From: Acidobacteriota bacterium
GTDB taxonomy: Bacteria > Acidobacteriota > Thermoanaerobaculia > Gp7-AA8
Direction of reading: 5' to 3'
Length of the DNA stretch: 64,000 nt
Assembly: GCA_019244185.1 (NCBI GenBank)
Contig: JAFATB010000006.1
Span: forward strand, 553,614-617,613
Position 1 is the stretch's first letter, and the number at the start of each line of letters is the position of its first letter. The notes beneath the pieces were generated by a model. It saw nothing but the letters and a program-made list of their open reading frames with translations, did not search any database and was not told the DNA's origin. A program made the translations under genes and the position numbers. This document shows, piece by piece, positions 1 through 64,000 of this stretch.

Positions 1-1656
1 CTCGATCTCGCGCTCGATCATGCGGATCGTCCACGCGAGGTACTCCATCGGCGAGACGATGAACCGCTTCGGCTGCAGCGCCGGCTTCTTCGACGCGATG
101 AGCTCCTGCACGCCGGCGACGCTGAAGCCGGTCAGCAAATTCATGAGCTGCGCCGCGTCCGCGCCAAACTCCGCGTCGCACGTGAAGAGATCGATGTCCG
201 TGTACAAACGTCCCGTGATGGCGTTGTAGTTGCCGGTCGACACGTGCAGATAGCGCCGCAGCGCGCGCCCTTCACGCCGCACGACGAGGCACAGCTTGCA
301 GTGCGTCTTGATGCCGACCAGGCCGTACACGACCTGCACGCCGGCCTGCTCGAGATGCCGCGCCCACGTGATGTTCTTCTTCTCGTCGAAGCGCGCCTGC
401 AGCTCCACGACCGCGGTGACTTCCTTGCCGCGCTCCGCCGCATTCGCGAGCGCCTCGACGATCGGTGAGCCGGGGTCGGTGCGGTAGAGCGTCTGCTTGA
501 TCGCCACCACGTCCGGATCCTCCGCCGCCGCCTGCACGAACTCCACGACCGCGGTGAACGAGTCGTACGGGCGGTGCAGCAGGATGTCGCCGCGGCGGAT
601 GATCGAGAAGATGTCTTCCGACGTCGCCAGCTCGGTCGGGATGCGCGGGTTGAACGGCGGCTCGAGCAGTGCGGGATCGGGATTCTCGCGATAGATCTGC
701 ATGAGATCGCGCAGCCGCAGCGGCCCGTTCGCGATGAACACGTCCTCGGCTTCGAGCCCAGTCGCCAACACGATGACGTTCGGCAGCGCTTCGAGCGAGT
801 CGCTCTCGACTTCCAGCCACACCACTTCGCGGCGCTCGCGGCGGCGCAGTTCCGTCTCGACCGACTTCAACAGATCCTGGACGTCGTCTTCCTTGATCGC
901 GAAATCGGAGTTGCGGATCACGCGGAACGGCACCGTGCGCCGCAGCCGCAATCCGGGGAAGAAGCGGATCGCGTGCGAGGCGATGACGTCCTCGATCGGC
1001 ACGTAACGGCGCGAGTCGCCGAGGCGCACGAAACGCGGGAGCGTCTCGGGGATGCGCAGGACGACGACGATCTGCGTGTCGCCGCGCTCCGATTCGAGGA
1101 CCAGCGCGAGGTTCAGCGCGAGGTTCGCGAGCAGCGGAAACGGATGACCGGGATCGATGGCCAGCGGCGTGAGGATCGGCTCGAGCTCGCGCCCGAAGTA
1201 CTCGCTCACGAACGCGAGATCTTTCTTGCCGAGTTCCGCGACGCGCTCGATACGGATGCCGGAGTTGCGCAGCTCGGGGAGGAGCTGCTCGTTGAGACAC
1301 GCGTACATGCGGCCGAGGAGATCGCGGCAGTGCGTGCGCACGGCGTCGAGACGTTCGGCCGGCGCAACCGTCTCGTGCCGCACGTCGGCGGCGATGAGGT
1401 CGCGGATCTCGCCGACGCGGATCATGAAGAACTCGTCGAGGTTCGACGCGGAGATGCTGAGGAACTTGAGGCGCTCGAGCAGCGGCACGGAGCTGCTCTT
1501 CGCTTCGGCGACGACGCGGCGGTTGAATTCGAGCCAGCTCAACTCGCGGTCGAACAGCGGCAGCGGCGGCGTGGGGGCGTTCTCGCGCGCGGCGCGCACC
1601 GCGTCCGCGGCCACTGCCGCAACGGCGGCTTTATTTCCTTCCGGCACAGCCGTCAT
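1..1656 (-). CDS. ppk1: Polyphosphate kinase 1 (3' end runs off window)
   Basis: Manual translation from ATG at 1656 gives LFDRELSWLEFNRRV, SNLDEFFMIRV, HPFP, HRPYDSF, IKQTLYRT, ARFDEKKNI, KTHCK and STGNYN; missing from the ORF track because it has no stop in the window. Confidence 0.95.
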   Translation of the reverse strand, partial: MTAVPEGNKAAVAAVAADAVRAARENAPTPPLPLFDRELSWLEFNRRVVAEAKSSSVPLLERLKFLSISASNLDEFFMIRVGEIRDLIAADVRHETVAPAERLDAVRTHCRDLLGRMYACLNEQLLPELRNSGIRIERVAELGKKDLAFVSEYFGRELEPILTPLAIDPGHPFPLLANLALNLALVLESERGDTQIVVVLRIPETLPRFVRLGDSRRYVPIEDVIASHAIRFFPGLRLRRTVPFRVIRNSDFAIKEDDVQDLLKSVETELRRRERREVVWLEVESDSLEALPNVIVLATGLEAEDVFIANGPLRLRDLMQIYRENPDPALLEPPFNPRIPTELATSEDIFSIIRRGDILLHRPYDSFTAVVEFVQAAAEDPDVVAIKQTLYRTDPGSPIVEALANAAERGKEVTAVVELQARFDEKKNITWARHLEQAGVQVVYGLVGIKTHCKLCLVVRREGRALRRYLHVSTGNYNAITGRLYTDIDLFTCDAEFGADAAQLMNLLTGFSVAGVQELIASKKPALQPKRFIVSPMEYLAWTIRMIEREIE

Positions 1657-1788
1657 CCCTCGCATTATGGCCCACGGCGCGTACAGCGCGTGTAAAGCGG
1701 ACCTGGAGCGCGTGTCATTTCGGAATGCATGCCGATCTTTCGGTTCCCTTAACGACCTTGCGCCGCGATTCGTGTTATCGGTGTACGG

Positions 1789-3276
1789 ATGACTTCGCGC
1801 CGCATGCTCGCAGGCATCGCGCCGTGGCTGCTCGCCCTCGGCGGCACGGCGCTCGTGACGGCCGCCGGCCGCGCGATGGACGTCAACGCGAACGCCGCCG
1901 GCTTCGCGTTCCTCATCGTCGTGCTCGTGGCTTCAGTCCGCGGCAGTCTCCTCGGCGGCATGGTCGCCTCGATCGCGGCGACGCTCTGCTACAACTACTT
2001 CTTCTTCCCGCCGCTCTACACGTTCACGATTCACGAGGCGGCGAACTGGGTCGCGCTCGCGGCGTTCCTCGTGACGTCGGTGACGGTGAGCCGGCTCGTC
2101 ATCGCCGCGCGCGTGCAGGCCGAGCGCGCCGAGCAACGGCGCAACGAGGTCGCGACGCTGTACGGCCTCAGCGTCGAGCTCTTCACGGCGACCAATCGCG
2201 TCGGCGCGCTCGGCGAAGCGGCCGGCCGCGCGCTCTCGCTCTTCGGCGCGCGCGAGGGCGGGCTCGTGCTGTTCGAAGGCACGCCGTACCGTCAGAACGT
2301 CATCTGGTGGCTCGGCGACAAACCGGACGAGATGGAAGACCTCATCGCCGGCGTGGGCCGTCATCAGGAGCCGCTCGAGTTTCCCTCGCCCCTCGGCCGC
2401 GACGTGCATCTTCCGCTGCTCGTCGGCGGCAAGACCGCCGGCGCGCTCGTCGCGCGCGGCACGGAAGCGTCGCTCCCCGCGCTCGTCTCCGCCGCGCGTC
2501 TCGTCGCACTCGCCGTCGAACGCGAGCGCTTCATCGAAGAGCACGCGCACATCGAGGCGCTGCGCGAGAGCGAAACGCTGAAAACCTCGCTCCTGCGCGC
2601 GATCTCGCACGACCTCACGACGCCGCTGACCGCGATCACGATTCAGACGGAGGGGCTGCGAAGGCGCGCGGCGAACGACGCGGAGCTGCGCGTGGCGGTG
2701 GCGGGGATCTCTGACGAGACCGCGCGCCTGCACCGCCGCATCGACAACCTCCTCGCGATGGCGCGCCTCGAAGCCGGCAAGTCGCGCCCGCGCCGCGAGC
2801 CGACGCCGCCCGCGGACCTCTTCCACGCCGTTCGCGAGAACCTGCCGCTCGTCTTTCAATCGCGTCCCGTGACGATCCGCGTCGACGATGACTGTCCCGA
2901 CGCGAACGTCGATCCCGCGCTCGCGCTGGAGATCCTCGTGAATCTCATCGAAAATGCACACCGCGTCTCGCCGCCCGACGCGCCGCTCGAGCTGACCGCG
3001 CGGACGCATCCGCTCGATCGCGCGATGGTGCGCATCGAGGTGCTCGACCGCGGCCCCGGCGTCCCCGCCGGACTCGCCGACGCGGACGGCAACCTCGTCG
3101 CCGGTGCCACGAGCGACGTCGCGCAACGCGGACTCGGACTCGAGATCGCCCGCAGCCTCGCCGCCGCGAATGGAGGCAGCATCGGCATCGCCCCGCGGGC
3201 GGGCGGAGGGGCGGTGGCGCGGCTGGACGTGCCGTCCGCGCCGCTGCCGGTGGTGGCGGAGGAAGAAGCGTCATGA
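1789..3276 (+). CDS. kdpD: Sensor histidine kinase, KdpD C-terminal half (DUF4118-type 4TM + HisKA + HATPase)
   Basis: TM block with YNYFFFPPLYTFTI; H-box ISHDLTTPLT; NLIENA, DRGPG, GLGLEI; overlaps kdpE. Confidence 0.85.
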   Translation: MTSRRMLAGIAPWLLALGGTALVTAAGRAMDVNANAAGFAFLIVVLVASVRGSLLGGMVASIAATLCYNYFFFPPLYTFTIHEAANWVALAAFLVTSVTVSRLVIAARVQAERAEQRRNEVATLYGLSVELFTATNRVGALGEAAGRALSLFGAREGGLVLFEGTPYRQNVIWWLGDKPDEMEDLIAGVGRHQEPLEFPSPLGRDVHLPLLVGGKTAGALVARGTEASLPALVSAARLVALAVERERFIEEHAHIEALRESETLKTSLLRAISHDLTTPLTAITIQTEGLRRRAANDAELRVAVAGISDETARLHRRIDNLLAMARLEAGKSRPRREPTPPADLFHAVRENLPLVFQSRPVTIRVDDDCPDANVDPALALEILVNLIENAHRVSPPDAPLELTARTHPLDRAMVRIEVLDRGPGVPAGLADADGNLVAGATSDVAQRGLGLEIARSLAAANGGSIGIAPRAGGGAVARLDVPSAPLPVVAEEEAS

Positions 3277-3959
3277 CTCTCGCGCCTCTCGTCCTCGTCG
3301 TCGACGACGACCCATCCATCCGCCAGTCGCTCCAGCGCGAGCTGCACGAGCGCGGCTACACGACCGTCGCGGGAAGCGACGGGCTCGAAGGCATTCGGGC
3401 GTTCGACACGCATGCGCCCGATCTCGTGCTCACCGATCTCTCCATGCCGCGCGCCGACGGCTTCGCGCTCATCAGCGCGATCCGCGCGAAGGCGCGCACG
3501 CCGGTCATCGTGCTCTCCGTGCGCGGCGAGGACGCGGACAAGATCCGCGCGCTCGATCTCGGCGCGGATGATTTCGTGACGAAGCCCTTCTCCGTCGCCG
3601 AATTGCTCGCACGCGTCCGCGCGCAGCTGCGACGCACCGCCGCCGCGGCGAAGACGCTCGCGTTCGACGGCCTCTCCATCGATTTGGAACGCCGTCGCGT
3701 CGTGCAGCACGAGCGCGAGATTCACCTCACGCCCACCGAGTACTCGCTGCTCGAGCTGCTGGCGACGAACGCGGGACGCCCGCTCTTCACCGACCACATC
3801 ATCGGCCGCATCTGGCACGACGCGCCCGGCACGACTGCCGACACGGTGCGCGTGCACATGAGCTCTCTGCGCAAGAAGATCGAGCCCGATCCGTCGTCGC
3901 CGCGCTACATCGTGACCGAGCCGTGGGTCGGCTACCGCTTCATCGCCGAGCCGGTGTAG
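3273..3959 (+). CDS. kdpE: OmpR-family response regulator KdpE
   Basis: VVDDD, DLSMP, GADDFVTKPF, LRKKIEPDPSSPRYIVTEPWVGYRF. Confidence 0.9.
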   Translation: MTLAPLVLVVDDDPSIRQSLQRELHERGYTTVAGSDGLEGIRAFDTHAPDLVLTDLSMPRADGFALISAIRAKARTPVIVLSVRGEDADKIRALDLGADDFVTKPFSVAELLARVRAQLRRTAAAAKTLAFDGLSIDLERRRVVQHEREIHLTPTEYSLLELLATNAGRPLFTDHIIGRIWHDAPGTTADTVRVHMSSLRKKIEPDPSSPRYIVTEPWVGYRFIAEPV

Positions 3960-4010
3960 GCGTCCCCACGCCTAGGCACGATCCGGCGAGAGCGCGGCCG
4001 GCATCGGACC

Positions 4011-4169
4011 TCATTCTCATTCTGCGTTCTGCGTTCTGCGTTCTTCCTTCGCTTTTCCTCGTACCGACACCTCCCATCCACGCGGCGGCGCGCGAGTGCG
4101 AGTCGAGGCTCAGTCGGCGCGCACGGGCCGGAATGAAGAACGCAGAACGCAGAATGAAGAATTGAGAAG
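4011..4169. repeat. Heptamer-based (TTCTGCG / CGCAGAA) inverted repeat element
   Basis: TTCTGCG tandem units on the left arm; gaatgaagaacgcagaacgcagaatgaagaattgag on the right; the same element occurs at about 47217-47318. Confidence 0.8.
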
Positions 4170-4247
4170 CCCGCCCTGAAGAGACGCCGCGCCTCGGTGC
4201 TCCTCCAATCCTTCATTCCCGCATGCACACCACGCGTTCGGGTCTTT

Positions 4248-4520
4248 TCAATAGTGATAACGCGCCTGGAGAAAGTCGATGCGATCGTTTGTGACGAGAT
4301 ACACGATGCGGTGCTCCTGCGTCAGCCGTCGCGACCATGTGCCCGACGCGAGGTACTTCAGTGGTTCCGGTTTGCCGATGCCGGTGAAAGGCTCGCGAAG
4401 AACGGCCTCGACGATTTCCAGAGCGCGCAACGCCACTCTGCGGTCGGTCTCGACCCAATAGCGGAGGTCCTCGCGGAACTCGGACTGGAACACCGCCACG
4501 CGAGTGCGCTTCGCCGCCAC
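4248..4520 (-). CDS. yoeB: Txe/YoeB family toxin
   Basis: PFTGIGKPEPLKY, WSRRLTQEHRIVY, C-terminal ARYHY. Confidence 0.93.
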   Translation of the reverse strand: MAAKRTRVAVFQSEFREDLRYWVETDRRVALRALEIVEAVLREPFTGIGKPEPLKYLASGTWSRRLTQEHRIVYLVTNDRIDFLQARYHY

Positions 4521-4523
4521 CGG

Positions 4524-4811
4524 TTACTCTGCAGCGTCAAGACCCAAGTCTGCGCGGAGCTTCTCGAGAGCGTCGGCCCGCCCCCCTCCGGCCTGGGCAC
4601 GGCGAAGGGCCGCGAGAAGCCGTTGGGCATTCCTGGGAGATCTGAGGAGATGGGCGGTCTCGATCAATCCGCGCAGCTCGTCAGCCGCGATGAGCGCCAC
4701 GTCTGCGCCTTCGCGACGATGAATGATGACCTGCTCGCGGTTCTCCGCGACCTCGTCAAGCAGTGTCTTCAGGTTCGCTCGCGCTTGGGTGTAAGTGGTT
4801 TCGATCGCCAT
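4524..4811 (-). CDS. yefM: Phd/YefM family antitoxin
   Basis: MAIETTYTQARANLKTLLDEV and ETAHLLRSPRNAQRL; directly upstream of yoeB; start chosen at ATG 4811. Confidence 0.92.
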   Translation of the reverse strand: MAIETTYTQARANLKTLLDEVAENREQVIIHRREGADVALIAADELRGLIETAHLLRSPRNAQRLLAALRRAQAGGGRADALEKLRADLGLDAAE

Positions 4812-4920
4812 GTCGATTCTCTCGCTCACCTGTACAGGCGGACTGTACGCCATATTCCGGTTGCACACAATTGGAGGTCGCCACGTTGTCCGCTTGACAT
4901 GCGCATTCACACCACGCATT

Positions 4921-5298
4921 CGGCTTCACGCGACGCATTCCGGCTTTTACGCGTCCAATTCCCGGATTCATCCGACGCGTTCTGGTTTTCGCGCGTCCAA
5001 TTCCCGGATTCACGCGACGCGTTCTGGTTTTCATGCGACCGATTCCGACTTTCACGCGTCGCGTTCTGGCTTTCACGCGTCCAATTCCCGGATTCACGCG
5101 ACGCGTTCTGGTTTTCACGCGACGCGTTCTGGTTTTCACGCGACCGATTCCGGCTTTCATGCGTCGCGTTCTGGTTTTCATGCGTCGCGTTCTGGCTTTC
5201 ACGCGTCGCGTTCTGGCTTTCACGCGACCGGTTCTGGTTTTCATGCGACTGATTCCGGCTTTCATGCGTCGCGTTCTGGCTTTCACGCGACCGATTCC
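4921..5298. repeat. 21-bp degenerate tandem repeat, about 18 copies
   Basis: Units resembling TGGYTTTCAYGCGWCGCGTTC, with variants ending CCAATTC or CCGATTC; no unique spacers. Confidence 0.92.
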
Positions 5299-5525
5299 CG
5301 CCTCGCCGCCCCCGCGTGACAGGAGGATGCGGCCTCGGCCCGGCCGCGCTCAGCTGCGCGGCGCCACGCGATGAGAAGTCCATGCATGGCAGCGATGTGA
5401 CGGCGCCGTGTCAGCTGCAGCCCGGCGCCGCTTCGCATCTTCACGATTTCTTCCGAAACCATTTCGCGTTTCCGCGCGCGATCCTTCGCATTCCTTAGCG
5501 ACCGCGCGGCGACGCCGCTGTTGCG

Positions 5526-5963
5526 ATGAGTCAGGAGGCCGCCATGACGACCCTGACTCACGCACCGGTACCGTTCGCGGACGTCCGCCATCACCCGCTC
5601 ACGACCGCCGGGCTCGTGCTGCTCTTCTGGCTTTTCGCGGCGATGCTCGCCGCGACGTGTCATCGCCTGCTCGACGCGCGCTCGCTCTCCGGCAGCGCCG
5701 TCGCGACGATCTTCGCGGTGGCCGGCGTCGCGTACGCGTACACGCGACTCTGCGCGCGCTGCGCCGGCATCGCGCACGCGCTCGGCGTCGGCAGCGCGTG
5801 GCTCGTGCTGGCCATCGCCGCCGAGCTCGCGATCACGAGCCGCACCGGCCACGGCTGGTACGCGCTCCTCGGCACGCCCGCGCATCCACTGCTGCGCAAC
5901 GTCTTTCTCTTCTTATGGGTCTTCGCGCCGGCGCTGTTCGCGGGACGGGAGCGCGACGCATGA
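5526..5963 (+). CDS. Hypothetical membrane protein (about 4 TM), first gene of kdp operon
   Basis: Hydrophobic ORF; AGGAGG precedes the second ATG; ATGA overlap with the porin gene. Confidence 0.65.
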   Translation: MSQEAAMTTLTHAPVPFADVRHHPLTTAGLVLLFWLFAAMLAATCHRLLDARSLSGSAVATIFAVAGVAYAYTRLCARCAGIAHALGVGSAWLVLAIAAELAITSRTGHGWYALLGTPAHPLLRNVFLFLWVFAPALFAGRERDA

Positions 5964-6988
5964 AACGTCTCGCCTTTCTGCTGTTCGCGTGCTGCGCCGC
6001 GTTGCGAGCGCACGCCGAAGACGCGCCCACGTTCTCCGGATTCGTCGACGTCGCGGCGGTCTACAACGCCAACGCGCCGGCGAGTCACGAGAACTTCATC
6101 CCCGGCACCGGGACTTCGGCGAAGCGGGCGAACGAGCTCGCGCTCAACCTCGCCGAACTGCAGTGGACGCGCGCGGTGAGCGCCGAGCAGCCGGTCGGCT
6201 TCACGCTCTCGGTCGTCGCCGGCGACGGGGAAACCGTCGTGCACGGCAGCGACTCGCTGCGCTACGTCTACCAGGCGTCGGTCGCATACCGGCTGCCGGA
6301 CGGCGTCGTGCTCGAAGCGGGCGTCTATCCGTCGCACATCGGCTTCGAGAGCCTCTTCTCGAAAGACAACTGGAACTACACGCGCTCGTGGCTCGGCGAG
6401 CTCTCGCCGTATTACCAGACCGGAATCAAAGCGAGCTACGCGTTCAACGCGCACTGGTCGGCGCAGCTGCACGTGCTCAACGGCTGGCAGCTCGTGCACG
6501 ACAACAACGACGCGCGCGCGTTCGGGACGCAGCTCGCGTACACGAGCGACCGCCTGACCGCGTCGCTGAACACGTTCATCGGTCCCGAGCTCGCGGATGA
6601 CAACAAATCACTGCGCACGCTCGGGGACGTCGTCGCCATCTATCGACTGACACCGCGACTCCAACTCGGCGGCTCGTACGACCGCGGCTCGCAGCAGCTG
6701 CCTGAGACGCGGGCCGCGCGCTGGCGAGGGCTCGCCATGTATGCGCGCTACACGCTGAATGCGCGTCACGCATTCGCACTGCGCGCGGAGCAATTCCGCG
6801 ACGACGAAGGCGCGATCAGCGGAACGGGACAGACGCTGCGCGAAGCGACGCTGACGTGGGAAATGCGTCCACGCGACGCGCTCGTGCTCAAGCTCGAAAC
6901 GCGCTACGACGATTCGAACACGCGCGTCTTCGCCGAGGACGCACGTGGCCGGTTCCTCGCGCTCATCGGCGCGGTGGTGACCTTCTGA
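5960..6988 (+). CDS. Outer-membrane beta-barrel porin (DUF1597-like), kdp-associated
   Basis: Signal peptide MKRLAFLLF; SHIGFES...NWNYTRS...PYYQTG; C-terminal Phe. Confidence 0.8.
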   Translation: MKRLAFLLFACCAALRAHAEDAPTFSGFVDVAAVYNANAPASHENFIPGTGTSAKRANELALNLAELQWTRAVSAEQPVGFTLSVVAGDGETVVHGSDSLRYVYQASVAYRLPDGVVLEAGVYPSHIGFESLFSKDNWNYTRSWLGELSPYYQTGIKASYAFNAHWSAQLHVLNGWQLVHDNNDARAFGTQLAYTSDRLTASLNTFIGPELADDNKSLRTLGDVVAIYRLTPRLQLGGSYDRGSQQLPETRAARWRGLAMYARYTLNARHAFALRAEQFRDDEGAISGTGQTLREATLTWEMRPRDALVLKLETRYDDSNTRVFAEDARGRFLALIGAVVTF

Positions 6989-7071
6989 TGCTCGACCTTC
7001 TCTTTCTCGCGCTGACCCTCGCGCTCTTCGCCGTCGCCGCGGCGTACGTGCGCGCCTGTGAACACCTATGA
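6988..7071 (+). CDS. Small hydrophobic peptide (27 aa) upstream of kdpF
   Basis: [27 protein letters not shown]; TGATG-coupled to the porin and ATGA-coupled to kdpF. Confidence 0.75.
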   Translation: MLDLLFLALTLALFAVAAAYVRACEHL

Positions 7072-7157
7072 ACTTCGAATCGCTCGCCGGACTCCTGCTC
7101 GCACTCGCCGCACTCGTCTATCTCCTCTTCGCGCTGCTGAAACCGGAGAAGCTGTGA
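7068..7157 (+). CDS. kdpF: K+-transporting ATPase subunit F (29 aa)
   Basis: [29 protein letters not shown], matching the YLxxALxxPE motif; TGATG-coupled to kdpA. Confidence 0.9.
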
Positions 7158-8838
7158 TGGCGTTCACCAAAGTCGCGCTCTTCTTCCTGCTCGTCGCGGT
7201 GACCACGAAGCCGATCGGTCTCTACATGCGCCGCGTCTTCTGCGGCGAACGGACGTTTCTCGACCCGCTCGCCGCGCCGCTCGAACGCCTCATCCATCGC
7301 CTGGCCGGCATCGACGCGAAACGCGAGCAGTCGTGGCAGGCGTACGCGCTGGCCATGCTCGCGTTCAGCATGATCGGCCTCGTGCTGACGTACGCGCTGC
7401 TGCGTCTGCAGCACGTCCTGCCGCTGAATCCCGATCACCTCGGCGCGGTCGGGCCCGACCTCGCGTGGAACACCGCGGTCTCGTTCACGACGAACACCGA
7501 CTGGCAGGCCTACGTGGGCGAGTCGACGATGTCGCAGCTCTCGCAGATGGCGGCGCTCGCGTTCCACAACTTCGCGTCCGCCGCGACCGGTATCGCCGTC
7601 GCCATCGCCGTCATCCGCGGCGTCGCGCGCCAGCGCGCCGCGACGCTCGGCAACTTCTGGGTCGATCTCGTTCGCGCGACGCTCTGGATCCTCCTGCCGC
7701 TGTCGCTCGTTGCCGCGATCGTGCTGCTCTCGCAGGGCGTCGTGCAGAACTTCGACACGAGCACGCGCGTGCGCACACTCGAAGGCGCGACGCAAGCGAT
7801 CGCGCAGGGACCGGTCGCGTCGCAGGAAGCGATCAAGGAGCTCGGCACGAACGGCGGCGGCTTCTTCAACGCGAACTCCGCGCATCCGTACGAGAACCCG
7901 ACGCCGTTCACGAATCTCTTCGAGATGTTTCTCATCCTCTGGATCGCGGCCGGGCTCACGTACACGCTCGGCTCGATGACCGGAAAGCCGCGCCACGGCT
8001 GGGCGGTCTTCGCCGCGATGTCGCTGCTGTTTCTCGCGATGACGTCGCTCGGCGTCGCGGCGGAAATCCGCGGCAATCCGCTGCATCACCTCGGCCCGAA
8101 TCTCGAAGGCAAGGAAACGCGCTTCGGCGCCGCCGACTCCGCGCTCTTCGCGTCCGTCACCACCGCCGCGTCGTGCGGCGCCGTGAACGCGATGCACGAC
8201 TCCTTCACGCCGCTCGGCGGCTTCGTTCCGCTGGCGAACATCCTCCTCGGCGAAGTGGTCTTCGGCGGCGCGGGCGCGGGCCTCTACGGCATCTTCGTCT
8301 TCATCATCCTCGCGGTCTTCATCGCCGGCCTCATGGTCGGCCGCACGCCGGAATACCTCGGCAAGAAGATCGAGGCGAAGGACGTGAAGCTGGCCATGCT
8401 CACGGTGCTGATCTTCGCCTTGTTCGTGCTCGCCGGCAGCGCGCTCGCGACCGCGACGAATGCCGGCCGATCGTCGATCAGCAACGCCGGACCGCACGGT
8501 CTCTCGCAGATGGCGTACGCGTACACGAGCGCCGCGGGCAACAACGGCAGCGCCTTCGCGGGGCTCAACGCGAACACGCGCTTCTACAACATCGGACTCG
8601 GACTGGCGATGTTCTTCGGCCGCTTCTTCATGATCATTCCGGTCCTCGGCATCGCCGGCTCGCTCGCGGCGAAGAAGCGCATCGCCGAATCGGCGGGAAC
8701 GTTTCCCGTCGACGGCGCGCTGTTCGCGATCCTCCTCGCCGGCGTCATCGTCATCGTCGGCGCGCTCACGTACTTCCCGATGCTCTCGCTCGGCCCCGTC
8801 GTCGAGCATTTCGTCATGCAGAGCGGAAAGGTGTTCGG

Positions 8839-8842
<4 letters not shown>
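7157..8842 (+). CDS. kdpA: K+-transporting ATPase subunit A
   Basis: [57 protein letters not shown]. Confidence 0.97.
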
Positions 8843-10835
<1,993 letters not shown>

Positions 10836-10839
<4 letters not shown>

Positions 10840-11414
10840 AAGAGCATCTCGTCATCGCCACGCGCACGACGCTCGTGCTGCTCGTGCTGGTCAGCGGCAT
10901 CTATCCCGCGATCGTGTGGGGAATCGGCCAGCTCGCGTTTCGCGACGCCGCGAACGGCTCGCTCATCGTGCGCGACGGCCGCGTCGTCGGCTCGTCGCTC
11001 ATCGCGCAGCCGTTCACGAGCGCGCGCTACTTTCATCCGCGACCATCCGCCGTCGATTACAACGCGCAGGGTTCCGGCGGAAGCAACCTCGGTCCGACGT
11101 CGCAGAAACTGCGCGACCGCATCGTCGCGGACGTGCGCGCACTGCAGACGACGACGCGCGCGACGAACATCCCGCCCGACGCCGTCACGACGTCCGCGTC
11201 CGGACTCGATCCGCACATCTCGCCCGAATACGCGCTGCTGCAAGTGCCGCGCGTCGCGCGTGCGCGGCATCTCGACGAAGCCAACCTCCGCGCGCTCGTG
11301 CGCGGTCACACCGAGGGACGCTTTCTCGGCGTGTACGGCGAGCCGCGCGTCAACGTGTTGCAGCTCAACCTCGCGCTCGACGCGCTGGTCTCCCGCGATG
11401 GCGCGCGCGAGTGA
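10836..11414 (+). CDS. kdpC: K+-transporting ATPase subunit C
   Basis: [43 protein letters not shown]. Confidence 0.96.
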
Positions 11415-12540
11415 GCCGCGCCGGCCCGACCCCGACGAGCTGCTGCGTCTCGCCGGCACGAGTCGCGATGGGCGCGGGCGCCTCGCCGTGTACCTCGGCA
11501 TGGCCGCGGGTGTCGGCAAGACCGTGCGCATGCTCGACGATGCGCACGCCGCGCGCCGCGCCGGCATCGACGTCGTGCTCGGCTTCGTCGAAACGCACGG
11601 CCGCATCGAGACCGCGCAACGCATCGGCGAGCTCGAACAGATCGCGCGCCGGACCGTCGTGCATCGCGGCGTGACCATCGACGAAATGGATGTCGACGCG
11701 ATCCTCGCGCGGCACGCCGATCTCGTCGTCGTCGACGAGCTGCCGCATACGAACGCGCCGGCGTCGCGCAACGAAAAGCGCTGGCAGGACGTCGAGGAGA
11801 TCCTCGCCAGCGGCGCGTCGGTGATGACCGCGCTCAACGTGCAGCATCTCGAAGGCGTGCAGGACGTCGTCCGCTCCGCCACCGGCATCGACATCCGCGA
11901 GCGCGTTCCGGATCGCATCCTTCGCGACGCGCACTCCGTCGTGCTCGTCGACATCCCGGTGCCGGAACTGCTCGAGCGACTGCGCGCGGGAAAGATCTAT
12001 CCGCCGGAGCAGGCCGCGCGCGCGCTCGGCAACTTCTTTCGCGCGGAGCTGCTCACGCGTTTGCGCGAGCTCGCGCTGCTGCAGACGGCGACGTTCAGCG
12101 GCGCCGCGCAGAACGGCGACGTCACGAGCGAAGTGCGGCTGGCGGTCGCGGTGCCGTTCGATCCCGAGATCGCGCGTCCGCTGCTCTTGCGCGCGTCGCG
12201 GATCGCGGGACGGATGAACACGCGCTGGTTCGCGCTGTACGTGCGGCAGGAGCGCGAACATCCGCGGAACATCACCGCCGAGGAGCATCGGAAGCTCAGC
12301 GAGAACGTGCAGCTCGCGATCGCGCTCGGCGCGACCGTCGTCACGCGCGAATCGGAAGACATCGCCGGCGCGATCTGCGCGTTCGCGGCGGAAGCGCGCA
12401 TCAACCTGCTCGTCGTCGGCAAGCCGACGCGCCCCGGCTTCTTCAGCCGCTTCGTGCCGAGCATCGTGCACAAGCTGCTCGACCGCGGCGGCGGCTTCGA
12501 TCTGGTGATCGTCGACACCGCCCGCGCCGAGCGACCTTAA
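11398..12540 (+). CDS. kdpD: KdpD N-terminal sensor domain + Usp domain (no TM or kinase)
   Basis: [46 protein letters not shown], followed by a Usp-like region. Confidence 0.9.
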
Positions 12541-12553
12541 GAAACCATTAAGA
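12537..12553 (+). promoter_or_regulatory. Candidate KdpE/OmpR-type direct repeat TTAAGA-N5-TTAAGA
   Basis: 11-bp period AT-rich direct repeat just upstream of the APC permease. Confidence 0.45.
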
Positions 12554-12593
12554 TCCATCGTATCAACGACTTCCGGCGTTAGACTCGAAGTCG

Positions 12594-14612
12594 ATGTCGA
12601 GCGCACAGAGACACGAAGAACCCTCGGATTCCCTCCTTCCCGGCGAGTCGTTCGCCGACCGCGTGCAGCGCAGGATTCTCGGCGAACGGCGCGACCTCAC
12701 CGATCCGCACGCGCTGCACAAGATCTCGCTGATCGCGTTTCTGGCGTGGGTCGGCCTCGGCGCCGACGGGCTCTCCTCGTCCGCGTACGGTCCGGAAGAA
12801 GCGTTCCGCGCGCTCGGCGAACATCACTACCTCGCGCTCGGCCTGGCGCTGGCCACCGGCATCACGGTGCTCATTCTCTCCGCGTCGTACTCGAGCATCA
12901 TCGAACAGTTCCCGACCGGCGGCGGCGGCTACGTCGTCGCGTCGCGCTTGCTCGGGCCGCGCATCGGCGTCATTTCCGGTTGCGCGCTCGTCGTCGACTA
13001 CATCCTCACGATCACGGTCTCGATCGCGTCGGGCGGCAACGCCATCTTCAGCTTTCTGCCGGCGTCGTGGCACGCGTGGAAGATGGCGATCGAAGTCGCG
13101 GCGATCGTGCTGCTCATCGCGCTCAATCTGCGCGGCGTGAAAGAGTCGGTGAAAGTGCTGACGCCGATCTTTCTCGTGTTCCTGGCGACGCACGCGCTGC
13201 TCATCGGCTGGGCGATCTTCACGCACGCGGGCGCGATCCCGGAAGTCTCGCATCGCTTGTCGACGGAGTACGCGGGCGGACTGGCGACGCTCGGCGCGGG
13301 CGGCATGCTGCTGCTGTTCCTGCGCGCGTACTCGCTCGGCGGCGGCACGTACACCGGCATCGAGGCGGTGTCGAACGGCCTTCAGATCATGCGCGAGCCG
13401 CGCGTGCACACCGGAAAAAAGACGATGGTCTACATGGCCGTCTCGCTCGCGCTGACCGCGTCCGGAATCCTCATCGCGTATCTGCTGCTGCAGACGCGGC
13501 CGCTCGAAGGCAAGACCATGAACGCGGTGCTCTCCGAGACCGCGTTCGGCGCGTGGCACCTCGGCGCATTACCGGTCGGCTACTGGCTCGTGCTCGTGAC
13601 GCTGATCTCCGAGGGGTTGCTGCTCTTCGTCGCGGCGCAGGCAGGCTTCATCGACGGACCGCGCGTCATGGCCAACATGGCCGTCGACTCGTTCTTCCCG
13701 CACCGTTTCGCCGCGCTGTCGGAACAGCTGTCGATGCACAACGGCGTGATGCTGATGGGCGGCGCGGCGCTGGCGATGCTCTTCTACACGAAGGGCAACA
13801 TCCACGTGCTCGTGGTGATGTACTCGATCAACGTCTTCCTGACGTTCACGCTCTCGCAGCTCGGCATGTGGCGCTTCTGGTGGCCGCGCCGCGGCGATGG
13901 TCAACGTGCGTACCACATCTTCATTCACGGTCTGGCGCTGGCGATGTGCGCGGCCATTCTGGTCGTCACGATCTTCGAGAAATTCGGCCACGGCGGCTGG
14001 GTCACGGCGGTCATCACCGCGCTCTTCGTGCTGCTCTGCCTGCGCGTGCGCAGGCACTACGACTCGATCCGCGCCGGCCTGCGCCAGCTCGACGACATCC
14101 TCGGCAGCATTCCGACGAGCGGCACGCCGAACGACCAGCCGCTCGCGCCGAACGCGCCGACCGCGGTGATCCTCGTCAGCGGCTTCAACGGCCTCGGCGT
14201 GCACACGATCCTCTCGACGCTGCGCTTCTTCCCCGGCCTGTACAAGCAGTTCATCTTCGTCTCGATCGCCGTCGTCGACTCGGGCCACTTCAAAGGCCGC
14301 GAAGAGATCGAAGCGCTGCAGCGCGAGACGGACGAGCAGGTGCAGCGCTACGTCAGTCTCACGCGGCGCCTCGGCTTCCCCGCCGAAGGCGTGACCGACA
14401 TCGGCACCGAGGTCGTGGCGGAGGCGACGATCGTGTGCGAGCGCGTCGCGCGCGACTATCCGAAAGCGACGATCATCTCGGGCAAGCTCGTCTTCCGGCA
14501 GGAGCGGATGTTCAACCGCCTGCTCCACAACGAAACGCCGACGCTCATTCAGCGCCGCCTGCAATGGCTCGGCGTGCCGATGGTCGTGCTGCCGGTGCGC
14601 GCGAGCGTCTGA
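12594..14612 (+). CDS. APC family permease, KimA-like putative K+ transporter
   Basis: DGLSSSAYGPEE, GGGGYVVAS, VDYILT, TGIEAVSNG; multiple TMs plus a soluble C-terminal domain; follows the kdp genes. Confidence 0.8.
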   Translation: MSSAQRHEEPSDSLLPGESFADRVQRRILGERRDLTDPHALHKISLIAFLAWVGLGADGLSSSAYGPEEAFRALGEHHYLALGLALATGITVLILSASYSSIIEQFPTGGGGYVVASRLLGPRIGVISGCALVVDYILTITVSIASGGNAIFSFLPASWHAWKMAIEVAAIVLLIALNLRGVKESVKVLTPIFLVFLATHALLIGWAIFTHAGAIPEVSHRLSTEYAGGLATLGAGGMLLLFLRAYSLGGGTYTGIEAVSNGLQIMREPRVHTGKKTMVYMAVSLALTASGILIAYLLLQTRPLEGKTMNAVLSETAFGAWHLGALPVGYWLVLVTLISEGLLLFVAAQAGFIDGPRVMANMAVDSFFPHRFAALSEQLSMHNGVMLMGGAALAMLFYTKGNIHVLVVMYSINVFLTFTLSQLGMWRFWWPRRGDGQRAYHIFIHGLALAMCAAILVVTIFEKFGHGGWVTAVITALFVLLCLRVRRHYDSIRAGLRQLDDILGSIPTSGTPNDQPLAPNAPTAVILVSGFNGLGVHTILSTLRFFPGLYKQFIFVSIAVVDSGHFKGREEIEALQRETDEQVQRYVSLTRRLGFPAEGVTDIGTEVVAEATIVCERVARDYPKATIISGKLVFRQERMFNRLLHNETPTLIQRRLQWLGVPMVVLPVRASV

Positions 14613-14629
14613 CGCGCGTCACGGCGTTC

Positions 14630-15715
14630 TCATGGCGTCAGCAGGGTCACCTGCTGCGTGTCGTTGTTCGTGACGGAGACATACGCCCAGAACGGCGCGT
14701 CGCCGTCGAGCGGCTCGATCTGCACCTGCACGTGTGGCGTGCTCGCCGGAACGACCGGGAGCGCGAGCGTCGCGAACGCCACGTCCCACACCGAGCCTTC
14801 AAAGAGCGGATCGAGCTCCGTCGTCACCGGCAGCTCGAGCAGCGTGTCGACCGGAAGCGGCGTCGTGTATCCCTCGAACGCCGGCACGAAGACGTCGGCC
14901 TGGGTCAGCACGCGCACGCGGTACGGATGCGCGTGGCCGTCGACGCTGAACACGCGCACGTTCGCGCGGAAGCGGCTGCCCATGGGCACGCCGGGAATCG
15001 TGGTCGCGCCGTGGCGGAAGTCCGCCTCGCGCACCGCCGGCACGCGCGTGCCGAACGTCTGGTCGTCGCGCGAGGCATCGTAGAGGCGCGTCTCGAACGT
15101 GAGCTGCGACGCGAGCGCCTTCGGCACCATGACGCGCACGGGAGCGTGCGCGTTCGCGAGCTCGAGATTGACGGTCGCGTGCGGCGCCACCGTGAGGAAC
15201 TCGACGAACGACGGCGAGATCAGCACGTTGTACGGGAACAGCGGCAGATCGAAGCGCATCGACCACGCCGAGTCGTTGCGGATGAAGCTCTCCGCGCGCC
15301 ACACCGAGCCGTTCGCGCCGAACACGTCCTCGCCTCCGCCGGCATGCGGAAGCAGGATCGTCTCGAAGTCGGAAGGAGCGACGAACAGCATCGCGTCTTC
15401 GACCGCGGCATTGCCCTGCGCGGTGTGCACTTCGAGATTCGCAACGCCCGGCGGCATGTCGTCCGGAACGCTGATGAGGAGCTTCGATCCGTTCCCGAAG
15501 AAGGGCACCGCTTCGCCGCCGACCAGCACCGAAACACCCGGACAGTTCGTCCCGCAGATGCCGAGATCGACGCCGGTCAGGACGACGCGCGCGTAACGGT
15601 TCCCGCCCTGCGTGGCGAAGACCGCCGGGTCGATCGCCTGAATCGCCGGCGCGGCGAATGCCGCGGTCGAGAGCGCGAATGCGAGAGCGAGAGAGAAGCC
15701 AAACATGCGGCGCAT
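14630..15715 (-). CDS. Secreted hypothetical protein with N-terminal IPT/TIG-like domain
   Basis: Signal peptide; PAIQAIDP...GG; C-terminal WAYVSVTNNDTQQVT. Confidence 0.7.
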   Translation of the reverse strand: MRRMFGFSLALAFALSTAAFAAPAIQAIDPAVFATQGGNRYARVVLTGVDLGICGTNCPGVSVLVGGEAVPFFGNGSKLLISVPDDMPPGVANLEVHTAQGNAAVEDAMLFVAPSDFETILLPHAGGGEDVFGANGSVWRAESFIRNDSAWSMRFDLPLFPYNVLISPSFVEFLTVAPHATVNLELANAHAPVRVMVPKALASQLTFETRLYDASRDDQTFGTRVPAVREADFRHGATTIPGVPMGSRFRANVRVFSVDGHAHPYRVRVLTQADVFVPAFEGYTTPLPVDTLLELPVTTELDPLFEGSVWDVAFATLALPVVPASTPHVQVQIEPLDGDAPFWAYVSVTNNDTQQVTLLTP

Positions 15716-15767
15716 GTGCGCATTTTATGGCGTTACAGCATGACCGTCAAACGGCGCTTCCGCGCGA

Positions 15768-16172
15768 TCACGATTCAGAGTCGGACACGGTCTGAATGTC
15801 CGGCCACTGCGCGCGCGCACTGCAGTACGCGGCGACCGTCGCCTGCAGCTCCGCGAGATGAAACGGCTTGAGGAGAATGGCGTCGGCATCGGGCGCATAC
15901 CGCGCCGCATTCGGCGTGGTGGTGAGGATGATCTTCGGACGCTGCGGCGGCGGCGCGTGGCGGAACTCGCGCAGCAGCGCGTCGAGCTCCGGCGTATCGC
16001 TCGACACGATCACCGCGGCGTAACCGCCGAACCGCAGCGCATCGGCGGCTTCGAGCGCGTCGCTGCTCGCGGTGACCTGGAGCGCGCAGCGCCGCAGGAC
16101 GGCGACGAGCAACGCGCGGATCGAAGGATCGGGATCGAGGACGAGGACGTGGGCGAGCGATCGGCTGGTCAT
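15768..16172 (-). CDS. Single-domain response regulator receiver (atypical)
   Basis: VLVLDPDPSIR ... ILLKPF; the phosphoacceptor position appears degenerate (AVIVSSD). Confidence 0.65.
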   Translation of the reverse strand: MTSRSLAHVLVLDPDPSIRALLVAVLRRCALQVTASSDALEAADALRFGGYAAVIVSSDTPELDALLREFRHAPPPQRPKIILTTTPNAARYAPDADAILLKPFHLAELQATVAAYCSARAQWPDIQTVSDSES

Positions 16173-16293
16173 GAGCGCGTTCCGCGGTCGAGCGGGACGA
16201 TCAAGATAGGGTCGCCGGTGCAAACGCAATATCGGGAGAGATGCGCAGCGGTCGGGTGAAACCCCTACACGAGCTGGAGCGTGCGATGCGCCG

Positions 16294-17304
16294 TCACGCC
16301 CCGGCGCCGCTCGCTTTCGCGTGTTCGTCGAACACCGCCTGCCGCACGATGTCGGCGCGGCGTTGCGTCTCCTCGGCGAACTCGAGCAGCGCACGCGCGT
16401 CTCCGGCGTGCGCCTCGCGCGCGTGCGCGGCCGCCTGCCGCATCAGCATGGCGCGCTCCTCGAGCGCGCGAATGGCGCTCCACAGCGAGTCTTCGATCAC
16501 GTCGTCCATGTCCGCGAGGAGACTCTCGAGCGTGTAGGCGTGACCCGTGTGGCAGCGGAAGCGCAGCGGATTCGCGTCTTTCATCTGCAGCAGAACGCCG
16601 TGACACTCCGGGCAGGCGTACATCGACGGCGTGCCGAGCTTCTGCACGCCCACCGTGGTCGCTTTGTCTTCCTTCGCGATCTTCACCTCGATCTCGATGT
16701 CCTCGGGCACAGCCAGTTCTCCTTCCCGCGCGTCGGCGCGCGTCGCGGCGAGCCGCACGAGCAGCGGTGCGAGCTCCGCGACGCGGACCTTGTAGTCGAC
16801 GCGCACGTAGGTCAGCGCGCTCAACGGCATCGACGGCGCGAGCGCTTCGTCGGGATCCTGAACGACCGTCGTGCCGCCGAGCTGCTTGATCGTCCACAAA
16901 CCGTTCACTCCGTCGTCGAGCCCGCCGCTGAGAATCACGCCCACCACGCGCGGTCCATACGTCTGGGCGGCAGAGCGGAACAAAGGATCGATGGCAGGGC
17001 GGAAACGGTTCTCGCGCGGGCCGCGGGTGAGCTCGATCTTTCCGGGAGCGACCAGCATGTGATGGTCCGCGCGCGCGACGTAGATCCATCCCGGCTCGAT
17101 GCGCTCACCGTGCACCGCGTACTTCACCGGCAGCGGACCGGCCTCAGCGAAGATGTGCGCGAGCACGCCGGGCGAGTCGGGCGAAGTGTGCAGGACGACG
17201 AAGATGGATGCCGGAAAGTCGGCCGGCAGGCTGCCGAACACGCTCCGCAGCGCCTCGATGCCACCGGCGGAAGCGCCGATGACGATGATGTCTTTCCCGG
17301 GCAT
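16294..17304 (-). CDS. cheB: Stand-alone CheB-type methylesterase with C-terminal Cys/His motif
   Basis: GASAGG, VLHT, RPAIDPLFRSAA, SGGLDDG; CPECHG...CHTGH. Confidence 0.88.
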   Translation of the reverse strand: MPGKDIIVIGASAGGIEALRSVFGSLPADFPASIFVVLHTSPDSPGVLAHIFAEAGPLPVKYAVHGERIEPGWIYVARADHHMLVAPGKIELTRGPRENRFRPAIDPLFRSAAQTYGPRVVGVILSGGLDDGVNGLWTIKQLGGTTVVQDPDEALAPSMPLSALTYVRVDYKVRVAELAPLLVRLAATRADAREGELAVPEDIEIEVKIAKEDKATTVGVQKLGTPSMYACPECHGVLLQMKDANPLRFRCHTGHAYTLESLLADMDDVIEDSLWSAIRALEERAMLMRQAAAHAREAHAGDARALLEFAEETQRRADIVRQAVFDEHAKASGAGA

Positions 17305-17376
17305 GGGGAACGGCCCCGCACGATCGGTACCACCGTGGCGGCCAACATGCATGATCCGCGCTGCTACCATCGCGTC

Positions 17377-20300
17377 ATGAGCGAACGCGAGACGATCGGA
17401 ACCGAGCCGGGCGAGGACACCGCGCAGAAGAAGTTTCTCGTCGTCGGCGTCGGCGGTTCGGCCGGCGCGATCGCATCGTTCCGCGAGTTCTTCCGCCACG
17501 TCCCGTCGACGAGCGGGATGGCCTACGTCGTCATCCTGCATCTCTCTCCTGAATACGACAGCCATCTCGCCGAGGTGCTGCAGGCGGTGGCGAGGATCCC
17601 CGTGGTGCAGGTGCGCACGTCGGTGCACGTCGAGCCCGATCGCGTGTACGTGATTCCGCCGAACAAGAGTCTGGAGATGAACGACGGCCAGCTGATCGTG
17701 TCGAGCGTGACCAGCTACGAGGAGCGGCGCGCGCCGATCGACATCTTCTTCCGCACGCTGGCCGACACGCACGACTCGAGCGCGGTGTGCGTGGTGATGT
17801 CCGGCAGCGGCTCGGACGGCTCGATGGGGCTGCGGCGCGTCAAGGAGTACAACGGTCTCGTGCTGGTGCAGGACCCCGCCGAAGCGGCCTTCGGCGAGAT
17901 GCCGCGCAACTGCATCGCCACCGGCCTCGTCGACTTCGTCGTCCCGGTCGCGGACATGCCGCAGCGCATCCTGCACTACCGCGATCAGCTGCGCACGCTG
18001 AGCGTGCCGGACGACACGAAAGAACGCCCCGAGGACGACGAGCAGGCGCTGACGGAGGTCTTCACGTTGCTGCGTCTGCGGACCGGCCACGACTTCACGA
18101 ACTACAAGCGGCCGACGGTGCTGCGGCGCATCGAACGCCGCATGGCCGTGCGCGACGTCGACACGCTGCCGGCATACGCCGCGTTCCTGCGCGAGCGGCA
18201 CGAGGAAGCGCATGCGCTGCTCGCCGAGCTGCTCATCAGCGTCACGAACTTCTTCCGCGACCGCGAGGTGTGGGAGAAGGTCGAGCTGAACATCCTCCCG
18301 AAGCTGCTGGCGTCGAAGCGCGCCGAAGACCATCTGCGCGTGTGGGTGCCCGGCTGTGCGACCGGCGAAGAGGCGTACTCGATCGCCATGCTGCTGGCGG
18401 AGAAAGCGCCGCCGAATCTGCAGATCTTCGCCACCGATCTCGACGAGCACGCCATCGCCCGCGCGCGCGACGGCTGGTACAGCGACACCGAGGTCGCGGA
18501 CGTGCCGCCCGAGCGCCTGCGCCGCTTCTTCCTCAAAGACGGCGCCGGCTATCGCGTGCGGCGCGAGCTGCGCGAGATCGTGCTCTTCGCGCACCACAAC
18601 CTGATCAAGGACCCGCCGTTCTCGCACCTCGATTTCATCTCGTGCCGCAACCTCCTCATCTATCTCAATCGCGGCGCGCAGCAGCGTGCGCTCGAGGTGA
18701 TGCACTTTGCGCTCGAGCCGGACGGCTATCTGCTCCTCGGCACCGCCGAGGCGGTCGACGGCTCGCCGTCGCTCTATTCGCTCGTCGACAAGGAAGCGCA
18801 CGTCTATCGCGCGCGTGCGGTCGAGCGGGCCATGCTGCTCCCGCCGCTCCCGCGCGCGATCGCGCCCATCGATACGCCCGCGCTGCTCGCCACGGACGTC
18901 ACGCCGCCGGAGCTCAAGGCGCGGGACCGCTTCGCGCCGATCGATCTGCATCACCGGCTGCTCGAGGAGTACGCCGCGCCGTCGGTCGTCGTCGACGACC
19001 AGTACAACATCGTGCATCTCTCCGAGCGTGCCGGCCGCTATCTGCAGTTCCCGCGCGGCGAGGCGACGTCGAACGTGTTGAACGTCGTCCGCCAGGAGCT
19101 GCGCATCGATCTGCGCTCCGCGCTCTTCCAGGCCGCGCAGAAGCGAACCATCGTCGCGGCGCGCAACGTCGTGGCGCATACCAGCGACCGCGAGGAGCGC
19201 ATCGACCTCGTCGTTCGTCCCGCGCTCACCGCCGACGATCCGGCGCGCGGCTTCTTTCTCATTCTCTTCGAGGAAGCGAACCGCGGGACGGAGATGCCGG
19301 CGCACGAGGCCACGGCCGTCGAGCCGGGCACGCGCCAGCTCGATGAAGAGCTGCTGCGCGTGAAGGCGCAGATGCGCGCCACCATCGAGCAGTACGAGGT
19401 GCAGGCGGAAGAGGCACGCGCCGCGAACGAAGAGCTGCAGGCGATGAACGAGGAGCTGCGCTCGACCGCCGAGGAGCTCGAGACCAGCCAGGAGGAACTG
19501 CAGTCCGTCAACGAAGAGCTGCAGACGGTCAATCAGGAGCTGAAGGTCAAGATCGACGAGATCTCGCACGCCAGCGACGACCTGCGCAATCTCATGAGCT
19601 CGACCGACATCGGCACGATCTTCGTCGATCGTGCGCTGCGCGTGAAGCTCTTCACGCCGGGCGCGCGAGAGGTCTTCAACCTCATCTCCGCCGACGTCGG
19701 CCGTCCGCTCTCCGACATCACGCACAAGCTCGACATTGACGGGCTGGGCGACGCGATGGCGCGCGTGCTCGAACGCCTGCAGACCATCGAGCAGGAAGTG
19801 CAGACGCGCGACGGCGCCTGGTACCTGATGCGCCTCCTTCCGTACCGCACATCCGAGGACCGCATCGACGGCGTGGTGCTCACCTTCCTCGACATCACCG
19901 AACGGCACAAGGCCGAAGCCGCGCTACGCCGCACCGAAGAGCGCTATCGCACGCTGTTCGTCTCGATGGACGAAGGCTACGCCGTCGTCGAGGTGATGGC
20001 GAACGCCGACGGCGCGTGGAGCGACTTCCGCTTCCTCGAGGTCAATCCGGCATTCGAGAAGCAAAGCGGAATGCACAACGCCGCCGGACGGACCGCGACG
20101 GAGATCCTCGGCACGCCCAATCCGCGCTGGGCGCAGATCTACGGCAAGGTCGCCGAAAGCGGCGAGCCGTCGCGCTTCGAGGAAACGGAGCCGGTCCTCG
20201 GCCGCACGTTCGATCTCTACGCCTTTCGCCTCGGCGACCCGCACAACCATCGCGTGGCCGTGCTCTTCATGGACATCACGCGGCGCAAGCGCGATGAAGC

Positions 20301-21387
20301 GGCGCTGCGCGAATCGCAGGCGCAGTTCCACGCCATCGCCAACGTCGTTCCCGATCTGCTCTGGATGAGCGAGCCGTCCGGCGAGACGACCTGGTACAAC
20401 GACCGCTGGCTCGCGTACACCGGGCAGAGCCGCGAACAGGCGCGAGGCTGGGGCTGGACGGAGGCGATCCATCCCGAGGATCGCGCGCGCTCGGTCGAGC
20501 AGTACGCGCGTGCCGTCGCCGAGGCGCGGCCGCTGCAGCAGGAGCATCGCATCCGCGGCGCATCGGGCGAGTACCGCTGGTTCCTCATCAACGCCGCGCC
20601 GCTGCGCGATCACCAGGGACGCGTGATCCGCTACTACGCCGCCGCGACCGACCTGCACGCGCAACGCATGGCGCGCGAGGAGCTCGAGGAGCGCGTCCGC
20701 GAGCGAACGCAGGCGCTGCTCGATCTCAGCTTGAACCGCCAGCAACTCCTCGAACGGCTCGTCACGGCGGCCGAGGAAGAGCGGCAGCGCATCGCGCGCG
20801 AGCTGCACGACGAGATGGGCCAGCACATCACCGCGCTGCGTGTCGGGCTCGAGTCGCTGAAGCCGCGCGACGAACGCATCACGGAGCTGAAAGCGATCAT
20901 CACGCGCATCGATCAGAGCATCGACCGGCTCACGCTGGAACTGCGTCCGCCGGCGCTCGATCAGCTCGGACTGCACGGCGCGATCTCTTCGCTGGCGGAC
21001 GAGTTCTCCGCCGCGAGCGGCATTCGCGTCGCCGTCCACCTCGGCATCGGCGACGGCGACCGCTTCTCCGACGCGATCGAGAGCACGCTCTACCGCGTCG
21101 TGCAGGAGTCGCTCACGAACGTCTGGAAGCACGCCGCGGCGACGACCGTCAGCGTGATTCTCGAGCGCGAGCGCGACATCCTGCGGCTCATCGTCGAAGA
21201 CAACGGACGCGGGTTCGACGCGGCGCCTTCCGGTGATGGCGTCGCGCCGCGCGGACGCTTCGGACTGCTCGGCATCCGCGAGCGTCTGGCGCTCGTGCGC
21301 GGCACGCTCGACCTCGAGTCGCAGCCCGGCAGCGGCACGACGATGTTCGCGCGCGTGCCGCTCCCGGAAACGGAGAGCGCGGGATGA
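17377..21387 (+). CDS. CheB-CheR fusion with PAS domains and HisKA_3 histidine kinase
   Basis: GGSAG; WVPGCATGEEAYS; SCRNLLIY; NEELQ coiled coil; PAS motifs (IHPED, GEYRWF); ERQRIARELHDEMGQ; DNGRGF. Confidence 0.92.
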   Translation: MSERETIGTEPGEDTAQKKFLVVGVGGSAGAIASFREFFRHVPSTSGMAYVVILHLSPEYDSHLAEVLQAVARIPVVQVRTSVHVEPDRVYVIPPNKSLEMNDGQLIVSSVTSYEERRAPIDIFFRTLADTHDSSAVCVVMSGSGSDGSMGLRRVKEYNGLVLVQDPAEAAFGEMPRNCIATGLVDFVVPVADMPQRILHYRDQLRTLSVPDDTKERPEDDEQALTEVFTLLRLRTGHDFTNYKRPTVLRRIERRMAVRDVDTLPAYAAFLRERHEEAHALLAELLISVTNFFRDREVWEKVELNILPKLLASKRAEDHLRVWVPGCATGEEAYSIAMLLAEKAPPNLQIFATDLDEHAIARARDGWYSDTEVADVPPERLRRFFLKDGAGYRVRRELREIVLFAHHNLIKDPPFSHLDFISCRNLLIYLNRGAQQRALEVMHFALEPDGYLLLGTAEAVDGSPSLYSLVDKEAHVYRARAVERAMLLPPLPRAIAPIDTPALLATDVTPPELKARDRFAPIDLHHRLLEEYAAPSVVVDDQYNIVHLSERAGRYLQFPRGEATSNVLNVVRQELRIDLRSALFQAAQKRTIVAARNVVAHTSDREERIDLVVRPALTADDPARGFFLILFEEANRGTEMPAHEATAVEPGTRQLDEELLRVKAQMRATIEQYEVQAEEARAANEELQAMNEELRSTAEELETSQEELQSVNEELQTVNQELKVKIDEISHASDDLRNLMSSTDIGTIFVDRALRVKLFTPGAREVFNLISADVGRPLSDITHKLDIDGLGDAMARVLERLQTIEQEVQTRDGAWYLMRLLPYRTSEDRIDGVVLTFLDITERHKAEAALRRTEERYRTLFVSMDEGYAVVEVMANADGAWSDFRFLEVNPAFEKQSGMHNAAGRTATEILGTPNPRWAQIYGKVAESGEPSRFEETEPVLGRTFDLYAFRLGDPHNHRVAVLFMDITRRKRDEAALRESQAQFHAIANVVPDLLWMSEPSGETTWYNDRWLAYTGQSREQARGWGWTEAIHPEDRARSVEQYARAVAEARPLQQEHRIRGASGEYRWFLINAAPLRDHQGRVIRYYAAATDLHAQRMAREELEERVRERTQALLDLSLNRQQLLERLVTAAEEERQRIARELHDEMGQHITALRVGLESLKPRDERITELKAIITRIDQSIDRLTLELRPPALDQLGLHGAISSLADEFSAASGIRVAVHLGIGDGDRFSDAIESTLYRVVQESLTNVWKHAAATTVSVILERERDILRLIVEDNGRGFDAAPSGDGVAPRGRFGLLGIRERLALVRGTLDLESQPGSGTTMFARVPLPETESAG

Positions 21388-22031
21388 CGAAGACCCGCGT
21401 GTTTCTTCTGGACGACCACGCGGTCCTGCGCCAGGGCTTGCGCCTCTTGATCGATGCGCAGGCGGACATGCAGGTGATCGGCGAGGCCGCGCGCGGACGC
21501 GGCGCGGCGGATGCCGTCACGCGCGCCGGCGGTGCCGACGTCGTCGTGCTCGACCTCTCGCTCCCCGATGCGAGCGGACCGGCCGTGGCCGCCGAGCTGC
21601 GCGCGGCGTTGCCGGAGACGAAGGTCGTCGTGCTCACGCGTCACGCGGAGAAGGCGTACGTCCAACAGGTCCTGCAGAACGGCGCGAGCGGCTACGTGCT
21701 CAAGCAGACCGCCGGCGACGAGCTCGTCTCCGCGATCCGCACCGTGCTCTCCGGCGGCACGTATCTCGACCCGACCGTGGCGGGCAAGATGTTCGAGTCG
21801 GGAACGGCGATCCGCGGTGCGGCGAGCGACGAGCTCACCGCGCGCGAGCGCGAGGTGCTGACGATGGTGGCGTACGGACATACGAACAAGGAGATCGCCG
21901 CCGTCCTCGGTATCACCGTCAAGACCGTCGAGACGCACAAGGCCAACGGTATGCAGAAGCTCGACATCGGAAGCCGCGCCGATCTCGTGCGCTACGCGCT
22001 GAGCCAGGGCTGGCTCGAGCGGCCGGCCTGA
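21384..22031 (+). CDS. NarL/LuxR family response regulator
   Basis: LLDDH, DLSLP, GYVLK, LTAREREVL, TVETHKANGMQKL. Confidence 0.93.
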   Translation: MTKTRVFLLDDHAVLRQGLRLLIDAQADMQVIGEAARGRGAADAVTRAGGADVVVLDLSLPDASGPAVAAELRAALPETKVVVLTRHAEKAYVQQVLQNGASGYVLKQTAGDELVSAIRTVLSGGTYLDPTVAGKMFESGTAIRGAASDELTAREREVLTMVAYGHTNKEIAAVLGITVKTVETHKANGMQKLDIGSRADLVRYALSQGWLERPA

Positions 22032-22033
22032 CG

Positions 22034-22747
22034 TCAGTGACTGCGCGCGTAGGCCGGCAGCGGCGCGGGCGCGCCTGCGAGCTCCGCCGCCGCGCGCGCG
22101 GCACCGAGCAGCACCGCCGCGCGCTTGCGGTCGCGCTCGAGCTGCGCCGCCGCATACAACACGTTCGCGAGCTCGAGCGTCGTGCGCCGCATCTCGTTTC
22201 CGAGCAGCAGCTCGTGCATCGTGCGCGACTCGCTTCCCAGCAACGCGCGCAGCTTCGGCACGCTGCGGAGGAAACGCTCCACGCGCGCGACGTTCACCGT
22301 CGCCGCGCTTCCCTCTTCGAGATCGGCGCCGCGGTGGCTTCCGCGCACGCGATGCTGCCGCGACTGCTCGCTGCAACGGCGCACCGCGTCGACGAGCGCG
22401 CTGACCTCGAACGGCTTCCGCACCACCGCGAATGCCTTCGCGAGTGCCGCGTTCTTCACGACCGCAGCCGGCGCCGTGGTCATGATCACCGTCCGCCGCA
22501 ACACCTCGGCCGGCACGCGCTCGATCTCCTCCAGCGCCGCCGCGCGATTGCGCGCGGAGAGATCGACGTCGCGCACGATCGCGGCCGCGGTCTGCTCGGC
22601 GTCCGCGCCGATCGCATCGCAATCCGCGTAACCGCGAGTGGTGAAGCCGGCGCGGCGCAGCAAGGCGGCGACCATCGTGCGCACGGCCTCGTCGCGGTCG
22701 ACGATCAGCACGACGCCGCGATTGCCTTTCTGCGGGATTTCCGCCAT
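22034..22747 (-). CDS. Receiver-domain protein with helical C-terminal extension
   Basis: VLIVDRDEAVR ... VVRKPF. Confidence 0.65.
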   Translation of the reverse strand: MAEIPQKGNRGVVLIVDRDEAVRTMVAALLRRAGFTTRGYADCDAIGADAEQTAAAIVRDVDLSARNRAAALEEIERVPAEVLRRTVIMTTAPAAVVKNAALAKAFAVVRKPFEVSALVDAVRRCSEQSRQHRVRGSHRGADLEEGSAATVNVARVERFLRSVPKLRALLGSESRTMHELLLGNEMRRTTLELANVLYAAAQLERDRKRAAVLLGAARAAAELAGAPAPLPAYARSH

Positions 22748-22842
22748 GCGTGCAGAATGTCGCACGCGGCGTTTGGTGTCCCTCAGGGAAATGCCTGACA
22801 AACGCGCAGTCGAGGCAGACGCAAGCGCACGTTCATGAGATG

Positions 22843-22876
22843 AAAAACTCTCCCCGCCCGCGCGGGGAGAGTTTTT
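22843..22876. terminator. Intrinsic terminator downstream of the subtilase gene
   Basis: AAAAACTCTCCCCGC-loop-GCGGGGAGAGTTTTT. Confidence 0.85.
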
Positions 22877-22892
22877 GCGAGAACGCCTGAAG

Positions 22893-24290
22893 TTACTGCA
22901 GACCGAGGGCGCGGGGCGCGTTGATCTTCCCCTTGCCGTAGAACGGATCGGTGCCCGGCTGGCCGAGGTCGTCGGCCGACTGCTGCAGGCGCGCCTTCAC
23001 CTGCGACGGCTTGTCCTTGCCGACGTTCTCGACGATGAGCGCGGCCAGACCGGTGACGTGCGGCGCGGCCATCGACGTGCCGTTCGCGCCGACGATGAAG
23101 TTGCCGGTGCGGCAGATCGTCAGGCCGACGGACGCCGCGCTGCGCGAGCACGCGGAGTAGACGAAGCCGCCCGGGTTCGTGGCGCCGCTGCCGGTGCCGC
23201 CCGGCGCGGAGACGTTGATCGACGAGCGGCCGAAGTTCGTGTAGCCGGCGATGGCGTCGTAGCCGTTCGGCCACGGGCCGTTCACGCTGCCCGACGCCGA
23301 AGGTCCGAGCGCGGAGACGCAGACGGTGTTCGGCGCGTCGCAGTACGTCGTCTCGATGTTGCCGTCGTGGTCGAGATCGCGGCCGTCGTTGCCCGCGGCC
23401 ACCACGATGAGTGTGCCCTTGCGATGCGCGTAGTTGAAGACGCGGTTGATCATGCCGATGAAGCGGCCGTTGCCCGCCTTCGTGAAACCGCCGCCGAGGC
23501 TCATGTTCGCGACGTCGGCGTCGATGTCGGCGGCATACAGAACGCCGCTGAGCACGGAGCCGAACGAGCCGCTGCCGGCGGTGCACTGTCCGAACTGATC
23601 GGTCGTGAGTCCGAGCACCTTCACCGGCACGAGGCGCACGCGCGAGGTGACGCCAGCGGTCGCGCGCGCGTTGCTGGAGACCGTCGCGGCGACGTGGGTG
23701 CCGTGGAAGACGAGATCGTCCGTCGCACCGAACGTGAACGGCGCGCCCGGCACGCAGGCCGGGTTGTCGAGCTGGAACTGCGCGCCGAGCGAGTAGTCGA
23801 CGAGGCCGGCCAGATCGACGTGCGGGCTCGCGCTGCGGTCGATGCCAGTGTCGAGGATGGCCACGCGGACGTTCGGCGAGCCGATGCGGCCCGCGGCCCA
23901 CGCGACGTCCGCACCGATGGAGCGCATGTTCCACTGGCGCGCGAAGAACGCGGCCGTCGACGGCACGGCCGTGCTGGTGGCATCGGCGAACGACTGCTCG
24001 GCCGAGGCCACTTCGATCTGATCGTCGAGGACGAAGTTCTCGTCCGCCTGTACTTCAGCGACACCGGAGAGCGCGCCGAGACGGGCCGCGCCGTTCGCGT
24101 CGATACCGGACACGATGGCCATGACCTCGTGCTGGAACGCGACCCGGCCGCCCACGCTGGCCACCGTCGACGAGAAATTCGCCGGCGAGCCGTTCTTGAA
24201 GGCGACGATGTAGTCACCGGCGAACGCGCCGGCAGCCACGGAGAGCAAACACACTACGAACGCACCGCGCATCAGATTCTTCATATGCAC
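22893..24290 (-). CDS. Secreted S8 subtilisin-like serine protease
   Basis: VAILDTGID, HGTHVAA, AAGN, GTSMAAPHVTG; signal peptide and prodomain. Confidence 0.95.
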   Translation of the reverse strand: MHMKNLMRGAFVVCLLSVAAGAFAGDYIVAFKNGSPANFSSTVASVGGRVAFQHEVMAIVSGIDANGAARLGALSGVAEVQADENFVLDDQIEVASAEQSFADATSTAVPSTAAFFARQWNMRSIGADVAWAAGRIGSPNVRVAILDTGIDRSASPHVDLAGLVDYSLGAQFQLDNPACVPGAPFTFGATDDLVFHGTHVAATVSSNARATAGVTSRVRLVPVKVLGLTTDQFGQCTAGSGSFGSVLSGVLYAADIDADVANMSLGGGFTKAGNGRFIGMINRVFNYAHRKGTLIVVAAGNDGRDLDHDGNIETTYCDAPNTVCVSALGPSASGSVNGPWPNGYDAIAGYTNFGRSSINVSAPGGTGSGATNPGGFVYSACSRSAASVGLTICRTGNFIVGANGTSMAAPHVTGLAALIVENVGKDKPSQVKARLQQSADDLGQPGTDPFYGKGKINAPRALGLQ

Positions 24291-24377
24291 CTGGACCGAT
24301 CCTTTCGTGATGTGGGAAAGAGCGGCCGTAGTGTAGTGCGGGATCGCGGGATGTCAAGCAGTACTTACGGACGGCCG

Positions 24378-25859
24378 TCAGCTGTTCGGGGTGAGGATAT
24401 ACGTCACCAGTCCGCCGTGGCGCCGCGTGGGATCGGCGACGAGGTGGAACTCCTTCCCGCTGACGTGTTTGATGCCGATGCTCAGATGGGTACAGGTGCC
24501 GTTGATCTTGAGCTCATTTCCGTTGCCGGGAGTGAGTTTGCAGTCGATCTTGTCCCACAGGCTGTAGTAGTCGGCTTTGGCCATCGGGTCGTAATACTTC
24601 TTGAGAAGCTTGACCAGCACCGCGGCGTGGCTCGTAAAGACGAAGAACCCGTCTTTCTTGATGCCGTTGTATTCGATATTGCTCTTGATCTGCGGATCGA
24701 TGAACGTAGGGACTCTCACAATCGCCGACTGGTTCTGCGGGAGTACATAATCCGTCTCGGCGTCCACGCCGTACTTCTGGAGAATCGTGGCGAACGCATT
24801 CGCGAGCGTAATGCAGCTTCCGTAGCGGTCCAGTGAATTCGGGTTCTCCATGAAATCCTCGGCCTGGTCGTCGGTGCCGATGAACGCCGTCCCATTGACC
24901 AGCGCGGACGCAGAGTACCGGAAGCCATAGTTCGTGAATTCTTTGAACAGCCTGTCGACGAACAGCCGCAGGCTGGCCTTGTCGTTTACATGGACGGCCG
25001 TGGATCCGTAATAGAGCTCGCCCTTCTTGCCTTTGGTCACGCTACGCGTGATGTACCCCATCGGATCGCGCTGCTGCCATTGAATATTGCTCCAGCCAAG
25101 GCGCAGGTGCGTCAATCGCGTATCGAGCGTGGTGAGGTCGTTTTCGAGCGCGTTGTACTGCCCTTCGTTGTACGCGGCCCGATCGAGATTGTTGAATCGC
25201 TGCTGGATCTGGACCAATACGGTCGGCGGCCGCATCCAGGAACGGTTCGTCGCAAAGTCATTGAGCGTATTCGCGATTTTCGTGCGCAGATTGTCGCGCA
25301 GCGTATTGATGCGCGTCTCCTGTTCGTTGTAGCCCTGCATGAAGCCGAGCAGCCAATTGAAGCGGTTGTATGTGAGCGGCTGGGCCGTACCCGGCGGGAG
25401 CCGCCGCGGCGGCGCGGCATCCACGCGCTGCACGGCCTGAATCGCCATCCGCTCCGCCTCCGCTTCCAGCATCGCATCCTGCACGACCGCCACGCCGCTG
25501 CCGCTTACATTCCGCACGCGTCCCGTCCGCTGCTGCACGACGTGCGCGAGCTCGTGCGCGAGCGTATGCCGCCCATGCGGCGTGGCCGGATCGTACTGGC
25601 CGGCCGCGAAATGAATGTGCGAGCCGTGCGTGAACGCCTGCGCGCGGATCGCCTGCGCCACCGCGCTCGACGGATGGACGCGCACGTGATCGAACCGCTG
25701 CCCGAACGCCGCTTCCATCCGCTGCCGTACATCGGCCGCCAATGGCTGCCCACCCTGCACCGGCAACCGCGCCGCCTCCTGCGGCGAGAGCCGCGCCGGA
25801 ACCTGTGCCCCGCGAGGAAACCGCCCTTGAATCACCGAGCCGTTCATCGGATGAGCCAT
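24378..25859 (-). CDS. DUF4157 (eCIS core domain) protein with divergent C-terminal putative toxin domain
   Basis: GQPL...MEAAFG..F..VRVH, AQAFTHGSHIHF, LAHELAHVVQQ, LEAEAERMA. Confidence 0.85.
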   Translation of the reverse strand: MAHPMNGSVIQGRFPRGAQVPARLSPQEAARLPVQGGQPLAADVRQRMEAAFGQRFDHVRVHPSSAVAQAIRAQAFTHGSHIHFAAGQYDPATPHGRHTLAHELAHVVQQRTGRVRNVSGSGVAVVQDAMLEAEAERMAIQAVQRVDAAPPRRLPPGTAQPLTYNRFNWLLGFMQGYNEQETRINTLRDNLRTKIANTLNDFATNRSWMRPPTVLVQIQQRFNNLDRAAYNEGQYNALENDLTTLDTRLTHLRLGWSNIQWQQRDPMGYITRSVTKGKKGELYYGSTAVHVNDKASLRLFVDRLFKEFTNYGFRYSASALVNGTAFIGTDDQAEDFMENPNSLDRYGSCITLANAFATILQKYGVDAETDYVLPQNQSAIVRVPTFIDPQIKSNIEYNGIKKDGFFVFTSHAAVLVKLLKKYYDPMAKADYYSLWDKIDCKLTPGNGNELKINGTCTHLSIGIKHVSGKEFHLVADPTRRHGGLVTYILTPNS

Positions 25860-25922
25860 GATCCCTCGTCTCCGTCGTTCAGCGTCTCGGGAAGTAAGGA
25901 GATTTTACGACAGGGGGAGTTT

Positions 25923-25998
25923 TGGCTGTGGCGGGAGGGCTCGAACCTCCGACCACCGGATTAACAATCCGGCGCTCTACCAACTGAGCTACACCACA
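25923..25998 (-). tRNA. tRNA-Asn (GTT)
   Basis: 76-nt cloverleaf: TGTGGTG/CGCCACA acceptor stem, anticodon arm CCGGA-TTGTTAA-TCCGG, TTCGAGC T-loop, discriminator G and CCA. Confidence 0.97.
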
Positions 25999-26032
25999 GT
26001 ACGTGCGCGGCGGGAGGGGGATGGTGGCGCGG

Positions 26033-26740
26033 TCAGCGGGGGGTTGTCAAGGCGGTGCGGATGGCGCGCAGGCGCTCCAGCGCTTGCGGCATGTCGGCGT
26101 GGATGCAGATCGTGTCGAAGGCGATCGGGATGCGGGTGCCGTCGCGGGCGATGACGGCGCGTTCGTTCGCGAGCATTACGGCCTGCGCGGCGGCTTCTTC
26201 GATCGTGAGCGTGGAGCCGGTGATGCTGCGCGGGACAAGCGAGCCGTCGGGCTCGTAGCGGCGGTCGGCGAAGGCCTCGCGGATGACGCGCGTGCCGGCG
26301 GCTTGGGCGGCGGCGGCCATCTGCGAGCGATCGGGCGCGACGATGGCGATGGTGGGATCGACGGCACACATTGCGTCGACGATCGTGTCCGCGCGCGTGC
26401 GGTCTTTGTGCGCGTCGTTGTACAGCGCGCCGTGCGGCTTCACGTGCTCCACGCGCGCGAACGCGCGCAGCGCGGAGATCTGCGCGATGAGCGACGCGCG
26501 CAGCGCGTCGGCGTCGAGATCGAGCGAGCGGCGGCCGAAGTGCTCGCGATCGGGATAGGACGGATGTGCGCCGAACGCGACGCCGTAGCGCGCGGCGAAG
26601 GCCGCGGCCTCGCGCATCGAGGTCTCGTCGCCGACGTGACCGCCGCACGCGACGTTCGCGGACGTGATCAGCGGCCAGATCCCGTCTTCGTCCGGCGAAC
26701 CTTCGCCGAGGTCGGCGCTGAGATCGAGATCGAGAGTCAC
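26033..26740 (-). CDS. pxpA: LamB/YcsF family, 5-oxoprolinase subunit A
   Basis: DLGEG, SANVACGGHVGD, GAHPSYPD, HVKPHGALYN, EAFADRRY, TICIHAD. Confidence 0.9.
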   Translation of the reverse strand: MTLDLDLSADLGEGSPDEDGIWPLITSANVACGGHVGDETSMREAAAFAARYGVAFGAHPSYPDREHFGRRSLDLDADALRASLIAQISALRAFARVEHVKPHGALYNDAHKDRTRADTIVDAMCAVDPTIAIVAPDRSQMAAAAQAAGTRVIREAFADRRYEPDGSLVPRSITGSTLTIEEAAAQAVMLANERAVIARDGTRIPIAFDTICIHADMPQALERLRAIRTALTTPR

Positions 26741-27936
26741 AGCTCGGTTCCTTTCGTTTCGGGTAGGAGCCAGATGAGGACCCCGCCGAGCGCGAAGAAC
26801 GCGGCGTCGGCGGCGAGGGAGAAGCGGAAGCCGTACGTCGCCGCCGCGGCGCCGATCGCGTACGGCGCGGCCGCGGACGCGAGGCGGCCGCCGTTGTAGC
26901 AGAAGCCCTGCGCGCTCGCGCGGATGCGCGTCGGAAAGAGCTCGGCGAGCATCGCGCCGAACAGCGAGAAATAGCCGTGCGCGAAGTAGCCTACCAGCGG
27001 GCCGATGAGCAGGAGCGTCAGCTTCGAGCGCGCGCCGAATGCGAACAGCGGCACCACCGCGGTCGCGGCGATCATGAAGAAGGTGAACGCGGGACGGCGT
27101 CCGATGCGGTCGGCAATCCAGCCGAAGCTCACATAGCCGAAGAACGCTCCGATCTGCAGCACGATCAGCCACGCGGCCGACTTCGTCAGCGTCAGCCCCG
27201 CGCCGCCCTGCGCCACAGGCGTCGCCAGAAACGCGGGCAGCCACGACGTCACGCCCCAGAATGCGACGAGCACGCTGCTCGCGAGGAGCGTCGCCAGCAC
27301 GACGCGCGCGCGGAATGCGGGGCCGAACAGCTCGAGCCAGCGCGACGGCTCGCGCGCGCGCCACACCTCCGGCTCTTCGACGTTGCGGCGAATCGCGAAC
27401 GCGAGCACCGCCGGCAGCGCGCCGATGAGAAACAGCACGCGCCAGCCGAAGCGCTCGAGGACGAGCGCGGAAATGCCCGCGGCGAAGAGCGCGCCGATCG
27501 CCCACCCCGCCTGCATGATCCCCATCGCCTTCGCGCGATGTTGCGCAGGCCACGTCTCCGCGACGAGTACCGAGCCGCAGGACCACTCGCCGCCCATGCC
27601 GAGGCCGACCAGCACGCGCCACGCGATGAGCTGCCAGAGCGCGGACGACGTCGCGAGGCCCGCGGTCGCGGCGGAGTACAGCAGGATGCTGAACGTCATC
27701 GCGCGCACGCGGCCGATGCGATCGGCGAGACGTCCGAAGCCGATGCCGCCGATCGCGCTCGCGATGAGCGCCACCGACGTGAGGCCGCCCATCGTCGACT
27801 TGGCGAGGCCGAACTCCTGCTGGATCGGCACGACGGCGAAGGTGAAGAGGAGGAAGTCCATCGCGTCGAGCATCCAGCCGAGCTGCGCGGCGAACAATGC
27901 GCGCCACGCGCGGCGGTCGACGTCGATGAAGGACAT
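26737..27936 (-). CDS. MFS transporter (aromatic acid / SHS-like)
   Basis: GWMLDAMD, GRLADRIGR, GLGMGGEW, ELFPTRIRAS, LPETKG. Confidence 0.9.
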   Translation of the reverse strand: MSFIDVDRRAWRALFAAQLGWMLDAMDFLLFTFAVVPIQQEFGLAKSTMGGLTSVALIASAIGGIGFGRLADRIGRVRAMTFSILLYSAATAGLATSSALWQLIAWRVLVGLGMGGEWSCGSVLVAETWPAQHRAKAMGIMQAGWAIGALFAAGISALVLERFGWRVLFLIGALPAVLAFAIRRNVEEPEVWRAREPSRWLELFGPAFRARVVLATLLASSVLVAFWGVTSWLPAFLATPVAQGGAGLTLTKSAAWLIVLQIGAFFGYVSFGWIADRIGRRPAFTFFMIAATAVVPLFAFGARSKLTLLLIGPLVGYFAHGYFSLFGAMLAELFPTRIRASAQGFCYNGGRLASAAAPYAIGAAAATYGFRFSLAADAAFFALGGVLIWLLPETKGTEL

Positions 27937-27985
27937 CGCGGCGGAGTGTACAACGCCGCCGCGATGCCGGTTCAACGCGAGAGAT

Positions 27986-28032
27986 TCATCAGGACGAAAG
28001 GGCCGCGATCATGGCAACCGCTCACAAGCGCC
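27986..28032 (+). repeat. Inverted repeat, left arm of precursor cassette 1
   Basis: tcatcaggacgaaagggccgcgatcatggcaaccgctca is complementary to 28356-28398. Confidence 0.8.
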
Positions 28033-28138
28033 GGATTCAGGGACTGCACCGGCGGCATCTCAATTTGCATTCGAAGTCGGTTTAAAGCCGGAACATCGAC
28101 AGCGGACCGCCGTGCGATCCGCCGAACAGCGCCGAATC

Positions 28139-28261
28139 TTACGCGCCGCCGCAGAGAACCGCGACAGCGATCAGGGCGCCGACCGCAAAACCATTCCAGA
28201 AGTCCGTGGCGGCTTCGCTGATGGGGGCGACGACGTTTTCCATTTCTTCGATCATGAGCAT
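28139..28261 (-). CDS. RiPP precursor peptide, CGGA type (40 aa)
   Basis: MLMIEEMENVVAPISEAATDFWNGFAVGALIAVAVLCGGA; AAGGAG RBS; paralog at 30244-30366. Confidence 0.9.
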   Translation of the reverse strand: MLMIEEMENVVAPISEAATDFWNGFAVGALIAVAVLCGGA

Positions 28262-28355
28262 GTGAGTGATCTCCTTTTCCATGTAGTGGGCGATTCGATT
28301 GGGGGTGTAACTGCCGGGGACATGACAACCGGACGCCGAGGGGCTACTGCATCGT

Positions 28356-28398
28356 GGCGCTGAGGGTTGCCGTGATCGCGGCTCTCTCCTCCTGATGA
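28356..28398 (-). repeat. Inverted repeat, right arm of precursor cassette 1
   Basis: Minus strand reads tcatcaggaggagagagccgcgatcacggcaaccctcagcgcc. Confidence 0.8.
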
Positions 28399-28402
28399 CT
28401 CC

Positions 28403-29629
28403 TTATTCGTAACGAAGACATTCGATCGGATCGAGCATGGAGGCTTTCCACGCCGGATACAGACCGAAAAGAATTCCGATGGCCGCGGGGACGAGGAACG
28501 CGCTGCTGACGGCCCACAACGGAATGGGACTGAACGAGCCGAAGAATCCGTGGCTGATCGCGCCGCCGGCCGCATAGCCGAGCGCAACGCCGGCCGCTCC
28601 GCCGAGGAGCGATAAGAGCGACGCTTCAATGAGGAACTGCACCAGGATGTCGCGCGGCTTGGCGCCGACGGATTTCCGGATGCCGATCTCACGCGTGCGC
28701 TCGGTGACCGTGACGAGCATGATGTTCATGATGCCGACGCCGCCGACGAGCAGCGCGATCGACACCATGCCGCCGGCCACGGCGCCGATGAAGCGCGTAA
28801 TGCCGGAGACGATGGAGACGAACTGCCGCTGGCTGAAGACGCGGAAGCCTTCCTGCTCTTTCGGTTTGAGGCCTTTGACGCGGCGTAATGCGGCGGTGAC
28901 GAGCTCCGCACCGTCATCCGCGCTGACCTTCGAGTCGATGCGCACCTGAAAGAACAGCTGATGGCGCTGCTCTTCGGTGAGCATCGGCAGGCCGGTGCGC
29001 AGCGGGATGAGGATCATGCTGTCGGGATCGGCGCCGAGGGTTGCGCCGCGTTCCTCCAGCACGCCGATGATCTCGAGTCCGAGAGACGGCGTCTGAATGA
29101 TCTTGCCGATGGGATTGCCTTTGATGGCGAGCTTCTCGAGCACCTTCGGGCCGACGATGACCACTTTGCTGCCGAGGCGGATCTCCGCCGGGACGAAATT
29201 GCGTCCGGTCTTGACGTTGATGTCGTTGAGCTCGAGATAGGTCTCGTCCGACATCAGCATGTTGACGGAGGTGGTGTGGCCGTTGGCCTTGAGATCGGTG
29301 CTCGTCAATGCGAGGGGTGTGACCTGGGTGACCTGGCGCACGAGGCGTTGCACGGCCTTCATGTCGTCTGCGGTCAGGTCGCGATTGCGGACTTTCCCAT
29401 ATTCCTCGAGCGGAACGTCGCCCGGCAGGAGAGGGCGGACGAGCAGCGTCTGGCTGCCGGCGCGCTCGATTTCCTGCAGGATGCTGCGCTCCATTCCCTG
29501 GACGAGGCTGACCACGGCGATGACGCTGGTCACGCCGATGACGATGCCCAGGGAGGTGAGGATCGAGCGCATTTTGTTCGCTTGGAGCGATTTGAGCGCC
29601 GCACGCAATGGCTCGATGAGGCCGAACAT
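28403..29629 (-). CDS. MacB/FtsX-type ABC transporter permease
   Basis: NKMRSILTSLGIVIGV, LLVGGVGIMNIMLVTVTERTREIGIRKSVGA, LDPIECLRYE; AAGGA RBS before ATG 29629. Confidence 0.92.
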   Translation of the reverse strand: MFGLIEPLRAALKSLQANKMRSILTSLGIVIGVTSVIAVVSLVQGMERSILQEIERAGSQTLLVRPLLPGDVPLEEYGKVRNRDLTADDMKAVQRLVRQVTQVTPLALTSTDLKANGHTTSVNMLMSDETYLELNDINVKTGRNFVPAEIRLGSKVVIVGPKVLEKLAIKGNPIGKIIQTPSLGLEIIGVLEERGATLGADPDSMILIPLRTGLPMLTEEQRHQLFFQVRIDSKVSADDGAELVTAALRRVKGLKPKEQEGFRVFSQRQFVSIVSGITRFIGAVAGGMVSIALLVGGVGIMNIMLVTVTERTREIGIRKSVGAKPRDILVQFLIEASLLSLLGGAAGVALGYAAGGAISHGFFGSFSPIPLWAVSSAFLVPAAIGILFGLYPAWKASMLDPIECLRYE

Positions 29630-29678
29630 GGGATGAGGTCCTTTCTGTAAATTAATTGAGCGTTTGTGAACCCGAGGC

Positions 29679-29712
29679 CCCATTACGGCCTTCCGGAGAA
29701 GGCCGTAATGGG
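29679..29712. other. Perfect 15-bp stem-loop between precursor genes and permease
   Basis: CCCATTACGGCCTTC-CGGA-GAAGGCCGTAATGGG; no U-tract. Confidence 0.75.
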
Positions 29713-29736
29713 ATGGCCGGAACTGCATGGCGATCC

Positions 29737-29795
29737 GCAGAAAAGAGCCGCGACCACGGCGATCAGCAACCCGTCAGCTTCACACCCACAGCAAA
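29737..29795 (+). repeat. Inverted repeat, left arm of precursor cassette 2
   Basis: gcagaaaagagccgcgaccacggcgatc...tcacacccacagcaaa is complementary to 30444-30494. Confidence 0.8.
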
Positions 29796-29837
29796 ACTGA
29801 CGACGACTCGCCAAGGGACTCTTTCAGCCGAAGCCGA

Positions 29838-29960
29838 TTACGACGAGAGAGCCGCGATGATGATGATCGTCGCCGCGCCGGCGCCAGCACCCGCGAGCCA
29901 CGTTCCGACGCTGGGGGCAACCACTTCTTCCATCTCTTCGATCATGAGCACGTTGTTCAT
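29838..29960 (-). CDS. RiPP precursor peptide, LSS type (40 aa)
   Basis: MNNVLMIEEMEEVVAPSVGTWLAGAGAGAATIIIIAALSS; AAGGA RBS. Confidence 0.9.
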   Translation of the reverse strand: MNNVLMIEEMEEVVAPSVGTWLAGAGAGAATIIIIAALSS

Positions 29961-30033
29961 TGGAGTCTTTCCTTTTCTCTGAAGTTGGTGAAACGTTGTT
30001 GTTTAGGGACCGGGTCTGTTGGTGGACGACGGA

Positions 30034-30156
30034 CTACGAGGAGAGCGCCGCGATGATGATGATCGTCGCCGCGCCGGCGCCAGCGCCCGCGAGCCACGTT
30101 CCGACGCTGGGGGCAACCACTTCTTCCATCTCTTCGATCATGAGCATGTTGTTCAT
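30034..30156 (-). CDS. RiPP precursor peptide, LSS type (40 aa), near-identical duplicate
   Basis: MNNMLMIEEMEEVVAPSVGTWLAGAGAGAATIIIIAALSS; differences within the core are synonymous. Confidence 0.9.
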   Translation of the reverse strand: MNNMLMIEEMEEVVAPSVGTWLAGAGAGAATIIIIAALSS

Positions 30157-30243
30157 TGGAGTCTTCCTTTTCTTTCTTTTAGTTAGTTTGTGAAAGGGCC
30201 CGAAATGAATCAATGCCCGTACTGCGTGTGAAGCAGAGGCGTC

Positions 30244-30366
30244 TTATGCGCCGCCGCAGAGGATCGCGCCCGCGATGAGCGCGCCGATGGCGAAGCCCTG
30301 CCAGAAGTCGTTCGCGGCCTCGCTGATCGGGGCAACGATGGTTTCCATCTCTTCGATCATGACCAT
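30244..30366 (-). CDS. RiPP precursor peptide, CGGA type (40 aa)
   Basis: MVMIEEMETIVAPISEAANDFWQGFAIGALIAGAILCGGA; AAGGAG RBS. Confidence 0.9.
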   Translation of the reverse strand: MVMIEEMETIVAPISEAANDFWQGFAIGALIAGAILCGGA

Positions 30367-30443
30367 GTGCGTAATCTCCTTTCTATAAGATGATGTTGCC
30401 GTACTGCCAAAACCGGGGTCCCGTACAACCTAGCGCCGCCAGC

Positions 30444-30494
30444 TTTACTGCGGGTGTGAGCGCTGCGATTGCCTTGGTCGCGGCTCTTTACTGC
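30444..30494 (-). repeat. Inverted repeat, right arm of precursor cassette 2
   Basis: Minus strand reads gcagtaaagagccgcgaccaaggcaatc...tcacacccgcagtaaa. Confidence 0.8.
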
Positions 30495-30525
30495 CGACCG
30501 GACCACGATTCGATTGATGCCTGAT

Positions 30526-31797
30526 TCAGTTGGCGGAGTGCCGCTCCTGCTCGCGCTGTTTCCGCTCCTCCTGCGAGTCGGACAGGTGATGCAGCGTGAC
30601 GTCCGCCTTGTCCTTGAGATCGCGCAGCTTGCGCAGAGGGCCTGTAATGACCTTGTCGCCTTGTGCGAGACCGTGTTGGACTTCGTAATACTGGCTGTCG
30701 GCGATTCCGAGCGTGACCGTCTTCTCGTCGACCTTGCCGTCTTTGTTCGCGACCATGACCACGGAGCGCGTCTGCGGGACGAACAGACCCTGCTTGCGCG
30801 CGTCGTCCATCGAACCTTCGCGCTCGAGCACCGACTGCAGCGGCACGCGCACGGCATTGTTCGCGTCCGCGGTCAGAATCACCGCCCGCGCGCTCATACC
30901 GGGGCGCAGCAACGCCATGTCGCGGTCGGTGACCGTGAGGAACACCTTGACCTTGTACATGTTCGCGTCCTGACCGGTCGCTTCGGCCGCGGAGGCGATC
31001 TCGCTGATCGTGCCGCGGAAAATGCGGTCCGGCAGCGGCTCGACGCTGACCTGCGCCGGCTGACCGACTTTGAGACGCACCACTTCGTTCTCGTTGACCT
31101 TGATCTCGGCGCACGTGTCGGTCATGTCCGAGACGACCATGAGCACCGCGCCGGGGAGGTTGCTCGTGCCCGGAATGGCCATTTCGCCTTTTTCCGCGCG
31201 CAGTGAGGTCACGCGGCCCACAATGGGCGAGCGGATCTCGGTTTTCGTGAGACCGTCGCGCATGGCCGCGACGTTGGCCTCGTTCTGTGCGACGTTCGCT
31301 CGCGCCGACTGTGCGGTGAACTCCGCGCTCTCCATGCCGATCTTCGCCTGGCGGTCCGCCTCGACGGAGACGAGCCCTTGATGGAACAGCGCGTCGGTGC
31401 GCTGGTACGTTTCACCCGCGAGCCGCCGGGCCGCGTCGAGACGGGCCGCGTCTTTGCGAGCCGACTCGAGCAGCGCCTCCGCTTGCGAGAGCTGCTGCCG
31501 CAGACGCTCCGGATCGATGCGTACGAGCAGCTGTCCCGCCTGCACGTACTCGCCGTCCTTGACCAGGAGCTCCGTGATCTCGCCGGCCACGTTGGTGCCG
31601 ATGTTCACGCGGGTGCGGGCCTGGATCTCGCCGCTGGCCTGGATGGTCTCGCGCACTTCTCCGCGGTCGACCACGTCCCAGTTGAGGGCGTCGGCTTCGC
31701 TGCCGGTCTTTCCGAACGTCAGTCCGAGGCTGAGCATGACCGCGCAGCCGAGGACGATCGCCATCTGAATCTTCGTTCGCTTGCGCATTGGAATCAA
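30526..31797 (-). CDS. Efflux periplasmic adaptor (membrane fusion protein)
   Basis: ASGEIQ, VKDGEYVQAGQLLVRID, IRSPIVG, LRPGMSARAVI, GLAQGDKVITG. Confidence 0.92.
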   Translation of the reverse strand: MIPMRKRTKIQMAIVLGCAVMLSLGLTFGKTGSEADALNWDVVDRGEVRETIQASGEIQARTRVNIGTNVAGEITELLVKDGEYVQAGQLLVRIDPERLRQQLSQAEALLESARKDAARLDAARRLAGETYQRTDALFHQGLVSVEADRQAKIGMESAEFTAQSARANVAQNEANVAAMRDGLTKTEIRSPIVGRVTSLRAEKGEMAIPGTSNLPGAVLMVVSDMTDTCAEIKVNENEVVRLKVGQPAQVSVEPLPDRIFRGTISEIASAAEATGQDANMYKVKVFLTVTDRDMALLRPGMSARAVILTADANNAVRVPLQSVLEREGSMDDARKQGLFVPQTRSVVMVANKDGKVDEKTVTLGIADSQYYEVQHGLAQGDKVITGPLRKLRDLKDKADVTLHHLSDSQEERKQREQERHSAN

Positions 31798-42063: not shown

Positions 42064-44985
42064 CTAGAAGCGGAACCGAACGCCGAGCTGCGCGAGGCGC
42101 TGTTCGCCCTGCAGCGGATCGCCGGCGAAGATCGTCGGCTGGCCGAAGTTCGGATTCGGGGTAATGGTGCCGCCGGCGTTCACGAACGCCGAGCCGTCGG
42201 GACGGGTCGGGTTGCGCGAGTTGAAGAGGTTGAAGATCTCGCCGATCAGCTCCACGCCGTACGAGCCGCCGAAGGTGAACTCCTTCGACAGGCGCAGGTC
42301 GAACTGCGAGAACGAGTCGCCGCGCTCGGTGTTGACGTGCGCGACGCCCGGCGCGAGCTCGTTGTTGTACCCGTCGCCGTTGAGGTCGTTGCCGGCCACA
42401 TAGAACGCGGTGAACGGGATGCCCGAGCGATAGCGGAAGATGCCGGAGACGTTGAGGCCGAGCGGCGCGCGGTAGGTGGTGCTGAGGGTCACGCGATGGC
42501 GCGCGTCGGTGTACAGCGGTCCGAAGTTCTGCGAGGAGCCGAGATCGTAGATGTTGATGAGGGCGTTGGTCTGCGCGCCGGTCTGCAGCGTGCCGTCCCA
42601 GAGGCGGAACTCGTCGGCGCCGGTGAGGACGTCGCCGTTCGCCTTCGAGAGCGTGTAGAAGCCCTGCGCCTCGAACTTGTTGCCGCGCGCGTGGAAGCCG
42701 AGGTTGAAGCCCTTGTAGGTCGCGGAACCGTCATCGGTCCAGACGCGGACGCTGGCCGCGGCCGTCGGCAGGATGCGGACGCCGTTGACCTTCGGGTTGG
42801 CGCGGAAGCGGTACGGGATGTTCGAGTAGTCGATGTGCACGGCGTCGAACGTGAGGCCGAGCCAGTTGGTGGCCTGCCAGGAGTAGCCGAGCGAGATCTG
42901 CTCGGACTCCGGCGTGTCCCACGAGCCGCGCGCGATTTCCGTCGCGGTGTTCGCCTCGCCGCCCTGGTTGGGCGGGAGCGGATCGATGCCGGGGCGGAAG
43001 AACGAGCCGTTCGCGTTCCGGATGCCGTTCGGATCTTCGTTGAAGTAGACGACGCCGTAGTTCGACTGCACCGACGACGCCGGGAAGAGGATCGTGGCGT
43101 TCGTGTACGGGAAGTCGTAGTAGATGCCGTAGCCGCCGCGGAGGATGTGGCGCGAGTCGCCCTTGAGGTCGTAGGTGAAGCCGAGGCGCGGGGCGAAGTT
43201 GTTCTTGTCGTCCTTCAGCTTGTCGGCGTCGCCGTTCGCGAACGACTGGAGCCAGTCGATCTGCGGGTTCGCGGCCGCCGCGGCCTTGTAGAGCGGCAGC
43301 AGCGAGTTGCTGCGCTGGTCGAGATCGAAGCCGCTCCAGAGGTCGTAACGCACGCCGAGGTTGAGCGTGAAGCGGTTGTTCACCGCCCAGTCGTCCTGCA
43401 GGTAGACGTTGTACTGATCGACGGGCGTCTTGTCGCCGAAGAAGCCGCCGAAGACGGTGATGCTGCCGACCGGCGAGTCGGGACGATCCTCCAGCAACTG
43501 GTACTGGCCGGACGTACCGGTGGTGAAGTCGCCGCCGAGAATCGGCTCGTGAATCCAGTTCACGCCGGTCTTGAAGTCGTGGCGGCCGCCGCCGATGCTC
43601 GAAGACCAGGAGAAGTCATCCTTGAACTGCGACTTTTCCTGCGTGGTCGTCTGCGGCGTGTTGAAGTTCTGGCCGCTGGTGACGCCGGAGGGGAAGAGCA
43701 GGTTCGGATCGTCGGAGACCGGCAGGATCGAGTTCTCGAAGCGCGTCCACTGGTAGACGAACTCGTTGAGCTTGTTGTTGCCGATGGTCCAGGAGTGGCT
43801 GCCGAGGATCGACTTGTAATTGTTCGCGATCGTGCCCTGGTTGCTGGGCATGTAGTTCGGTGCGGCGCCGTAGATGTCGGTGTTTTTCTGGTAGCCGTAG
43901 CGAACCTGAATGAGCTGCTTGGCGGTGGCGTTCCACGTCGCCTTCGCGGTTCCGAGCTCGTCGCGGAACGGCAGGCCGACGGACTGTCCCTGGAACTCGG
44001 GGAAGATCGGGCCGAGTCCGCCCGGGCCGTCCGGATCGCTGTCGATGGAGACGGTGGTGTCGCGGTCGGTCTTCTCGTAGGTGGCGAAGAAGTGCGCGTA
44101 GTCCTTGACGATCGGGCCGCCGAGCGACGCGCCGTACTGCTTGCGCTTGTAGTCGCCCTTCGGCAGGTCGTTGTCTTCTTCGCGCGGCGTCTTCTCGTTG
44201 AGGCTCTTGTCGCGGAAGAAGCCGTACGCGCTGCCGGAGAGATCGTTCGTGCCGGTCTTGGTGACGACGCTCAGGACGCCGCCGGACGAACGGCCGTACT
44301 CGGCCTTGTACTGCATCGTCTGGATCTTGAATTCCTGCACCGCTTCGAGGTTGAAGTTCTGCAGCGCGCCGCCGATCGTGTCGTCGGTGTTGTCGCCGCC
44401 GTCGATGAGGAAGTTCACGTTGCGGCCGCTGCCGCCGTTGAGCGCGACCGTGAGCTGGCCCGGCTTGGTCGGGTCGGCGTTCACGGAGAGCTGCGTGCCC
44501 GGCGCGAGCGAGGCGAGGTTCGCGAACTGCCGGCCGTTGAGCGGCAGGTTCTCGAGTTCCTGCTGGCTGACGACCGTGCCCACCGCGGGCGTCGTCGCCA
44601 CGAGAGGCGCTTCGGCCGTGACGGTGATCGCCTCGCTGACCGCCGCCTGCTTGAGCGTGACGTTGACCTCACGCGGCGTGGCGACGTTGAGCTGCACGTT
44701 CTCGGTCTTCACCGTGGCGAAGCCGCTCAGCTCCGCGGTGACGGTGTAGATGCCGACGGGCAGCGACGGGAAGCGATACGAGCCGTCGGACTCCGTGACG
44801 GTCGTGCGCGTGAGACCCGTCTGCGCGTTGCTCGCGGTGATCGTGACGCCCGGCACGGCGCCGCCGGACGAGTCGCTGACACGACCGGACAACTGAGAAC
44901 CGGTCGACTGCGCCAGCAGCATGACAGGGACGAGTAGGGTCAGGGCCATGAAAATGGCGGCCCACCTGAAAGTGCGACTATTCAT
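42064..44985 (-). CDS. TonB-dependent receptor (Oar-like, carboxypeptidase-regulatory N-domain)
   Basis: LPLNGRQF, NFLIDGGDN, AVQEFKI, AEYGRSSGG, YLQDDW, QLGVRFRF. Confidence 0.92.
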   Translation of the reverse strand: MNSRTFRWAAIFMALTLLVPVMLLAQSTGSQLSGRVSDSSGGAVPGVTITASNAQTGLTRTTVTESDGSYRFPSLPVGIYTVTAELSGFATVKTENVQLNVATPREVNVTLKQAAVSEAITVTAEAPLVATTPAVGTVVSQQELENLPLNGRQFANLASLAPGTQLSVNADPTKPGQLTVALNGGSGRNVNFLIDGGDNTDDTIGGALQNFNLEAVQEFKIQTMQYKAEYGRSSGGVLSVVTKTGTNDLSGSAYGFFRDKSLNEKTPREEDNDLPKGDYKRKQYGASLGGPIVKDYAHFFATYEKTDRDTTVSIDSDPDGPGGLGPIFPEFQGQSVGLPFRDELGTAKATWNATAKQLIQVRYGYQKNTDIYGAAPNYMPSNQGTIANNYKSILGSHSWTIGNNKLNEFVYQWTRFENSILPVSDDPNLLFPSGVTSGQNFNTPQTTTQEKSQFKDDFSWSSSIGGGRHDFKTGVNWIHEPILGGDFTTGTSGQYQLLEDRPDSPVGSITVFGGFFGDKTPVDQYNVYLQDDWAVNNRFTLNLGVRYDLWSGFDLDQRSNSLLPLYKAAAAANPQIDWLQSFANGDADKLKDDKNNFAPRLGFTYDLKGDSRHILRGGYGIYYDFPYTNATILFPASSVQSNYGVVYFNEDPNGIRNANGSFFRPGIDPLPPNQGGEANTATEIARGSWDTPESEQISLGYSWQATNWLGLTFDAVHIDYSNIPYRFRANPKVNGVRILPTAAASVRVWTDDGSATYKGFNLGFHARGNKFEAQGFYTLSKANGDVLTGADEFRLWDGTLQTGAQTNALINIYDLGSSQNFGPLYTDARHRVTLSTTYRAPLGLNVSGIFRYRSGIPFTAFYVAGNDLNGDGYNNELAPGVAHVNTERGDSFSQFDLRLSKEFTFGGSYGVELIGEIFNLFNSRNPTRPDGSAFVNAGGTITPNPNFGQPTIFAGDPLQGEQRLAQLGVRFRF

Positions 44986-45147
44986 GCGTGACCTTCCTTG
45001 AATTGTGTTCCGTTTTGGAGAACTTCCGAGATCGTACTAGCAACGGCAGCGGCTTTACAACGACTTTCCGGCCTGTTTACGGCGGTTTTCGCGGTTCGTT
45101 TTTCCGGCGCGCCGATCCGGATTTGTGAATGCCGTCCGCGACGCGCG

Positions 45148-47319
45148 TCAGCGCGCGGACGTTTCGAGCCGCGCGAGCATGGCCGACACACCCTGCCGCT
45201 GCGCCGCGAACGCGGGCGCGTTCTTCGTCCGCGCGAGGAACGTGCGGTACTCCGCGACCGCGCCGCGCACGTCGCCGCTGAGCTGCAACGCGACGGCGCG
45301 ATTGAGCCGCGCCTCGTGGTAGTCGGGCGCGATGCGCAGCGCGCGATCGAAGCAGTGAATCGCGTCGGCGTAGCGGTTGCGGTCGATGTCGAGCGCGCCG
45401 AGTCCGTTCAGCGGATCGGCGTACGCGGGCGCGAGCGCGATCGCTTTCTGAAACGCCGCCTCCGCGTCCGCATCGCGATGCATCGCCCGCGCGACGTTGC
45501 CGATGTTGTTGTACGCGCGCGCATTCCGCGGGTCGGCGGCGATGGCGCGCTGGAACTCGTCGAGCGCGCCGGCGGGATTGCGCACGCCGAGCTGCACGAT
45601 GCCGAGCACGTTGTGCGCGTCGGCATGTTGCGGATCGCGGCGCAGCACTTCGCGCGCGGCGTCGGCCGCGTGCGCGAGATCGCCCGTCTCCTCGAGCGCG
45701 CTGGCGAGGTTGTACCAGCTCTGCGCGTCGTCGGGCGCGTACGCGACGGCGTCGCGATAGAGCTCGATCGCGCGCCGCTCGTGTCCGCGCTGGCGCTCGA
45801 CTTTCGCCAATGCCCCTCGAAAAATCGGATTCGGCGGATCCTCGCCCACTAGCGGCTCGAGCATCGCCGCCGCGTCGTCGAAGCGTTTGTCGTTGATCGC
45901 CCAGCTCGCGGTTTCAAACTTGCGGAAGAGCGGCACCATCTGCTTCGGATCGGGACGCTGCGCATCGGGACGCGCGGCCGCGGTGCCGCCGACGTAGCCG
46001 AGGCTGGCCAGCTTCGCGAGCGTCTCCGCGTCGAGTCCTGACTTCGGCGGCGCGACCGCGTGCGCGCGCAGCGCGCGGAGGCTCGCGTCGAGCGCGCGCA
46101 TCACGCGCCGCTGATCGTCGAGCACATTGTGCGTCTCGTGCGGATCGCGCGCGAGCTCGTACAGCTCCGGCGACGGCGCGGCGATGTATTTGAAGGTGCC
46201 GCGCCGCATCGCCGCGAGCGGACTCCAGCCGTACAGCGCCGGATACTCCGTCTCCGAATACAAATCCGCGGCCGGCGGCTCTTTGTGATCTTTCAATGCC
46301 GGCGACAGGTCGCGTCCGTCGAGCGTGCCGCCGAGGGCGACGCCGGCGAGTCCGGCGACGGTCGGCGCGAGGTCGGCGAGACTCACCGGCGTGGCGATGA
46401 CGTTCTTCTCCACGCCGGGCGCGGAGATGACGAGCGGCACGCGCAGCGTCGGCTCGTAGAGCAGCATGCCGTGCGTCAGCTCGCCGTGCTCGCCGAGCGC
46501 CTCGCCGTGATCGCCGGTGATCACGACGATCGTGCGCTCGCGCTGTCCGAGCCGCGCGAGCGAGGTGAGAATGCGCTGCACCTGCGCGTCGACGAACGCG
46601 ATCTCACCGTCGTACGGCGACGCCGCGAAGCGCGTGCGATACGGCTCCGGCGGCACGTACGGAAAATGCGCGTCGTACAGATGCACCCACGCGAAGAACG
46701 GCCGCGCGTCGCCCTGCCCGAGCCACGTCAGCGCGCGGTCGACGACGAGATCGCCGCGCCGCTCCGCCTCGAGTCGATCGCCGACGTTCGGATCGCGCGG
46801 GATCTCGTCGTCATAAACATCGAAGCCGCGATTCAATCCGAACTTGTGATCGAGCACGAACGCCGCGGTGAACGCGGCCGTGCGATAGCCGTTCGCGGAG
46901 AAGAGCGTGGCCAGCGTCGCGCGATCCGCCGGAAACGCCCCCTCGCCGTTGTTGCGCAACCCGTGATGCGGCGGCAGCACGCCCGAGAGAATCGTCGCGT
47001 GCGACGGCAACGTCAGCGGCACCGCGCTCACCGCGTGCTCGAAGCGCACGCCGCCCGCCGCCAGCGCATCGATCGAAGGCGTCGCGCCGCTACGGCTGCC
47101 GTACGCGCCGACGTGATCCGCGCGAAGGGTGTCGAGGGTGATGAGGAGGACGTTGGGGCGGGAGGGGGGCTCTTTGCGGGTGCAGGAGAGAGTCAGAGCA
47201 AGAAGAATCAAAAGCTGAATGCAGAACGCAGAACGCAGAATGAAGAATTGAGAAAAGAGACCGGGCTGCGCGTTCCTGTTTCTCAATTCTGCGTTCTGCG
47301 TTCTGCGTTCTTCATTCAA
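45148..47319 (-). CDS. Sulfatase-like hydrolase with C-terminal TPRs, putative lipoprotein (start uncertain)
   Basis: LSC lipobox; NVLLITLDTLRADH, TLPSHATI, GDHGE; TPR repeats. Confidence 0.85.
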   Translation of the reverse strand: MNEERRTQNAELRNRNAQPGLFSQFFILRSAFCIQLLILLALTLSCTRKEPPSRPNVLLITLDTLRADHVGAYGSRSGATPSIDALAAGGVRFEHAVSAVPLTLPSHATILSGVLPPHHGLRNNGEGAFPADRATLATLFSANGYRTAAFTAAFVLDHKFGLNRGFDVYDDEIPRDPNVGDRLEAERRGDLVVDRALTWLGQGDARPFFAWVHLYDAHFPYVPPEPYRTRFAASPYDGEIAFVDAQVQRILTSLARLGQRERTIVVITGDHGEALGEHGELTHGMLLYEPTLRVPLVISAPGVEKNVIATPVSLADLAPTVAGLAGVALGGTLDGRDLSPALKDHKEPPAADLYSETEYPALYGWSPLAAMRRGTFKYIAAPSPELYELARDPHETHNVLDDQRRVMRALDASLRALRAHAVAPPKSGLDAETLAKLASLGYVGGTAAARPDAQRPDPKQMVPLFRKFETASWAINDKRFDDAAAMLEPLVGEDPPNPIFRGALAKVERQRGHERRAIELYRDAVAYAPDDAQSWYNLASALEETGDLAHAADAAREVLRRDPQHADAHNVLGIVQLGVRNPAGALDEFQRAIAADPRNARAYNNIGNVARAMHRDADAEAAFQKAIALAPAYADPLNGLGALDIDRNRYADAIHCFDRALRIAPDYHEARLNRAVALQLSGDVRGAVAEYRTFLARTKNAPAFAAQRQGVSAMLARLETSAR
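47217..47318. repeat. Heptamer-based inverted repeat, second copy
   Basis: gcagaacgcagaacgcagaatgaagaattgagaa ... ttctcaattctgcgttctgcgttctgcgttcttcattc. Confidence 0.8.
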
Positions 47320-47340
47320 GGCGGCGCGACCGCGCCGCCG

Positions 47341-48870
47341 CTATAAAGGTATGTTCCCATGCTTCTTCGGCGGGTTCCGATCGCGCTTGTTGCGCAGCAT
47401 GGCGAAGGCGGTGATGAGCTTGCGGCGGGTGAAGCGCGGCTCGATGATCTCGTCGATGTAGCCGCGCTCCGCCGCGATGTACGGGTTCGCGAACTTCTCC
47501 TTGAACTCCGCCACCTTCTCTTCGCGGTTGCCCGGCGCGTTGCGATAGAGGATGTTCACCGCGCCTTCCGCGCCCATCACCGCGATCTCCGCCGTCGGGT
47601 ACGCGTAGTTCATGTCCGCGCGGATGTGCTTCGAGTTCATGACGCAGTACGCGCCGCCGTACGCCTTGCGCGTGATGACCGTGACTTTCGGCACCGTCGC
47701 CTCCGCGAGCGCGTAGAGCAGCTTCGCGCCATGAATGATGATGCCGCCGTACTCCTGCCCGACGCCCGGCAAAAATCCCGGCACGTCTTCGAGGACGAGC
47801 AGCGGGATGTTGAACGAGTCGCAGAAGCGCACGAAGCGCGCGCCCTTGCGCGAGGCATCGATGTCGAGGACGCCGGCGAGAAATGCGGGCTGGTTCGCGA
47901 CGACGCCGACCGAGTAGCCGTTGAGGCGGATGAAGCCGACCACGAGATTGCGCGCGTAGTGCTGGTGCACCTCGAAGAAGTGCCCTTCGTCGGCGATGGT
48001 CTTGATCAGCTCGCGCATCTCGTACGGCTGGTTCGGACTCTCCGGGATGAACGCGTCGAGCTGCGCGTCGACGCGGTTCACGTCGTCGTTCGTCGCGACG
48101 CGCGGCGCCTCTTCCATGTTGTTCGACGGCACGTACGAGAGCAACTCGCGGATGAGCGCGAGGCAGTCTTCATCCGACTCCGCCGCGAAGTGCGCCACGC
48201 CGGAGACCTGGTTGTGCGTCTCCGCGCCGCCGAGCTTCTCCTTCGTCACTTCCTCGTGCGTCACCGTGCGGATGACGTCGGGTCCGGTGACGAACATGTA
48301 GCTCGTGTTCTTCACCATGAGGATGAAGTCGGTGATCGCGGGCGAATACACCGCACCGCCGGCGCACGGCCCCATGATCGCGGAGATCTGCGGCACGACG
48401 CCCGATGCGAGCGTGTTGCGGAGGAAGATGTCCGCGTAGCCGCCGAGGGAGACCACGCCTTCCTGGATGCGCGCGCCGCCGGAGTCGTTGAGACCGATCA
48501 CCGGCGCGCCGTTCTTCATCGCCAGATCCATGATCTTCACGATCTTCGCGGCGTGCGTCTCGGAGAGCGATCCGCCGAAGACGGTGAAGTCCTGCGCGAA
48601 GGCGTAGACCAGCCGCCCCTGCACGGTGCCGTAGCCCGTGACGACGCCGTCGCCGGCCACGCGCTGCTTGTCCATGCCGAAGTCCTGCGAGCGGTGGACG
48701 ACGAGCTGGTCGAGCTCCTGGAACGAGCCGGGATCGAACAGCAGTGCGATGCGCTCGCGCGCGGTGAGCTTTCCTTCGCTGTGCTGGCGGTCGATGCGCT
48801 GCTGGCCGCCGCCCAATTCGCTCTCGCGGCGGCGCCGCTCGAGCTCTTCGACGTTTTGTTCGAATGCCAT
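47341..48870 (-). CDS. Acyl-CoA carboxylase carboxyltransferase (PccB-like)
   Basis: [56 protein letters not shown]. Confidence 0.95.
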
Positions 48871-49121
48871 CAGAGGATGAAGTTCCGTTGCGCCGCAATC
48901 CGGCGCATCTCGTTCTCGACATCCGCCTCGGATGCCTTGTCGCCGAGGCGTTGCCGCGCTTCGTGTTCGATCAGCTCCGCGGCGGCGAAATTGTCGCCGA
49001 GCGCTTTGGCCACCACGCTGATCCCCGTCTCCGCGTCGCGGAACTCGACCAGCCCGCGATCCTCGAGGCGGTTCACGATGGCCCGCGCGAGGAACTCGAT
49101 GCGTTTGGCGGTGGCGCTCAC
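48870..49121 (-). CDS. Small hypothetical protein (DUF507-like)
   Basis: 83-aa helical ORF, TGATG-coupled to the carboxyltransferase gene. Confidence 0.55.
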
Positions 49122-49131
49122 GACGCGGGCA

Positions 49132-49956
49132 TTAAAGCATCATCTCCGCGCCGAAGGAACCGGCGCCGTACGGATACCACGCGGCGGGCGGCGCGACCGC
49201 GTCGATCCGCACGAGACGCACCGTCGCCGGGTAGACGCGCGCGGCGTCTTCGACGAGCACGTGCAGCGTGAGACCGTCGATCGGCGCGAGCAGCGCGATC
49301 GCGCGCGGACGCGTTTCGTCGATGTCCGCGACGGCGCAGCGAAGCTGCAGGTTCAGCGGCACGCGGACCGGACGCATGCGATACGTCGGACGATAGACGT
49401 TCGGATACGGCGGCGCGGCGATGCGTTGCTCGAGGATCGCTTCCCCGTTGCCGTCAATGCCGCCGCCCGTCTGCCACAGCTCGACGTTCGGCGGCGCGAG
49501 GCCGGCGAGCGACGGCAGCAGCGCGGCGGTGACGTTCGGCGCGAGCCGCAGCCGCGCGGGAGCCTCGCGACTGCTCGTCGTGCAGCGCGCGAGCGCGTCC
49601 GCGATCGGCGCGATCTCGCTCGTGTCAAAGGTTGCGAGATCGACGAGCGCCCGCAACCCGCGATGCGCGAGCGCGACATGCACGCGCCACGTTTCGTCGG
49701 ACCACATCCGGCCGTCGCATTCGTGCTCCGCGATTCCGGCGCTGACGATGAGGCGCTCGACGGCGACCTCGCGCGCGAGCGTTTCGATCTGCCGCGCGAC
49801 GGCGACGACGTCGGCGTCCGGCCACGGCAGCGCGTCGCGCGCTTCCGGCTCGCAGGAGAAGAGGTCGTGCTCCTCGGTCACGATGCCCGCTTCGGACACG
49901 CTTACGAGCACGCCGTTCTCCCACCGCACGCTGCTGCCGCGTTTGCGGTAGATCAT
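49132..49956 (-). CDS. Hypothetical protein, possible degenerate PmbA/TldE-like partner
   Basis: Coupled to a TldD-like gene; weak remnants (DGNG, YRMRP). Confidence 0.5.
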   Translation of the reverse strand: MIYRKRGSSVRWENGVLVSVSEAGIVTEEHDLFSCEPEARDALPWPDADVVAVARQIETLAREVAVERLIVSAGIAEHECDGRMWSDETWRVHVALAHRGLRALVDLATFDTSEIAPIADALARCTTSSREAPARLRLAPNVTAALLPSLAGLAPPNVELWQTGGGIDGNGEAILEQRIAAPPYPNVYRPTYRMRPVRVPLNLQLRCAVADIDETRPRAIALLAPIDGLTLHVLVEDAARVYPATVRLVRIDAVAPPAAWYPYGAGSFGAEMML

Positions 49957-50828
49957 GCGAACACCGTCAACATGATCGGCGCGTGCGAGCCGACGACGAG
50001 CTCCTGCCCTTCGCGCGAGCAGATCACGCCCGGATAGCGCAGCGGCGCGCCGGTCGCGCCGCGGAGCGCGCGCGCGACGTCCTCGCGCGTGCGTTCGATC
50101 GTGAACGGCGCGAGCGGCGTCACTTCATCGGCACGTACATGTCGCGCGGCGGCGATGCGCACAGTCACCGTCTGCGTCAGCGGCTCGTACGCGCCGCCGT
50201 CGACGAGCAGCACTTCGATGCGCTCCTCCGGCCACGCGAACGGCGCACCTTCCTGACGCGCGACGAGGTTCGTCATGCGCGGCAGCGGCACGTCGCGGAA
50301 CGTCGCGCGGCGCAGACGCGGCGGCGGCGCGCCGTGCAGCAGATCCGCGCCCTCGTCGTCGACGCGCAGCCACGACGGCCACGCGACCGGCGCGTGTCCG
50401 TGCTCGGCGGCGTGTCCAACCGCCTCGTGCAGCAGCACGCTCGCGGAGCCGTGCAGCCAGATCAGCGGCAGCCGCGCGTCCGCGACTTCGCCGCGATCGA
50501 ACGACGCCTCGCGCAACAGCGCCAGATCGTGCGCGACATGCTCCGGCGTCGTCACGATCGACCGCGCCCCGAGGCGAACGGTCATGGTCGATGTCACCCC
50601 TTCTTCCGTCGCCTCCGCGACGAGGCGCACGCGCGCATCCTCCACGACATGCGCGCGCAGACGCTCCATCGCCGCGTCGCAGGCCGCGACGAGCGCGTCG
50701 TCGCGCGCATCGCTGGCGACGATTCCGCGCTCGTCTTCGACGGCGATCCCGTGCGCGAGGCGGCGTTCGAGCAGGCGGCCGTGCGACCAGAGCTCGTCGC
50801 GCGTGGCGATGGCGAAGCGCGCGGTCAA
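49953..50828 (-). CDS. Truncated TldD-like metalloprotease
   Basis: VLLHEAVGHAAEH, RRATFRDVPLPRMTNL, CSREGQELVVGSHAP; start tentatively TTG 50828. Confidence 0.65.
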   Translation of the reverse strand: MTARFAIATRDELWSHGRLLERRLAHGIAVEDERGIVASDARDDALVAACDAAMERLRAHVVEDARVRLVAEATEEGVTSTMTVRLGARSIVTTPEHVAHDLALLREASFDRGEVADARLPLIWLHGSASVLLHEAVGHAAEHGHAPVAWPSWLRVDDEGADLLHGAPPPRLRRATFRDVPLPRMTNLVARQEGAPFAWPEERIEVLLVDGGAYEPLTQTVTVRIAAARHVRADEVTPLAPFTIERTREDVARALRGATGAPLRYPGVICSREGQELVVGSHAPIMLTVFA

Positions 50829-52987
50829 TTCAGCTCGTACGTGAATTTCTTGCCCGCGGCGTCGTAGTGCACGACCAGCCGGTGCGCGGCGCCGGGGAGG
50901 AAGCGCACGGCGGGAATCGTGTGCCGCTCCTGCACGCCCGCCGTCGGGACGCTGATCCAGATCTGCACGTCGGCGTTCTTCGACGGGAACGAATGCGTGA
51001 CGCTGATCGCGCGCGGCACGCGCGTCTTGCGGCGGAGGATGCGCGTCTGCCGCTCCTCGAAGAGCGTCTCGTTCGCGACGACGTCGCCGCCGGCGCGCAC
51101 GATGATCTGCCCGTCGGTGAACGGATGCGTGAAGACGGTCGTGAGCTGCGCGGGCTCGGTCGACACCGGGACGGCCGCGACGGGCGGCGCGGCGGACGCC
51201 GTCACCGCGGGGAGCGCGTGCGCCTGCTGCTGTTGCGCGCGGCGGGCGGCGCGCGCGTCGTCGATCTTCTGCTGTTCCTGCTGCGCGAGCCGCACGTATT
51301 CGGCCGCGGTCGGATCGGTCGGATTGATGGCCAGCGATTCCTGGAAGCGCGCGATCGCCTCCGGATACTTTTTCTGGCCGTAGAACGCCATCGCCTCGTC
51401 GAACTTCTGCTTCGCCTGCGCGAGCTGCTGCTTGCCGAGCTCCTCCTGCGTGCGGATGGCGTTGAGCTTCTCCATCATGCCGGTGGCGTACGGCGAGCGC
51501 GGCGCGAGGCGCGCGAGCTCGTCGAACTTCGCGTAGGCGTCGGTGACGCGTCCCTGCCGCAGCAGCGCGTTGCCGTCGCGGCGGAGCGCCTGCTCGCGCG
51601 CGACGCGCGCCGCGGCCGCGGCATCGACCGCCGGTACCGCCGCACGTTGCGCGCGCAGCGCCACGACCGCGCCCGCGAGCCCGACGATGAGCAGCGCCAC
51701 GATGGCGATGAACGCGATCGGCGGAATGCGCGTGCGCCACAGCGGCATCGCGCGCACGTTGGCGAGCGTCTTGTGCAGCTGCGGCGAGGCCGGCTGCGCG
51801 GCGGGCGCCGGAGTCTTCGTGCCCGTCTTCGCGGAGGCTGGAGCATTCGCGGCAGCGATCGCGCCGGTCGCCTTCGACAGCGGACGCGTGCTGCCGCCGA
51901 CTTCCGCCGGTGGCGCATCCGCCTCGGGGAACGGCACTTCCATCGTCGGCACCCGATCGCCTGCCGCGCCGGGACTCGTGGATGGATGCGCGACCGGGTG
52001 CGCCCCGCTCTGCCGCGCGAGATCCGCCGCGCGGTCCCGCGTCACGATCGTCTCCTCCGCCAGCATCGGATCGGAGACGCGCAGCGGCTTCTCGCCGCGG
52101 ATCACCATGCGCAGCGCGCTGGCGACGTCGCGCGCGCGCTGGTAGCGCTTCGCCGGGTCTTTGGCGAGGCAGTTCGCGACCACTTCCTCGTAGCCGTCGG
52201 GGATCTGCGGATTGATCTCGTGCAGCGGCGGGAACGGCTCGTGGACGATCTTGTACGAGATCGACGTCAGCGAGTCGCCGCCGAACGGCTTGCGCCGCGT
52301 GAGGCATTCGTAGAGACAGATGCCGAGGGAGAAGATGTCCGTGCGGCCGTCGACGGGAGCGCCTTTGATCTGCTCGGGCGCCATGTAGTTCGGCGTGCCG
52401 AGGAACTGGCCGGTGGAAGTGAGGTTCGCGCCGCCGGAGGCGATCTTGGCGATGCCGAAGTCGGTGATTTTCGCGCGCGTGCCGTCGAGGAGGATCACGT
52501 TCGCGGGCTTCACGTCGCGGTGGACGATGCCTTTCGCGTGCGCGAAGTCGAGCGCGTCGGCGACCTGGGCGATGATGTCGCCCATCTGCTCGAAGCTGAG
52601 CGTGCGTCCCTGCGCGAGCGCTTCCTTGAGGTTGTGGCCCTCGACGTACTCCATCGCGATGAAGGAGATGCCGCTGGCCTCGTCCTGTCCGATGTCATGC
52701 ACCGTGACGATGGACGGATGATTGAGGATGCCGGCCGCCTGCGCCTCGCGGATGAAGCGCTGCTGGAACTCCTTGGTCTCCTCGTCGTCGACGTGCGCGA
52801 CGGCGCGGATGGTCTTGAGCGCGACGAGCCGGCCGATGAGCGGGTCTTTCGCGAGGTAGACCACTCCCATCGCGCCCTTGCCCAACTCGCGAACGACTTC
52901 GTAGCGCCCGAGCTTCAAGTGAGGCGGCTCTCCGGAGGCAGATCGCTCGCGGGCTCCGGGGTCAGTGGGAGTCCCATAAGCCGTCAA
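50825..52987 (-). CDS. Hanks-type Ser/Thr protein kinase with TM and TPR-containing C-terminus
   Basis: LGKGAMGVVY, VALK, HRDVKPAN, DFGIAK, GTPNYMAPE. Confidence 0.93.
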   Translation of the reverse strand: MTAYGTPTDPGARERSASGEPPHLKLGRYEVVRELGKGAMGVVYLAKDPLIGRLVALKTIRAVAHVDDEETKEFQQRFIREAQAAGILNHPSIVTVHDIGQDEASGISFIAMEYVEGHNLKEALAQGRTLSFEQMGDIIAQVADALDFAHAKGIVHRDVKPANVILLDGTRAKITDFGIAKIASGGANLTSTGQFLGTPNYMAPEQIKGAPVDGRTDIFSLGICLYECLTRRKPFGGDSLTSISYKIVHEPFPPLHEINPQIPDGYEEVVANCLAKDPAKRYQRARDVASALRMVIRGEKPLRVSDPMLAEETIVTRDRAADLARQSGAHPVAHPSTSPGAAGDRVPTMEVPFPEADAPPAEVGGSTRPLSKATGAIAAANAPASAKTGTKTPAPAAQPASPQLHKTLANVRAMPLWRTRIPPIAFIAIVALLIVGLAGAVVALRAQRAAVPAVDAAAAARVAREQALRRDGNALLRQGRVTDAYAKFDELARLAPRSPYATGMMEKLNAIRTQEELGKQQLAQAKQKFDEAMAFYGQKKYPEAIARFQESLAINPTDPTAAEYVRLAQQEQQKIDDARAARRAQQQQAHALPAVTASAAPPVAAVPVSTEPAQLTTVFTHPFTDGQIIVRAGGDVVANETLFEERQTRILRRKTRVPRAISVTHSFPSKNADVQIWISVPTAGVQERHTIPAVRFLPGAAHRLVVHYDAAGKKFTYELN

Positions 52988-53099
52988 TCATAACTCCTGT
53001 ACCTGCAACGAACCCGCCTTCGCGACCGCCGCGCCGGGTGCGTCATTTTAGCTTTATGATGTCCGTCCTGTTTCGAAATCGCTTGACGGAGTCGTGCTG

Positions 53100-55202
53100 A
53101 TGAAGGTCTATTCCGGATCGGACATTCGCAACGTCGCGGTAGTCGGACACAACGACACGGGCAAGACCACGCTCGTTTCCCAGCTCCTCTTCGATGCCGG
53201 CGCGCTCACGCGCCAGGGACGCGTGGAAGACGGCACGACCGTCACCGACTTCGATCCCGACGAGATCGAGCGCAAGCACTCCATCTCCGCCGCGCTCGCG
53301 TTCGCGGAGTGGAAAGACACGAAGATCAATCTCATCGACACGCCGGGCTTCGGCATCTTCGTCATGGAAGCGCGCGGGGCGCTGCGCGTCGCCGACGCGG
53401 CGGCGGTGGTCGTCAGCGGCGTGACGGGCGTCGAGGTGACGACCGAGAAGGTCTGGAAATTCGCCGAGGAGTACGCGCTGCCGCGCATCCTCATCGTCAA
53501 CAAGATGGACCGCGACCGCGCGTCCGCCGCGCGCACGCTCGAGGCGCTGCAGAAGAAGTTCGGCAAGAACGTCGTGCCCATCCAGCTGCCGATCGGCGAG
53601 GAGAAGGACTTCTCCGGCATCGTCGACCTCGTGGCGATGAAGGCCTACCGCTATCACGCCGACGGCTCCGGCAAGTTCGACGCCATCGACATTCCGGCGG
53701 AGCTCAAAGCCGACGCCGACGCGTGGCGCGAGCGGCTCATCGAGAAGGTCGCCGAGGGCGACGACACGCTGATGGAGCGCTTCTTCGAACAGGGCGGCCT
53801 GTCGCAGGAAGAGCTGCTCGACGGTCTGCGGCGCGAGGTCGCGCATCATCAGATCTATCCGGTGCTGTTCACGTCCGCCTCGCACAACATGGGCGGCCAC
53901 GCGGTGCTCGACGCGTTCGTGTCGATGCTGCCGTCGGCGGCGGAGGCGAAGACGATCGAGGGCAAGGACCGCAAGGGGGAGACGATCACGTTCGACCGGC
54001 GCCCCGAGGCGTTCCCCGGCGCGCTCGTGTTCAAGACGTTCTCCGATCCGTTCTCCGGACGCGTGTCGCTGTTCCGCATCTATTCGGGCACGCTGCAGTC
54101 CGACCACGCGTACTGGAACACGGCCCGCGATCACGAGGAGCGGGTCGGCAAGCTGCAGGTGCTGCAGGGCAAGCAGCAGATCCCGGTGCCGGAGCTGCGC
54201 GCGGGCGACATCGGCGCGGTGGCGAAGCTCAAAGACACGTTCACCGGCGACACGCTCGCGGCCAAAGACCACGCCATCGTCTTCGAGCACATCCGCTATC
54301 CGGAGGCGGCGATCGCGTTCGCCGTCGAGCCGAAGGCGCGCGGCGACGAGGACAAGCTCGGCGCGGCCATCCACCGCATCATCGAAGAAGATCCGACCAT
54401 CAAGTTCGCGCGCGACGAGCAGACCAAAGAGTTCCTCATCAGCGGCCAGGGGCAGCTGCACGTCGAGATCGTCGTGGCCAAGCTGAAGAAGAAGTACAAC
54501 GTGGACGTGGTGCTGCATCCGCCGAAGGTGCCGTACCGCGAGACGATCACGAAGCCGGCCGACGCGCACGGACGCCACAAGAAGCAGTCCGGCGGCCACG
54601 GGCAGTTCGCCGACTGCAAGATCACGATGGAGCCGCTGCCGCGCGGCGCCGACTTCGAATTCGTCGACGAGATCTTCGGCGGCGCGATCCCGCGGCAGTA
54701 CATCCCGGCGGTGGAGAAGGGCATTCAGGACGCGCGCGTGAAGGGCTACCTGGCCGGCTTCCCGGTGGTCGACTTCCGGGTGCGCCTCAAGGACGGTCAG
54801 TACCACGACGTCGACTCGTCCGAGATGGCGTTCAAGATCGCCGGCTCGCTGGCGTTCCAGCAGGCCATGGAGCTGGCCCGCCCGACGCTGCTCGAGCCGA
54901 TCATGCACGTCGACATCACCGCGCCGTCCGAGTACGTGGGCGACATCATGGGCGACCTCAACTCCCGCCGCGGCCGCGTGGAAGGCGTCGACGCGGAAGA
55001 GGAGACGCAGGTCGTGCACGCGCGCGTGCCGCTCGCGGAGATGCTGACCTACGGCTCGACGCTCCGCTCCATCACCCAGGGCCGCGGCAGCTTCCACATG
55101 GAGTACTCCCACTACGAGGAAGTGCCGAAGCAGCTGCAGGAAAAGATCATCACGGAGTCGAAGAAGGCAAAGGAAGCGCAGGCGGCGGCGCACGCGCACT
55201 GA
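53100..55202 (+). CDS. fusA: Elongation factor G (stand-alone, EF-G2-like paralog)
   Basis: GHNDTGKTT, DTPG, NKMD, YRETI, KKQSGGHGQF, YHDVDSSEMAF, LRSITQGRG; not in the str operon. Confidence 0.9.
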   Translation: MKVYSGSDIRNVAVVGHNDTGKTTLVSQLLFDAGALTRQGRVEDGTTVTDFDPDEIERKHSISAALAFAEWKDTKINLIDTPGFGIFVMEARGALRVADAAAVVVSGVTGVEVTTEKVWKFAEEYALPRILIVNKMDRDRASAARTLEALQKKFGKNVVPIQLPIGEEKDFSGIVDLVAMKAYRYHADGSGKFDAIDIPAELKADADAWRERLIEKVAEGDDTLMERFFEQGGLSQEELLDGLRREVAHHQIYPVLFTSASHNMGGHAVLDAFVSMLPSAAEAKTIEGKDRKGETITFDRRPEAFPGALVFKTFSDPFSGRVSLFRIYSGTLQSDHAYWNTARDHEERVGKLQVLQGKQQIPVPELRAGDIGAVAKLKDTFTGDTLAAKDHAIVFEHIRYPEAAIAFAVEPKARGDEDKLGAAIHRIIEEDPTIKFARDEQTKEFLISGQGQLHVEIVVAKLKKKYNVDVVLHPPKVPYRETITKPADAHGRHKKQSGGHGQFADCKITMEPLPRGADFEFVDEIFGGAIPRQYIPAVEKGIQDARVKGYLAGFPVVDFRVRLKDGQYHDVDSSEMAFKIAGSLAFQQAMELARPTLLEPIMHVDITAPSEYVGDIMGDLNSRRGRVEGVDAEEETQVVHARVPLAEMLTYGSTLRSITQGRGSFHMEYSHYEEVPKQLQEKIITESKKAKEAQAAAHAH

Positions 55203-55356
55203 CGATTGGGGACGTCAGCAGCGGCATCCATGCCGTTGCCTGGCGACATGAAAGACGCTTTTGCGTTCCTTACCGTCATTCGTGCCGGTTCCTGCGTCAA
55301 CAATCCCGCACGACTGCCCTGCCGTGCGCGCCGCGCGCTGCGTAGTCTCGTGAGCG

Positions 55357-56103
55357 ATGGATTTCAACGAGCGGCTGCGCAACCTGCTCGCCGAACGGCG
55401 GCTGACGCAGGACCAGGCCGCCGAGCTCACGGGAATTCCGGATGAGACCATCGGCCGCCTCGTGCGCGGCGTGACGAAGAATCCCACCATCGACACGGTC
55501 GTCAAACTCGCCGCCGGTCTCGACGTGACCGTCGGCTGGCTCCTCGGCGAGAAAGGCTTCGAATTCTCGCCCGAAGATCGCATGGAACTGCGGCGGTTCA
55601 TCGAGTGGGCGGACGCGATTCTCAAAGCGACGCAGCCGGAGAAGACCGGCCTGCAGACTTCGAACGTTTCGCCCGTGGCGCTCGGCCGCAAGCCGCCGGT
55701 CCGCACGCCGCGCCGCGGCCGCGCGACGCCGGTCTCCGCGTCCGACTGGCGCGAGACCTTCGGCGACCGGCGCGAGGAGCTCGAGGTCGACATTCCGCAG
55801 CAGTTCGTCACGCGCGGCGCAACGCTCGTCTTCCGCGCGGAAGGCGACTCGATGATCGGCGAGCACATCGCCGACGGCGACCTGCTCTACGTCATCGAAG
55901 AAGGCGATCCGCGCCGCGCACGTGGACGCATCGTCGTCTGCGTCGTCGACGGCACGCCCTACGTGAAGCGGCTCGACTTCGCGGGAAGGAAGATCCGCCT
56001 CGTCAGCGCAAACGAGCGCTTCGCGCCGATGGTGTTCGACGAGAACAGCGTCGCGTGGACGCTCGTCGGTATCGTGGCCGGCTCGTCGCACGATCTGCGC
56101 TGA
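55357..56103 (+). CDS. XRE HTH + S24 peptidase (LexA/CI-like) regulator
   Basis: LTQDQAAELTGI HTH; EGDSM, YVKRL, LVSAN. Confidence 0.85.
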   Translation: MDFNERLRNLLAERRLTQDQAAELTGIPDETIGRLVRGVTKNPTIDTVVKLAAGLDVTVGWLLGEKGFEFSPEDRMELRRFIEWADAILKATQPEKTGLQTSNVSPVALGRKPPVRTPRRGRATPVSASDWRETFGDRREELEVDIPQQFVTRGATLVFRAEGDSMIGEHIADGDLLYVIEEGDPRRARGRIVVCVVDGTPYVKRLDFAGRKIRLVSANERFAPMVFDENSVAWTLVGIVAGSSHDLR

Positions 56104-56117
56104 ATGCGCGCTCCTCG

Positions 56118-56933
56118 TCAGAACAGCGACCGCTGTCCCCGCAGCGACTCCGGGTCCACCGGCTGCTGCCCGAGCAGGCGCTGCATTTCGCGCGCGTTGG
56201 CGGGGCTGTGGCCGGCGAAGTGGTTGTTGAAGAAGCCGTAGATCTCTTTCGTGTTCGCGACGCGCTTCAGGACCTCGGCCCAGGCGCGGATCTCTTCGGA
56301 GCGGTCGAACTGGATGCGGGAGTAGTCGGTGATCTCGCGGTCGGGGCCCATCCAGCGGATGTACAGAAAGTCCGCGGTCGGACGCTCGGCGAGCTCCAGC
56401 ATCGTCTCGCGGCGGATCCAGCGGCCGTCGCTCAGCGCGAGGGCGACGCCGTGCGTGCCGAGGACGTCGAGGAGATGGGGCAGCACGTCGGAGCGCATCC
56501 AGCGGCTCTGGCGCACTTCGACGGCGAAGCGCAGCTCGCGCGGCAGCGCGCGGAGGAAGGCCTCGAGCGCGGGCAGCTCGTCGGGCGCGAAGTCGGGACC
56601 CATCTGCAAGAGGATCGGACCGAGTTTCGTCTCGAGCTCGCAGGCGCGATCGAGAAACTCGCGCACGAGCGCGTCCGCGTTCTTCAGCCGCAGCTCGTGC
56701 GTCACGTCCTTCGGCATCTTCAGCGCGAAGGTGAAGCCGTCCGGCGTGCGCTCGCGCCACGCGCGCACCGCGCGCGCATCGGGAATCGCGTAGAACGACG
56801 AGTCGACTTCGACGCCGCGGAACATGCGCGCGTACGTGGTCAGAAACTCGGCCGCGCGCGTGCCGGGCGGATAGAACGGCCCGACCCAGGCCGCGTAGTT
56901 CCAGCCCTGCGTGGCGATGAGAGGCGCGCTCAC
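56118..56933 (-). CDS. DUF72 family protein
   Basis: QGWNYAAWVGPFYP, VEVDSSFY, AVEVR, YGFFNNHFAG. Confidence 0.9.
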   Translation of the reverse strand: MSAPLIATQGWNYAAWVGPFYPPGTRAAEFLTTYARMFRGVEVDSSFYAIPDARAVRAWRERTPDGFTFALKMPKDVTHELRLKNADALVREFLDRACELETKLGPILLQMGPDFAPDELPALEAFLRALPRELRFAVEVRQSRWMRSDVLPHLLDVLGTHGVALALSDGRWIRRETMLELAERPTADFLYIRWMGPDREITDYSRIQFDRSEEIRAWAEVLKRVANTKEIYGFFNNHFAGHSPANAREMQRLLGQQPVDPESLRGQRSLF

Positions 56934-57532
56934 TCGAGCTTCGCGTTGATGCGCGCGATGTCCTGCTTCGCGTCCTCGGCCGCGGTGACGACGAACGTGC
57001 GCGTCTTGCCGCCCGGCGCGACGAGCCTGATGTTGTAGCTCCCCGCCTCCGCGAAGTCGTAGACCTCGTCCATCGTGTTGAACTGCCGCACGGGACCGAT
57101 GGGCAGCTCGTTGACGTAGACCATCGTGTCGTCCGGCAACACGTTGAAGACGACGCCGCGGCGCGCCCAGATGCGCACCGTGGCCTCGACGCCGCTCGCG
57201 TTTCCGGTGACGACCGCGCGCGACGGTCCCTCGATAGGCGCGTTTGCCTCGGGCGTGTTCTCGCCGGCGTCGCCGTGAAACACGAGCGACGCGCCAGCGC
57301 CGGGCTCGCCGGGCGGCGCGGGGGCGGTGGTGCGCGGACGGGTGGTGTGCGTGGCCGGCTTCACCATGCCGACGAGCGTCTCGTCGTCATCGTGATAGCG
57401 CAGCCCGGTCAGCACCGCGAGCGCCGCGAGCACGACCAGCAAACCGCCGATGAGCATCGGGACCCAGCGCGGCATCGGCGCGGAGTCGGCCGGCGGCTCG
57501 CCGGATTGCGGATCAGGAACCGGCTCCGTCAT
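56930..57532 (-). CDS. Hypothetical single-TM protein with PEGA-like C-terminus
   Basis: One TM, Pro-rich linker, beta-rich tail; lies in an operon. Confidence 0.6.
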   Translation of the reverse strand: MTEPVPDPQSGEPPADSAPMPRWVPMLIGGLLVVLAALAVLTGLRYHDDDETLVGMVKPATHTTRPRTTAPAPPGEPGAGASLVFHGDAGENTPEANAPIEGPSRAVVTGNASGVEATVRIWARRGVVFNVLPDDTMVYVNELPIGPVRQFNTMDEVYDFAEAGSYNIRLVAPGGKTRTFVVTAAEDAKQDIARINAKLE

Positions 57533-57890
57533 CGTCTTCCGCCTGCGCGTTCTCGTCGACTTCGGCCGGACCCTCGTCGGTGACGAGCGTCTCGTCGTCA
57601 TCGTCGAGATTGCGATACTCGATGTCGCGCTGGCGCAGCAGCTCGAGCGCGCGCGCCTCGTCCTCCGCGCCGACGTAAATGCGGATGTCGCCCATCGTGC
57701 CGAAGTTGATCGGCTCCATGCTGAACTTCACGTTCTCGATCTGCGCGGGAATCCCCTCGGCCTCGAGGAATCCCTGCAGCAGCCGCGCCTCGTCGTCAGT
57801 GCCGCTGCTGGCGATCTCGACCCAGGTCGTTCCTCCCTCGGCGGGCACCGTGTTCACGCTGTCGGGAAACCCCTGATTCGAATCGGCCAT
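57513..57890 (-). CDS. DUF2007-like putative signal transducing protein
   Basis: EARLLQGFLEAEGIPA...IRIYV..ED..RALELL. Confidence 0.75.
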   Translation of the reverse strand: MADSNQGFPDSVNTVPAEGGTTWVEIASSGTDDEARLLQGFLEAEGIPAQIENVKFSMEPINFGTMGDIRIYVGAEDEARALELLRQRDIEYRNLDDDDETLVTDEGPAEVDENAQAEDDDGAGS

Positions 57891-57901
57891 TCGGATGCTC
57901 C

Positions 57902-58963
57902 TTACGCTTCCACAGTAATCCGGCCGCGATCGGCCGTCATCGTTCCGATCTTTGCATAGAACAGGCCGCTCTCGTCGAACGCACTCGCCAGCGCCGCCGC
58001 GCGCTCTGGCGCGACCGCGATGAGCAGGCCGCCCGAGGTCTGCGCGTCACAGAACAAATCGAACTCCGAGTCGGGCACGCGCAACTCGACGCGCTCGCGG
58101 AAGTTCTTCGCGTTGCGCTTCGTGCCCCCGGAGCAGAAGCCGAGCGCGAGGAACTCGCGCGCGCCGGCGAGCACCGGCACGTCGCTGGCGCGGATGGTCG
58201 CGCCCACGCCCGCGCCCTCGCACATCTCGAGCAGATGGCCGATGAGACCGTAGCCGGTGACGTCGGTGGCCGCGTCGACGCCGACGCTCACCATCACACG
58301 CGCCGCATCGCGGTTGAGCATGGTCATCCAGCGCGTGGCCTCGTCGAGCAGCGGCTCGCTGGAAACGTTGCGCTGCTGCCACGTGCGATGCGCGTTGACG
58401 AGAATCCCGTTGCCGATCGGCTTCGTGAGAAACAGCACGTCGCCGGCGCGGCCCGTGGAGTTGCGCACGAGCTTCTCCGCGGAGACGATGCCTGTCACCG
58501 CCAGTCCGTACTTCGGGACGTCGTCGATGATGGTGTGCCCGCCCGCCACCGCAAATCCCGCCTCGGCCGCTTTGTCCGCGCCGCCGCGCAGGATCTCCGT
58601 CAGCACGTCGAGCGGCAGCTTGTCGGTCGGGAAGCCGGCGATGGCCAAGCCCAAAATCGGCGTCGCGCCCATCGCGTAGATGTCGGAGATGGAGTTGGCC
58701 GCGGCGATCTGGCCGAATAGGTACGGGTCGTCGACGATGGGCGTGAAGAAGTCGACGGTCTGCGCGATCGCGGTGTCGCCGACGATGCGCAGCACCGCGG
58801 CGTCGTCGGAGGTCGCCGTTCCGACAAGAAGATCCCCGACCCCTTCGCGTGAGGGGAGCTTCGCCAGAACGGAACGCAGGTCATCCTGACCCAGCTTGCA
58901 GGCTCAACCGCCGGTCGTCGCGAACGACGAGAGCGGCGGATACCGCGCGATGGCGTGCTTCAC
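57902..58963 (-). CDS. selD: Selenophosphate synthetase, selenocysteine-containing
   Basis: GTG 58963, then TTGG-(TGA at 58904-58906)-ACKLG in frame with SDDAAV, TVDFFTPIVDDP, AANSISDIYAMG, TDVTGYGL and DAQTSGGLL. Confidence 0.93.
58878..58892 (-). promoter_or_regulatory. Candidate bacterial SECIS hairpin
   Basis: GGGTCA-GGA-TGACCT; loop begins 17 nt after the UGA. Confidence 0.6.
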
Positions 58964-59235
58964 GAGACGATCTTATCGTCTTCGCCGAGGACTGCCGCAC
59001 GCGCCGCGGTGACCGCGTCGAGAACTTCCTGGTAAAGCTCGTAGCGCGCGTTCTCGCTGAGCTGCACCTGCGCGCTCACGATCTCGGCGATCTGCGACGC
59101 GTAATGCGACGGCACGGGCAGTCGCACGCCGGACAGGTGCATGTCGCGGAAGCCGATCTTCAGCTCCGCTTCGAGCTTGCGGCGAAAGGCGCCGTCGAAG
59201 ATGTCGCGTTCGAGCGCGGCGTAGTCGATGTTCAT
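58960..59235 (-). CDS. Hypothetical protein
   Basis: 91-aa ORF coupled to both neighbours by 4-nt overlaps. Confidence 0.7.
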   Translation of the reverse strand: MNIDYAALERDIFDGAFRRKLEAELKIGFRDMHLSGVRLPVPSHYASQIAEIVSAQVQLSENARYELYQEVLDAVTAARAAVLGEDDKIVS

Positions 59236-60359
59236 GATTTGGCGGTGTACTTCGCAGTCACGATATTACCCGCGCGCGCGACGTGCGCGTCGACGTTGCG
59301 CCTGGCGAGGAACGCCGCGTACGCCTCCGCGAACGCGGCGGCGCGCTCGGGCGACTCCCACTTCGTGGTCACGTCGACGCGGCCGTCTTTGTACACGACC
59401 GCGCGGTCGTTGACCCAGCCGCGCGAAGCATCGGGGCCGACCAGAAAACGCCAGTGAAACTCGCCGAGGTGCTCGGCGGAGATCGCGCCGTCGGGATGCG
59501 AGGTGTCGAAGGACTCGGGCTTGAATGTCTGCGCGAAGTAGTCGTCGGGATGCAGGATCTGGCGCGTGGTCAGCGGCGGGCGCGCGTGCACGGCGTCGAG
59601 CGCTTTCCAGCCGCCGCGGCGATACGCCTCGACGACGAACTTCAATCCTTCGAGGTACGGAAACTTCAGCATCTCCGCGAAGTACTTCGGCGTCGACGGA
59701 TCGATCAGCTGCTCGGCCGCGGCGGACGAGCTGAGCATGGCCAGCATCTGGTCGTTCTTCATGATCTCGTCGAGATCGACGCCCGATTTCTGGAGCATGT
59801 GCGCGAGCATGACCAGCACGGCCTCGCCTTCGAGCACGGAGTGATACGCGAGCGCGGCGTCGCTGTCCTTCAGATACGCCTTCTCTTTTGCGGAGAGGCC
59901 GAAGTGCTGGTCCTGAATCGCGTGCGTGAGCTCGTGGACCATGACCATCTCTTCGAGCTGTTCGGGATCGACGAGCTGCTGCGTGCCGTCGGGAAGCTTC
60001 GGCAGCTGCTTGATGGAGTAGTAGACGTGCGCCTGCGCGTCGTAGAACGCGAGCACCTGCGATTCGTACAGCGAGAGCAGCTTCGGCATGAGCTGCTTCG
60101 GCTCGACGTCGACGAGCTGCAGCGCGCGCAGAATGCGGCCCCACTCGTCGAGCGAGTACGGCACCGACTGCGCCATCTGCTCCTGGAGTTTCGCGGAGAG
60201 CTCGCTGCGGTCGATGGTGACGTTGCGGACGGGATGGAGAAACTTGCGGCCGCGGATCTGCTCGACGGCCTTCATCCCCGGGTCGAGCGGCGAGGATGCC
60301 CACGCGCACGACGCCGCGAGAAAAACGAGCAGAAGGCGGGCCGAACGGAGCCGGATCAT
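59232..60359 (-). CDS. Secreted putative zinc metallopeptidase
   Basis: Signal peptide; LAFYD, HELTHAIQDQHF, EGEA, FPYLEG. Confidence 0.75.
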   Translation of the reverse strand: MIRLRSARLLLVFLAASCAWASSPLDPGMKAVEQIRGRKFLHPVRNVTIDRSELSAKLQEQMAQSVPYSLDEWGRILRALQLVDVEPKQLMPKLLSLYESQVLAFYDAQAHVYYSIKQLPKLPDGTQQLVDPEQLEEMVMVHELTHAIQDQHFGLSAKEKAYLKDSDAALAYHSVLEGEAVLVMLAHMLQKSGVDLDEIMKNDQMLAMLSSSAAAEQLIDPSTPKYFAEMLKFPYLEGLKFVVEAYRRGGWKALDAVHARPPLTTRQILHPDDYFAQTFKPESFDTSHPDGAISAEHLGEFHWRFLVGPDASRGWVNDRAVVYKDGRVDVTTKWESPERAAAFAEAYAAFLARRNVDAHVARAGNIVTAKYTAKS

Positions 60360-60424
60360 GGGCTGCGCAACGGCTCGTTTGCGCGACCCATTCCGTTCCC
60401 TTAGAATGCGCGGCGATTCAGTCC

Positions 60425-60880
60425 ATGCAACGCGGCGACAGCGAGCGTATCGAAATCACGATCAGCAGCCGCTTCGAGAACATCGAACTGGTACAAGTGA
60501 TCGCGGAGCACCTCTGCGAAAACGCGGGTGTGGACGAGGATGGGTCTCACTGGATCGGCATGGCGGTACGCGAAGCGGTCGCCAACGCCATCAAACACGG
60601 GAACAAACTGGACGTACACAAGAAGGTGAACGCCACCTTCGATCTCAACGGAGCGGAGCTGGAAATCACGATCTCGGATGAAGGCGCAGGCTTCGATCCG
60701 GAGAAAGTGAGCGACCCGCTCAATCCGCAGAACCTCATGAAAACGAGCGGCCGCGGCATCTTCTACATGAAAACTTTCATGGACCAGGTCACCTACTCGT
60801 TCCAGCCCGGCGGCGGCACGTCGCTGGTGATGACGAAGAACCTGACCGGCGGCAGCGGCATCGCCAGCACGAAAGCCTGA
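60425..60880 (+). CDS. Anti-sigma factor Ser/Thr kinase (RsbW-like)
   Basis: EAVANAIKHGN, DEGAGFD, GRGIFYM...MD. Confidence 0.9.
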   Translation: MQRGDSERIEITISSRFENIELVQVIAEHLCENAGVDEDGSHWIGMAVREAVANAIKHGNKLDVHKKVNATFDLNGAELEITISDEGAGFDPEKVSDPLNPQNLMKTSGRGIFYMKTFMDQVTYSFQPGGGTSLVMTKNLTGGSGIASTKA

Positions 60881-60902
60881 ACGATCGAGAAGGAGAAACG
60901 AA

Positions 60903-61238
60903 ATGAAAGCCACTACTCGCAGCGTCGACGGCGTCGAGATCATCAGCCTCGAGGGGAAGATCACGATCGGCTCCGGTGACACGCAACTGCGCGAGATCAT
61001 CAGCAACGCCATCAACTCCGGCAAGAACAAGATCCTGCTCGAGCTGAGCAAGGTCACGACGATCGACTCTTCCGGCATCGGCGAACTGGTCGGCTCCTAC
61101 ACCACCGTCACCAACCGCGGCGGAAAGCTCAAGCTCCTCCACCTCCCGGCCAAGCTCAACGAGCTCCTGCACGTGACGCAACTCATCACGGTGTTCGAGG
61201 TCTACGACAACGAACAGGAAGCCGTCTCCAGCTTTTAG
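60903..61238 (+). CDS. STAS anti-anti-sigma factor (RsbV-like)
   Basis: IDSSGIGELV; AGGAG RBS. Confidence 0.92.
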   Translation: MKATTRSVDGVEIISLEGKITIGSGDTQLREIISNAINSGKNKILLELSKVTTIDSSGIGELVGSYTTVTNRGGKLKLLHLPAKLNELLHVTQLITVFEVYDNEQEAVSSF

Positions 61239-61421
61239 CCGGTCCGACCGGCTGCGGTCGGCGCGGCCGACAGCGCTGAGGGCATAGCCTAGCTACACGT
61301 GCGGCTGCCCTCGAGTGCATTCGTCGTAGACGCGAGGCACGGCGGCATCCGCGCCTCGCGAACTCTTCAGGCAGCCGTACGCGCAGCCTGGCTATGCCCT
61401 TAGCGCAGCCGGCCGGGCCGG
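61239..61421. repeat. Long imperfect palindrome filling the gap between convergent genes
   Basis: ccggtccgaccggctgc / gcagccggccgggccgg; gctgagggcatagcc / ggctatgcccttagc; cggctgcc / ggcagccg. Confidence 0.75.
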
Positions 61422-61422
61422 C

Positions 61423-62082
61423 TCAGCCGCGCGTCGTGCGCCGGCGCACGCTGGGGGCCGTCATCGACGGTTCGCCGCCCATCACCGGACCGCTCCAGCG
61501 CATCGGCACCGTGTTCGTGTACACGACCTCGGTGTGCTCGAGCCAGATCGGGAACAACTCGTCCGCGCGCTTCGGGTCGTTCACCGCTTTCTGCGCGATC
61601 CCGACGAGCTCCGCGAACGGCTTCGTGTCGCCGAGGAAGCTGACCTTCAGCCGCAGTGCATTCGGAAAACGCGTGCGCGCGGCTTTGTCGGTCGGCGCCT
61701 GCGCGGCCATGTACGCGAGACGCGCCGACGTCGTGATCACTTTCTTCTCGCCCGGTCCGATGGCGATGAGGCGCGGCAGCAGCGTCGCTCCCGGCATCTC
61801 GGAACCGACGTTGACGGTGACAGTGTGCGTCTCGCGGTCGTACGTCGTCTCGGAGACGATGTCGGCGATCGCGATCGGCTCGCTGCGATGGTTCGTGATC
61901 TCGACGACGATCGGCACGGCGACGCCGGAGCGCATTTCATCCGAGCGGATCTCGGCGTCGACGCGCACCGCGTCCTCGGTACCGACCACGCGCCGCGGCT
62001 CCTTCATGTTCACCGGAGCCGTCGACGTACATCCGAGGGCGAGGAAGAGAGCTGCCACTGCGAAGCGGCGGAGAGTGTTCAC
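61423..62082 (-). CDS. Hypothetical lipoprotein
   Basis: LGC lipobox; paralog of the upstream gene. Confidence 0.7.
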   Translation of the reverse strand: MNTLRRFAVAALFLALGCTSTAPVNMKEPRRVVGTEDAVRVDAEIRSDEMRSGVAVPIVVEITNHRSEPIAIADIVSETTYDRETHTVTVNVGSEMPGATLLPRLIAIGPGEKKVITTSARLAYMAAQAPTDKAARTRFPNALRLKVSFLGDTKPFAELVGIAQKAVNDPKRADELFPIWLEHTEVVYTNTVPMRWSGPVMGGEPSMTAPSVRRRTTRG

Positions 62083-62123
62083 GAACGTATGGTACGCCGC
62101 TTCGCAGAGATGGGAGTGGGGCG

Positions 62124-62762
62124 CTACATTCCGCTCTGCGCGGCGTCCGCGCCGCTCATGCGCGCGCGCGGCGACCACTGCACGGGCAGCGCGTTGAGGT
62201 AGATCGTGTCGTTCGATTCGAGCCAGCGTTCGAAGAGCTCGTCGGGCAACGTCTGCGCGACGGCGGGCGCCTGCGCCTGTTTCTGAATCATCGCCAGGAA
62301 CGGCGTGAGGTCGCGCAGGATCGTCACCTTCACCTGCACGTAGCGCGGCACGCCGGCCATCGACGTGCGGATCGCGGCCGCGTTGAGCGCGACCATCGCC
62401 GCACCGCGCAGCACCTTCTTCTCGCCCGGCGCGATGAGCACCATGTGCGGCAGACGTCCCGACGGAATCTCGGAGCCGAGGGAGACGGTGATCGTGCCCG
62501 AGTCGGAGTCGTACGAGGCGTCGCTCACCTTGTCGGCGACGGCGACGGGGCTCGTGGTGAAGTTCTGGATCTGGTACGTGATGCCGATGGGCGCGCCGGG
62601 CGAGATCGAATCCTGCACGAGCTGCGCGTCGACGCGAACGTCGTCTTCACGTCCGAGGGCGCGGCGCGGGTCATCCATGTTGATGCTGGCGCCGTGCGCG
62701 GCGGCGGCGTGAAGGAGCACGATGGCGAAGAAGAGAAGGAAGAACAGCCTGGTCGATTTCAC
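62124..62762 (-). CDS. Hypothetical secreted protein, paralog of the downstream gene
   Basis: Shared motifs: NMxxPRRxxGxEDxVRVDA, GSExP, IxPGEKKV, DELFxxWLE. Confidence 0.75.
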   Translation of the reverse strand: MKSTRLFFLLFFAIVLLHAAAAHGASINMDDPRRALGREDDVRVDAQLVQDSISPGAPIGITYQIQNFTTSPVAVADKVSDASYDSDSGTITVSLGSEIPSGRLPHMVLIAPGEKKVLRGAAMVALNAAAIRTSMAGVPRYVQVKVTILRDLTPFLAMIQKQAQAPAVAQTLPDELFERWLESNDTIYLNALPVQWSPRARMSGADAAQSGM

Positions 62763-62871
62763 GCGACACCCCCGCAGATCTCACGGTCGCGTCGCGCGTT
62801 GGCCACGCGCCGTCGGGGGAGCCGGGGAGCGCGAAGCGTGCCAGATTATTTGCAGAGTGTGACAGCGGTCA

Positions 62872-64000
<1,129 letters not shown>

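Follow-up and report, generated by a model that had tools for sequence, protein, structure and literature searches.

Two pairs of inverted repeats enclose the RiPP precursor genes of an Acidobacteriota bacterium and may form long-range stems in the operon transcript

Clusters for peptide natural products have to make precursor in large excess over enzyme, and this is known to be achieved by giving the precursor gene its own promoter or by a hairpin behind it; in the operons of lantibiotics and other RiPPs, a hairpin or terminator downstream of the structural gene gives the excess of precursor message. In the window, the whole stretch of 64,000 nucleotides that was analysed, the precursor genes of such a cluster lie between long inverted repeats, and the question arose of what these repeats do and how they came about. 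The source organism is known from metagenomes only, and its DNA occurs in rhizosphere, root and rock samples.

All genes of the operon lie on the minus strand. The operon is headed by a gene for a putative maturase, a fusion of an E1-like ThiF domain with an M50/HExxH intramembrane protease (33024..35393), followed by genes for a membrane protein, a Yip1 protein and an HlyD-family adaptor (30526..31797), by cassette 2, by a gene for a MacB/FtsX-type permease (28403..29632) and by cassette 1, so that the permease gene is flanked by the two cassettes. Each precursor has 40 amino acids. Cassette 2, downstream of the HlyD gene, holds A4 (30244..30366, ending in LCGGA, with 82% identity to the A1 unit), B1 (30034..30156, with 95% identity to the B2 unit) and B2 (29838..29960, ending in TIIIIAALSS), whereas cassette 1 holds only A1 (28139..28261, MLMIEEME...LCGGA). 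A1 gave a weak match to the MpaA2 family of daptides (E 0.002), and the precursors matched NF041806 weakly (E 0.002-0.008). A daptide cluster is characterised by a daptide-type HExxH protease, MpaA-type precursors, an aminotransferase together with a dehydrogenase, and a C-terminal Thr (10.1101/2023.03.08.531785). Here, the protease domain scored 228 bits against NF041824, under the cut-off of 300, the C-terminal residue of the precursors is Ala or Ser, and neither an aminotransferase nor a dehydrogenase was found among the scanned operon genes; therefore, a daptide biosynthetic cluster was rejected. A scan for sigma-70 promoters found 0 sites between 27800 and 30700, the number of terminator-like sites in the same interval (5, compared to 2.5 expected in shuffles) was not significant, and Rfam covariance models gave zero matches up to E 1 in 26000-36000.

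Two inverted-repeat pairs enclose the precursor genes, pair 1 one of them and pair 2 the other three. The full borders of the arms were set by gapped alignment. On the sense (minus-strand) RNA, cassette 1 lies between its 5' arm, 1-up (28347..28401), and its 3' arm, 1-down (27983..28040), and cassette 2 between arm 2-up (30434..30500), which begins ~26 nt past the HlyD stop, and arm 2-down (29731..29805). Arm 2-down is separated from the start of the permease gene by a perfect local hairpin of 15 bp with a 4-nt loop (29679..29712, minus strand). The initial annotation had described four copies of a core motif in two inward-facing pairs, and all four were found at the positions claimed, as exact matches at 28002-28017 and 29747-29762 on the plus strand and at 28367-28382 and 30469-30484 on the minus strand; the gapped arms are slightly longer than it had proposed, and the extensions that it had listed as specific to each pair (tcatcagga versus tcacacccRcagYaaa) are real. 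A repeat search returned one repeat for pair 1 (I1, 37 nt, 86% complementary, 27983-28019/28365-28401) and two for pair 2 (I2, 34 nt, 85%, 29731-29764/30467-30500; I6, 26 nt, 81%, 29780-29805/30434-30459). Besides, arm 2-down is complementary to arm 1-up (I4, 28 nt, 82%). Partner arms are 345-700 nt apart, and the longest perfect matches between them, taken from the gapped alignments, are just 10-13 nt. The complementarity of up-flank and down-flank amounted to 51 for each cassette, compared to 25-28 for the best shuffles (0/300 as high).

The window contains, besides the four exact copies, one match with a single mismatch at 1964. Only ~0.24 motif matches are expected by chance, and five were not reached in any of 100 shuffles. 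The genome (5.30 Mb) has seven exact copies in total, four of which are at this locus, and zero copies were found in the loci fetched from other genomes. When the whole arms were compared with the genome by blastn, the significant matches were the arm itself and its partner, bar one 24-nt match (E 3e-4). The objection that the motif might be a common genome-wide REP was thereby answered, and a REP/BIME-type repeat was ruled out because there are no dispersed copies in the genome. REP/BIME and MITE-like elements are also imperfect palindromes between operon genes that are able to stabilise neighbouring mRNA, but they are multi-copy and the present arms are restricted to one locus.

Folding of the minus-strand RNA closed both long-range stems in the MFE as well as in the centroid folds, as the initial annotation had anticipated, with z-scores of -3.95 (0/100 shuffles) and -6.77 (0/20). 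The predicted stems span ~55 and ~70 positions with some mismatches and bulges. Pair 1 comprises 47 Watson-Crick pairs plus 1 G-U pair when read on the sense RNA, and pair 2 comprises 56 and 7. Of the eight transition mismatches in pair 2, seven are G-U pairs on the sense RNA; both differences in its 16-bp inner stem (29788/30451 and 29792/30447) form G-U pairs on the minus-strand RNA, as had been noted before. The predicted duplex energy of pair 2 was -113.1 kcal/mol on the sense but -85.5 kcal/mol on the antisense strand. Pair 1, with 1 G-U pair on the sense and 2 on the antisense strand, has no sense bias, and its duplex energies were -81.7 and -85.8 kcal/mol, respectively. Pooled with a bracket found in a related cluster (L117, see below), G-U pairs numbered 10 on the sense versus 3 on the antisense strand, which is marginal (one-sided binomial p ~0.05). 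The Shine-Dalgarno sites of the precursors fall outside the stems and, therefore, a direct control of translation is unlikely. As in rRNA-type stalks, a predicted helix of at least ~20 bp joins the 5' and the 3' flank, and the genome carries a gene for RNase III (TIGR02191, 242.4 bits against a cut-off of 166, G000:C10:174327-174983).

Comparison of the two cassettes revealed how the partner arms have changed. Among 34 register-matched core pairs, 21 are identical, 5 carry double changes and are still paired, 2 carry a change on a single side and are still paired, 5 have lost pairing in one of the two cassettes and 1 pairs in neither. Thus, pairing is preserved in 5/6 double changes. Identical columns make up 26/40 in the arm core but 26/69 in the arm-adjacent spacer. 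In the alignment, the up arms hold equivalent positions ahead of the A gene in both cassettes and therefore predate the cassette duplication. The earlier proposal that partner arms co-evolve was borne out by these 5 compensatory double changes next to scrambled spacers; the comparison is one of only two paralogous cassettes, and the pattern might also stem from gene conversion or from inverted duplications that were recent and independent of each other. In run X4, a ~3.4%-divergent strain with the arrangement preserved was found. Among the matches listed, this strain has zero substitutions in arms 1-down, 1-up and 2-up, and all indels are outside the arms, those at 27959, 28344 and 28404 being at or beside the borders; the spacer 28063-28136 (74 nt) carries at least 8 substitutions and at least 4 indels. 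This pattern, among the matches listed, is only suggestive of arm conservation.

The arms had been regarded as non-coding. Their position is indeed intergenic; translated in frame, however, they give precursor C-termini that end in a stop codon. Arm 1-down reads AVAMIAALSS and the plus strand of arm 1-up reads ALRVAVIAALSS, each followed by a stop codon, and both resemble the end of the B precursors, TIIIIAALSS and stop; arm 2-down reads ...GLLIAVVAALFCGS. The match of arm 1-up to the 3' ends of both B genes was not equalled in 500 shuffles. The same was true for arm 1-down and the 3' end of B2 (0/500), and with B1 1 in 100 shuffles was as good. Arm 2-down matched the 3' end of A1 with a p of 0.006. 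Since they read as precursor 3' ends, the arms look like recycled 3' fragments of precursor genes.

Related loci were obtained by alignment-based searches; a locus search with a single protein gave none. The nearest relatives of the maturase (P0002-P0004, L115 and L121) are 70-82% identical. Sixteen related loci reach as far as the 5' end of the ThiF-M50 maturase gene, and in all of them the precursors are directly upstream of it; the cassettes of the window thus occupy a derived position. The gap between the HlyD and the MacB gene is ~900 nt here and ~12-50 nt in the 4/4 relatives that have both genes. A two-domain maturase ortholog was found in none of 34 same-genus genomes (a count to which the unpublished G002 and G024 belong, as the unpublished G042 does to the class-level rows); the same-genus matches extend over a single domain, which is the ThiF part in all but G020:C322, where only the M50 part (residues 98-321) is matched. 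Brackets in the relatives were searched for by local alignment against shuffles. Of 14 testable relatives, 12 are without a bracket, L116 is marginal (9/300 shuffles) and one, L117, has it; therefore, the bracket is dispensable for the peptide family.

The maturase of L117 is 54-58% identical, and a bracket surrounds its two precursors (0/300 shuffles) in the ancestral position, with no relocation involved. Its layout is that of cassette 2, a bracket followed by a local hairpin (14 bp) and by the next gene. The fold z-score was -5.71 and the duplex energy -53.3 on the sense versus -42.9 on the antisense strand. No convincing homology was found between the arms of L117 and those of the window (best 5/400 shuffles, uncorrected for 14 comparisons). 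Among the 2.07 Mb of fetched loci, 29 pairs of long-range inverted repeats of at least 28 nt were found, and the L117 pair alone encloses precursor-like ORFs. Of two other pairs that were inspected, that of L113 turned out to be a GatB/YqeY-like gene present in two inverted copies next to a transposase, and that of L060 has no precursor between its arms.

Because the arms are recycled precursor 3' ends in relocated cassettes, a relic of rearrangement is a serious alternative and the main rival. The arms would then be functionless scars, left behind by precursor genes that were partly duplicated in inverted orientation when the cassettes were copied and transferred to the transporter part of the operon, and their pairing would persist because they are young or because of gene conversion. 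The precursor-like readings with the stop codon in register fit this explanation, as do the matches of the pair-1 arms to the B-gene 3' ends and of arm 2-down to the A1 3' end beyond shuffles, the derived position in which all 16 related loci differ, the ~900-nt gap, the 12 of 14 relatives without any bracket and the unbiased pair 1. Against it, the up arms predate the cassette duplication, and yet the partners are still 85-86% complementary when the spacers of equal age are scrambled (26/69), and 5/6 double changes keep pairing. Pair 2 has a 7:1 G-U bias and 28 kcal/mol of extra stability on the sense strand, L117 carries an independent bracket at the ancestral site, for which no relocation is needed, and the arms seem unchanged in the 3.4%-divergent strain, among the matches listed. 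We consider functionless scars to be rather unlikely. Far less probable still is a role of the arms as DNA sites, either as ends of an invertible segment that switches the precursors on and off or as terminal repeats of a mobile cassette. Inverted repeats do surround a gene cassette here, as in invertons, where they flank a short gene-bearing segment, and comparison with related clusters clearly shows that the cassettes have moved. The earlier remark that no recombinase is seen was, however, confirmed by profile searches: serine recombinases (PF00239) gave 0 matches in the genome (98.9% complete), and none of the 13 matches of tyrosine recombinases (PF00589) is within C6:553614-617613, the nearest being ~190 kb off. 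Furthermore, the arms have no further copies in the genome, no target-site duplication or direct repeat was seen at their outer borders, perfect partner matches of 10-13 nt are too short for efficient homologous inversion, and nothing at the DNA level would explain why the G-U pairs of pair 2 favour the sense strand. The contigs of runs X1, X2, X4 and X5 contain no strand-changing joint at the arms and hence no second orientation, which is weak evidence since contigs drop rare forms. A MITE- or transposon-like cassette was rejected because the inverted repeats came with neither a target-site duplication nor copies nor, among the ORFs of 24000-36000, a transposase. Integron attC sites, which are local and not bracketing repeats, and retron a1/a2 repeats were dropped, since neither an integrase nor a reverse transcriptase lies close by.

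At the level of RNA, the stems could be functional without being RNase III sites. They might insulate the cassettes against decay that begins in other parts of the operon, bring HlyD and MacB translation or RNA folding together, or work with the hairpin at 29679-29712 to attenuate read-through into the permease gene. The folds, G-U pairs, duplex energies and co-evolution support such roles as much as they support processing; the perfect 15-bp hairpin after cassette 2, the 14-bp hairpin after the L117 bracket and the core motif at 29760-29747, which on the sense strand was rated as a small hairpin of terminator type followed by a T-rich tail, are further points in their favour. Since arm 2-down is also complementary to arm 1-up, an alternative fold could bracket the permease gene. 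Against these roles stand the terminator-like sites, which do not exceed expectation significantly, and the Shine-Dalgarno sites, which sit outside the stems; we regard them as improbable. The reading that we favour, tentatively, is that the operon transcript forms long-range stems by which the precursor cassettes are marked for RNase III-type processing or for stabilisation. It had been put forward in the initial annotation and gained from the predicted folds, the co-evolution, the non-REP nature of the arms, the RNase III gene and L117; it lost from the missing G-U bias of pair 1 and the many relatives without a bracket. That the stems are selected RNA structures at all is, on balance, probable, if by a small measure, whereas excision by RNase III in particular is rather doubtful.

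In a model of this processing, all four arms would be transcribed within one minus-strand operon RNA, and each up arm would pair with its own down arm, looping out one precursor gene in cassette 1 and three in cassette 2. A double-strand-specific RNase, such as the RNase III that the genome encodes, would cut the stems, and the freed precursor mini-messages, with paired and protected ends, would outlast the messages for the enzyme and the transporter. The arms would have arisen from inverted copies of precursor 3' ends as the cassettes left their usual site upstream of the maturase gene. Transcription of the arms in one RNA, formation of the stems in the cell, cutting and the changed stoichiometry are all inferred.

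Such a device would resemble known systems in part. The principle of long-range pairing between flanks hundreds of bases apart is stated for rRNA (PMC6582327). The RNase III stems of 16S and 23S rRNA have in common with the present stems the long-range pairing, a length suited to a double-strand-specific RNase and a polycistronic precursor. Unlike in rRNA, small protein-coding genes and not a stable RNA are enclosed here, the arms are built from gene fragments, the bracket is present in 1/14 relatives and cleavage is predicted. Selective RNA processing and stabilisation (SRPS), for example in the cellulosomal cip-cel operon, also yields unequal products from one operon by transcript cutting and protective structures, as is proposed here; these structures are described as local stem-loops at gene 3' ends (PMC4423207, PMC8219983), whereas here one long-range helix would join both ends of a cassette. 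The cluster has also features of the lantibiotic-type arrangement, in which precursor message exceeds enzyme message, since a strong local hairpin (29679-29712) follows cassette 2; the known cases are, however, local and just past the precursor gene, and here paired arms enclose the genes. No description of long-range repeats around RiPP precursor genes was found in the literature, of which subscription journals were covered to a limited extent.

If the favoured reading is true, a long-range helix around whole precursor cassettes in a transporter operon would be a different solution to the demand for excess precursor, borrowed from rRNA maturation. It would explain how precursor genes move within a cluster without loss of expression. 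More speculatively, and with little confidence on our side, inverted gene-end fragments may have been recruited as rRNA-like stalks that turn the precursor genes into a portable, self-delimiting cassette, excised as a stable mini-message with paired ends at whatever place in an operon it has reached, so that precursor dosage would be independent of gene position, and such brackets may arise repeatedly and independently in peptide clusters, twice here and in L117. Arms made from the inverted 3' ends of neighbouring genes would then be a simple mutational route to RNA devices of this kind, as we predict, and the bracket would be a structural signpost for the genome mining of small precursor genes.

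The region at 26000-35400 is a RiPP cluster of an uncharacterised type, arranged as a single run of minus-strand genes with the maturase gene first and an MFS transporter gene last in gene order. The putative maturase (33024-35393, minus strand) by profile match joins an M50/HExxH intramembrane protease to a ThiF (E1-like) domain, and approximately 42 homologous fusions were found, chiefly from Acidobacteriota metagenomes. It is followed on the same strand by genes for a 156-aa membrane protein, a Yip1/YknW-like protein, an HlyD adaptor (30526-31797), three precursors of 40 aa each, A4 (30244-30366), B1 (30034-30156) and B2 (29838-29960), which form cassette 2, a MacB/FtsX permease (28403-29632), the fourth precursor, A1 (28139-28261), which forms cassette 1, and the MFS transporter. 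All precursors have the leader M(L/V)MIEEME..VAP and fall into two core kinds, A with an LCGGA end and B with an IIIIAALSS end; no others of A or B type were found in the 5.3-Mb genome. The protease half of the maturase resembles the daptide protease NF041824 (228 bits, below the cut-off of 300), and a daptide cluster was rejected on this score, on the aminotransferase/dehydrogenase, which was not found, and on the C-termini, which are Ala or Ser. Just outside the cluster lie genes for an S8 subtilisin-like peptidase (22893-24290), a 493-aa protein with an eCIS_core domain (PF13699; 24378-25859) and tRNA-Asn (25923-25998, minus strand). Within the permease gene, at 28636-28843, contig depth rises ~50- to 100-fold and contigs break in all four metagenome runs, most likely due to a motif conserved across the ABC/FtsX genes of many organisms.

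Both cassettes are bracketed by long inverted repeats. The initial annotation had reported four copies of a core motif in two inward-facing pairs (27986-28032 with 28356-28398 and 29737-29795 with 30444-30494), and all four were recovered as exact 16-nt copies; five matches were found in the window, ~0.24 were expected and none of 100 shuffles reached five. A repeat search found pair 1 as a single stretch of 37 nt with 86% complementarity and pair 2 as two stretches, one of 34 nt (85%) and one of 26 nt (81%). Gapped alignment extended the arms to 27983-28040 and 28347-28401 in pair 1 (47 Watson-Crick pairs) and to 29731-29805 and 30434-30500 in pair 2 (56 Watson-Crick pairs). When the 200 nt before each cassette were compared with the 200 nt after it, complementarity scored 51 for each cassette (maximum of 300 shuffles, 25-28). 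A common genome-wide REP element is ruled out: only seven exact copies of the motif occur in the genome, four of them at the precursor locus, the whole arms have no further copy in the genome, and the motif is missing from every locus fetched from another genome. No Rfam family matched in 26000-36000, and our incomplete coverage of the literature yielded no description of long-range repeats around RiPP precursor genes. The arm upstream of A1 on the sense RNA (arm 1-up) and the arm downstream of cassette 2 (arm 2-down) are also mutually complementary, over 28369-28396 and 29733-29760 (28 nt, 82%), so the RNA might alternatively fold into a bracket around the permease gene.

The arms appear to derive from 3' ends of precursor genes, as suggested by their translations and by shuffle-tested matches. 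Arm 1-down reads AVAMIAALSS then stop on the sense strand and arm 1-up reads ALRVAVIAALSS then stop on the opposite strand; the B precursors end in TIIIIAALSS then stop, and several of the differences from the arm readings are synonymous. None of 500 shuffled arms matched the B-gene 3' end as well as arm 1-up did, and for arm 1-down this was 0 of 500 with B2 and 1 in 100 with B1. Decay has gone further in the pair-2 arms (p ~0.06 versus B); even so, arm 2-down translates as GLLIAVVAALFCGS and resembles the 3' end of A1 (p 0.006). In each pair a fragment in sense orientation follows the cassette and a reversed one precedes it.

The maturase has 42 two-domain homologs (44-71% identity). Judged from related loci, taken from genomes and metagenomes, the cassettes occupy a derived location. 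In all 16 loci that include the maturase 5' end, the gene is immediately preceded by one or more precursors, usually B type then A type. No precursor is present upstream of the maturase in the window, where the ~560 nt at 35394-35955, a precursor site in all 16 relatives, are empty of one; a small, hydrophobic-looking ORF lies there on the plus strand (35700-35903). The four relatives with both genes have ~12-50 nt between the end of the HlyD match and the start of the permease match, whereas the window has ~900 nt, which contain cassette 2. The cluster was found in none of 34 same-genus genomes, two of them unpublished.

The cassettes arose by an old duplication. Between them, the A gene and its ribosome-binding site are identical at 114 of 139 positions and the up-arm core at 26 of 40, and the spacer between up arm and ribosome-binding site is scrambled (26 of 69). 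Since the up arms sit at matching positions in both cassettes, they predate the duplication. Despite the scrambling of the spacer, partner arms are still 85-86% complementary. Among 34 register-matched core pairs compared between the cassettes, 21 are identical, two have one side changed and five both sides changed with pairing kept, five are lost in one cassette and one is unpaired in both. This fits selection for pairing, and the five double changes agree with the co-evolution of partners claimed before, but gene conversion between arms or later remaking of each repeat could produce the same pattern. A variant strain in one metagenome run (~3.4% different, identical gene order) bears on the same point. 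One of its four records has 16 gap letters, none inside an arm; they fall at 27959 and 28344, within the spacer (28109-28135) and, just bordering arm 1-up on its outside, at 28404. Among the substitutions listed, which leave out 202 table rows and all 34 substitutions of the record that would cover arm 2-down, at least eight lie in the 74-nt spacer 28063-28136 and none in arms 1-down, 1-up and 2-up. This conservation is suggestive and gives no covariation.

Whether the repeats act as RNA or DNA may be read from transition differences between partners, which form G-U on the RNA of one strand and A-C on that of the other. Pair 2 has seven G-U on the sense and one on the antisense RNA (duplex -113.1 and -85.5 kcal/mol), pair 1 has one and two (-81.7 and -85.8 kcal/mol), and the bracket of a related metagenomic locus, L117, has two and none (-53.3 and -42.9 kcal/mol). 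The pooled ratio of 10 to 3 (one-sided binomial p ~0.05) favours, but does not settle, a helix formed by the sense RNA. Against the DNA inversion or mobility that had been raised as an alternative, serine recombinases are missing from the genome, none of its 13 tyrosine-recombinase matches falls in the window, and no target-site duplication was seen at the arm borders. Contigs of four metagenome runs contained no strand-changing joint at the arms, which is weak evidence because contigs drop rare forms.

The bracket is not a family trait. Among 14 related loci with sufficient flanking DNA, 12 had no flank complementarity, one was marginal (L116, 9 of 300 shuffles) and only L117 was clear (0 of 300). 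The L117 arms (1374-1408 and 1812-1846 in its own numbering) surround both its precursors in the ancestral position and pair with each other in the predicted fold (z -5.71, 0 of 100 shuffles). They are unrelated in sequence to the window arms; its down arm weakly resembles arm 1-down (5 of 400 shuffles, uncorrected). Between the L117 bracket and its maturase gene there is a local hairpin of 14 bp. A similar one in the window (29679-29712), with 15 perfect base pairs, a 4-nt loop and no U-tract, separates arm 2-down from the start of the permease gene, so that cassette 2 and L117 have the layout stem, hairpin, next gene in common. The loci fetched, 2.07 Mb in all, contain 29 long-range repeats of at least 28 nt, of which only that of L117 surrounds precursor-like ORFs. 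In another related metagenomic locus (L113, 7638-9903) a transposase gene lies beside two inverted GatB/YqeY-like copies; these repeats (101 and 75 nt) are unrelated to precursors and were rejected as a bracket. This candidate RNA bracket is sporadic in the family.

The long-range stems proposed in the initial annotation are supported by predicted folds of the minus-strand RNA, in which both close in the MFE and the centroid structure. Their length is well above two helical turns, as in RNase III-type substrates, and the genome encodes RNase III. By sequence and predicted folds the precursor ribosome-binding sites lie outside the stems and, therefore, translation should not be blocked. On the best reading, the stems would act like the stalks flanking 16S and 23S rRNA, a principle outlined in an excerpt of PMC6582327. 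We infer every step from joint transcription onward: the arms would be transcribed together in the operon RNA, each up arm pairing with its down arm; cutting of the stems would release mini-messages of the precursors, protected from exonucleases by their paired ends, and the remaining permease message would begin close to the strong hairpin at 29679-29712. The net effect would be more precursor relative to enzyme and transporter. The purpose would be that of selective RNA processing and stabilisation, described for operons in excerpts of PMC4423207 and PMC8219983, but the device used there is a local 3' hairpin and that proposed for the cassettes a long-range bracket. The bracket style is that of rRNA operons; here it would be applied to peptide-precursor messages and be built from recycled gene ends.

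Follow-up and report, generated by a model that had tools for sequence, protein, structure and literature searches.

A fused protease-ThiF enzyme beside paired hydrophobic peptide precursors in an Acidobacteriota genome: an apparent variant of ThiF-dependent ribosomal peptides

The window discussed here, a stretch of 64,000 nucleotides from an Acidobacteriota bacterium, carries a cluster flanked by holA and a gene for an MFS transporter. Its smallest members are four precursor genes on the minus strand, two of type A and two of type B:

28139..28261, minus strand: precursor A2, 40 aa
29838..29960, minus strand: precursor B2, 40 aa, with the core of B1 and the leader change M4V
30034..30156, minus strand: precursor B1, 40 aa: leader of 16 aa with AP at its end, core of 24 aa with the tail LSS
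30244..30366, minus strand: precursor A1, 40 aa: leader of 13 aa with AP at its end, hydrophobic core of 27 aa with the tail CGGA

Two of these genes are shorter than their listed open reading frames: B1 is listed as 30034-30213 with a likely start at 30156, and A2 as 28139-28282 (47 aa) with a likely ATG at 28261, each giving 40 aa. In all four an AGGAG or AGGAA box (AGGAG in A1) lies 6-9 nt upstream of the chosen ATG, and the leader motif IEEME..(V/I)VAP is common to them. The first-pass annotation, made from the letters of the window, had proposed exactly these two pairs, and with ribosome-binding sites and a leader in common they stand as genes. It had also described the type A cores as diverged while keeping a Trp, a GxxxG and CGGA; indeed DFW, GFAxG and CGGA are retained in A1 and A2, which differ in 20 codons (12 synonymous and 8 conservative non-synonymous changes). 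The type B peptides had been called identical in protein. This is right for the cores, which differ by three synonymous changes only, but not for the whole protein given M4V; their stop codons differ as well. Neither a Cys nor an acidic residue occurs in these B cores. B1 and B2 resemble each other from the ribosome-binding site as far as the stop codon, and abruptly cease to do so beyond these limits; a 100-nt contig common to both reached 2 to 2.7 times the depth of its flanks in three metagenome runs, a possible source of the DNA. Against the daptide MpaA2 precursor model NF041806, A1 gave a weak match (E 0.008, 15.9 bits, cut-off 40) and A2 one of E 0.0034, also below the curated cut-off.

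Both precursor blocks are bracketed by inverted repeats, whose arms resemble remains of further precursors:

27983..28019: arm of the 37-nt repeat around A2
28365..28401: partner arm of the same repeat
29731..29805: downstream arm of the repeat around the A1-B1-B2 block
30434..30500: upstream arm of the same repeat, inside a 44-aa plus-strand frame (30390-30524)

The arms around A2 are 86% complementary. Each can be read as the tail of a B-like core with two stop codons after it, the arm at 27983..28019 on the minus strand and the one at 28365..28401 on the plus strand. In the downstream arm of the larger repeat a precursor core is recognizable as a frameshifted relic, and the 44-aa frame around the upstream arm resembles a decayed core without a proper leader.

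Upstream of the precursors lies the gene for the enzyme of the cluster, a single polypeptide with four domains, whose boundaries are approximate:

33024..35393, minus strand: four-domain enzyme, 789 aa
35106-35369 (residues 9-96): leader-binding domain 1
34137-35021 (residues 125-419): site-2-type metalloprotease with HELGH and NxxPxxxxDG
33834-34088 (residues 436-520): leader-binding domain 2 or peptide clamp
33048-33791 (residues 535-782): ThiF/E1 adenylase

Pfam recognizes ThiF (PF00899, 1.1e-50) and Peptidase_M50 (4.4e-9) in this enzyme. Its N-terminal half matches the NCBIfam model of the daptide intramembrane metalloprotease, NF041824, over profile positions 13-376 of 379 (E 1.8e-67), with 228 bits against a cut-off of 300; by sequence, the protease domain thus appears to be a homologue of the daptide protease, its closest model, and not an equivalog. 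The AF2 model (pLDDT 75) contains two modules of a strand followed by three helices, at residues 27-96 and 436-518. For the adenylase the solved relatives retrieved by sequence include MccB (1e-34), MoeB (1.4e-22), ThiF (4.9e-22) and PaaA (1.7e-20). A comparison of folds again places MccB first (E 3.4e-21, TM 0.75 on the target), followed by PaaA (2.4e-20), whose match begins at enzyme residue 451; the MccB alignment spans about 350 columns and therefore covers the peptide-clamp domain too. Across 25 homologues, down to 43% identity, HELGH, NxxPxxxxDG, GxGGxG, D594, R605/Q606, K618, D663 and two CxxC pairs are invariant, and the Arg, Gln, Lys and Asp positions of the nucleotide site align with those of MccB. 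Beyond the zinc site and one structural position no Cys is conserved among the enzyme and these homologues, which fits direct chemistry of the MccB/PaaA type. The adenylating enzyme that the first-pass annotation had to assume is therefore present, with invariant nucleotide-binding and zinc motifs and a peptide-modifying E1, MccB, as nearest solved relative. CBASS-type E1-E2 (Cap2) conjugation was considered and rejected: PADLOC returned only generic E1-region matches for the enzyme (best 7.3e-17, query residues about 525-712) and no match for the neighbouring genes.

The remaining genes encode membrane and pump proteins:

32596..33066, minus strand: predicted four-membrane-helix protein, 156 aa, family not assigned
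31794..32561, minus strand: Yip1-domain/YknW-like membrane protein (Pfam Yip1 1.1e-6)
30526..31797, minus strand: MacA/YknX-like periplasmic adaptor, a membrane fusion protein (HlyD_D23, HlyD_3; TIGR01730 9.1e-51)
28403..29629, minus strand: MacB/FtsX-type permease without ATPase domain (MacB_PCD 1.2e-32; FtsX 2.4e-20); its frame as listed runs to 29728

The four-helix protein has no match in Pfam, NCBIfam or PADLOC. In each of the 13 loci for which DNA beyond the enzyme gene is available, a homologue follows that gene, and the residues Q, R, K, E and W are kept in this protein. We take it for a conserved partner, perhaps in immunity or as an accessory. The Yip1/YknW-like gene (YknW_fam 6.9e-8, 32 bits, cut-off 110) comes after the four-helix gene in 10 other loci. 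The pump genes are limited to closer relatives of the window: the adaptor gene is syntenic in L001 and L081-L084, and L087 has pump genes in another arrangement. An ABC ATPase gene is found nowhere in the window, and the pump thus lacks one in the cluster. Nor do Pfam, NCBIfam and synteny reveal a conserved sulfur-transfer, E2-like or amine-forming gene in the clusters.

How far is this arrangement conserved? Eighteen related loci were found, all in Acidobacteria-like genomes or metagenomes; none of 400 other sampled genomes of the phylum has the family. Sixteen loci besides the window, with 44-59% identity in the enzyme, hold 30 precursors that carry the same leader and lie immediately upstream of the gene for the enzyme homologue. 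Because the same leader and core types recur in them, the precursor frames of the window are judged, from sequence, not to be chance. Together with the four of the window this makes 34 peptides from 17 sources. The predicted pairing is conserved: both types are present in 14 of the 17 sources, and in all 13 non-window loci with both, the B-like gene precedes the A-like one. The GxxxG feature is equally persistent (33 of 34 cores). Protease and adenylase are fused in all 43 full-length members of the family.

The cores, 21-29 residues long, are anionic, with 59 Asp/Glu against one Lys and no Arg. An acidic residue falls within the first nine positions of 30 cores; the other four, both B cores of the window together with L085 B and L086, contain no Asp or Glu at all. 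The tails vary widely (CGGA, CSS, FCS, GC, FTS, LSS and others), and the last residue is always small (18 Ser, 10 Cys, 6 Ala). Conservation of the Cys in homologues, also expected earlier, is borne out in part: all 33 Cys lie within the last five positions, 29 of 34 cores have one there, and each of the 17 sources has at least one peptide of this kind. The spacing, however, is not fixed. The Cys is the last residue in ten peptides, lies one, two or three residues before it in five, eight and six, and is absent from five; a Cys, Ser or Thr is found within the last four residues of all 34.

From the genes and domains, the invariant catalytic motifs, the conservation of leader and core and the synteny described above we infer a route for these peptides, including its chemistry, the order of its steps and the activity of its products. 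A and B precursors would be made in the cytoplasm, where the enzyme would grip their acidic leader (EE-M/L-E ... AP) with its winged-helix leader-binding domains. Using ATP, its ThiF domain, which is MccB-like, would then adenylate the C-terminal alpha-carboxylate of the precursor, the one carboxylate that all cores possess. The acyl-adenylate would be resolved, without an E1 thioester, by a nucleophile near the C-terminus: a Cys thiol or Ser/Thr hydroxyl where geometry permits, otherwise a backbone amide as in enterofaecin. The C-terminus would thereby become dehydrated and uncharged. Next, the site-2-type metalloprotease domain of the same polypeptide would remove the leader after AP, as MpaP does in daptides, and the two glycine-zipper helices could work jointly in membranes, with the four-helix protein, the Yip1/YknW-like protein and the MacA/MacB-type pump shielding the producer or exporting the peptides.

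Our trust in this route decreases along its length. That the peptides are substrates of the 789-aa enzyme is very likely, and that its ThiF domain adenylates one of their carboxylates is likely; that this carboxylate is the C-terminal one we hold to be on balance probable. For the proposal in its entirety, a cluster of ribosomally made and post-translationally modified peptides giving a membrane-active pair, we lean only slightly towards acceptance. We rather doubt that even one of the peptide types carries a (thio)lactone through Cys or Ser/Thr. Conservation together with published ThiF-like chemistry supports both the two-peptide idea and activation of the C-terminus. Of the ring closure suggested in the first-pass annotation, the general principle has precedent, as closure by ThiF-like enzymes on an adenylated carboxylate, including the GrcB thiolactone, is described in the literature (PMC12596934, PMC12250964), but a fixed Cys-to-C-terminus distance is not supported. 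With a Cys-to-end distance of 0 to 3 and five peptides of 34 without Cys, no single nucleophile can serve throughout, and one enzyme therefore has to handle tails as unlike as CSS and FFFC, which occur together in L003. For a chain that ends in Cys or Ser itself, the only ring open to that residue would be a strained four-membered one. Judging from these tails, one AIP-like Cys-to-C-terminus thiolactone cannot be the rule of the family.

Could the activated end be passed on rather than closed? There is a small chance that the adenylated C-terminus is handed uncyclised to an outside nucleophile. Ammonia or small amines would leave a C-terminal amide, and sulfide a thiocarboxylate like those of ThiS and MoaD; further candidates are the amine of a lipid head group and, in the partner peptide, the Cys thiol or the new N-terminus, either of which would yield a covalently joined A-B pair. 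Transfer would need no fixed Cys spacing, and a Cys-less type is always accompanied by a Cys-bearing partner (window, L001, L089, L004), in line with the Cys peptide of all 17 sources. The small-residue tail is similar to the threadable Gly-Gly tails of E1 substrates. In addition, EnfB amidates its precursor C-terminus with primary amines in vitro (PMC11256085). On the other side, the clusters have no conserved gene for sulfur transfer, an E2-like protein or amine formation, the ThiF domain has no conserved catalytic Cys, and the native products of MccB, PaaA, GrcB, EnfB and IndF are all described as intramolecular (PMC12596934).

The freed N-terminus, also listed as an attacking group in the first-pass annotation, would give a head-to-tail macrolactam of 21-29 residues, the protease releasing the core amine and the ThiF domain activating the C-terminus. 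The fusion of the two activities in 43 of 43 members suits such a ring, which requires no particular side chain. It is nevertheless improbable: the homologous daptide protease removes leaders only, the ends of a single hydrophobic helix of this length are far apart, the confinement of all 33 Cys to the last five residues is left unexplained, and no such ring is among the reactions of ThiF-like enzymes in the available text of two accounts (PMC12596934, PMC12250964). Hardly better, and if anything slightly less probable, is adenylation of an Asp or Glu side chain near the core N-terminus followed by attack of the C-terminal-region Cys to a large side-chain thiolactone. GrcB forms a Glu-to-C-terminal-Cys thiolactone (PMC12596934). 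The required partners are frequent (an early acidic residue in 30 and a C-terminal-region Cys in 29 of 34 cores), and window type B does without both together. Yet L085 B and L086 have the Cys and no acidic core residue, the ring would comprise about 20 residues against 5 in GrcB, and window type B, L001 B, L089 B and L004 A would be unable to react although they are conserved under selection.

Very improbable is a ThiF domain that serves for docking only, with the peptides merely cleaved and acting as unmodified hydrophobic peptides or small membrane proteins. In azoline-forming cyclodehydratases an E1-like partner is such a docking module, and the cluster has no other modifying enzyme; against this, the glycine-rich loop, the MccB-aligned Arg, Gln, Lys and Asp and both zinc CxxC pairs are invariant in the homologues, and Pfam and NCBIfam show no YcaO partner nearby. 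Finally, an ordinary efflux operon with frames that arose by chance or bear no relation to the enzyme, conceivable in GC-rich DNA that holds 65 open reading frames of at least 25 aa in 7 kb, is already close to refuted by the leaders and cores conserved beside the enzyme in 16 further loci, by the ribosome-binding sites and by the excess of synonymous changes between A1 and A2.

Returning to activation at the C-terminus, a more far-reaching version seems unlikely but deserves mention: a so far undescribed peptide class of Acidobacteria in which a single membrane enzyme, combining a leader protease of daptide type with an E1 of MccB type, gives two anionic glycine-zipper peptides reactive thioester or ester C-termini. 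These ends could be small (thio)lactones or a thioester link from A to B, an E1-built two-chain membrane agent; the covalent option is raised because no locus is without a Cys-bearing partner. In contrast to the two-peptide bacteriocins and daptides known so far, which are cationic, the cores here are anionic, so antimicrobial pore formation is to be read as analogy only.

New peptide chemistry is emerging from ThiF-like enzymes at a rapidly growing rate. Their products have been described family by family: phosphoramidate, bicyclic imide, thiolactone, macrocyclic imide and indolylamide. New bioinformatic handles for further types are called for in recent reviews (PMC12596934). The present family, rare and from Acidobacteria-like soil bacteria, offers such a handle in its four-domain leader protease-adenylase fusion, together with a conserved substrate signature: two peptide types, Cys restricted to the five C-terminal positions and a small residue at the very end. 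It also appears to join two RiPP lineages that were treated separately before, the daptide-type leader and protease and the MccB-type C-terminal activation, both of which change, each with a chemistry of its own, the carboxylate at the C-terminus of a hydrophobic helix. Should the products be thioesters or lactones on membrane helices, the chemistry would be new, and so perhaps would be the mode of action; ends that are merely amidated or imides would be a modest extension of what is known.

Among known systems, agr-type autoinducing thiolactones were rejected as a model: none of the cluster proteins matches an AgrB-type membrane cysteine peptidase, and the Cys lies 0-3 residues before the last or is absent, not five before it. 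Class IIb two-peptide bacteriocins, in which GxxxG serves helix pairing, share two peptides encoded side by side and the GxxxG or glycine zipper (33 of 34 cores). They have a double-glycine leader and a C39-peptidase ABC exporter, whereas here the leader ends in AP and no C39 or ABC ATPase gene is present; the peptides here are moreover anionic, modified or at least paired with a modifying enzyme, and come from producers with two membranes. The YknWXYZ (Bacillus subtilis) and MacAB pumps likewise combine a Yip1/YknW-like protein, an adaptor and a MacB/FtsX permease in one operon, and YknWXYZ has a role in resistance to a secreted peptide toxin; the window cluster differs in its missing ATPase gene and a YknW score under the cut-off.

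Within the ThiF-type RiPPs the likeness is broader: an intact E1/ThiF nucleotide site, a peptide clamp joined to the ThiF domain and short leader-bearing precursor genes adjoining the enzyme gene. In sequence and fold, residues ~436-782 have their best solved relatives in MccB (microcin C7 synthetase) and PaaA (pantocin A), which share the nucleotide-binding and zinc motifs and carry an N-terminal peptide clamp. In our family this module forms the C-terminal half of a membrane protease, and the putative substrates are hydrophobic helices of 21-29 residues. MccB is reported to require a C-terminal Asn and PaaA a Glu-Glu-Asn motif (PMC11256085); 0 of 34 precursors end in Asn, and the microcin C type was rejected. 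Ring closure on adenylated carboxylates is known for ThiF-like enzymes that have a leader-binding domain (PMC12150305, PMC12596934, PMC12250964, PMC11256085), IndF and EnfB using the C-terminal carboxylate and GrcB forming a thiolactone with a C-terminal Cys (PMC12150305, PMC11256085, PMC12596934). With these macrocyclases, described only recently, the family shares leader-binding and ThiF domains and, as proposed, capture of the adenylated carboxylate by a nucleophile a few residues away. Their precursors, from Firmicutes, are described with fixed motifs (NWYFI, WWIVI, Glu35...Cys39); by these descriptions our family is set apart through variable tails, two peptide types per enzyme and the fusion to a site-2-type protease. 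Streptococcus 'CxxxC-type' clusters are briefly mentioned as also pairing Cys-containing precursor tails with a ThiF-like enzyme fused to a peptidase (PMC11256085), an uncharacterised fusion from Firmicutes. Taken together, the family looks like an undescribed variant of ThiF-dependent ribosomal peptides.

For leader and leader removal, the daptides (Mpa, TfDap, hominicin) and their protease MpaP offer what appears to be the closest analogy, one that is absent from the first-pass annotation. Daptide leaders, of the form ELExMEAP, are cut off by an intramembrane protease that has a leader-binding domain as its fusion partner (10.1101/2023.03.08.531785). The daptide hominicin makes pores in membranes, and its immunity protein is itself a membrane protein (PMC12749797). 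[quoted passage not shown] What the two have in common is the leader logic (ELExMEAP and EE-M/L-E...AP), several hydrophobic helical precursors per cluster and, as we propose for the window family, a C-terminus modified before the leader is removed, alongside the matches, both under the cut-off, of the enzyme to the protease model over nearly its full length and of type A to the MpaA2 model.

The four small minus-strand open reading frames that an ORF listing returns between 28139 and 30366 comprise two core types, A (ending in CGGA) and B (ending in LSS), each present twice, as the first-pass annotation had described; ORF, codon and depth data all bear this out. With start codons placed downstream of the observed ribosome-binding sites, each frame encodes a 40-residue precursor that opens with the same type of acidic leader, ending in AP, and continues into a hydrophobic core. 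The two A cores keep the DFW, GFAxG and CGGA features and differ at 20 codons, 12 of them synonymous and 8 conservative. B1 and B2 encode one and the same core, with three synonymous differences between them, and have a single residue change in the leader; outside the segment that runs from the ribosome-binding site to the stop codon, the similarity of the two regions stops abruptly. Depth agrees with two copies: in three metagenome runs, possible sources of the window DNA, contig depth over a 100-nt piece common to B1 and B2 exceeds that of the flanks 2- to 2.7-fold. A further run (X4, matching window 27700-30800) represents a soil metagenome with a diverged relative carrying many substitutions and small indels, several of which cluster in the B1 core.

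The precursors are embedded in a minus-strand operon, listed here in gene order, with assignments to known families taken from Pfam and NCBIfam:

33024-35393, minus strand: 789-aa enzyme gene
32596-33066, minus strand: 156-aa protein with four predicted membrane helices, without family (4-helix protein)
31794-32561, minus strand: Yip1/YknW-like membrane protein
30526-31797, minus strand: MacA-like adaptor
30244-30366, minus strand: precursor A1, 40 aa, core of 27 residues
30034-30156, minus strand: precursor B1, 40 aa, core of 24 residues
29838-29960, minus strand: precursor B2, 40 aa, core of 24 residues
28403-29629, minus strand: MacB/FtsX-type permease
28139-28261, minus strand: precursor A2, 40 aa, core of 27 residues

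With holA upstream and an MFS transporter downstream, these flanks look like the borders of the cluster. GC content is 0.61-0.65 across it vs 0.66-0.71 in the flanks. A scan for promoters and terminators gave no promoter-like and five terminator-like sites, not exceeding the number in shuffled sequence. About 2 kb from the downstream border lies a gene (24378-25859, minus strand) whose 493-aa product has an eCIS core domain (PF13699, 1.2e-26) at its N-terminus, adjoining a tRNA-Asn gene at 25923-25998 on the same strand.

The enzyme contains both Peptidase_M50 and ThiF domains (Pfam). Its N-terminal 400 residues match the NCBIfam model of the daptide biosynthesis intramembrane metalloprotease over nearly the full profile (E 1.8e-67, 228 bits vs a cut-off of 300). 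An AlphaFold2 model (mean pLDDT 75.4, pTM 0.42) divides the protein into four parts:

Enzyme residues ~9-96: strand-then-three-helix module
Enzyme residues 125-419: helical membrane domain
Enzyme residues ~436-520: second strand-then-three-helix module
Enzyme residues 535-782: Rossmann-type domain

An alignment of 25 homologues, reaching down to 43% identity, shows that the active-site motifs of both halves are retained. HELGH and NxxPxxxxDG are invariant in the protease half, as are the GxGGxG loop, D594, R605/Q606, K618, D663 and two CxxC pairs in the ThiF half; the same alignment holds no further conserved Cys able to carry a thioester or persulfide. Among solved structures, MccB comes nearest to the ThiF half by sequence (1e-34), followed by MoeB (1.4e-22), ThiF (4.9e-22) and PaaA (1.7e-20), and the match to PaaA begins at enzyme residue 451. 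Foldseek places the enzyme model on full-length MccB over ~350 columns (E 3.4e-21, TM 0.75 on the target), with PaaA next. By these sequence and fold matches the C-terminal half is an MccB/PaaA-type peptide clamp with its E1; the N-terminal half is read as an MpaP-type leader-binding domain with a site-2 protease. Modelling a complex of a type A precursor with ATP, Mg and enzyme residues 430-789 in two copies gave a score of 0.02 (mark 0.32), which weighs neither way on binding. A role of the cluster in defence was rejected: the comparison with defence systems returned nothing beyond generic E1 similarity.

How widespread is this arrangement? A protein search with the enzyme returned 46 clusters at E <=2.8e-148, with source names in Thermoanaerobaculia and Bryobacteraceae. 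ThiF is present in all of them and M50 in 43; the remaining three, found on contigs 1.9-3.3 kb long, have probably been cut short. A genome collection contributed five true family loci (L001-L005; Acidobacteria, Granulicella, Acidobacteriales and Bryobacterales) and 75 other kept loci that match one half of the enzyme only, and a metagenome collection contributed 13 family loci (L081-L093) together with nine M50-only relatives. At the M50-only loci (L029 and L094-L102) there is no homologue of the ThiF half or of the 4-helix protein, and at the loci matching the ThiF part only (L006-L080 minus L029) none of the protease half or of the 4-helix protein. Lacking the other enzyme half and the 4-helix homologue, both groups were set aside as different systems. 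The leader pattern matched no precursor-like peptide when searched against L029 and L094-L102; among the other one-half loci of the genome collection it was applied to L006-L012. L029, from a Terriglobia genome, encodes a fusion of leader-binding domain, M50 and HlyD-like parts (9896-12028, plus strand), adjoined by a 129-aa ORF (L029:12123-12512, minus strand) in which a short N-terminal part precedes ~14 tandem 'SPAKRV'-like hexapeptide repeats; this pair may belong to a different peptide system. Of 401 sampled genomes in the phylum, the window's own is the only one with the enzyme at E <=1e-60, in one copy; none of the seven other genomes of its family has it. The cluster is accessory in character, rare and patchy in its distribution.

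ORF calling after the leader pattern search brought 30 more precursors to light, spread over 16 loci. Upstream DNA is missing at L005 and L084 and amounts to only 35 nt at L093; L086 and L090 each show one precursor within ~1.1 kb of upstream DNA. A match at L002 5640-5795 was dropped as false, being far from the enzyme gene and not hydrophobic. With type labels that are our own, assigned from core alignments A4 and A5, all 13 non-window loci that hold both types share one order: a B-like gene, then an A-like gene, then the enzyme gene. The co-occurrence of A and B on which the first-pass annotation had built its two-component proposal is therefore a recurrent property of homologous clusters.

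Taken together with those of the window, the 34 cores have a common character. GxxxG occurs in 33 of them and an acidic residue among the first nine positions in 30, and in total they contain 59 Asp/Glu vs a single Lys and no Arg. Judged from these sequences, the mature products would be hydrophobic, anionic helices, an uncommon trait among bacterial peptides that act on membranes. The last residue is always small (S in 18, C in 10, A in 6), and all 33 Cys fall within the last five residues; both observations point to chemistry at the C-terminal end. The Cys nearest the end is the last residue itself in 10 peptides and lies one, two or three residues before it in 5, 8 and 6, a variable spacing that argues against one fixed ring. 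The expectation that Cys is conserved in homologous clusters holds in part: every source has at least one Cys-bearing peptide and the residue is confined to the tail, while its spacing varies and it is absent from 5 of the 34 peptides (both window B copies, L001 B, L089 B and L004 A).

The genes next to the enzyme are conserved to different degrees. In all 13 loci with downstream DNA, the enzyme gene is followed by a homologue of the 4-helix protein, with conserved Q, R, K, E and W; the protein's feature matches in the Atlas all stay <0.9 and its structure matches reach TM <=0.54, with no family among them. A Yip1-domain gene comes next in ten loci (L001, L081-L084, L002, L004, L085, L087 and L091). 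Only L001, L081-L084 and, with its genes arranged differently, L087 have the adaptor and permease. An ATPase domain is missing from the permease of the window, and the 64 kb contain no gene for an ABC ATPase, the nearest in the genome being ~18.7 kb before the window start; the syntenic locus L001 is alike in both respects over the part scanned. Inside the permease gene (28636-28843) the summed contig depth rises 10- to 70-fold over ~200 nt in all four runs, presumably through a conserved FtsX segment common to many other organisms in those metagenomes. In three clusters without pump genes downstream, a hydrolase of the metallo-beta-lactamase fold follows Yip1 (L004:13692-14414, L087:9857-10621, L091:9719-10570). 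This fold includes thioesterases and lactonases, and by analogy the hydrolase may serve self-protection or tailoring. It was discarded as a member of the window cluster, its nearest homologue in the genome lying on another contig with 32% identity.

An element of 35-70 nt stands in inverted copies on either side of each precursor block of the window:

27983-28019 with 28365-28401: repeat arms around A2, 86% complementary
29731-29805 with 30434-30500: repeat arms around A1-B1-B2, 85% complementary

When translated, each arm resembles the decayed 3' end of a precursor core, and one arm falls in a 44-aa plus-strand ORF (30390-30524) that looks like a third type of core, albeit one that has no proper leader. 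The precursors lie downstream of the enzyme gene in the window vs upstream in all relatives. Decayed arms and unusual position suggest that precursor genes have in the past been duplicated, inverted and degraded. The arms themselves may be remnants of such duplication and inversion, recombination sites, or the two sides of long-range RNA stems. Switching of the bracketed blocks by inversion was dropped as a claim: contigs of four DNA runs, which lose rare variants, contain no strand-changing joint at the arms.

Can the chemistry be read from these genes? Published work describes the two elements that meet here. In daptides, the C-terminus is modified in a leader-dependent manner before a membrane protease fused to a leader-binding domain removes the leader (10.1101/2023.03.08.531785), and one daptide forms membrane pores and is paired with a membrane immunity protein (PMC12749797). 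Where a ThiF-like enzyme carries a leader-binding domain, it activates a carboxylate by adenylation, and a nucleophile close by then attacks: an Asn amide for MccB, a backbone amide for EnfB, which also amidates the C-terminus with free amines, an indole nitrogen for IndF and a Cys thiol for GrcB (PMC12150305; PMC12596934; PMC12250964; PMC11256085). In the present cluster, a leader and protease of the daptide kind are retained and the C-terminal chemistry is swapped for an MccB-type module.

The main argument for C-terminal activation comes from the substrates. On our reading of the core lists, Asp and Glu are wholly absent from the two window B cores, L085 B and the L086 peptide, so that the C-terminal carboxylate is the sole one common to all substrates. 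The best reading of these gene-level facts, whose chemical steps we infer, would begin with leader-guided adenylation of the precursor C-terminus. The activated end would be captured by whichever local nucleophile is at hand, with loss of its negative charge. The leader would then be cut off after AP, and two glycine-zipper helices may act jointly in a membrane, with the three membrane-protein genes serving immunity or expulsion. Several points speak against this reading: the cores are anionic, unlike known pore-forming relatives; peptides that end in Cys or Ser and have no second nucleophile close by would depend on a strained ring, on a backbone nucleophile or on a partner from outside; and the pump has no ATPase in the cluster.

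Within the main texts of the literature search, no description of a site-2 protease-ThiF fusion or of an Acidobacteria family of this kind was found among the matches listed; for Streptococcus CxxxC-type clusters, one report mentions an uncharacterised 'TLAT-peptidase fusion' (PMC11256085). Compared with known systems, the cluster lacks the defining features of agr peptides and differs from class IIb bacteriocins in leader, exporter and charge. It parts from daptides in having neither their C-terminal Thr nor their amine-forming enzymes, and from microcin C in precursors without its C-terminal Asn. At the sequence level it falls among the RiPPs made by ThiF-like enzymes, as a clearly delimited candidate family whose substrates are conserved.
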